In this document: positions 1-37,033 of the stretch, in pieces
Position numbering within the stretch: the first letter of the stretch is position 1
Layout of the letters: each line of letters starts with the position of its first letter
IMG/VR virus record: IMGVR_UViG_3300025160_000014
Span: 1 to 37,033 of that record
Direction: 5' to 3' (one strand)
From: a virus
Lineage: Duplodnaviria > Caudoviricetes
Length of the DNA: 37,033 nt
Notes under the pieces: model-generated
What the model saw: only the letters and a program-made list of their open reading frames with translations
The model's database searches: none
Told to the model about the DNA's origin: nothing
Program-made: the position numbers and the translations under genes

Positions 1-385
1 GGTTAGTGTCAGGGTTTATTGTTGTTTCTGGAATCTCTTCAAATCCTTCCGGCACATCCGGAGGAATAGGATTTGGCTGGCCTACATTCAGTGGCCCCTC
101 TTCCGACAAAAGAATTTCTTTCACATGGTCAATCTCCATAGAAGGATCGTCGACTATCACTTCCGGCAAGTCCGGATCTTCATGCTCGAGCATCTCTGTA
201 GTGGGACGTATCGGCGCCGCTTTCGTTTTCCCGTCCCACACAAGTTCATTGCACGGCGGATAGCAGTAGTGGTTGTTCAGCATCTGCGACCCTTGCAACC
301 GGTGCGCCTTGTTGCACTTAGGACATTTCACGTACCTCTGCTGAGGGTTGCTCTGTGCCGGAATGTTTGTAGAGATGTTTGACAT
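1..385 (-). CDS. Hypothetical protein with N-terminal zinc-ribbon-like Cys pattern (partial, runs off window start)
   Basis: Manually translated from ATG at 385: MSNISTNIPAQSNPQQRYVKCPKCNKAHRLQGSQMLNNHYCYPPCNELVWDG..., open to position 1, followed by an acidic, Pro-rich region. It has an A-rich leader and is missing from the ORF track because it is truncated. Confidence 0.75.
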   Translation of the reverse strand, partial: MSNISTNIPAQSNPQQRYVKCPKCNKAHRLQGSQMLNNHYCYPPCNELVWDGKTKAAPIRPTTEMLEHEDPDLPEVIVDDPSMEIDHVKEILLSEEGPLNVGQPNPIPPDVPEGFEEIPETTINPDTN

Positions 386-413
386 CTATTTTCAGTTTAA
401 AAGTTTCTTAGTA

Positions 414-444
414 AATCTCCGGGTACTGTTGTTCCCCGGAGATC
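414..444 (-). terminator. GC-rich hairpin at the 3' end of the tmRNA coding piece (terminator or processing stem)
   Basis: ATCTCCGGG-gaacaacagta-CCCGGAGAT inverted repeat with only a short U run after it. Confidence 0.5.
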
Positions 445-456
445 ACCTGTGACTGC

Positions 457-489
457 TTACGCAGCCATCTTCATTTGTGGCTGTATGCC
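457..489 (-). other. tmRNA tag reading frame (A)GIQPQMKMAA*
   Basis: AAATAAAC precedes the resume codon GGC: ggc ata cag cca caa atg aag atg gct gcg taa. The peptide ends in AA, and the stop codon sits in the loop of the hairpin GCTGC-GTAA-GCAGT. Confidence 0.85.
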
Positions 490-685
490 GTTTATTTGTG
501 ACAAAATATTCTCCTCTATGCGTCTTCCTGCCTGTCAAAACCAGGTAGGCCCGTAAGGATGGAGGCCAGCGGAGTCACGAACTCACTGTTAGATTGTATC
601 TGCCTCAACATCCCTGTGGACCTAGCGGGATTCGAACCCGCGTCCAAACAGTTTCTTCATAGTATCAACGAACGTAGTGCCAATG

Positions 686-693
686 TAAAGATA
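686..693 (-). promoter_or_regulatory. Bacteroidota-type -7 element variant (TATCTTTA) for the tmRNA
   Basis: One mismatch to TAnnTTTG, lying between the stop of the upstream gene (703) and the tmRNA acceptor piece. Confidence 0.55.
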
Positions 694-702
694 CAATTTT
701 TC

Positions 703-1113
703 TCATTTTGATTTACCTAGACAGGTTTTACATAGGTGATATTCCATGATATTGGGATTTTGAACGTGCGACATTATCCCGATGTCTTGCATGCACAATG
801 TTTTTTCCAGAGAGTCGGGATGCTTCATGTGGATGAACCTTTTCCCGGACACATAGTTGAACCCCCTCACGTTTTTCGCCCGTTCGTTGATATACGGAGT
901 GCTCCTGAGAATTTCTACTATCTCTCGCGGAGAAACTTTTTTTGCTCCGCCGTCCAATGCCTTCTTTCTTTTTCTTACCGTCGTCAGGTCGTAGTGCGGA
1001 CGCAGGGGGTGATCCTGAAACCATCCGTGCAGAAGACCGATGGAAACAGCGAACCGGTGCAGCTCCTCGACGGAGCTGTCGGAAATAAGATGTATGGTGT
1101 CGGTGTAAATCAT
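703..1113 (-). CDS. DUF4031-like protein
   Basis: HLISDSSVEELHRFAVSIGL..WFQDH...HYDLT...RKKALDGGAKKV resembles the DUF4031 pattern, with a C-terminal Cys/His extension. Confidence 0.75.
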   Translation of the reverse strand: MIYTDTIHLISDSSVEELHRFAVSIGLLHGWFQDHPLRPHYDLTTVRKRKKALDGGAKKVSPREIVEILRSTPYINERAKNVRGFNYVSGKRFIHMKHPDSLEKTLCMQDIGIMSHVQNPNIMEYHLCKTCLGKSK

Positions 1114-1364
1114 TTTTTTATCATGCGCGATGCGTAGCGGGCGGATTCTGGAGCGTACCGAAGAGGATACGGCATTTTAAAACGGCAGGTGCCGGTTCCC
1201 ATCCCGGTGGGATCTGAAATATCCGGATTCCCGCTTATTTCGCGCGGGATAGCGCGTGTCGCAAGATGGCTTCTGGCCTCGTCCGCCCTGACTCCGTCTG
1301 AATGAAAAGTGATAATGTTCGGGCTCGACCACAAAAGACCAGGAATTTCCATTTGTCTTTCCAT
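1110..1364 (-). CDS. Hypothetical protein
   Basis: 84-aa ORF with 4-nt and 1-nt overlaps to its neighbours, consistent with translational coupling. Confidence 0.55.
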   Translation of the reverse strand: MERQMEIPGLLWSSPNIITFHSDGVRADEARSHLATRAIPREISGNPDISDPTGMGTGTCRFKMPYPLRYAPESARYASRMIKK

Positions 1365-1507
1365 CAGTCCCGGAAAAACGCTAAATGTTTCTCTCCGCCG
1401 GAACTATATCTCTCAATTCCAAAATTAAATATTTTGATGTACGAGATCTGCTCTGTGATGGTGATGCGGATAAATCCGAGGATGGTGATGTAGATTGGCT
1501 TTTTCAT
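1364..1507 (-). CDS. Small hypothetical protein (47 aa)
   Basis: Manual translation MKKPIYITILGFIRITITEQISYIKIFNFGIERYSSGGEKHLAFFRD*. It fills the gap, and its TGA overlaps the next ATG (TGATG). Confidence 0.65.
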   Translation of the reverse strand: MKKPIYITILGFIRITITEQISYIKIFNFGIERYSSGGEKHLAFFRD

Positions 1508-1519
1508 ACTTTCCGTTTT

Positions 1520-1789
1520 TCAGTTAATCTTTATCCCGAAGAAGTTGGCGAACCGCGCCTCCTTGTATTTTCGGTAGTATTCCTCCAGCTTATTCCGAAG
1601 CTGTTGGTATTCTTGTTTGAGAGCGTAGTATTCGTCTACCTGTTCTTGTGCCGGCGGGCGAGCCCCCTCTGCTCGAGGGGTTGTTGTACGGGCCTTTTGT
1701 TTTTTGGTTACAAGTTTCAAAAAAGAAAGTCCCACAAATATTCCTAGAGCAAAAAAAAGGATCATCCATAATACCGTGTCTGTTGTCAT
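1520..1789 (-). CDS. Small membrane-anchored coiled-coil protein
   Basis: N-terminal hydrophobic helix VLWMILFFALGIFVGLSFL followed by a heptad-like helix. Confidence 0.75.
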   Translation of the reverse strand: MTTDTVLWMILFFALGIFVGLSFLKLVTKKQKARTTTPRAEGARPPAQEQVDEYYALKQEYQQLRNKLEEYYRKYKEARFANFFGIKIN

Positions 1790-1801
1790 TTTTATCAGTT
1801 T

Positions 1802-2089
1802 TTAGTTAAACATACTATCGTAGCACCAGATCGGGGTCTTGTCTCCGACGAAACTTCCAGATACATTATAAGAGAAATGCTCCAGCGCATCTTCCTCCTC
1901 CATCTCCTCGTCTTCAATAAGAATTTCGATGCACTTCTTCACGGAATAGATCACCCGCATGTCAATCTCTTCCACGCCGATGATAGCTCCGTCGAACCCG
2001 TCCGCCGTCAGAAAAGCTACGTCCGGGTACTGGTCAACGAGCAGCTGCGCGTTACTGGGGAGGCTCTTCCCGTTTTTCTTCTTTGTCAT
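1802..2089 (-). CDS. Conserved acidic phage hypothetical protein
   Basis: Pattern ADGFDGAIIG...VIYS..K.IEIL...EEDALEHF.YNV.G.FVG.KTP, which I recall from aquatic phages. Confidence 0.8.
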   Translation of the reverse strand: MTKKKNGKSLPSNAQLLVDQYPDVAFLTADGFDGAIIGVEEIDMRVIYSVKKCIEILIEDEEMEEEDALEHFSYNVSGSFVGDKTPIWCYDSMFN

Positions 2090-2801
2090 CTGTCCTTGGC
2101 ATTATGTCCTCTACGGTGAGGGGTCGTTTGTAGTGATCTTCGTTCTCAAGTTCTTTTAGGGCTTCGAGGTCCTTCCTGATTTTGTCGGCCACCATCAACT
2201 TTCTGTCGATCAGCGGCTTTATTTTTGGAGGGGAGTAGTTGTCTCCCTTCGTCGGCCAGCCATTCTTACCTATAGCGATCACGCCTTTCTCATTGGCAAA
2301 ACTCATATAGGCTGCGTGCACTTCCTCAAAACCCTCTGTCATCATGTCTGCAATTCCTAACTCCCATGCTAGTCGCATCTGTACGTGCATCATCTTAGAA
2401 AGTATTCGCAACCCTTCTTCCGGAACACTTTCGTCTTGAATTGTTGTGATCGATTCCAGTTCATTTACTATCTCATCCAGCTCGGACAAATACATGTAGA
2501 TTCTATCGTCATCACATTTTGTTGGAGAGAACATTGACGGCGAGCCGCACGCCCGCTGAAAAGAAAGCACCATCTTCGCCGCCCGGTTCATCCCTCCGTT
2601 ACTCACCCCTCCGTTGTGAAAACCCTCCCTGTAACTCTGCATGAGATTCTCCATGATAGAGTGCTCCATAAGATCCGACACCAGGTTCACCTGCTCTGTA
2701 GTAGCCATTGGGATATGGTTAGCTAGGAGCGCTTTCAAACTCTTCCTGATGTGCGACTCCTTTTCTGTGGAGAGGGAATTTCCTTCTTTATCTACGATCA
2801 T
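2052..2801 (-). CDS. Degenerate MazG-like (PRA-PH / DR2231-type) NTP pyrophosphohydrolase homolog
   Basis: VLSFQRACG...FEEVHAAYMSF...KNGWPTKGDNYSPPKIKPLI parallels the family pattern V.EFH..FG...F.EVH.SNMSK...DGKVLKGPNY.PP. Confidence 0.6.
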   Translation of the reverse strand: MIVDKEGNSLSTEKESHIRKSLKALLANHIPMATTEQVNLVSDLMEHSIMENLMQSYREGFHNGGVSNGGMNRAAKMVLSFQRACGSPSMFSPTKCDDDRIYMYLSELDEIVNELESITTIQDESVPEEGLRILSKMMHVQMRLAWELGIADMMTEGFEEVHAAYMSFANEKGVIAIGKNGWPTKGDNYSPPKIKPLIDRKLMVADKIRKDLEALKELENEDHYKRPLTVEDIMPRTDDKEEKREEPPQ

Positions 2802-3373
2802 GCTTCTTTGGCTTTGTTGGCTTCTTCAACCTCTTCCGCCGTCATCGAAGGACCTACGTAAGTCTCTCCCTCTTCATCTTCCTTGATTACCCCAAGTGCG
2901 GTGAAGAGAGCGTGGGCGACGAGCATATTCGGTATCCTCACCACCCTTTTTATTATTTCTCTATCGACGCCCACCAGCCATCCGTCCGAGGGGCCTTGCG
3001 GGTCCGTCGAGCGAACAATGGTGAAGCACCCATTATTATAGAGATTTACTGTAGCCGACTCCGAAGGCCCCTCTACTACCACTTTTTTAAACCCGAAGTC
3101 CTCGGGTATGAACGGATATTCTTTCTGGATGTAGATGTCCGCGATCTGCGTCTCTGCAGTGCGTAGGGCCTGCTGGAAGTCGAAGCAGCGGTGGAAGAGA
3201 AAGTCTTTCAGCTCCTGATCCGTCATCACCGGAGGGACTTTGTATTCTCCCGGGATGAATGTCATCACGACTCTTTCTTTGGAGTCGAATTTGAATACCG
3301 GCCGGTGTTTGAATGTCTCTCTTGACTTGATACCATCGTAAGGGTATCCTTTGAACAGTGCTTCGAATGCCAT
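2798..3373 (-). CDS. Hypothetical protein
   Basis: 191-aa ORF with an ATGA overlap to the downstream gene. Confidence 0.8.
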   Translation of the reverse strand: MAFEALFKGYPYDGIKSRETFKHRPVFKFDSKERVVMTFIPGEYKVPPVMTDQELKDFLFHRCFDFQQALRTAETQIADIYIQKEYPFIPEDFGFKKVVVEGPSESATVNLYNNGCFTIVRSTDPQGPSDGWLVGVDREIIKRVVRIPNMLVAHALFTALGVIKEDEEGETYVGPSMTAEEVEEANKAKEA

Positions 3374-3377
3374 CGTT

Positions 3378-3812
3378 TCAGTTTAGTGTTGTTACTCCGT
3401 GATCTATCATGTGTTCATTCACCCCTATGGGGTCGAACTGATTTATTTTGTACCAGTCGGGGAAAGCGCACCCGATAATAAATTGTCCTGTTCCGTTGAA
3501 ATGGAATTTCACAGGGCCGTTCTTATCTACTTTTTTTTTGATGGTGCCCAGATCCAGAAGTCCCGCTTCTTTTAGGAACCGGTCCATGATCTCGTCGAAA
3601 GAAGAATAGGGGACGCGGATAGCGGTGCTCTGCCCGTTGTGCATGGTGATGATCGTGCGCCCTACGGGAGACTTATCGTTGAAATCATCAGTGCACTCCT
3701 CCCAGTCCCTGACATCGTAAAGGTTGATGGTGAGCTGGGCCGACTGCGCCTCGCCGGTATTCCCATTGAGGCGGTCCATGATGGTTACGTATTTTCGGAA
3801 GGGTTTTATCAT
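3378..3812 (-). CDS. Hypothetical protein
   Basis: 144-aa ORF directly behind a promoter-like TAACTTTA (3840-3833). Confidence 0.8.
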   Translation of the reverse strand: MIKPFRKYVTIMDRLNGNTGEAQSAQLTINLYDVRDWEECTDDFNDKSPVGRTIITMHNGQSTAIRVPYSSFDEIMDRFLKEAGLLDLGTIKKKVDKNGPVKFHFNGTGQFIIGCAFPDWYKINQFDPIGVNEHMIDHGVTTLN

Positions 3813-3832
3813 AAACAGGATTTTTGTTCCCG

Positions 3833-3840
3833 TAAAGTTA
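3833..3840 (-). promoter_or_regulatory. -7 element variant TAACTTTA for the leftward operon
   Basis: About 20 nt upstream of the ATG at 3812; same TAnnTTTA form as at 693 and 4630. Confidence 0.45.
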
Positions 3841-3930
3841 CATTAAAAGGAAAAGAACAAAGAAAATTAACAAGTCCAGAGAATAATAGTAAACAAAGAA
3901 GAAAAGGAAAAAGGTAGCAAAACTTTCCAT

Positions 3931-4134
3931 CTGCCTCCGGAAGGAGTGGACTATTTACGCGATCCAAGAGCCTTCCGATTTTATTAGGTGGATCAAGTTT
4001 CTCGAGGTAGAGACTTCGCGGATCGCCTTTATTAGAAAACACCACATCCCCTCCTGCCCGACGAAGGGAGGCGGTCTGTGGGTGTGTGTCGTCCGCAAGC
4101 AGAGACAGTAAGAATATCTTTGATTCGTCGGGCA
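3931..4134. other. Structured intergenic element (candidate ncRNA, leader or origin)
   Basis: Inverted repeats at 4055-4065/4124-4134 (11 bp perfect), 3938-3944/3971-3977, 3959-3965/4020-4026, 3995-4002/4009-4016 and 3931-3938/4067-4074. Confidence 0.4.
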
Positions 4135-4156
4135 TGAAGAATAAATTAATTCGCTA

Positions 4157-4164
4157 CAAAACTA
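4157..4164 (-). promoter_or_regulatory. Bacteroidota -7 element TAGTTTTG
   Basis: Consensus TAnnTTTG immediately downstream of the terminator at 4169-4215. Confidence 0.45.
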
Positions 4165-4168
4165 AAAC

Positions 4169-4215
4169 AAAAAAATAACAGGCCCGTCAAAAAGTTTTCA
4201 ACAGGCCCGTTATTT
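4169..4215 (-). terminator. Intrinsic terminator after the gene at 4228-4488
   Basis: AAAATAACGGGCCTGTTGAAAA / TTTTTGACGGGCCTGTTATTTT pairs with G.U wobbles only on the minus strand and is followed by a U tract. Confidence 0.75.
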
Positions 4216-4227
4216 TCTCGATCCTGA

Positions 4228-4488
4228 CTATACTACAGGAGTAGAAATCGTAGTGAGGATGTCCGCCAGAGCAGCATCGCGATCAACGGCGGTCAGATAG
4301 TGAAGCACCTGGTTGTTCGGGGTCGCGCCGGGAACAAGTACGCTGAACACGATCTGGTAATCTGCCGGCTGATTTTGTATTCCTACAATATCAAGAGGCG
4401 TGATCGCCCTTACGAGCTCAACGGGAATCATCTCAGTGTTATTTACTGCCGAAGCAGAATTGATAAAGGGTCTTGCAATAGCGGACAT
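4228..4488 (-). CDS. Hypothetical protein, monocistronic
   Basis: 86-aa ORF with its own promoter (TACATTTG, 4519-4512), an A-rich leader and a terminator. Confidence 0.85.
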   Translation of the reverse strand: MSAIARPFINSASAVNNTEMIPVELVRAITPLDIVGIQNQPADYQIVFSVLVPGATPNNQVLHYLTAVDRDAALADILTTISTPVV

Positions 4489-4511
4489 GGTGATTAGTTT
4501 TTAAGTTTTGA

Positions 4512-4519
4512 CAAATGTA
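4512..4519 (-). promoter_or_regulatory. Bacteroidota -7 element TACATTTG
   Basis: Consensus TAnnTTTG about 23 nt upstream of the ATG at 4488. Confidence 0.7.
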
Positions 4520-4523
4520 GAAT

Positions 4524-4620
4524 AAAAAAAGTAATGCCCCAACATTGCACTAAACCGGGTCGGAGGACTATCCCCTAAGATTTTCGCTCGTCGTTTCAAG
4601 GCGTGTTGCCAGGGCACTGG
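4524..4620 (-). ncRNA. Small structured RNA, candidate 6S-like (6S-Flavo type)
   Basis: Promoter-like TACATTTA at 4630-4623. A 12-bp closing stem AGTGCCCTGGCA/TGTTGGGGCATT has 4 G.U pairs (minus strand only) and is followed by U7. Internal elements are CCTTGAAAC, TCTTAGG and GTTTAG. The family assignment is from memory and unverified. Confidence 0.55.
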
Positions 4621-4642
4621 TGTAAATGTAAATATATTTCTC

Positions 4643-4650
4643 TATTTTTG
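4643..4650 (+). promoter_or_regulatory. Bacteroidota -7 element TATTTTTG for the packaging operon
   Basis: Consensus motif 22 nt upstream of the ATG at 4673, back-to-back with the leftward promoter. Confidence 0.65.
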
Positions 4651-4672
4651 TTCACAAACAAAAACTACTCAC

Positions 4673-5122
4673 ATGTCAGACTTGACCGAAATCACTCCCA
4701 TCTCCAGAATATCCCCGCTGAACATCTTCTGCGAGGCACTCTACAAAAAAATCAAATTCCTTGCCGACAACATCAAGGCAAACGGATTAAGCGCAGATAA
4801 CGACGGAGCTCTCGATGCCACCAACGCAGCTGCGGTAATGGTAAATTTCTGCTTCGACCAAATCAGCCAGCCTCTACCAGCGTATTTCCCTACGAACTAC
4901 ACCGGTCCGCTAGCAGAACCGGTAGCAAACCCAACTCCAGCGCAAGCCCTGGATTACATCGGGAGACTCGAAGCGATGAAAGCATCCATCGACGCTTCCC
5001 TTATCCGTAGCCTGTATTTGGATAACGCGGAGATCCTATTCACAGTAGCGTTCACAGACGCGATCAACGACTTCACTGCTGCCGCAGACGTCCAGATTGC
5101 ATATCTCACCACGCTGCTTTAA
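4673..5122 (+). CDS. Hypothetical protein (possibly virion-associated)
   Basis: 149-aa Ala-rich helical ORF, first gene of the rightward arm. Confidence 0.85.
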   Translation: MSDLTEITPISRISPLNIFCEALYKKIKFLADNIKANGLSADNDGALDATNAAAVMVNFCFDQISQPLPAYFPTNYTGPLAEPVANPTPAQALDYIGRLEAMKASIDASLIRSLYLDNAEILFTVAFTDAINDFTAAADVQIAYLTTLL

Positions 5123-5137
5123 AAATAACCCCTACGG

Positions 5138-5389
5138 ATGAACAAGTTTCGTAGGATAGTAGAAGGGTGGAAGAATTTTGCCTTTAAAAGCCCGCTGATA
5201 GAGCTTCTTGCTATACAGCGGGCTAAAATATGCTCTACGTGCGATCTCGCCGTAGAACAGAAATTTTTAGAGTCTATCGGCAAAGAGCCGATCAAAGAAG
5301 TGAAAGGGATGGTGTGCGGAAACTGTAACTGCCCGCTGAGCGCAAAGCTCAGGAGCGTAAAGGAAGAATGTCCGGAAGGAAACTGGTAA
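5138..5389 (+). CDS. Small Cys-rich (zinc-binding) phage protein
   Basis: R..IC..C...CGNCNCPLSAKLR...ECP.G.W pattern, directly before the terminase. Confidence 0.8.
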   Translation: MNKFRRIVEGWKNFAFKSPLIELLAIQRAKICSTCDLAVEQKFLESIGKEPIKEVKGMVCGNCNCPLSAKLRSVKEECPEGNW

Positions 5390-5390
5390 A

Positions 5391-7715
5391 ATGAATAAGA
5401 ACCAACCAACAAACTCCCCAGCAAGAGAAAATCAACTAGACTTCCTGTATGACCTCTATTCCCAAGGCATAGATATTGGAAATGAGAGCATTGCGCTGCT
5501 TAAAAGAGCAGAGTATATCGACGGAGATATACCAAAAGAAGTCAAAAGACCACAAGGCCGACCGCCATCCTTCGTAGACCACTCCGTAAAAAACAAAAAA
5601 GAAACCCATGTAGATAGATTCATCGACATAGAGTCCGAATCTCTCGTAGAGCCAGACGACACCGTTCTGTACGAGTCTGAATACAAAAAGCACGTCTATC
5701 TTTATGGTAGCCAGATATATACCGGTCAAAAAGTTCCCATCTCAAGGAAGGACTGGATGCCCGAAAGCACCATGCAGCACGACAAAGCCTTCGTAAACTG
5801 GATAGATTCGATGAACTTCATTGGATTCAAGTCCAGAGCCAGATATGGCCGGCTCAACATGTACGTCCAGCAGTGCGACGACTGGATATCAGAAGGGGGG
5901 TCCGTAGCAGAACAACCCACCCCGGAGGCAAAAGAAGAATACAAGGACCGCGAAATCGAAAGATGTACCGAAAATACCATGTACTTTCTTAATAAGTACC
6001 TCAAACTCAAGGAGGGAGACATGGCATCCGGATCACGGGACTACGACGCCAAGCAGTGCCACGAAATCATCTGCTACCTGTTCGACTGCGGGTACTCGTT
6101 CTACCTCGGGAAGCCCCGCCAGATCGCAGCTACCTCAACGCTAGGTGGTTGTGGACTCAAAAAGATCATTTTTAATCGAAACTTCTTCCTAAAGTTCGTC
6201 ACGCAAGACGCCGAAAAGGGAGAGGAGATTTTTGAAGATAAAATCAAGTACCCATTCTCGGAACTACCAGAATGGATGAAACCGGACGTGAAAAACGACC
6301 GGGATCGCCTGTTTGCCCTCGGATATAAAGACAAAAAGGGTGATCGGGAAGGGGTAAACTCGAAATTACAGGTCGTGGCACCGTCAAAAACAGCCATTTC
6401 CGGCGGTTCACCACAGCTTTCGTTCATCGATGAGGCCGGAAACATACCCATCCTCACAGCCATCATAGAGGATGCTAACCCAACGATGTACTGGATGAAC
6501 CCAAAGACCGGAAAGATGGAAATGAAGCGCCAGATGATCGTGTGGGGGACTGGTGGAGACATGGAGAAAGGGGGAAAAGCATTCGAGAGAGAATTCATGG
6601 CAGCTATCCGCAGATGGCAAGCAAGGAAGTTCAATAGCGGCATCATCCCACTGTTTTTCGACTGGTCCACGAGACCTGGGATAACACAGGAATTTTATGA
6701 CGAGAAAAAGGAAGAATTTTACTCCAAAGAAGGCCCCGACGCAGAAGACTCTCGGGTAATGTTTCAGCAACAGTACCCATCCTGCATAGAAGATATGTTT
6801 CTCTCTTCCTCCAAGACAATCGTCTCTCAGGAATACATTAACAGTCAGCTTGATCGCATCAGAAAGCACTCGCACATACTTCGTCCCAAAAGAGGATATT
6901 TCGAAGCTGTTCTTGGCGACAAATCTATGCCGGAAGGAGCCGATATCCCTTTCAATATAATCGGGGTGGATTTTGTGGCCGTTCCAGACGGAGATCCTCG
7001 CGGAGTAGTGATAATGTTCCAGGAGCCAAAAAAGAACTGGAGAAAAAGATACTATCAGGGCACCGACCCGATCGCTTCCGATACCGGGCTTTCAAATATG
7101 GCATCCGGTATATGGGACAACTACTACAAAACAGTCTCCTGCGTGGTGAATTTTCGTGCGACAAACTACAAGGAGACATTTTTACAGACGATGCTCCTTG
7201 GGATGTATTATGACATTGAAAGAGGCTATGGGGTAAAGGAGTTGTTGGAGACAAACATCGGTCTCGCGTACAGGGAGTACAAGGAGAACAAAGGATTTTT
7301 TGATTCGCTGGTTTTCAATGCTGAGCTACCACAGTACCTGCAGACATCTTCCGGGAACATTGTCGGGATAGATAACAGAGGGATGAGATCAAAAATGATC
7401 ATCGACAAAATGTTTGAGATGATACAGGCGTTTGGAACAAAAATTTACATCGAAGAGTTTTTCATTCAGCTGAAAACATTCGTGTGTACAGTCAACCAGA
7501 AGGGAAATGAAAGCTGGGGGCCGGTAGACAGGCGCTACTACAAGGACGACGTTCTGTTTGCTTGCGTTTTTTCATATATTTGTAGCCTATGTTACATCAA
7601 TGAAATTCCGGAAAAGATTGATAGCGAAGACAAGAGAACAGTGATCCGGCATGAATTGAGACGTGATGCAAATTGGAATTTAACAAGGGTGCCGGTTAGA
7701 AAAAGAATAAGCTGA
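5391..7715 (+). CDS. terL: Terminase large subunit
   Basis: Walker A-like GKPRQIAATS, Walker B SFIDEAG, coupling motif WGTG, RNase H-like nuclease motifs GTDP and DDVLFA; upstream of the portal. Confidence 0.93.
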   Translation: MNKNQPTNSPARENQLDFLYDLYSQGIDIGNESIALLKRAEYIDGDIPKEVKRPQGRPPSFVDHSVKNKKETHVDRFIDIESESLVEPDDTVLYESEYKKHVYLYGSQIYTGQKVPISRKDWMPESTMQHDKAFVNWIDSMNFIGFKSRARYGRLNMYVQQCDDWISEGGSVAEQPTPEAKEEYKDREIERCTENTMYFLNKYLKLKEGDMASGSRDYDAKQCHEIICYLFDCGYSFYLGKPRQIAATSTLGGCGLKKIIFNRNFFLKFVTQDAEKGEEIFEDKIKYPFSELPEWMKPDVKNDRDRLFALGYKDKKGDREGVNSKLQVVAPSKTAISGGSPQLSFIDEAGNIPILTAIIEDANPTMYWMNPKTGKMEMKRQMIVWGTGGDMEKGGKAFEREFMAAIRRWQARKFNSGIIPLFFDWSTRPGITQEFYDEKKEEFYSKEGPDAEDSRVMFQQQYPSCIEDMFLSSSKTIVSQEYINSQLDRIRKHSHILRPKRGYFEAVLGDKSMPEGADIPFNIIGVDFVAVPDGDPRGVVIMFQEPKKNWRKRYYQGTDPIASDTGLSNMASGIWDNYYKTVSCVVNFRATNYKETFLQTMLLGMYYDIERGYGVKELLETNIGLAYREYKENKGFFDSLVFNAELPQYLQTSSGNIVGIDNRGMRSKMIIDKMFEMIQAFGTKIYIEEFFIQLKTFVCTVNQKGNESWGPVDRRYYKDDVLFACVFSYICSLCYINEIPEKIDSEDKRTVIRHELRRDANWNLTRVPVRKRIS

Positions 7716-8323
7716 TGAGCGATCAACCACAGGTTTTATTGTTCGGCCCGCAAACAGGGAAAGACCTTCGGAGGCAGTATCCCGAATTGGCAAACGTTCC
7801 CGAATTTAAAAAGCTCACCTTGCAAGAGATGCTGTTCGTCTGGCATTATGCAAACCCCACAAGTCCGATAGCATCTGAGAATAACGACAGGATACGCCGG
7901 ACAAAAGCATACGCCGCAGCGTTCAAAGAAGAGGACACGCTGAGGGAAGAGAAGTACCAGGCCGGCAACTTTCCGGATTCTGTAAAAATTGCAATCGAGA
8001 AGATGCGGCAGTACGACCCTTCTGTGAGAGTAAGGGCACGAAGAATGGTGGAAAAGATCGTCGAGAACTTCGAGAAGCTGGTAGAGGTTGATCTGGACCA
8101 GGATTTTAAGAAAGTTTCGAAAGATAAGGATGGTGGGATAACAGAGGAGGTCGATTTCTCTGCCCGGCAAAATTATATTAATAGTTGCTCAAAAATAGCA
8201 GAGACGCTTCCTAGGCTGATTGGGCAAATGGAAGATGGATTTGGAATATCTGATTCTGAAAGCGGAGAAGAGTCTGCAACAAAAGCGATAGACAGATTTC
8301 ATTTATCTAAAGACAACGAATAA
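7715..8323 (+). CDS. Hypothetical protein between terminase and portal
   Basis: 202-aa ORF coupled on both sides (TGATG, TAATG). Confidence 0.85.
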   Translation: MSDQPQVLLFGPQTGKDLRRQYPELANVPEFKKLTLQEMLFVWHYANPTSPIASENNDRIRRTKAYAAAFKEEDTLREEKYQAGNFPDSVKIAIEKMRQYDPSVRVRARRMVEKIVENFEKLVEVDLDQDFKKVSKDKDGGITEEVDFSARQNYINSCSKIAETLPRLIGQMEDGFGISDSESGEESATKAIDRFHLSKDNE

Positions 8324-10557
8324 TGCTTTTCCTATTGACAGATGGGCAAACACGCCCCAACAGACTCGAAGGACCAAAGGATAAATTGTACCACTGTCAA
8401 TTCGGAAGATATTGTGCGGTCAACGCCAATAACGGACTCCAGAGCCAGTTCCTCGAAAAGATAAAACTCAACAAAGATTTTTATAAGGGGGATCAGTGGA
8501 GAGAAAACGAAGATCTGGAGGCATTCCTAAAAGACGATTCCGGCCAAGACAGAAACAGGATCAAGGTGATCAAGAATCTGATCCGTCCAATGGTAGAGCA
8601 GTATCGCGGAAACGCAATACGCATGCAGTTCAACGCCCGCGCCAGAAGTGTTTCTCCAAAAGCCATAAACAGAAGAGAAGAAAAGCTGGCGGAGCTGATG
8701 TTCTACACAGACGTCGCAGCACAGCAACCATCTTTTGCTGGCGTCCTACAGAAGAAACTACCTATCGGGAAGACCAAAGAAGAGACATCGCAGATCTTTG
8801 ATAATATATATGTTGATAAGTATGTTGAAAAGATTAACATGCTGCTCAAGTATGTGGCAGACCTGAACAAATTTTCTGACAAGCAGGTGAGAGTAGCAGA
8901 AGAGATGGCGCTCTCCGGGCTGGCCGTTCTTGAAGGAATGGAGTACGCAGGCAACCAGATTTTTGATGTGATGAAGTCGGAAGACTTCTTCTTTGATAGA
9001 AGTGCAAAGGATTATGATCTCGGAGACGCCGAATACATGGGCAAAATGCCATACATGCTCCCCACGGAAATTTTCGAGCACTATCCTAGCCTCACGCAAG
9101 ACGAAAGGAAATCGATCGAGAGCTACGGAACCCAGTGGCAGAAAAATATCAGCAGCGAGCAGTACCAAAACACCGGGCGAATTCCGGTAGTTCATTCTTA
9201 CTGGAGAGACTGTGAGAAATACGAATACGGATATGTGATGGACGAGTATGGATATCCGATGCTCACAAAGATCAACTTCACATACGAAGGAGAAGAGAAT
9301 CCAAGATATACAGACGCGGACCTGATCGATCCTAAAACGGAAAGACAAAAACGCGTTCTTGGAGGAAAGAAAAAGAAATCTATCTATGTGGATGTGCTTC
9401 GTATGTGCGTCTTCGTCCCGCAAGAAGTTTTAGCCGACGCAACAGCGCCCAACCTAAAAGTGGGAGACATTGTTCTCGACTGGGGCATCGTCCCGTATCA
9501 AGAAACACACAACCTGGATTTTTCAAGTGTGAAGTTCCCATTCAAGTGCTACTGCTGGGGATATATCGACGGAGAGATACTCTCCCCCATTGACGATGCT
9601 ATCAATCCACAGCGATTTATCAACAGAGTATTGTCAGTAGCGGAAAATCAAATAAACAACTCTCGCGGATCGGGAACAGTTTATGACAAATCGGCGGTTG
9701 ACCAGGCCGACGGAGAAAATGAAATGCTCCAAAACATGAACCAGAGTAAACCGGTAGGAGTGAATGCTCGCGGACGTGGGATACAGAATGTTATAGGGTC
9801 CTACGACTCAACCGTGAAGCAGGGTACAATGGTGATGTTCAACATTGTAGACGTGATGAAAGGTCATATTCAGGATGTCACGGGAGTGAACGAAGCCCTC
9901 AAAGGAGAGTCCACCGGAAGCGACCAGCTTGTTGGCGTAACCCAGCTGCTTATTCAGCGCGGGTCGCTCATGCAAGAGCCATTCTATAATGCTATCACAC
10001 AGATATTCCTGCAGGCATACCAGTCTATCGCAACGGTAGGGAAAAGGATATACGCCGACAATCAGCGCGAGCTGGCCATCATAACCGGTGACGAAGGCGT
10101 GGAGGTTCTGAATATATCGAAGGACATGAAGCTTGAAGACTTCCGGGTTTTTGTGAAGCGCGACAACCCAGACGATATTCTTATTAATGCAGGAAACACA
10201 ATGATCATGCAGATGGTTCAGATGGGTCTTCTTGATAGAGATAGAATGGCGAACCTATATGGAAGGTCAACTCCGGATGATGTTGCACGCGCACTGAGGC
10301 AGTCCGCAAAAGAACAGAAAGAAGTTTCTCGCATGCAGGGCCAAGCCGACGAAGCTCAAGCCGGACAGATAGCAGCAGAAGCAGAGAAATCCAAAGCTGA
10401 ACAAATGCAGATGCTCGACAACATGGAAGCGAAAGAAGAAAGCAAGCAGATGGGTAAAGATCAGCACGACCTAGATATGGTTTTTGCAAAGTCTTTTGGT
10501 AAAATGATGGAAAAAGGTTCGGAGAAAACGGCAGATTTGCAAAATAAAGTATTGTAA
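8323..10557 (+). CDS. Portal protein
   Basis: 744 aa with DFYKGDQW, NLIRPMVEQYRG and DVTGVNEALKG motifs typical of P22/crAss-like portals, and a C-terminal Gln-rich coiled coil; position after terL. Confidence 0.9.
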   Translation: MLFLLTDGQTRPNRLEGPKDKLYHCQFGRYCAVNANNGLQSQFLEKIKLNKDFYKGDQWRENEDLEAFLKDDSGQDRNRIKVIKNLIRPMVEQYRGNAIRMQFNARARSVSPKAINRREEKLAELMFYTDVAAQQPSFAGVLQKKLPIGKTKEETSQIFDNIYVDKYVEKINMLLKYVADLNKFSDKQVRVAEEMALSGLAVLEGMEYAGNQIFDVMKSEDFFFDRSAKDYDLGDAEYMGKMPYMLPTEIFEHYPSLTQDERKSIESYGTQWQKNISSEQYQNTGRIPVVHSYWRDCEKYEYGYVMDEYGYPMLTKINFTYEGEENPRYTDADLIDPKTERQKRVLGGKKKKSIYVDVLRMCVFVPQEVLADATAPNLKVGDIVLDWGIVPYQETHNLDFSSVKFPFKCYCWGYIDGEILSPIDDAINPQRFINRVLSVAENQINNSRGSGTVYDKSAVDQADGENEMLQNMNQSKPVGVNARGRGIQNVIGSYDSTVKQGTMVMFNIVDVMKGHIQDVTGVNEALKGESTGSDQLVGVTQLLIQRGSLMQEPFYNAITQIFLQAYQSIATVGKRIYADNQRELAIITGDEGVEVLNISKDMKLEDFRVFVKRDNPDDILINAGNTMIMQMVQMGLLDRDRMANLYGRSTPDDVARALRQSAKEQKEVSRMQGQADEAQAGQIAAEAEKSKAEQMQMLDNMEAKEESKQMGKDQHDLDMVFAKSFGKMMEKGSEKTADLQNKVL

Positions 10558-10567
10558 CATACCTTTG
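10536..10567 (+). promoter_or_regulatory. Canonical Bacteroidota sigma-A promoter TTTG-N20-TACCTTTG
   Basis: TTTG at 10536-10539 and TACCTTTG at 10560-10567, upstream of the scaffold and capsid genes. Confidence 0.8.
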
Positions 10568-10593
10568 ATCGCAAGAAGAAAAGAAATCGGATC

Positions 10594-11817
10594 ATGCCAG
10601 AAGTAGAAACACCTCCAGTACAAACGCCCGCCCAACAGCAGGCGCCCGTCCAGCAACCTCCAGTTCAACAAGAAAACAAAATGAGCTCTGTCATAGATGC
10701 TCTTTCTGGGTTGAAAGGAACGGAAGCGGCAATAAAAGATCTTTCTGGGCCAGAAACAACACCGGCTCCAGTAGTCGCACCAGTAGAAACTCCTCCTGTC
10801 GTAGTTCCGCCAGTAGAAGCCCCTCCAGCTGGAACAGAAACTGTTCCAGCAGAAACTCCTGCCACCACAGAAACCCCTGTCGTTGACGCAGGAATTGAAA
10901 TCGACAGTCCTCTTTTTGGCGGCAAGAAAAAGGTTGGTGCCAAAGAGAAGAAAAAAGACGAAGTTGTATTTGAGAATTTTGAACAGGTTGCGACCGTTCT
11001 GAAAAAGGATTTTGGTCAGGATGTGAAAGAGATAAAGGATCTTGGAAAGTTCCTCACCTCTGCCGAAGGGTGGAGGAAAGACGCTTCAAAATTCAAGGAC
11101 ACTGAGAAAAAAGTAGCTCAGTTTGAAAATATTTTCACCGAAATGCCCGAGCCTCTTTTAGATGCCATAAAAACGCATTTTAACGGAGGTAACTGGGAAG
11201 AGCCTATCAAGAACAGGCCGAAGTTTGACTATTCGGTAGATGTAAAGAAGCAGGATACGAAGGCTCTTGTGAATCATTATTTCCCCGGTAAATTTACCGA
11301 TGAGGATTTTACAGCAGAATCAAAATCGCCCGCTCTGGAAATAGCAGAGCAGGCATCCATAGATAAGTTTAGCACTGAGAAGATTGGCTATGAGTCGAAA
11401 CGCACCGCAGACGTGGCAAAAGGCAAGCAAAAGCTTGAACTTAGAAGAGCTTCCGTCGCAGGTTCCGTTTCAGCACTCAAAGAGTCGTTTCCTGACCTAC
11501 CAGATTCAGATATCAAAGAGATATCTTCTGTAATGGAAAGCGGCGACATAAATAGTTTATTCTTCAACACGGATGGCTCGTTCAAGAAAGAGGCAGCAGA
11601 GATGCTTGCGCTTGCCAGACATGGAAGAAGTGTTATTTCGCAGTTCATGGACGTTGCTGCAAAGCGTGGCGCAAATGAGGCAACCGAAGATTTGGTTACT
11701 CGTGGCGCGGATAAACCTAACCCGGTGAAAACAACCGGAGGCGAGAAGCCATCTGAAAAGGTTTTAAAGGAAGTAGAAAATCTGATAGGAGGAGTAGTCA
11801 AGAAACCCACTTATTAA
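10594..11817 (+). CDS. Putative capsid scaffolding protein
   Basis: Pro/Gln/Glu-rich disordered N-terminus and helical charged body; lies between portal and capsid. Confidence 0.75.
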   Translation: MPEVETPPVQTPAQQQAPVQQPPVQQENKMSSVIDALSGLKGTEAAIKDLSGPETTPAPVVAPVETPPVVVPPVEAPPAGTETVPAETPATTETPVVDAGIEIDSPLFGGKKKVGAKEKKKDEVVFENFEQVATVLKKDFGQDVKEIKDLGKFLTSAEGWRKDASKFKDTEKKVAQFENIFTEMPEPLLDAIKTHFNGGNWEEPIKNRPKFDYSVDVKKQDTKALVNHYFPGKFTDEDFTAESKSPALEIAEQASIDKFSTEKIGYESKRTADVAKGKQKLELRRASVAGSVSALKESFPDLPDSDIKEISSVMESGDINSLFFNTDGSFKKEAAEMLALARHGRSVISQFMDVAAKRGANEATEDLVTRGADKPNPVKTTGGEKPSEKVLKEVENLIGGVVKKPTY

Positions 11818-11835
11818 TCCTTTAAAAAACCAATT

Positions 11836-13113
11836 ATGTCAAATACTTCGTATACCCCCGCGATTGGTAACGCTCCCTTTGGGAACTTAAACACCAACCC
11901 GCAGGCTTCACAATATGCTCAGATCTCGGCTTACACCCCTGCTGAGCAGATCTTGATCGCAAAAGCAATCAAGAAAGCGATCTTTGATGCTGCCCCCGAG
12001 CAGTACAATGCGCTGAAACTCCTTTTCGCGAAACCTTTCGAGGACGTGAACCTGGACGAATTCGAATATCTCGAAAACACATTCGGGCGCTCTGTGATCG
12101 AAGCGCTTCTGGCATCAGCAGCAGTTCCTGCCGTTCCTCTTTCCCAGGTATTGCAGACCATCACGCTCACAGCGACGTCGATGACCCGCATAACTCCTGA
12201 CTTGATCATCATCTACCCTAACAACCAAAAGGCTGTGATCCAGTCTGTAGGCCCGGGTAACACGATCAACGTAGCTTCTCAGACAAGCGACAGTTTGCCT
12301 GCAGTTGCTCCAAACGACATCTTCTCTATCCAGTCCACCATCACCAGTGATGCCATGGACTACTTCTCGAATTATGAGAGGATGGACGTCATCACACGGT
12401 ACAACTTCGTGCAGTTTTTCTTGCGCGCAGCCCGTTGGGGAAGAATCGAACTCCAGAAGTATGAGAATGCCGGTACAACCAACTACCTTGTAGTTGACAA
12501 AGAGCAGAAGATCAAACAACTGCGTATCGACATGTTCAACTCATTCTGGAACGGTCAACGTGGAGAATTCCAAATTTCAAACGGTTACATCGCAAAAGCG
12601 ATGGGCGGTATCTATCCTACGATGGTTGCTGCTGGTTCCATGAGCGCGAACCCGACCCTGGCCGGCCTGAGAGCAGCCTTCGAAACTCTCGCTTTCCAGA
12701 CAAACTTCAAAAAAGAAGGCGCCACCCGTTTCATCTATGGAACTGATGAGATCCTGTACGAACTGAGCAAAGTGTTCAAAGACCCAGGACTTCGTTACGC
12801 TCCTAGCGATGAAATCGCGAACCTGAACTTGCTTCAGTACAAGCTCGGAACAATGAATTTCGTGCCAGTTCCTTGTGAGCTGTTCCGCGAGCGTTCTTGC
12901 TTCCCTGCTGACTGGGCTCGCAAGATCATCGTTCTCGATCAGGAGACCGTTACCCCTGTGAAAATGAAAGGGATACCATCTTTCGAGATGGGATCAACTC
13001 TCGACAAAGGAAGTAATGGAACTCGCGAAGGGTTCAAGGATTGGTGGGTAGGTGGACAGTTGTCCATCCGTCACGATAATCCTGTTGCCTCCTTCTGGCT
13101 GGATGTTCAGTAG
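11836..13113 (+). CDS. Major capsid protein
   Basis: 425 aa after the scaffold, with FEYLEN, YNFVQFF, FWNGQR..AMGGI HK97-fold-like landmarks and C-ending codon bias; followed by a strong terminator. Confidence 0.88.
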   Translation: MSNTSYTPAIGNAPFGNLNTNPQASQYAQISAYTPAEQILIAKAIKKAIFDAAPEQYNALKLLFAKPFEDVNLDEFEYLENTFGRSVIEALLASAAVPAVPLSQVLQTITLTATSMTRITPDLIIIYPNNQKAVIQSVGPGNTINVASQTSDSLPAVAPNDIFSIQSTITSDAMDYFSNYERMDVITRYNFVQFFLRAARWGRIELQKYENAGTTNYLVVDKEQKIKQLRIDMFNSFWNGQRGEFQISNGYIAKAMGGIYPTMVAAGSMSANPTLAGLRAAFETLAFQTNFKKEGATRFIYGTDEILYELSKVFKDPGLRYAPSDEIANLNLLQYKLGTMNFVPVPCELFRERSCFPADWARKIIVLDQETVTPVKMKGIPSFEMGSTLDKGSNGTREGFKDWWVGGQLSIRHDNPVASFWLDVQ

Positions 13114-13120
13114 TCTTTCT

Positions 13121-13155
13121 AGTGTAGCCGGAGAAATTCGGCTACACTTTTTTTT
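13121..13155 (+). terminator. Intrinsic terminator after the capsid gene
   Basis: AGTGTAGCCGGA-gaaa-TTCGGCTACACT followed by a T tract. Confidence 0.9.
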
Positions 13156-13177
13156 ATTTAAACCAAAAATCTGAAAT

Positions 13178-13942
13178 ATGACACTTGTTAAAGGAAATGC
13201 GGGCGACAAGCCGGAAAAAAAAGAAACAAACGAGCAGATGGAACTGCTCTTAGCGAATTTTAAAAGCATGCAAGATGAGCTTGCCTTGTTAAAGGCGGCA
13301 GGCCAACCACAGGCAGGAGTAATGCCGGGCGGGATGACAGCAAATCAACTTGCAGAAGTAATCAAAGCAGTAAAGGATCGTCCTGATTCTGAGAAGTATG
13401 ACGTGCGCCGACACATCGACGAACGTGATATTGATAAGGATGATTACGATCAAGTAGGAGTAAGTTTCTGCGCCTACAGCACAGGATACCTCATCGTTGA
13501 TGACGTGAGACAAGGCCAAGCTGTCAGGACTCCCTACGGAAAATCAATTTTCTTTGTGTTCCAGGGATCAAAGAGATTCCAGGCCGGAAAATACCAAGAA
13601 CTCAGCACCTATTGCGAATACAAAAGCCATAGCAAGAGAGAGCAGGAGTGGCTGCGTAATCACCGCTACTATGGAGTGATGTTCTTCGAAAGCGCAAAAG
13701 ATGTTTTGCAGGGCAACGCAAAAAAGGCAAACCGGATGGTGAACTTTATGAACGCTCTCAATTCTTTGGATCAGCACGGAATCATCCAGCGGTGCAAAGA
13801 GAGATCTGTTCCGATCACAGACAATCTTCATTCTATGAGGATCACCCTCGCATACAAAATGGCAGAGGATGAGGAAGCAAACGAACAGGTTGCTGCAGCA
13901 AAGCGTGTTGAAGAGCAGTTCGAGACGACAATTTTTAAATAA
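13178..13942 (+). CDS. Hypothetical protein downstream of the capsid gene
   Basis: 254-aa ORF with an A-rich leader. Confidence 0.85.
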   Translation: MTLVKGNAGDKPEKKETNEQMELLLANFKSMQDELALLKAAGQPQAGVMPGGMTANQLAEVIKAVKDRPDSEKYDVRRHIDERDIDKDDYDQVGVSFCAYSTGYLIVDDVRQGQAVRTPYGKSIFFVFQGSKRFQAGKYQELSTYCEYKSHSKREQEWLRNHRYYGVMFFESAKDVLQGNAKKANRMVNFMNALNSLDQHGIIQRCKERSVPITDNLHSMRITLAYKMAEDEEANEQVAAAKRVEEQFETTIFK

Positions 13943-13974
13943 CGCCTCCCCTATTTGAGAAACAGTAGGGCACA

Positions 13975-14005
13975 GCCCGCCAATAGTAGGCGGGCTTTAT
14001 TTTTT
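13975..14005 (+). terminator. Intrinsic terminator
   Basis: AGCCCGCC-aatagta-GGCGGGCT followed by TTATTTTTT. Confidence 0.85.
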
Positions 14006-14007
14006 AT

Positions 14008-14015
14008 TATATTTG
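14008..14015 (+). promoter_or_regulatory. -7 element TATATTTG (possible leaderless transcript)
   Basis: Consensus motif only 4 nt before the ATG at 14020. Confidence 0.65.
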
Positions 14016-14019
14016 TGTC

Positions 14020-14784
14020 ATGCCAATCCCGGTTCAAACAGTTATAAACAGAATGGCGTCATCGCTAGACGCAGAAGGATCTGAGCGATATACGTTTGAC
14101 CAGGATTACAAGTACGCAATTAGCTATGCTCAAGAATGGATCGTTACCGCCGTAAATCAGGCGATGTCCGAAAAGAAGTTAGCCGCAGAGAATCTTAGGG
14201 AGCTTATAAAGGTAAAAGTGTGGCAGGCAAACGCATTCTCTCGAATAGCGTTTGACCCGGCCGTAGTAGGGCAAAAATTATGGTCTGTCCTTGCGGTTTA
14301 TCCCGACATCAAAACAACTCCGTTCAGCAACCCCAACCAGCTGGCAATCCCGGCACAGTCTGTATTTATGCCAAATCTTTCTTTTGTCAGCAGTGACCAG
14401 GAAGGGGCTGCCCGACTTACACACGAAGAGTGGAATGACAACAAGAAAAATGTTTTCATGCCCGGGAACACAACAGTTACCGGATCGCTAAAGAAATATG
14501 CGTACCTGGATTTTGCAGACTATTCTTCTCAGTCATACGTGAATCCAGTTCCGTTTGAGATCGAAGTTCGACCGTCAGTAGCAGCAAAATATGTTGCTAT
14601 TGTGTATTTAAAGTATCCAAACGAAATACTTCTTCCAACAGATAATCTTGAGTTTCCTGATCCAATGATCGACTTGATTGTGGAGAAGGCGCTATTGTTT
14701 ATAAGTTTCAAACAAGGAGATGCGACAAATTTATATTCTATTTCTGAAAGAGAGGTATCGCGACTCGTTGGATTAATACGATAA
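14020..14784 (+). CDS. Putative tail ring / head-tail adaptor protein 1
   Basis: Size, position, and C-terminal IVYLKYP...LEFPD.MIDLIVEKAL pattern of P22 gp4-like / crAss ring proteins. Confidence 0.65.
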   Translation: MPIPVQTVINRMASSLDAEGSERYTFDQDYKYAISYAQEWIVTAVNQAMSEKKLAAENLRELIKVKVWQANAFSRIAFDPAVVGQKLWSVLAVYPDIKTTPFSNPNQLAIPAQSVFMPNLSFVSSDQEGAARLTHEEWNDNKKNVFMPGNTTVTGSLKKYAYLDFADYSSQSYVNPVPFEIEVRPSVAAKYVAIVYLKYPNEILLPTDNLEFPDPMIDLIVEKALLFISFKQGDATNLYSISEREVSRLVGLIR

Positions 14785-14787
14785 AAA

Positions 14788-15513
14788 ATGAGCGTTACCG
14801 TAAGAACTATTGCTGATGATATTCTAGTTTCGCTTCGGCAGACATTTGACGACAAAAAAATCCAGCATTCGCAAGTGGCGTATTGGATTATCGTCATGGC
14901 AAACCGGCTGAAATCTCAGCACATCGCAAAAAGAGATTCCGGCGCGTTCTTGTCAACATTCACAGAAGTTCCTGTAATTCTACCTACGGTAAATCAGAAT
15001 AAAAATATTGTTCGAGGAAGAAAGCATATCGTCCTTCCGCAAACAATTTATGATTTCAATAACGATAGAGGGATAGACTATATCGCGTATGAGTCCGACG
15101 GGTCTCCTGGATGTCCGCCAAAATTTACCAAGATCACATTCAGTAGAACTACTCCAAAGAAGTCGAGAGTTCGATACATGAGCGCGTATGAAAAACCGTC
15201 TCCAAAAGAACCATACTTCTACCGTATAGGAGATTTTATCTACTTCTTAGGTGTTGAGCAAGTCTACGTTCCTACGGTGGAGATCGGAATTTATATGACG
15301 ATTGATCCAGTTACAACTATTGATATCGATGCGCCGTTTGATTTTCCTGACGAATTGGTATCACAGTTAAAAATGGAGGTGCTTAATCTTGGAAGGTTCT
15401 CACTGCTCGTTCCGGAAGAGAGAAGAAACGATGGGGCTTCGTCCGATCAAGCGGCACCAACGCAAAAGTTGGTTTCCGTAAATCAAAATCAACAGCAACA
15501 ACCTGAACAATAA
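14788..15513 (+). CDS. Putative tail ring protein 2
   Basis: YFYRIGDFIYF...DIDAPFDFPDELV pattern similar to crAss-like ring (tail tubular) proteins. Confidence 0.65.
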   Translation: MSVTVRTIADDILVSLRQTFDDKKIQHSQVAYWIIVMANRLKSQHIAKRDSGAFLSTFTEVPVILPTVNQNKNIVRGRKHIVLPQTIYDFNNDRGIDYIAYESDGSPGCPPKFTKITFSRTTPKKSRVRYMSAYEKPSPKEPYFYRIGDFIYFLGVEQVYVPTVEIGIYMTIDPVTTIDIDAPFDFPDELVSQLKMEVLNLGRFSLLVPEERRNDGASSDQAAPTQKLVSVNQNQQQQPEQ

Positions 15514-16313
15514 TGGATATTTCTCCAGCAAGTTTTGTATCTATAGATGAGCTACTCAACGACATCCTGCCGCTTGTTGATGACGAGCGCCTGGAGGTAA
15601 ACACAAAAGGGTATTACACATCGATGATCCAGCAAGCGCTCGAAGCCCTGGCCTTTGAAACATTCTTCGATGAGCGCAGAGAGACCGAGCCATTCCCAGT
15701 AGAAACACTTACGATGATGATGCCAAAAGGGGCATTCAACCTTCGTAACGTCTACATATTCAACGGAACAGAATGTAATATTTGGAACAGCAGAAAGGTG
15801 TGGTGGAAAAGAAACTACTACACAAAAGGAAAGGGGTATATCGCTAACAATAAAGGGGAGCAAACAAGAGACCCATTCATCTCCGGAAGCTCTTTCCTTG
15901 ACCGCTACGAAAGCAAAGAGTTGATCCGATACAGAAACACCCTTGACCGTGCGTACTTCTACGAAGTGCAAAACGGAATGGTGATGTTTAGTAAGCAGTG
16001 CGCCTGCTATCAAAGCGTGATGCTGGAGTTCAATGGGACCGGATGTGACATCGGAGATGTCCCGATCGTTCCAATGTTCCTGCGTGCCGCAGTAAAGGAT
16101 TACGTGTGCGAGTTTACGCTACGTATCCGCATGGCAAAAGACCAAACCAATAAATGGGGTGGGCTGTGGAAGATCTACGAACAGAGATTAAATATGGACG
16201 AACGGTACGGTATCGGAACAGGGAGCTGGGGAAAGGCACAACAGTTTGTCAAAAACATGAATACATCTCAACGCGCTGAATTAAAAGAATATCTTTCGAA
16301 AAATGCCTGGTAG
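15513..16313 (+). CDS. Putative tail ring protein 3
   Basis: FVSIDELL N-terminus and GDVPIVP..LRAAVKDYV C-terminal pattern; position before the muzzle-like gene. Confidence 0.6.
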   Translation: MDISPASFVSIDELLNDILPLVDDERLEVNTKGYYTSMIQQALEALAFETFFDERRETEPFPVETLTMMMPKGAFNLRNVYIFNGTECNIWNSRKVWWKRNYYTKGKGYIANNKGEQTRDPFISGSSFLDRYESKELIRYRNTLDRAYFYEVQNGMVMFSKQCACYQSVMLEFNGTGCDIGDVPIVPMFLRAAVKDYVCEFTLRIRMAKDQTNKWGGLWKIYEQRLNMDERYGIGTGSWGKAQQFVKNMNTSQRAELKEYLSKNAW

Positions 16314-17020
16314 TGTATCCGGAAAAAACAAATATCTATACGTTGACTGACCCGAGAACGGGTCTTGTTCGATATGTCGGAAAAACAAACACTCCAGAGC
16401 TGCGATACATAAAGCATTGTTGTCAATTTGAGACAAACAAAAAGTCGAGCTGGTCTAAGTCGCTAAGAGCTGTTGGCTTGAAGCCGAAAATGGACATTAT
16501 TGACGAAGTTCCTTATTGCGATTGGAGGTTTTGGGAAAGGCACTACATAAACCTTTTTAAGGCTTCCGGAGCAAAACTTGTGAATATGATGGATGGTGGA
16601 ATAGGGGCAGAGCTTGCTGGGTCCATCTCGAAGAGATCAAAGCCGGTTCTTCAATATAGCCTGAGCGGAGAATTTATCAAGGAGTTCCCGTCAATAAGAA
16701 ACGCTTCTCACGCTAATAGTGTTGATCATGCCAGGATTAGTTTCGTTTGCATGGGCAGAAGATTTAATTCTGCCGGAGGGTTTATGTGGAGATATAAGGA
16801 TGGAGAAATTATATTAAAGATAGCCCCTGTCAAGAGGATGCCGTTTTCACCAATACCAGTTTTACAGATTAACGAAAATGGAGACATTATAAAAGAGTGG
16901 AAAAGCGTTACTCATGCGGCTATCGGATTAAAAATAGATCGAACATTGATATGGAGGCGTTGTAACGGTATAAATTCCGGAGCACACGCTTTTTCTTTTA
17001 AGTATAAAAATAATGCCTAA
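16313..17020 (+). CDS. GIY-YIG-like homing endonuclease with NUMOD1-type repeats
   Basis: N-terminal IYTLTDPR...RYVGKT...RY..H...E...N nuclease motif, plus two KPVLQYSLSGEFIKEFPSIRNA-type repeats. Confidence 0.85.
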   Translation: MYPEKTNIYTLTDPRTGLVRYVGKTNTPELRYIKHCCQFETNKKSSWSKSLRAVGLKPKMDIIDEVPYCDWRFWERHYINLFKASGAKLVNMMDGGIGAELAGSISKRSKPVLQYSLSGEFIKEFPSIRNASHANSVDHARISFVCMGRRFNSAGGFMWRYKDGEIILKIAPVKRMPFSPIPVLQINENGDIIKEWKSVTHAAIGLKIDRTLIWRRCNGINSGAHAFSFKYKNNA

Positions 17021-20000
17021 TCAAGAACATCATTTTTGGGATTGGAAAAGATATTTTCGCGGAGCTGACACCTCCACAGAAAAGGAGATCACCGGAGCGC
17101 TTGAAAACTCCGGTGTTTATATAATCCTGCGTAACGGCAGACCCACATCCACAGATGGAGATACGGGCGACGCAAATAAAATAAGGGGAGAGCAGCTGCT
17201 TTATCAAAGGACGGTGGCCGGAAATTACACCTGCACAGGAACGATCTCTGTAAATAGTCGCGTCATTGAATTTTGGGCCTCTCCTACTCCCGGAGAATTC
17301 TCTTTTGTGAGAATTGATGGAGTGGCAGTTCTTCAAAGTTCGCTGTTCGACATTCGCGTAACCCACCCGCTGCAACTTGACAAAAACGAAAATTGTATCG
17401 GCGGAGAAGTCTTCTTGACCGACTTCCGTATCCCCCCGATGATATTCAATGTGCAGGACATGATCGACTCGTTGGTTAGCGACCCCAACAAATATTTTTC
17501 AAATTTCGATCCGCTTCTTTACTCTGTAAATCTTTCTTCTCCTTTAGATATTCCTGTGTTCGTTGAATTAGTGAACGTAGGTGGCGGCGGCGGCTTACCG
17601 GTGGGAGAATACCAATATCAGATGCGCTATGCCTCCAAGGAAGGGGACAGAACAAATTTCAGCGCACCCACACCACTCATTCCGGTGGTTCAGAACCTGT
17701 CAAGCTCTAGCGACCAGTATCCGTTCATAAAAACATACGGAGCATCGCCCGATCCAAATTCAAAGACTAGGTATGCTATTAAATTGCGCTTCCGCGTAAC
17801 GAACCTTTTCAACTACGACTTTATTGAAATAACTAGGCTCGCTCACAACTCAGGAGCCGGAATAGGGTTTACGCCAACAGCAAAAGTAGTTGCGAAAATC
17901 GATATAGTGAATCAGGAGATCTCTGTAAGAGAATTTCTTGATCCTGTGGAGTCCAACACAGATATTTCTCTTTCTGACGAAGAGACAACAAGAGAGATCG
18001 CGTATGTGGAAGCGGCGAAGACGATTCGCTACTTCGACAAGCGCACAGTGCTGATGAATGTAAAACTTGCTTCTAAAGAGTCGGCGCTAGTGTTTGATCA
18101 GTACAATCAAAAAACTGCATTCCCGGTAATCGATAATCTAGGGAAGGCCGGATATAACGATCCCTGGAATCACGCCTACAAAAAGAAGTATATGGCCGGC
18201 GAGCGGTACGGATTTGCCGTCCAGCTGTTTGATGGTGTAGGCGGGAAAGGATTTGCAACCAAAGTTCCCGGGTTTGAGAATTACAAATTTCCAAACAGAA
18301 GGATAACCACAGATCCGGACACAGACCTGTTCTCGTATCTTGGAAATGTAAAGGCTGCAAGTATCGCAAACTCAATTACTCAAACCCATGAAGTTTTCGA
18401 CCTTTCAAATGCAATAGCAAAGACAGACAAGTGTTCGTTCAAGAATATCTACCGCAGAGAAAATCTTGGGCTGTCCGGGCAGAAGTCAAAGGCTATCGTT
18501 ACCGAAGATTGTGACGAGACAAATGGAGAGATAGAGAATCACGGAGCGACAGTAACCATACTGAATGACGTTTATCCGTACTGGCATCCGTATACGCCCG
18601 TTCGACAGAACGACCCCGATGTAACCGGACACAATTATGTTGTGAACACACAGGTATCTCCTGACGATCAAGAAAGCAATGGAGTAGACTACCGCCCTCC
18701 AGGATTTGCTCCGAACTACTATTCTATGGGACTCGCTCTCGCGGGAGTTAGCAATTTCCCGGCATGGGCAAAAGCGTTTTCTGTAGTTAGAACCGAGGCA
18801 GCAAAAAGAGTGGTGGCCCAAGGCATAGGGATGTACTACATGATCCCGGCAATTTATACGGCGCTCGGAAACACAAAACTCACAACAAAAGAGAAGAGAA
18901 AATTCTGGTTCTTCTCTCCTGATATTGAAAATGGAGTTGTGGCAAGCGATGTGGTGAATGATATTATCGACGCTCCGGAAAACTATAAGATACAGTTCGT
19001 CTCTCCGCTTGGACATTTCGGAGAGCTATACAACTTTGAGAACAACACAATAAGCGAAAATCGGTCTAGGTTGATCGATATGGTTTCTTACACCAGAATG
19101 ATACGTGACGCTGTAGGAGGCGCACTGAACCCAACCGAAGACCCAAATATGGGATTCCCGGGAGGAGATGGATTTAACTACGTTGGATACGGCAAGTGGA
19201 GAAACCAACAACAGCAACCAACAGCGTTCGCAGGAGGTGATCTTGGCGATAATTTATTTGACATCGCTACGGTAGAAAGGATCGCAGAAGGTCGCGGGAC
19301 CTACATGGGCATAGAGATAACAACAGATTTCTACGGGACGGCAAGCACAGGAGGAAGTAGCGATGACAATTTTGAGGATGACGGCATGAAGAATTTCACC
19401 GAGCCGTTCTACATGGTTAACATCGTTGCGGATGGAGCCATCGTTCGCGATCAGAACATGGAGCAGTATAGATCTATCGGGCATTATCAGAAACTTGAAA
19501 GTATCATCGGTCAGGGGAACGGGAATGCAAACCAGAAATTTATCCTCGTTGACGAAAGATGGGAAGATTGTATTCCTGCCCTCTCTTCCACCCACCCAAA
19601 CGCAAATATTGACCGGTATCTGTATATCAAAAGAGCTACCACCAACGTCGTTGAAAAATGGATGAACGTGGCCTTCAAGACGCCCGCCCAGCTTGCCACA
19701 ATAGTTTCAGATATCGCCAACAACGGGTTCTTTGGTCCTAATGTCGTAGGGATTTATACACATACGAATGTTAATAACCAGAGCCGGTTCTTTGAAATAG
19801 ACTTTCCTTACCCGAACTTCTATCCTCAGCAGGACGATAAAATTTTAGTCCGGTATGATAACACCGCGCCAATCAGATGTTTCGGCGGAGACACGGTTGT
19901 TGGAGAAGCGATATTCGCGCCTATCGACCGCGAGGCGGATGCTCATGATGACGCTTCTGACACAATGTTCGCGATGGGCATAGGATTTCCGTATCGCCAC

Positions 20001-21491
20001 ATGAAGCTCAACCCGAGGCATTATGTAATCAAAAGAACTACCGGTATCGACAGGATACAAAATGAATCCTGGTCTTTCTTGGGATACATCCGCCAGCTGT
20101 GCGTGATGTTCTGCTGCGAAAGCAGAATTCATCTTCCCTATTCATTTAACTCCGCATACCCGCTTCAATTTTTTCCTCTGATCAACTATGTGATGCGCCC
20201 AAATCGCTGGGACATCGACAAAACTATCGAAGAGCAAAACATCTATAAAGATTATGTTACTGCGTATGGAGAAGACGAAAAGACGCAGTGGAAATGGGGC
20301 GGATTTAGATTCTTACAACAGGTGAACCCAGACTATTCCAATGAGTCGGCAAAAGAATATGTCTCTCGTCCGGAGTTTGGGTTCACAGAAAAAACAGAAT
20401 TCTGCACCAGGATAATGTGGTCTCTTCCTCGCGCCATCAACGTACAGGATGCGCCCGGCTTACGTACATTCCCTGCCAACAACGCTTTTGATATCGATGA
20501 CGATCAGGGAGAGATAAAAAGAGCATGGGAGGCGACTTCCTCAAGAGGAGAAAACCTGTACGCATTTTGCAATACCGGGATATGCCTTCTCGTTACAAAG
20601 AAGAGTATTCTTTCTGATCTGGATGCCGGAGAACTAGCATACATGGCCGCAGATACTTTCGTCAAACAGCAGTATTGGCTCAACAAGAACACGGGAATGT
20701 TCGACGAGATGTGGAGATCGGCAGCCGAAGGATTTGTGCCCGTCACCCCAGAAGGATCTCCGGAAGTTCTGGTAGAAGCGCTCTTTTTCTCCAACGACAA
20801 ATCTTCGTTCCGGTTCATGGACAACCAGCTTTATGACATCGGAAGAACGAAATTTTTTAACACCATAAACCCGGCTCTCGAAACAGTCCAGCCCGGATAC
20901 CTGACAAAAGTCACCGGAGTGTACGACGAATTCAACCAAGAATACTGGTTGCATATTGACGACTGCGGTGGAGCCGGAGCGGACCCAAACTGTTTTAAAA
21001 ACACATTTGTCTTCGGACAGAAGCTTGGAATGTGGCACGGGACAAACGACTACGGGTTCGACAAATTCCTTTCGATGGACGACAGAATGTTCGGCATGAG
21101 AGATGAAGAAACTTTTGAACTTGGAAAAGGATTTATCATAAACGGACAGCCGGTAGTGTTCGAGGCCACTCACGCTTCTGCAATGCAACCACAGGCAGAT
21201 AAAGAATTTATTCGCATCAGGATAAATACCGGAAACAACGTGAAGCCTACTCGGGTGGAATTCTACGATGAATATAACGGAACATTGCTATGTTTTAAAG
21301 ATCCTTCGCAGGGGCCGCTATATTTAAAGAATTACAGGGGGTTTGAAGGTTTTATCGACAGGAAGCTCGCGTCTGTTTCTCTGACTAGAGACCGCGTTCA
21401 AGGGCGCCTTCTAGTCTACAAAATAATTCATAGCTTTGCTTCACCATTCAAACTCATTTCTACTGGTGTCCAATATAAGCTCATAAAATAA
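17013..21491 (+). CDS. Putative tail stabilisation / muzzle protein
   Basis: 1492-aa beta-rich protein with KKYMAGERYGFAVQLFD and VTGVYDEFNQEYWL motifs resembling crAss-like muzzle proteins; follows the ring genes. Confidence 0.7.
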   Translation: MPNQEHHFWDWKRYFRGADTSTEKEITGALENSGVYIILRNGRPTSTDGDTGDANKIRGEQLLYQRTVAGNYTCTGTISVNSRVIEFWASPTPGEFSFVRIDGVAVLQSSLFDIRVTHPLQLDKNENCIGGEVFLTDFRIPPMIFNVQDMIDSLVSDPNKYFSNFDPLLYSVNLSSPLDIPVFVELVNVGGGGGLPVGEYQYQMRYASKEGDRTNFSAPTPLIPVVQNLSSSSDQYPFIKTYGASPDPNSKTRYAIKLRFRVTNLFNYDFIEITRLAHNSGAGIGFTPTAKVVAKIDIVNQEISVREFLDPVESNTDISLSDEETTREIAYVEAAKTIRYFDKRTVLMNVKLASKESALVFDQYNQKTAFPVIDNLGKAGYNDPWNHAYKKKYMAGERYGFAVQLFDGVGGKGFATKVPGFENYKFPNRRITTDPDTDLFSYLGNVKAASIANSITQTHEVFDLSNAIAKTDKCSFKNIYRRENLGLSGQKSKAIVTEDCDETNGEIENHGATVTILNDVYPYWHPYTPVRQNDPDVTGHNYVVNTQVSPDDQESNGVDYRPPGFAPNYYSMGLALAGVSNFPAWAKAFSVVRTEAAKRVVAQGIGMYYMIPAIYTALGNTKLTTKEKRKFWFFSPDIENGVVASDVVNDIIDAPENYKIQFVSPLGHFGELYNFENNTISENRSRLIDMVSYTRMIRDAVGGALNPTEDPNMGFPGGDGFNYVGYGKWRNQQQQPTAFAGGDLGDNLFDIATVERIAEGRGTYMGIEITTDFYGTASTGGSSDDNFEDDGMKNFTEPFYMVNIVADGAIVRDQNMEQYRSIGHYQKLESIIGQGNGNANQKFILVDERWEDCIPALSSTHPNANIDRYLYIKRATTNVVEKWMNVAFKTPAQLATIVSDIANNGFFGPNVVGIYTHTNVNNQSRFFEIDFPYPNFYPQQDDKILVRYDNTAPIRCFGGDTVVGEAIFAPIDREADAHDDASDTMFAMGIGFPYRHMKLNPRHYVIKRTTGIDRIQNESWSFLGYIRQLCVMFCCESRIHLPYSFNSAYPLQFFPLINYVMRPNRWDIDKTIEEQNIYKDYVTAYGEDEKTQWKWGGFRFLQQVNPDYSNESAKEYVSRPEFGFTEKTEFCTRIMWSLPRAINVQDAPGLRTFPANNAFDIDDDQGEIKRAWEATSSRGENLYAFCNTGICLLVTKKSILSDLDAGELAYMAADTFVKQQYWLNKNTGMFDEMWRSAAEGFVPVTPEGSPEVLVEALFFSNDKSSFRFMDNQLYDIGRTKFFNTINPALETVQPGYLTKVTGVYDEFNQEYWLHIDDCGGAGADPNCFKNTFVFGQKLGMWHGTNDYGFDKFLSMDDRMFGMRDEETFELGKGFIINGQPVVFEATHASAMQPQADKEFIRIRINTGNNVKPTRVEFYDEYNGTLLCFKDPSQGPLYLKNYRGFEGFIDRKLASVSLTRDRVQGRLLVYKIIHSFASPFKLISTGVQYKLIK
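21431..21438 (+). promoter_or_regulatory. Internal -7 element TAGCTTTG for the ejection-protein genes
   Basis: Consensus motif in the AT-rich 3' end of the muzzle gene, about 55 nt before the ATG at 21493. Confidence 0.45.
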
Positions 21492-21492
21492 C

Positions 21493-22365
21493 ATGGCACA
21501 AGATTTTGGCAAACTTTTAGGCAGTATCCTCGGCGGAGCCGCAGGAACTGCAATCGCTCCCGGAGCAGGAACTGCTATCGGAAGTCAAATTGGCGGACAG
21601 ATCGGTGGATCTATGGGCGGCAACAAAAATGGGGGTGGCGCTGGAGGAGGAGTTCTTAATTCTATCGGAAGCAACCCTTCAAATGCAGGAGCTGCTTTCG
21701 GCGGAATAAGTTCTATCATCCAAAATATTCAGAGTCTAAGAAATCAGAGCAAAGCAGAGAGTGCTATGCCTGAACTCATTGACCCCAATCAGGCTGCATT
21801 TCTTGCAGAGATCGGCCAAAAGAGAAAGGCGATGAACACCGGAGCAGAGTTTGCTGCCGGAGCCGGGCTTCTCGAAGAACAGGCCGGAACAACAGCCAAC
21901 GCAATCGTGAAATCATCAGGAGGAGACGCAGGAGGTGCCATAGAAGGACTCCTTCGTTCACAGAGAACAACAGGAAGAGGAACAAACGAACTACTTGCAA
22001 AGGGCGCTCAGGACCAGAAATTTTTCACCGGTGTTTATGCCGACATGCTAAACCGGATCTCGGCCCGCAAGATGCAACTTCAACTTTCCAGAAGAGCACA
22101 GGCTCTCGCCGAAGGCGCACAGAAAGGTCAGGACGCCTACGCAAACATGGCAAACGCTATCGCTAGAGTCCCTAGCCTTGGCGGACAAACAACGCCTACC
22201 GATATAAATTTTGACTCGCTTCTTACCCAACAAGGTAACGAGCCCGTAGAACCGGTGATGATGGATGAAAATCAACTTGTAAACAGAGAGATAACATCCG
22301 AGATGCCAGCTGACGGAACAGAAATAGATCTTAACACTTCCTCAAGCCTGCTTTCGCAGTTTTAA
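21493..22365 (+). CDS. Putative ejection (internal virion) protein 1
   Basis: Gly-zipper N-terminus LLGSILGGAAGTAIAPGAGTAIGSQIGG and Ala/Gln-rich helices; position after the muzzle gene. Confidence 0.7.
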   Translation: MAQDFGKLLGSILGGAAGTAIAPGAGTAIGSQIGGQIGGSMGGNKNGGGAGGGVLNSIGSNPSNAGAAFGGISSIIQNIQSLRNQSKAESAMPELIDPNQAAFLAEIGQKRKAMNTGAEFAAGAGLLEEQAGTTANAIVKSSGGDAGGAIEGLLRSQRTTGRGTNELLAKGAQDQKFFTGVYADMLNRISARKMQLQLSRRAQALAEGAQKGQDAYANMANAIARVPSLGGQTTPTDINFDSLLTQQGNEPVEPVMMDENQLVNREITSEMPADGTEIDLNTSSSLLSQF

Positions 22366-22366
22366 C

Positions 22367-24088
22367 ATGGCAGAGCCGATAATTGATACGGAAGAAAAAG
22401 AGTCGGTGCTGGATAGTATTGTGTCCAAGCCACAGGAGCCTGGAGCAGGGACGGTAACTGCGAACGACATTTACACTTTTGTTCCGGAGATGTCTCCATA
22501 CGAAAAGAGGATCTACGAAGAAAATTTAAAGAAAGAGAGGGTTCCGGCTCCCGGCTATCTACCTCATGAAACAATGTTTCCCTCCGCCTCCAATCAGATC
22601 AATAAAGGGTCTTACTCTGGAAGCGAAATAGGGAGTATGCCAATATTTGCTGCCGGCGGCCTTGCGCCGTTTGGAGTGTTCGACGCCCGCCAGAGGGCGA
22701 TCGAAAACGCCGCTTTGAAAAAGGCAAAGCAGATCGATGACTTCCAGAAAATTTACAAGGCGCCAGTTACAAAACATTCCTCTGTTCAAGGGAAAATTGA
22801 TGAAGGATATTATACAGGTCTGCGTCAGTGGGTAGAAAACTCAAAGAAAAAGTACGGATCGAAATGGACAGATGCGCTAAACCAGGATATATCATTCCAG
22901 AAGTGGAACCGTTCATGGAACACCGTGAAGGATATGGAAGACAAGCTGGTTGAATATGCAGCCCAGCTGGAAACAAAAGACAAGGATAAAAATTTCGTCC
23001 TCAGCCCACAGACCAAGAAAGGGTTGCAGGATTTCATGGAAGGGGTGGACGGCCTAGCATCAAACCCGTTCGACCCAAAAGGACATACGGTAAACTCGAA
23101 GCTATTAAAACTCAGGGCAGAAGATAACCTGGACGTAGTTGTTAATGACTCTGTTGATAAGTTGATCCAGGATGTGAAAACTTCATACCCTGGAACTTCT
23201 GATCAGGGGATCTACGATTTGATAGTTACTACGAAAACCACAGGAACCGGACCCGATAAAATAAACTCTCTTGCAGATGGGATTATGAAAACCCATTACG
23301 GAGATGGATCTTATTTTAAGAAAGAAGATGTTGTTGAGAGACTAAAGTCTGTTCTTGGAACAAAAGTAGAGAGAACGGTAAGTCATGCCGGGAATCAGTT
23401 TAATCCTTCTACTGGCGATGGAGCTGGATTCAAATATACTAATGATGATTTTTCCAATGAGCCGCAGGATGTGAATGTAAATGTGATGCAGACAGGCGGC
23501 GGACTGAAAGCTGGAAAGATTACTACCTCTGACGGAATTACATTCAAGAAACCGGTAAAGGTCACTATCCCGGCAGGGACGAAGATGATTGATTTTGACA
23601 AGGGTGGATCACTCCCATCTGGAGCCACTGGGGTTAAAGATGTAATTCTCGGGAAGGCGTTTATTGCTCCTACATATTTTAATTCGAAAGATCCTAAAGA
23701 TCCAGTTAACGGGTCTGTGATGACTCCAGAACAACTGAAAGACCCAAAGGCAAAAGGGAATGTGATATACGTCCCAATGGTTTTTGGTGAATACACTGAG
23801 AAAAATTTGGCCGGACAAGACGTAAAAAGTTCCGTTTCTATCCCAATGAGCGAGATCGAAAACAGCCTGGTGAAAGAATGGAATTCTGATGGAACGGTGA
23901 AGACCGGAATCCCGGTTGATATTTATAAGCAAAAAGCGGATCAGAAGAATCAAGAGATTAATCAGTCGGGGGTAAAAAAAACGTCGCTGTCTACAATAAA
24001 GGGGAAGATGAGTGATCCGCAGTGGGCTGGATACACCGAGCAAGAGCTTGTTGATTATTATAAATCTCAAGGATACACCGTAGAATGA
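22367..24088 (+). CDS. Putative ejection (internal virion) protein 2
   Basis: 573-aa Cys-free protein between the small and giant cargo genes. Confidence 0.6.
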   Translation: MAEPIIDTEEKESVLDSIVSKPQEPGAGTVTANDIYTFVPEMSPYEKRIYEENLKKERVPAPGYLPHETMFPSASNQINKGSYSGSEIGSMPIFAAGGLAPFGVFDARQRAIENAALKKAKQIDDFQKIYKAPVTKHSSVQGKIDEGYYTGLRQWVENSKKKYGSKWTDALNQDISFQKWNRSWNTVKDMEDKLVEYAAQLETKDKDKNFVLSPQTKKGLQDFMEGVDGLASNPFDPKGHTVNSKLLKLRAEDNLDVVVNDSVDKLIQDVKTSYPGTSDQGIYDLIVTTKTTGTGPDKINSLADGIMKTHYGDGSYFKKEDVVERLKSVLGTKVERTVSHAGNQFNPSTGDGAGFKYTNDDFSNEPQDVNVNVMQTGGGLKAGKITTSDGITFKKPVKVTIPAGTKMIDFDKGGSLPSGATGVKDVILGKAFIAPTYFNSKDPKDPVNGSVMTPEQLKDPKAKGNVIYVPMVFGEYTEKNLAGQDVKSSVSIPMSEIENSLVKEWNSDGTVKTGIPVDIYKQKADQKNQEINQSGVKKTSLSTIKGKMSDPQWAGYTEQELVDYYKSQGYTVE

Positions 24089-24606
24089 AGAAGATTTTTT
24101 TGTGGAGAGCAGATTCGCCAAAGGGCCCGTATCATTTGACGGATTTTTTTGCTATGGTTGACGACGAGGACTACGATCAAATAAACAAGAATAGGTGGTT
24201 TGTCATGAAGCTTTATCATTGCGACACTCCTATTGTTTATGCGAGGCGATACGAGGGTAAGAAAGATGACTTCCGAGCTATTTTAATGCACCGAGAAATA
24301 TTGATGCCCGATAAAGGATTGAAGGTTGATCATGTTGATGGGAGTGGATTAAATAATCAAAGGTCCAATTTGCGCGTAGCTACCCATTCCCAAAACATGT
24401 CCCACAGAACCAAAAGAGCGTCTGCTACATCTAAATATTTGGGAGTTTTTTTTGATGGAAAATCTTATGTTGCTTCGTGTAAGCACAATGGGGTAACTAA
24501 AAGAATGGGCGGATTTAAAACTGAAAAAGAGGCGGCGCTTACATATAATTATTATGCTCATTTTCATAAGGGGGAGTTTGCGAAACTAAACGATATCTAC
24601 TTGTAA
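24085..24606 (+). CDS. HNH-AP2 homing endonuclease
   Basis: AMVDDEDYD...MHREI...VDHVDGSGLNNQRSNLR.AT..QN (HNH) followed by SKYLGV...GGFKTEKEAALTYN..A...GEFAKLN (AP2). Confidence 0.92.
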   Translation: MKKIFLWRADSPKGPYHLTDFFAMVDDEDYDQINKNRWFVMKLYHCDTPIVYARRYEGKKDDFRAILMHREILMPDKGLKVDHVDGSGLNNQRSNLRVATHSQNMSHRTKRASATSKYLGVFFDGKSYVASCKHNGVTKRMGGFKTEKEAALTYNYYAHFHKGEFAKLNDIYL

Positions 24607-27600
24607 TGTCAATATTGAAAGAAGATAATCTGCCACCTCCCCCTCCAAAGAAAGGCAATTTGGGAGTGACTGAGGATTTGCCACCTCCACCGAAAAAAAA
24701 AATTTCGGACGAGCCGGTAGGCGTAGCGCCTCCCTTACCATCGAAATTCGGATCAACGGTCGGGGCGCCTCCTTCACCATTGGAATTAACTGGTGGCACA
24801 TCCGTATCGGCTCCTGGGCCATTGGATTCACAAGAGCCTACGGGCCCGATAAAACTACCAACGGAAGCGGAGTGGGAACAGATACAGAAGTCGGGCCAAG
24901 CGCCAACAACACTACAGCTTAGAATCACCTCTCCTTTAGGAAAGGTAACTCAGAAGACCATTAATGTCCCACAGATAATTCCCGGAAAAGAATTCCTCGG
25001 TCCCGTTCAGCCTATAAAAATTGGGACCAAAGAAGAGCAGATAAAGGAGCAAGAGACTATTGTTCAAAATCAGAAGGAGCTATCCGGGAAGAAGTTGAAA
25101 GATTTCTATGACACCTATCAGCAGACAAAAGGAACAGTAGGAGATGTCCTGGATGTAAATATCGACAAGCAGAACACCCTTGATTTGTATAAGGATTATT
25201 TAATGAACAATGATCCTTCTGAGTTAAAATATCTCACCTCGCGTCAGCAGGAATCGCAGAAAGATTACCTGATGAAGATTTCCGATCCAACCCTAAGCGA
25301 AGAGGAGAAAAAGAAGCTGCAACTGGACACAGAAAAATACGAGGCGGAACTCTATAATCGTGCGCTGAATTTTAAAGCATCTGTGTTCGCTGCTAAATAC
25401 GAGGAGGCGAAGAATGAGTTTGATCTTCGATACAAAGAAGATTTCAAGTTAAGCGAGCAGTATGCGAATGAACAGAAGGGGCTCTCTGAAAATTTAAAGG
25501 CTGTTGCTGATCGTCTTTCGAAATTTGAGAAGACAGACCAGGGATTTATTCCAAAATCTCCAGAAGAGCAAAAAGAAATTCAGCAACTGATCACCGCTCA
25601 CAATGAGATGGTGGGACAATATAAAGATGTAAGCGGGAAGCTAGATCAGATAAATTCTGAGCCAGGGTTTAATGAGTCAATGAACAAAATAAATAGCGTT
25701 CACGACAGCTACGAAAAACTGACAAAAGAAGCGGAGACATTTATAGATCAGTATCCTGAATTAAAGAAGAAGCTATCAGAGGTAAAAAGCAAACAGGCCG
25801 CTATTGATATTCTTGCAGACGTAAACCCCGAATTCGATAAGTTCACAAAAACCGGAGGACAAGTCATTGGTGCTGTCACTGGATTCTTGCAGAAGTTGAG
25901 CTATGTCCCAAAGATGGTTGGTGATGGTGATGAATTTGGATGGACAGATAAATTCTACGACTCATCTGCCGACATGTTCGAGGAGCTGAATTCTACGATC
26001 GCCCCAATGCCCACAAAACTCACAAAGCCTTTATTCGAAAACGGGAAATTGGATGCGGAGCTAATTCTTCCGAAAACAATCAGGACTCTTTCCGACATGG
26101 GTCTGCTTGTCGGATCGGCATACCTTACAGGGGGAACACTTGCCGCAGGCGGAGTAGCCGGCGGCCTAGCAAGCTCTATCGGCACAGTGTTGGCAGGAAC
26201 GGTCCTCACAGCAGAAGACTATTATAAGGATGCAAAAGCAGCCGGGATGAATGAGTCTGACGCTAATAATTTTGCATTTACAGTTTCAATTCAGCAGGGT
26301 ATGCTTGAGTTGATAAACCCCGAAATGAAACTTTTCAACAAGGGATTGTTCGGAACTGCCGCTAAAACGTATGTTGACAGACTTGCAAAAGGGGTTACTA
26401 AAAAGGTGGCGATGCAAGACGCCTCTAAGATTTTGTTTAAAAATGTGATTGGCGAGAATGTTCAGGAGACAATGCAGTTTTTCGATGAGCTCGGGAACAA
26501 GGACCTCGCCAACACAATCACAGGGGTGAAGATGCAGACCGATGAGAACATCGGAGATGCTCTGGCGGAGCAGTTCGTTCTCACTACACTCGTCTCACTT
26601 CCATTTGGAGGACTAGGTGTTCGTGGCGCTAATCAATTACAAAAAGAATCCTTGTATTTGTCTGCGTTGAATCCAATGGAGACAACTAAGGCCATTCAAG
26701 AGATGGTGAAGAACGGAACGATCACAGAAGAGAAATCTCTGGAACTTGGGAAAATTATTGACAATGCGTCTACTGCTCTCACAAAAATGCCAGCCAGCAT
26801 GGATGTGATGAAGAAGATAAATGCTCTTCCGCTGATGATGGAGAAGATGAAGATGGAGGAAGATGCAAAAGGGACGGACTCTTCATTCAAGCCGATCGTA
26901 GATGAAAAAATTGATGCGATTACAAAGGAAGTTCAGGATAGTGTAGGAATAGTTGAACCAAAAACAGAAACAGATGGCAAAGAAGAAAAAGCCGGTAAAG
27001 AAACCGGTAAAAAAGCCGATGTATTAAAGGCGCCTAAATCAGAGGAGCAACCTGCTCCTCTGAATCAGGACGAGATGGATGAACTAGAATTCTTGCAGCT
27101 GTCAGACAAAGAAGGCGTCACCACTCCGGAAGACAAAACGAGAATGGAAGAGTTGGTGAAACGTGTTCCGGAAGTGAAAGCTGAGACGAAAGAGGCTCCC
27201 ATAGTTACGCAAGAGGTTGTGCCCGTAAAAGAAACTACTGCTTCTCCGGAAGTTACTCCTGCTCCAGAAGTAATAGCTGAACCTGTGGCGAAGACAGAAA
27301 AAGAAGTTTTTGACGAGAAGAAGTCAACGATAGATACAAAAACAAAATTAACAGACATAAAAGATTTGGAGGTCGGAGATTATGTAGCTGTGAAGAATGA
27401 TAGCGGGAATGTGTACGAAGGCTTCGTTACTAAGATCGGCCCGAAGAACGTGTCTGTCGAAGGTTCTTCGATGTATGGCATAAGCGAAACGAAATTCAAA
27501 AAGGATAACATAGAAGGATTTTATAAACCTAAAACTGAACCCAATGCCAAAGAAGGTGGAAAAGAAACTCAAGGCGCAAGCCAAGAAACTGGGACTGTCG

Positions 27601-30600
27601 GGGAAACGCAAGAACGCATTCGTGTTCGGGACGCTGAACAAGCTAAAGAAGAAGTAGCTCCGGAGAATGTCGTTGATGACAAGGATGTTATTTCGACGCT
27701 CGACAAAGATCTCGATGCGATCAAAAAACTCCCTGCCGACAAAACAAAGATGAAGTCCACCGCAGTCAACATGCGGATCAACCAGGCCGTCAAAGAAGGC
27801 AAGCTAACAAAAGAGTCTGCTTACACCTACAGAAAATCCCTGGATGAAACCGTAGTGGAGAGAGGTAAGAAAGAGACGGCAGATCGCAAGCAAAGGATAA
27901 AAGATGCTATCTCTGTTGGCGCTGAGCTTCTCAAGCAAGACCTGGAAGATCTAAATATCATCTCTTCTCAGGATGAAGATGTGAAAAAGTCCGGGTTCGT
28001 CGACGCAAGAAAATTAATCGACCTCGCTGTGAAGATCGCTCACAAGTCTATCGATGCAGGATTTTCTGTTGCAGAATCGGTCGAGAAAGCCCTCAAGTCA
28101 GTAAAGGGGAGTGTCATATTTAAGAAGATGGTTGACGCAAAGATTATCGACGAGAAAGAGTTCGATGCTGGTGTGGGTGGCGTGTTTCAAAAAGCAGAGA
28201 AGCAAGAGCAGAAGGACGAAGAAAAAAAGAAGGACGAAAAGAAAAACATGAAGACTGCCGAGCGCGTGGCTACGGGAGAGTTTATTGATAAGGATATAAA
28301 ATCTGGGCTTGAGGAGAAGGGGTATAAGTATGTGCCGACATCATTGAAGATAACAAACGATGATGCCTCTGCATACGTTAAAGCATTCGAAGAGTCCGAC
28401 AATCTGGATAAAGCAAATGCCAATGTTATGAATATGCAGAACGGCATGAGAAATGTCGTTCGTGGAACCATAGCGGCAAAATTAGTGGAGGCATACGAGA
28501 GAAAGAAAAACTCTGCCGAAACATTAGAAGAAAGACAGGATGCTATTGATAATATAGTTGGACTAACAGTTTTTGCAGCCGAACTATTTAACGACTCCGG
28601 GCTAACCATCAACGCAGCAAAACTCTGGAAGCGTCTTGCCGAAAAGACTCCGGAAGGGATGGTCGCCGCCGTTAGAAAGCATCAGGAGAAAGAGAGGGAG
28701 AAAATTATCGATCCAAAAAGAAAGGATCTCAAAGATGCAAAAGCAGCACTCGAAGAAGTTTATGGGGAGGATGTGGAGAGAATCATTGAGGTTCGAGTGG
28801 CAGAAGAAATTGAGAAGAGGGGAGAGGCGCTGTTTGGCAAAGAGACGAAAAAGAAGATCGTTGACTTTTTCGACTCGTTTAAAATTGACACGAAAGGCAA
28901 GCTGTACGATGCCACAATGGGGCTTCCTATTGCTATATACAATGGCGCTGTTGAGATATTAAAGAAGTCAAGCCTGCTGGGAGCAAGCACAGCAAACGCC
29001 ATCAAAGCAGCAAAAGATTACGTAAACTCCAACTGGAAGAATGCGTGGCTCGATAAGGATTTTGAGTTGACATGGAAGGAAAGGATGGAGGGGGAAGACA
29101 CTCCTATCCCGAAGAAAAAGCCACTTTCTGAAACTCAGAAATCTACTATCCTTGAAAGGTGGGAAAAGCGCCTGTCGAATCTTTCGGAAGAGAACCGCCG
29201 TCAGCTTCTTGCGGATTCTGTTGAAGAGCTAAACACCATCGGAGCTCTTTCGGACAAACGATTTGAGGAGTTTTATGCCAAGGCAATGGGCTTGCAGACC
29301 ATGACAAATGAGATGATGCAAAAAGTTTTGCAACTTTCTAGTGTTATAGGAAAAGCCGAAACAGCATCCAGGGCGTTTGAGAAATCTTTCGATGACCAGA
29401 TTGTCGCAGAGAAAGTAGGCCCGCTCACAAAAGAGCAGAAAGTTAATTTTTTGACCGAACAAGAACAGAAGAGAAAAGAGTGGGAGAAGGCCGTGTTCGA
29501 TGCAGAGATTGCAAACAGGGAACTGAGCGAGCTATTTAGGGGAGACAAGAGGTTTTGGGACACGATGACATCTCTCATGCAGCTAAACCTTCTCACAACG
29601 AAGTCTCTCATAACAAACATCTACGCAAACGCGCTTATCCAGCCACTAATGATGCTTAGAAGGGGTGGTGCGAGTGCAATGGATTACCTTCTTTCAAAAG
29701 GAGCCGAATATACGCTTCTGAAAAGGTGGATCGATAAAGACAGAAAGGTGGATGCCTTTGCGTATTTCAAAGGAAATAAGAGGGGGATTATCCCCGGGCT
29801 AAAATTGGCCGGCAAAGCAATTCGCTACGGATCAACATCCGAAGATATCGAAAACAGAGATTTGCGACAAAGCATTGATGTTGTAAAATCGTGGATTGAT
29901 CTATACCGGATGACGACCGGTAAAAAGAAAAAGGATTTTGAGCAGTACCTAAATGGAATAGCAGAAGCCGTATTTGGACTCCCTGCAGTTGCGGTATCTC
30001 GCGCGCTCGCCCTCGGCGACAAGCCATTTTCTACAGCAGCAAAATTCGGAAAGGCCCTAGAGATCGGGAAGCTAAAAGGACTAAAGGGAACTGAGCTTGA
30101 TAAATTTATTTTCTTCCCGGATGCAGAGAGTGCAGAAAAAATAAAGCAAGCTGGGCTGGAGGCTGTATTTCAGCAGAAGACAGGACTCTCTGGAAAAATT
30201 CAAGGGTATGTGACCGACTTCGAGAATTATCTTTCTGAATTTCCTCTTGTTGGCGGCCCGGCAAGATTTGCATTCAGATCTCAGATTCCGTTTGTAAAAA
30301 CCCCACTAAACCTACTTAGCGTCACCATAGATTTCGCTGTACCTCCGGTCTCGCTTTACAAAGCGTTCAGTGCCGTAAAAAGCGGAGATAGGGCAGCGGC
30401 GCTTACGCATTTTAACAGCGCCCTCATTGGAGGGATGATATGGTATGCAGTTACAAATCTAATGATGAGAGGGCTTATGACCGCCGGGGCGGATGACTCG
30501 GATGACAAAAAGAAAGAGAGGGATATTCAGTACGAAAATGTCCCGCCGTATTCAATAAATGAGTCTGCTCTTGCCAGAATGCTTACGGGCGGGAATCCGG

Positions 30601-31439
30601 AAGTTCGCGATGATGACGTGTGGAGGAATTATCAAAAGACAGGAGTCCTTGGGATCACAATGTCCATGCAGGCAAACGCATATAAAAATATGAGCTCGGA
30701 CGAAATTGAGAAGATGAGCTATCTGCAAAGCGTGGCATGGAGCTTCCCCTCTGCTATGAAAGCATCACTAGACCAGTCGTTCTTGCAGGGAACAAACACG
30801 CTTCTGAATGCAATTCAGGACGGCGGGTGGAAGATGGATAAGTGGCTTATCAACACCACCGGAGCCATGAGTGCCTCGCTATACCCAAACACGTTGGCGT
30901 CAATAAGTAAAGCCGGGGACGAATATATCCGCGACACCAAGGGAGTAGACTTGTCCGACAGTTTTGTTTCCTTTTTCAAAAACAGAATGTTTATGGGCGA
31001 GGATCTCCCATCAAAAATTACGCTGTGGGGAGAGAAGGTTCCCAATGTTCCAAATCCAGATAAAAACGCATACGTTCACTACCTACTGGATGTAACCAAC
31101 AAGAAAACTGTCGACACAGAATATTTTGGATATAAGATTTACGATCTGTGGAAGAAGACCAACGATTCTAATGTTCTCCCAACCCCTCCAAGTAACACCA
31201 TACAGATTAGAGGAGAGAAGATACTACTCTCCTCTGACCTGTACGAAGAGTACCAGATCAATGTAGGAAAGTACAGAAAGAGCTTGATTCGTGGCATGGT
31301 CGAGTCTAGCACGTTTAAGGATATGCCTGACGAGCAAAAGATTAAGACCCTCACCAAGCTATATTCAGATGGGCAGGCCGCAGGAAAAAACATTCTTCTT
31401 TCCGACAACCCCGAGCTGATTGCCAACCTAAAAAAGTGA
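24606..31439 (+). CDS. Giant putative ejection / internal virion protein (2277 aa)
   Basis: Helical, Cys-free protein with a Gly/Ala hydrophobic segment (LLVGSAYLTGGTLAAGGVAGGLASSIG), a KOW/SH3-like stretch (LEVGDYVAV..SGNVYEGFVTKI) and a C-terminal PFVKTPLN-type region seen in large podophage cargo proteins. Confidence 0.75.
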   Translation: MSILKEDNLPPPPPKKGNLGVTEDLPPPPKKKISDEPVGVAPPLPSKFGSTVGAPPSPLELTGGTSVSAPGPLDSQEPTGPIKLPTEAEWEQIQKSGQAPTTLQLRITSPLGKVTQKTINVPQIIPGKEFLGPVQPIKIGTKEEQIKEQETIVQNQKELSGKKLKDFYDTYQQTKGTVGDVLDVNIDKQNTLDLYKDYLMNNDPSELKYLTSRQQESQKDYLMKISDPTLSEEEKKKLQLDTEKYEAELYNRALNFKASVFAAKYEEAKNEFDLRYKEDFKLSEQYANEQKGLSENLKAVADRLSKFEKTDQGFIPKSPEEQKEIQQLITAHNEMVGQYKDVSGKLDQINSEPGFNESMNKINSVHDSYEKLTKEAETFIDQYPELKKKLSEVKSKQAAIDILADVNPEFDKFTKTGGQVIGAVTGFLQKLSYVPKMVGDGDEFGWTDKFYDSSADMFEELNSTIAPMPTKLTKPLFENGKLDAELILPKTIRTLSDMGLLVGSAYLTGGTLAAGGVAGGLASSIGTVLAGTVLTAEDYYKDAKAAGMNESDANNFAFTVSIQQGMLELINPEMKLFNKGLFGTAAKTYVDRLAKGVTKKVAMQDASKILFKNVIGENVQETMQFFDELGNKDLANTITGVKMQTDENIGDALAEQFVLTTLVSLPFGGLGVRGANQLQKESLYLSALNPMETTKAIQEMVKNGTITEEKSLELGKIIDNASTALTKMPASMDVMKKINALPLMMEKMKMEEDAKGTDSSFKPIVDEKIDAITKEVQDSVGIVEPKTETDGKEEKAGKETGKKADVLKAPKSEEQPAPLNQDEMDELEFLQLSDKEGVTTPEDKTRMEELVKRVPEVKAETKEAPIVTQEVVPVKETTASPEVTPAPEVIAEPVAKTEKEVFDEKKSTIDTKTKLTDIKDLEVGDYVAVKNDSGNVYEGFVTKIGPKNVSVEGSSMYGISETKFKKDNIEGFYKPKTEPNAKEGGKETQGASQETGTVGETQERIRVRDAEQAKEEVAPENVVDDKDVISTLDKDLDAIKKLPADKTKMKSTAVNMRINQAVKEGKLTKESAYTYRKSLDETVVERGKKETADRKQRIKDAISVGAELLKQDLEDLNIISSQDEDVKKSGFVDARKLIDLAVKIAHKSIDAGFSVAESVEKALKSVKGSVIFKKMVDAKIIDEKEFDAGVGGVFQKAEKQEQKDEEKKKDEKKNMKTAERVATGEFIDKDIKSGLEEKGYKYVPTSLKITNDDASAYVKAFEESDNLDKANANVMNMQNGMRNVVRGTIAAKLVEAYERKKNSAETLEERQDAIDNIVGLTVFAAELFNDSGLTINAAKLWKRLAEKTPEGMVAAVRKHQEKEREKIIDPKRKDLKDAKAALEEVYGEDVERIIEVRVAEEIEKRGEALFGKETKKKIVDFFDSFKIDTKGKLYDATMGLPIAIYNGAVEILKKSSLLGASTANAIKAAKDYVNSNWKNAWLDKDFELTWKERMEGEDTPIPKKKPLSETQKSTILERWEKRLSNLSEENRRQLLADSVEELNTIGALSDKRFEEFYAKAMGLQTMTNEMMQKVLQLSSVIGKAETASRAFEKSFDDQIVAEKVGPLTKEQKVNFLTEQEQKRKEWEKAVFDAEIANRELSELFRGDKRFWDTMTSLMQLNLLTTKSLITNIYANALIQPLMMLRRGGASAMDYLLSKGAEYTLLKRWIDKDRKVDAFAYFKGNKRGIIPGLKLAGKAIRYGSTSEDIENRDLRQSIDVVKSWIDLYRMTTGKKKKDFEQYLNGIAEAVFGLPAVAVSRALALGDKPFSTAAKFGKALEIGKLKGLKGTELDKFIFFPDAESAEKIKQAGLEAVFQQKTGLSGKIQGYVTDFENYLSEFPLVGGPARFAFRSQIPFVKTPLNLLSVTIDFAVPPVSLYKAFSAVKSGDRAAALTHFNSALIGGMIWYAVTNLMMRGLMTAGADDSDDKKKERDIQYENVPPYSINESALARMLTGGNPEVRDDDVWRNYQKTGVLGITMSMQANAYKNMSSDEIEKMSYLQSVAWSFPSAMKASLDQSFLQGTNTLLNAIQDGGWKMDKWLINTTGAMSASLYPNTLASISKAGDEYIRDTKGVDLSDSFVSFFKNRMFMGEDLPSKITLWGEKVPNVPNPDKNAYVHYLLDVTNKKTVDTEYFGYKIYDLWKKTNDSNVLPTPPSNTIQIRGEKILLSSDLYEEYQINVGKYRKSLIRGMVESSTFKDMPDEQKIKTLTKLYSDGQAAGKNILLSDNPELIANLKK
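26974..27027 (+). CDS. Candidate nested basic micropeptide in the +1 frame (17 aa)
   Basis: MAKKKKPVKKPVKKPMY* preceded by the A-rich leader gaaccaaaaacagaaacag. Confidence 0.4.
   Translation: MAKKKKPVKKPVKKPMY
27544..27657 (+). CDS. Nested small basic protein in the +1 frame (37 aa)
   Basis: MPKKVEKKLKAQAKKLGLSGKRKNAFVFGTLNKLKKK* with the leader ttttataaacctaaaactgaaccca. It resembles stand-alone small phage proteins of the MPKKLE..LK..A.K.GL.G....AYVYGTL type (from recall). Confidence 0.65.
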   Translation: MPKKVEKKLKAQAKKLGLSGKRKNAFVFGTLNKLKKK

Positions 31440-31465
31440 AATGTTGATTATCAGAAAAAATAAAT

Positions 31466-31473
31466 TATTTTTG
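31466..31473 (+). promoter_or_regulatory. -7 element TATTTTTG (possible leaderless transcript)
   Basis: Consensus motif 5 nt before the ATG at 31479. Confidence 0.65.
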
Positions 31474-31478
31474 TCAAG

Positions 31479-32048
31479 ATGTCTTCACTCAAATTAAAGA
31501 TCTCCGCCTCAGAAGAACGCCATTCTATCATCGTCCACGATTGTACCGGGAAGCATTCCGGCGACAACAAAGGTGGATGGGGAAACCAAACCCTTCCTCT
31601 GGATAGTGCAGAGTCAGCGCAGCTAGAAATATACCCTCCCGATCAGGAAATCCCTGTGATAGTGGACGTGTTTCCAGATCTCCCCTCCATTGACGAGTTT
31701 GGGTACTCTATCCCCGATGGGACATTCGGGATGGACACCATCACCAGCGGAGCGTGGAAGATCGGATATCGTGTAAAAGGAACAAACCCCGACGACGGAC
31801 GCCCGTATGAAAAATACACAGAGAGCATCTTCATCTTCACAAAGGGGGCGGAGTGCTGTGTCGATAAGTTGCTTGCAAGGACGGCAAATGTGCCGATCAC
31901 TGTTTATATGAAAGACGAAAAGAAAAAGAAGGCCGTTGAGCTTTCCAATCTTCTGGACGATGCGCTGTATGCGAAGGGATGCGGGAACATTAGTGACGCC
32001 AAACGAATTCTTCGATATATAAACCAGCAGTGCATCTGCTGTTCATAA
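31479..32048 (+). CDS. Putative tail hub / structural protein with Cys clusters
   Basis: Beta-rich N-terminus (DCTG...GGWG), helical C-terminus with ECC and CICCS. Confidence 0.7.
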   Translation: MSSLKLKISASEERHSIIVHDCTGKHSGDNKGGWGNQTLPLDSAESAQLEIYPPDQEIPVIVDVFPDLPSIDEFGYSIPDGTFGMDTITSGAWKIGYRVKGTNPDDGRPYEKYTESIFIFTKGAECCVDKLLARTANVPITVYMKDEKKKKAVELSNLLDDALYAKGCGNISDAKRILRYINQQCICCS

Positions 32049-32057
32049 AAACAGACA

Positions 32058-32561
32058 ATGTGTACAAAATGTAATAAGACTCCCTGTTGCTGTAAGAAAA
32101 CAATCTCCGTTCGTGGGAAAAGAGGTCCGCAGGGGTCTCCCGGTCCACAAGGGCTTATCGGTCCACAAGGACCAAAAGGAGACCCGGGAAGCCCCGCAGT
32201 GGTAGGCGACGGGTTTGCTACACCCCTTGACCTGACGATAGGCCCGGCAATCCCAACGATAGTTGTGAGCGCCCCGGCAATCCCGGAAAATGGCGACTAC
32301 CTCGTTTGGTCCGAAGCAACCTATGTCCCGGAAGCTACCGCTATTGGAACCTATCGGATATTCAAAGATGCAGTGGCCGCAGGGGTAGTTCGAAATCTAG
32401 GAGCCTCTGCCGCAGCCGCAATAGAGATGCACCTTAAACTCGGAACCATTGACAGGATCAATGGTCTTCTCGCCGGAGAGATTCTTTCTATGAAGGTCAC
32501 TATGTCTATCGCCAATATCACATTGTCAAATGGGTCGATCGCATACCTCAAAATAAACTAA
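32058..32561 (+). CDS. Collagen-repeat fibre-like protein
   Basis: CTKCNKTPCCC head, then about 9 Gly-X-Y triplets (GKRGPQGSPGPQGLIGPQGPKGDPGSP) and a beta-rich C-terminal domain. Confidence 0.8.
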   Translation: MCTKCNKTPCCCKKTISVRGKRGPQGSPGPQGLIGPQGPKGDPGSPAVVGDGFATPLDLTIGPAIPTIVVSAPAIPENGDYLVWSEATYVPEATAIGTYRIFKDAVAAGVVRNLGASAAAAIEMHLKLGTIDRINGLLAGEILSMKVTMSIANITLSNGSIAYLKIN

Positions 32562-32563
32562 CC

Positions 32564-33424
32564 ATGTGCTACAAGTGCAAAAAAAAGAACTGTAACTGCG
32601 AGATAAACCCCGCCGACCAACAAGCAGCAATCGACAACCTTCTGGAGATAACAGAAGAGCTGCAGATGCTCGCAAAATTTTTGAACGGCCACCCAATCAT
32701 CGCCATCGATGACCCTGCAGACATCGTTCAGTTTGACCTCGGAACAGGAGTAGGTTCTGGAGACTGGGAGAGATGGGCGATCTGTGATGGACAAACACAT
32801 GACGGGATTGCAACACCAGACCTTCGTGACAGGTTCCTCGTCGGAGCACTTGGCAACTACACAGTAGGAGATACAGGAGGATTGGATTCGGTTCAACTTA
32901 CTGTCCCTGAGCTTCCTATACATACTCACGTAGTCACCGATCCAGGGCATACTCACGTAATCACAGACCCGGGCCATACTCATGGAATAACTGACGCGGG
33001 TCATATTCATACTGCCGATCAACCTTCGCATAATCACGGACTTACAAACGGCATTGCGAATGTTTCTATCGCTGCCGTTCCAGACCACATCCACGAGATA
33101 TGGGAGATGAACAATGTGGGAACTGCCGATGGGGTAGTTGACTTCAAGCAGGTGGACGCAAGTCCGGTTCATGGAGACACCGATTATACTCAGGCCGCAG
33201 GAGGTCACACGCCGGTTGCTACTATCAGCGGAGCTACAGATAGCACAGACCCTGCAATAACAGTAGATCCTGCCGTGACCGGAATAGTGATCGATGTTGC
33301 GTCAACCGGGAATACGAATGTTTCAAATGTTACCGGCGTCACCAACCAGAATACAGGTAGCGACCAACCGCACGAAAATCGTCCTCCGTATCATAGCGTC
33401 ATTTTTGTTAAAAAAGTCGCCTAG
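32564..33424 (+). CDS. Tail collar / short tail fibre protein
   Basis: WAICDG....TPDLRDRFLVGA...GDTGG...V.LT..ELP.HTH, repeated HxH motifs, and terminal PHENRPPY..V.F.KK. Confidence 0.88.
   Translation: MCYKCKKKNCNCEINPADQQAAIDNLLEITEELQMLAKFLNGHPIIAIDDPADIVQFDLGTGVGSGDWERWAICDGQTHDGIATPDLRDRFLVGALGNYTVGDTGGLDSVQLTVPELPIHTHVVTDPGHTHVITDPGHTHGITDAGHIHTADQPSHNHGLTNGIANVSIAAVPDHIHEIWEMNNVGTADGVVDFKQVDASPVHGDTDYTQAAGGHTPVATISGATDSTDPAITVDPAVTGIVIDVASTGNTNVSNVTGVTNQNTGSDQPHENRPPYHSVIFVKKVA
32921..33010 (+). repeat. 27-bp imperfect tandem repeat encoding HTHxxTDPG
   Basis: catactcacgtagtcaccgatccaggg / catactcacgtaatcacagacccgggc / catactcatggaataactgacgcgggt / catattcat. Confidence 0.8.
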
Positions 33425-33787
33425 ATGCTTGATCTCTGCCGGGCTATATCTGATGCAAAGTGCTGTGCGGCCAAACTAGCAGGGGCGTACGTCGGCGCGG
33501 CCAACACCGGAGAGAATACGGACGATGCTCTGTATGAATTACTTCTGCTCAACGGTTGGATCAAAGTCCTCGAGAGATATGAACAAAACCCAACCGTTCC
33601 ACTCACAACAATATTCACTGACGGGAACCTGGTTTTGGTCGATAACGATAAACTCCTATCTTTGACTTGTCACTCTGAAACTGTCTGCCTGGACGCTGAT
33701 TCTGTAAACTGCCTCAAAAAGAGCGATGTCTGCTTCATGCTGGAGCAGATATCGAAACTGTGTGATAATTGTAAATGCGATTGTTAA
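33425..33787 (+). CDS. Cys-rich putative tail protein
   Basis: 120 aa with KCC and a terminal CDNCKCDC. Confidence 0.75.
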   Translation: MLDLCRAISDAKCCAAKLAGAYVGAANTGENTDDALYELLLLNGWIKVLERYEQNPTVPLTTIFTDGNLVLVDNDKLLSLTCHSETVCLDADSVNCLKKSDVCFMLEQISKLCDNCKCDC

Positions 33788-33798
33788 ACTGATATAGT

Positions 33799-33942
33799 AT
33801 GTCACACAAGGCAGAACAGAAAAAAGATATCAAAACGGTACCCATCGTATTTGACGCATTCCCTACCGACTACATCCTGATGATTCAAAACGGGAAGATG
33901 GTCAAGATCAAAGTTTCAGACCTCAAAAAATCTTTAAAATAA
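33799..33942 (+). CDS. Small hypothetical protein (47 aa)
   Basis: Manual translation MSHKAEQKKDIKTVPIVFDAFPTDYILMIQNGKMVKIKVSDLKKSLK*, which fills the gap between neighbours. Confidence 0.7.
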   Translation: MSHKAEQKKDIKTVPIVFDAFPTDYILMIQNGKMVKIKVSDLKKSLK

Positions 33943-33948
33943 CTCACC

Positions 33949-34284
33949 ATGCCATTAGCAACAGAATATTCAGCAGCAACAGCATACGCAAAATTCCTGA
34001 AAGGTAAATGTAAAGAGGAGTGCGGGTGCGGAGGCGAGTGCGATGAATGTAAAGGATGCAACGAGTGTAAGGATGACTGTGGGTGCTGCCCTCCGGGACT
34101 TGTCGCCGTAAAAGACAACGAAGACAACCATGTAGCGTGCTTAACTCCAAATGACGCTGAGTTGTATTACAAAGATATTTTCCAGTGCCGCGAAGGGTTT
34201 GTTAAAGCGTATGACTCAGACGGAGATTTTGTCGGATGCCTCAGCGTGACCGACTATGTAGCATATAAAGCCACCTTACCTTAA
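33949..34284 (+). CDS. Very Cys-rich small protein
   Basis: KCKEECGCGGECDECKGCNECKDDCGCCPPG followed by two related C..G.V...D...CL repeats. Confidence 0.8.
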   Translation: MPLATEYSAATAYAKFLKGKCKEECGCGGECDECKGCNECKDDCGCCPPGLVAVKDNEDNHVACLTPNDAELYYKDIFQCREGFVKAYDSDGDFVGCLSVTDYVAYKATLP

Positions 34285-34294
34285 AAAATAAACA

Positions 34295-34891
34295 ATGGGA
34301 GAAATTCTCGTAGGAACACCAGCAAGTATAGCCACCCCTCCGGCAGGACAGGTGACGCTGTTTTTGAACACGCTGAACAACAACATCCTTTCTTATAAGG
34401 ATGAAAATGGAGATGTGTTTATCTATAGTGCCGGCAACGGCGATGAGGTGATGGACTGCTGTGCGTGCGACATCGCTAAAGACCTGATCGGAAAGATCGG
34501 ATGCTCTTTGAAAGATGGCATCATAGATGCAGCCGCATTCCAGGCTATCGTCAACGCCGGTATCTCTGTGGTTGGCAACAGCACTAACGACGGAAACGGA
34601 AATAAGACATGCAACATCAGCATCTCTGCTTCCAATGTCCCTGTAACCGGAGTCTCTGTTGTTCCAACAGTGATCAACCCGCTTGCCGTCCTCGGACAGG
34701 CAGTGGCAGTGGCTACCATAACCCCGGCAAACGCTTCCAATCAGACTAAGATCTGGAGCAGCGACAACGTGGCAGTAGCTACAGTTGACCAGAACGGAGT
34801 GATCACCGGGGTATCTGCAGGACTGGCAATCATCACAGTGACAACTGCTGATGGATTATTCACAGCGACAGTAACAGTAACGGTAATCTAA
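34295..34891 (+). CDS. Ig-like (Big_2) domain virion protein
   Basis: VPVTGVSV...ATITPANASNQ..IWSSDN.AVATVD.NG.ITGV.AG.A.ITVTTADG.FTAT.TVTV. Confidence 0.9.
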   Translation: MGEILVGTPASIATPPAGQVTLFLNTLNNNILSYKDENGDVFIYSAGNGDEVMDCCACDIAKDLIGKIGCSLKDGIIDAAAFQAIVNAGISVVGNSTNDGNGNKTCNISISASNVPVTGVSVVPTVINPLAVLGQAVAVATITPANASNQTKIWSSDNVAVATVDQNGVITGVSAGLAIITVTTADGLFTATVTVTVI

Positions 34892-34893
34892 AT

Positions 34894-35166
34894 ATGATCA
34901 CAACACTGCATTCTTCGTTTGATCGACTGGTCCACTTTTGCCAGGATCATCCTATCTATGTAGCCATGATCGGAGCGTTTTCGGTTTTTATGCAACGCAT
35001 AGAGATTCTGCTCGGGATACAAATAGTAGAGAGGTCATTTTTAGATGTTGTTATGGAGATATTTAAAGGCGTTACTATCGTTGGCGGGGCATGTATCGTT
35101 GTGCTGACGGTAGTTCTTAAAGTGATCGAGCTAAGGGATAAACTGAAAAAGAAGAAAAAGAAATGA
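34894..35166 (+). CDS. Putative holin/antiholin
   Basis: Two hydrophobic segments and a poly-Lys C-terminus; ATGA overlap with the endolysin. Confidence 0.65.
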   Translation: MITTLHSSFDRLVHFCQDHPIYVAMIGAFSVFMQRIEILLGIQIVERSFLDVVMEIFKGVTIVGGACIVVLTVVLKVIELRDKLKKKKKK

Positions 35167-35795
35167 CAACATTTCTGATTGATGCCGGTCATGGAGGAAT
35201 AGTTGACGGAAAGTACGTCACGCCAGGTAAGAGGTCGCCAAAATTTGACGACGGCTCTCAACTTTTTGAAGGAGTTTACAATCGGCAGATAGCCAAAAAG
35301 ATCATCAGCCTTTGCACGGAAAATGGAATCCCTCATGTAGAAATATGTGTCGCAGAGCAGACGGATATATCTCTATCCGACAGGGTGCGCCGGGCTAACG
35401 ACTTCTATAAAACATCCAGCAAGAACTGTGTTTACATCTCCCTTCATGGAGATGCGGCAGGAGATGGGGTAAACTGGCACCAGGCAAGCGGGATCTCTGT
35501 GTATACCAGTCCCGGACAAACCAAGTCGGATATTTTTGCGTCGCTGGCCATCGACGAGCTACAGCTAAAATTTGGTAGTGAGGTAAGGTGGAGATTCGAC
35601 AATACTGACAAGGACGAAGACAAGGAGGAAAATTTTTATGTGCTGAGAGAGACTTTGATGCCGGCAGTCCTGGGAGAGCATGGATTTATGACCAACAAGG
35701 AGGAGGCCACAAAAATGCTGACAGACGCGTGGCAGTGTAAGGTTGCTGAGGCATACCTTGAGGCAATGAAAAAATGGAATAAATTAAATTCTTGA
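35163..35795 (+). CDS. Endolysin, N-acetylmuramoyl-L-alanine amidase (Amidase_3)
   Basis: LIDAGHGG, FEG..N, SLSDRVRRAN, ISLH, NFYVLRET.MPAVLGE.GFMTN motifs. Confidence 0.95.
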   Translation: MTTFLIDAGHGGIVDGKYVTPGKRSPKFDDGSQLFEGVYNRQIAKKIISLCTENGIPHVEICVAEQTDISLSDRVRRANDFYKTSSKNCVYISLHGDAAGDGVNWHQASGISVYTSPGQTKSDIFASLAIDELQLKFGSEVRWRFDNTDKDEDKEENFYVLRETLMPAVLGEHGFMTNKEEATKMLTDAWQCKVAEAYLEAMKKWNKLNS

Positions 35796-35799
35796 TACT

Positions 35800-36126
35800 A
35801 TGGCCCAGCTGACGTTAGTTAACATACTCCTGCTTATCGCCGGACTATTCCTGCAGGTTCTGATGACGTTAAATAAGGTTATCAGAGACAAGAACTTCTC
35901 GTTGGGATATTGGATAAAGTCAAACGTGATCGAGTTCATGATAAGCATAATTAGTGCCTTTGTTGGAGTCGTGTTTGCAAAAGACGCCGTTGAGCTCCTG
36001 GGGTTCAAGGGGGAAGACAACAGTCCATTATATATGGTTCACGCATTTTTGTGTGGATACATGGGCAGAGAGATCATCTTTAGAATTATAGAGTGGGCGA
36101 AGATCCTTCTTGGAAAGAAAAAATGA
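35800..36126 (+). CDS. Second holin-like membrane protein
   Basis: About three hydrophobic helices and a basic C-terminus, within the lysis cassette. Confidence 0.6.
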   Translation: MAQLTLVNILLLIAGLFLQVLMTLNKVIRDKNFSLGYWIKSNVIEFMISIISAFVGVVFAKDAVELLGFKGEDNSPLYMVHAFLCGYMGREIIFRIIEWAKILLGKKK

Positions 36127-36605
36127 GGCTGCTGTTTCTCATATCGATACTGTCTTTTCTGATGACATCCTGTGTCACACAGGAGAAATGCAATCGACTA
36201 TTCCCGCCTACGGTGACGGTGAAGGATAGCATCATCACAAAAGAGACTATTAAATGGAAAGACACCACGATAACCATCCCGGGGGAAAGAGTCGTGATCA
36301 AGGATTTTGTGTGGTGCGACAGCCTGAGAAAAGCACAGCTCCCAAAGAAGAGCGTCAAGTCCGGAAGCCTCACGGCCACAGTAGAGATCAAAGATGGGGA
36401 GATCAAAGTGGACTGTAAGGCCGACAGCCTCCAGAAGGTCATCCAGCTGCAAGAGAAAACTATCGAAACACTAAAAACGCATTCGAGCACCGAAGTCAGA
36501 ATAGACAAAGAATACTTCATCCGCTGGTACGATCATGTAACACGGTGGGGTTTTCTTATCTTCGTTGCCGCAACGCTGGTATATTTTAAATTTCTTAAAA
36601 GATAA
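36123..36605 (+). CDS. Putative unimolecular spanin (lipoprotein with C-terminal TM helix)
   Basis: Start re-assigned to the ATG at 36123 (ATGA overlap): MRLLFLISILSFLMTS-C lipoprotein signal, beta-rich middle, C-terminal WGFLIFVAATLVYF-KFLKR. Confidence 0.7.
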   Translation: MRLLFLISILSFLMTSCVTQEKCNRLFPPTVTVKDSIITKETIKWKDTTITIPGERVVIKDFVWCDSLRKAQLPKKSVKSGSLTATVEIKDGEIKVDCKADSLQKVIQLQEKTIETLKTHSSTEVRIDKEYFIRWYDHVTRWGFLIFVAATLVYFKFLKR

Positions 36606-36608
36606 TTC

Positions 36609-37033
36609 ATGGGACAGATCATCACAACTTCAATCATCCAGAGAGGCACTAAGACCCTCACTCCTACCACATACGGATTTGATGTGGATGACTTTGCCCG
36701 TCCGCTGGTCGCCAGCGGAGCGAACACCGCCTTCTCCGTCAGCGAGCCCGCACAGACATCTCCCACGCCCAGTTCGGTAGATGTCGTTGACTATATCTCC
36801 AACAGCGCCCTGGCTGCGTTCATAGCCCTGAGCGATAAGCTCGTCGGGTTAAACGTAGTGAAGAGGAAAGGTCGTGATATGGCAAACACCTTGATGGGCT
36901 TTCATTACGACCGATTCACAGGCCCGCTCACAACCACTTCCGGAGGCGGAGCAAAGTTCATGTACCGCGAGGACGGAGATCCCGATTTCGTTGAGTACGA
37001 AGTCACACAGACCGTCGCAGCCATCGCCAACAG
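36609..37033 (+). CDS. Hypothetical protein (partial, runs off window end)
   Basis: Manual translation MGQIITTSIIQRGTKTLTPTTYGFDVDDFARPLV..., open to the end of the window. Confidence 0.8.
   Translation, partial: MGQIITTSIIQRGTKTLTPTTYGFDVDDFARPLVASGANTAFSVSEPAQTSPTPSSVDVVDYISNSALAAFIALSDKLVGLNVVKRKGRDMANTLMGFHYDRFTGPLTTTSGGGAKFMYREDGDPDFVEYEVTQTVAAIAN

Follow-up and report, generated by a model that had tools for sequence, protein, structure and literature searches.

The 37,033-nucleotide viral sequence analyzed here (the window) carries, in the +1 frame of a giant gene that is likely to encode an ejection protein, a small gene belonging to a widespread and strongly basic phage microprotein family. 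The host ORF (24606..31439, + strand) encodes 2277 amino acids, and the nested gene (27544..27657, + strand), one base out of frame, runs over 37 codons from an ATG at 27544 to a TAG ending at 27657 and encodes a peptide with a net charge of +13. Both its start and its stop are enclosed by the open host frame, with 979 host codons upstream and about 1260 downstream. We consider it reasonably probable that translation of this family gene begins at its own start codon within the late mRNA, and that its product, a putative nucleic-acid binder, would act when heads are assembled or DNA is packaged. A preliminary description of the same DNA had reported a 37-aa ORF that overlaps the 2277-aa gene in its +1 frame; the ORF is present with that peptide sequence, and the host-frame reading across it (host residues 980-1018) and the leader at 27519-27543 also agree.

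The nested ORF belongs to the MPK..A[YF]V[YF]GT phage microprotein family, which is defined here. A profile was made from 102 family peptides found at other loci, leaving the window out; the segment scored 62.7 bits against it (E 1.8e-18), and the second-best of the 1342 six-frame segments of the window scored 4.6 bits. As the family had been fetched with a pattern derived from the window peptide, scoring was restricted to the 24 columns left unfixed by this pattern. The match held outside the columns used for fetching, with a score of 44.2 versus -61.1 +/- 13.7 for shuffles, and 0 of 100000 shuffles scored as high. An open +1 frame is unremarkable by itself, because 2388 of 5000 random recodings of the host peptide keep it open. 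When the codons were recoded synonymously with the host peptide fixed, however, none of the 4987 scored draws (mean 1.7, maximum 29.1 bits) reached the real score of 63.8 bits.

Stand-alone homologues, which the preliminary description had suggested, proved to be numerous: the family profile matches 2332 of 3255 candidate short called proteins at E<=0.001, with no Pfam model and no PHROG model for the family. Among 272 loci examined, 249 had a family match, corresponding to 187 distinct DNA copies, the loci L143-L145 being identical to the window and counted with it as one. These copies comprise 165 that are stand-alone or otherwise placed, 21 nested in +1, none nested in +2 and one antisense; the later scans favored the codon usage of nested copies, and the one unbiased scan found only 2 nested loci out of 120. 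Of the nested +1 copies, one is the window's own, two have short and doubtful hosts, and 18 lie in open host frames of 701-2531 codons, so the arrangement recurs in other giant genes. Among 41 genome-contig loci, 20 matched the family, in MAGs whose origins are too mixed to indicate a host. The nearest named Atlas cluster, the DUF6496 (PF20106) small proteins, is similar in size but differs in that its score of 0.77 is under the lead level and concerns 15% of members, and Pfam hits were obtained for 0 of 76 members.

Other searches with the window were negative. No candidate was found for the 47-codon open frame in a word-indexed protein search, and the peptide and four homologues matched nothing in Pfam and PHROGs. 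Tblastn of the peptide, one homologue and the portal against 50697 annotated phage records gave no match, and therefore no cultured model. No RNA data set was listed as carrying the window sequence, and variant letters were absent from the contigs of 4 DNA runs. The motif AYVYGT was present in 0 papers among openly readable texts, although catalogue supplements may still list the family.

Start signals were compared between nested starts and other ATGs of the same hosts. A Shine-Dalgarno (SD) match of at least 5 nt precedes 13 of 17 nested starts versus 44 of 729 other +1 ATGs. This placement of SD motifs at initiation distance, together with the fact that the identical type of sequence begins free genes, makes it hardly credible that ribosomes enter the segment through a programmed +1 frameshift, which would end the cargo protein early and add a basic tail to it, even though the +1 frame of the host gene is already open 10 codons upstream of the ATG at 27544 (47 aa in total). 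The window phage itself is SD-less, with an SD at 1 of its 24 starts, and so is its nested start. The leader of the nested gene (27519..27543, + strand), a candidate non-SD start signal, is G-poor and A-rich with TAAAA at -14..-10. A leader that has TAAA within -17..-8 together with no more than one G over -20..-1, criteria chosen after looking, precedes only 1 of the 266 internal ATGs of the three large genes. Under a matrix derived from the phage's own starts, the nested leader ranked 26 of 266, and it has C instead of A at -3. Altogether, these features are suggestive of a nested start at 27544 that follows the phage's own SD-less leader style. Only the SD-less, A-rich leaders and the crAss-type Pfam hits point to a Bacteroidota host, which is a tentative assignment.

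The window peptide departs from the family consensus by having F in place of Y twice and by lacking the GW tail. These departures and the middling rank of the leader would suit a fossil, that is, a once-free gene that was engulfed and whose translation was lost in the window phage, and viral contigs contain no close relatives of the giant gene by which current selection could be gauged. Such decay is nevertheless very improbable: the start, the stop, the length and all core residues are intact, the host wobble positions, which would be the first to drift, still spell the family, and the leader agrees with the phage's own style. We favor a real, separately translated gene, and with high confidence.

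Regarding the host, the giant gene closes a series of three cysteine-free genes of increasing size located after crAss_MUZ, downstream of the tail genes. From position and lack of cysteine, the first (21493..22365, + strand, 290 aa) is likely a small ejection protein of the same operon and the second (22367..24088, + strand, 573 aa) a likely middle one; these two and the 2277-aa protein have 0 cysteines each. The hosts of nested copies together contain 7 cysteines in 28851 residues. Cysteine suppression has been reported for ejection proteins (PMC11445570). It is thus very likely that the window giant gene encodes a large ejection or cargo protein, as the preliminary description had proposed. 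No Pfam domain was found above the cut-off in this protein, and LPD38 was a weak Atlas lead (0.96, recognition 1880 < 2300); PDB sequence searches returned nothing significant. Among the other hosts, 5 of 20 in one set and 6 of 23 in another have a domain above the cut-off, and several carry LPD38, LPD14, ART-PolyVal, PBECR5, InPase or SLT domains.

A second, less certain candidate micro-ORF (26974..27027, + strand, 17 aa), Lys/Pro-rich, lies in the +1 frame of the same linker, in keeping with the earlier suggestion that the linker accommodates nested microproteins. Its leader ranked 40 of 266 under the leader matrix. An exact-tail pattern search gave 0 matches, and in a further search 3 of 4 matches were similar stand-alone micro-ORFs of 14-30 aa.

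Both frames of the overlap are constrained, as judged across distant copies. In 15 ungapped nested copies, amino acid identity over the 24 free columns was 0.447 in the nested frame versus 0.237 in the host frame, a difference partly built in because a pattern in the nested frame had been used to retrieve the loci. Third positions with a synonymous T are almost lacking in nested copies (1/83 and 0/91) and common in stand-alone copies (256/899 and 251/888); in the window's nested gene, 0 of 37 codons end in T. Order-promoting residues of the host frame make up 0.12 of the overlap and 0.25 of the flanks. A profile of this host-frame segment (the shadow of the nested gene) gave 64 matches, 24 of them single-stretch proteins of 1195-3865 aa; the matches are mostly at the protein level, and at least two (P0129, P0148) duplicate or closely resemble hosts counted among the loci. 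P0149, another match, is homologous to the giant protein of the window, with E 2.9e-101 over the C-terminal part. The 1687-aa near copy P0003, with 7 differences in the first 1680 residues, of which one is in the overlap (G996R), was given no weight because it is cut short and shows mostly K/N changes. A motif that recurs in giant phage proteins as a 'linker' (..NA[KE]..GE..R[VIL]R[VL]R[DN]..) is explained as such a shadow.

These patterns bear on the origin of the overlap. The nested gene is more likely to have been captured ready-made than to have been born where it lies. Capture fits better because most copies stand alone and the nested copies resemble one another no more than they resemble the stand-alone ones (0.574 versus 0.574). 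The small gene would predate the overlap and would have been captured either by insertion or by engulfment when read-through extended the giant gene. Its third codon positions would then have been fixed on A, C or G, so that the giant frame would yield a linker that is hydrophilic and lacks both stops and cysteines. Use of the +1 register is likely favored, since Lys codons are read there as Glu, Gln or Lys, depending on a silent base; in stand-alone copies, the two sense frames are open equally often (14/145 and 15/145). The linker of the giant protein is thus probably the shadow of an older, captured gene, and the term 'overprinted' used in the preliminary description probably inverts the relation. 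Strict overprinting implies a nested gene that is younger and more narrowly spread than its host frame, which neither the 165 free copies out of 187, with ordinary third positions, nor the better conservation of the nested frame suggests. Birth inside the linker followed by escape of the stand-alone copies could account for the single register of all 21 sense-nested copies, and the topology test does not reject a tree in which the nested copies form one clade (p-AU 0.0675). We give it a low probability, given the equal closeness of nested copies to free ones, the little information that the host frame carries of its own, and the distribution of the 42 hosts into 20 BLAST clusters, a number that overstates host independence because many hosts are fragments. 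The tree, with 13 label changes where shuffling gives 15.1 (and 30 of 500 shuffles give so low a count), is compatible with one capture or many and cannot separate them.

The two-helix shape attributed to the peptide was recovered in the predicted structure of the homologue L050, with helices at 3-15 and 21-33 (mean pLDDT 85.9). The family has a median net charge of +11. No PDB match was obtained at E<=0.001 in fold searches (lowest PDB Foldseek E 2.2, highest VIA Z 4.5), and the two top viral fold matches are uncharacterised proteins with 45-49% identity. No HeH, SAP, Rho-N or HTH Pfam family was found among 76 members, and neither Pfam, PDB nor fold searches provided a function-giving domain or fold match. 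A lysis role, by single-gene lysis or as a spanin, was rejected because the peptide has no hydrophobic segment.

The genomic context of the stand-alone copies offers an indication of function. Of 119 neighbors scanned, 44 were named: 24 belong to the head (terminase, portal, head-tail adaptor, scaffold and others), 5 to tail or lysis, and 15 to other classes, in a count without background that favors long and well-annotated genes. From this context and the charge, we tentatively propose that the peptide binds nucleic acid, either while heads are assembled or within the particle. Small basic helical proteins are also suited to RNA or acidic protein partners. The separately translated product could accordingly act late on the host cell, at the ribosome, RNA polymerase or nucleoid, and not in the head. 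The 15 other named neighbors are replication or metabolism genes, and the invariant A-[YF]-V-[YF]-G-T and L9, whose invariance is partly set by the pattern, suggest a specific partner beyond charge. Phage-encoded bS21 has reportedly been linked with late replication (PMC9723584). We regard this role as rather unlikely: head genes are the largest class of neighbors, and the 9 Pfam families touched by the 76 members at E<=10 include no ribosomal or transcription-factor family.

The putative head-associated role has a working analogy in phiX174, whose small DNA-binding protein, named J, is very small. Like J-type proteins, the family combines a very small size, a basic N-terminal part, aromatic or hydrophobic residues further on, and a late, head-linked context (PMC9865509). 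It differs in that J is a mostly unfolded protein of a ssDNA virus, whereas a two-helix hairpin is predicted here, and no sequence or fold match relates the two.

The hosts resemble polyvalent proteins (PMC5512222) and the products of podovirus ejection operons (PMC11445570) in being giant, late and cysteine-poor; the window host, with no Pfam domain above the cut-off, differs from the polyvalent proteins in this respect. In PMC5512222, a word search gave no occurrence of 'overlap' and nothing on nested genes, and we found no description of nested genes in ejection or polyvalent genes in the openly accessible literature. As a still more tentative generalization, the ejection or polyvalent genes of many uncultured tailed phages may form a standing landing site, with whole mobile microprotein genes, bearing their own ribosome-binding sites, shuttling repeatedly between the head module, where they stand free, and a cargo linker, where they are hidden. 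The 'linker' would then be a shadow, several unrelated basic families would be involved, and their products would form an unrecognised class of DNA-associated virion proteins. Thousands of unannotated microproteins are flagged by the family profile, and gene callers drop the nested ones.

Fully nested genes of tailed phages are known mainly from spanins. As in lambda Rz/Rz1, the +1 frame of a larger late gene holds a whole small gene that annotation missed, in DNA encoding a flexible linker of the larger protein (PMC6139136). The peptide is not an o-spanin of the Rz1 type, having no cysteine, lipoprotein or membrane signal and a 2277-aa host gene outside the lysis genes. Rz1 and Rz are of similar size and form one complex, whereas the host here is 60 times longer and domain content varies among hosts. 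According to PMC6139136, no spanin family has both embedded and non-embedded members; the MPK..A[YF]V[YF]GT family has both, in hosts of differing domain content, and would thus provide a natural series for the study of overlap by capture.

The ORF at 27544-27657 encodes a 37-aa peptide in the +1 frame of a 2277-aa ORF (24606-31439), with the peptide given in the preliminary description of a complete small gene, and by its sequence it looks like a real nested gene. The linear viral contig is approximately 52% complete and has matches to terminase, portal, SU10-type capsid and crAss ring and muzzle proteins. Genes of 290, 573 and 2277 aa come after the muzzle gene and encode no cysteine, the terminase, portal, capsid and muzzle proteins having 12, 6, 2 and 15, respectively. 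Because this cysteine-free small-medium-giant series matches the cysteine suppression and operon described for ejection proteins (PMC11445570), the host gene product is a good candidate for an ejection or cargo protein, as initially proposed. An HNH endonuclease gene (24085-24606) lies between the middle and giant candidate ejection genes, and a GIY-YIG/NUMOD gene (16313-17020) directly ahead of the muzzle gene.

The peptide had no match in Pfam or PHROGs. The DNA pattern MPK + A[FY]V[FY]GT retrieved 120 viral loci (~340 estimated), 119 of which gave a full family peptide, while L103 carried an early stop. With a profile built from 102 of these pattern-fetched peptides, the window segment scored 62.7 bits and the runner-up among 1342 segments 4.6. 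Two controls addressed the circularity of pattern-based retrieval. Over the 24 columns free of the pattern, the score was 44.2 versus -61.1 ± 13.7 in shuffles (0/100000 as high), and when the codons of the host peptide were exchanged at random for synonyms (4987 scored draws), the score reached at most 29.1 bits versus 63.8 for the real sequence. Since recodings never came near the real score, the host wobble bases are tuned to a second protein. Family members have a median length of 45.5 and a median net charge of +11, and the profile matches 2332 out of 3255 candidates between 20 and 88 aa, the displayed names being "hypothetical protein". The compact two-helix protein first suggested agrees with the hairpin predicted by AlphaFold for one homologue; fold searches with this hairpin matched nothing informative.

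All scans together examined 272 loci, with a family match in 249 and 187 distinct copies. Of these, 165 stand alone or fall in other settings, 21 are nested in +1, none in +2 and one in an antisense frame. Together with the short protein matches, these copies establish the predicted stand-alone homologues. Apart from the window's own, 18 of the +1 copies lie in host frames that stay open for 701-2531 codons; the hosts of L153 and L160, of only 203 and 288 codons, may be spurious. The later scans were skewed toward the codons of nested copies, and 21/187 is therefore not a frequency; in the unbiased scan, 2/120 loci were nested (40 of the 120 having short flanks). A profile of the host-frame peptide read over the nested gene (the shadow) matched 64 proteins, including 24 single-stretch matches, known as proteins and not DNA, in proteins of 1195-3865 aa (omitting two repetitive proteins and the window's own near copy). 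The shadow is also present in P0149, which is truly homologous to the window's giant protein. LPD38, LPD14, ART-PolyVal, PBECR5, InPase, SLT, GGDEF and C39 peptidase domains occur among the hosts, with a domain above cut-off in 5/20 and 6/23 hosts of two sets; polyvalent proteins with such domains are predicted to enter the cell alongside phage DNA (PMC5512222). In the L126 host, the C39 peptidase domain (residues 875-1014) starts ~25 residues past the nested gene. P0002 and some short shadow-profile matches are wrong-frame or run-on calls over family genes, where the shadow forms a separate "protein" or the tail of an unrelated one.

Judging from the alignments, both frames are under constraint. 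Amino-acid identity among 15 ungapped nested copies was 0.447 in the nested and 0.237 in the host frame, not the pattern of conservation in the main frame only. Nucleotide identity by nested codon position was 0.50, 0.64 and 0.45 in these copies and 0.51, 0.65 and 0.33 in 145 stand-alone copies. Synonymous third-position T occurred at 1/83 and 0/91 positions in nested versus 256/899 and 251/888 in stand-alone copies, T being avoided both where a host stop would result and where not. No T-ending codon is found in the window's nested gene (0/37), and codons beginning with T make up 13.8% of the giant gene and 10.2% of the linker nearby. This near-absence fits selection for a hydrophilic, cysteine-free, stop-free linker.

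An SD match of at least 5 nt accompanied 13 nested ATGs among 17 hosts, a set that omits two short and two near-duplicate ones, versus 44/729 other +1 ATGs (Fisher p 1.4e-12). The window phage is SD-less (SD at 1/24 starts), and non-SD, A-rich, TAAAAA-type leaders are reported for Bacteroidetes (PMC6028130). TAAA at -17..-8 was present at 7/24 true starts versus 10/266 internal ATGs. The Bacteroidota-style leader claimed for the nested gene is compatible with its sequence, TAAAA plus a single G, 27544 being the sole internal ATG of 266 with TAAA and a G-poor leader under criteria picked post hoc, but a leader matrix places it only 26th. Apart from the window's copy, L134 (~3001-3089) alone among the nested copies in long hosts nearly lacks an SD match, and its first aromatic position is also Phe.

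Similarity was 0.574 between nested copies, 0.574 between nested and free copies and 0.585 between free copies, and the host frame is poor in information across the overlap. With free copies predominant, nested ones equally near to both kinds and little information in the host frame, the simpler reading is that a pre-existing gene was captured rather than born inside the giant gene. The gene-within-gene proposal thus holds for a nested gene that looks real and recurs in other giant genes, but less well for birth inside the host, the direction implied by "overprinted" probably being reversed. A tree of 99 rows and 42 columns (13 label changes versus 15.1 shuffled, 30/500; p-AU 0.0675) fits either a single old capture or many. 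Alternative sense frames are open in 14/145 and 15/145 stand-alone copies, so frame openness does not explain the exclusive +1 register, which may come from the genetic code, a silent base making Lys codons host Glu, Gln or Lys.

A 17-aa Lys/Pro-rich peptide at 26974-27027 (+), also in the +1 frame and in the same linker, is a plausible second nested micro-ORF of low sequence complexity. Its exact pattern gave 0 matches and a looser one 4 loci, three of which (L205, L207 and L208) are free micro-ORFs resembling it, SD motifs being present at two of them. L133 and L149, whose hosts are 69% identical, each contain a further basic +1 ORF (host codons ~780 and 803), 32-33 aa long and conserved between both, whose leader carries GGAG. 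From 28735 onward, the giant gene holds a 75-aa basic +1 ORF with AAGGA upstream, probably the shadow of a Glu/Lys-rich stretch.

Among the 119 genes neighboring stand-alone copies, named PHROGs were assigned to 44, which a hand count with no background set divides into 24 for head, packaging or connector functions, 5 for tail or lysis and 15 for others. Taken with the charge of the family and the conserved core of its hairpin, these neighbors tentatively suggest a putative nucleic-acid-binding role, either within the particle or during head assembly or packaging; the main rival, a putative action on the host cell late in infection, seems rather unlikely. A copy nested in a late ejection gene would have its timing unchanged.

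A literature search found no description of the family or of the nested arrangement. The architecture matches lambda Rz1 inside Rz. A spanin survey (PMC6139136) found no family with embedded as well as non-embedded members; unlike those spanin families, the microprotein family has both.
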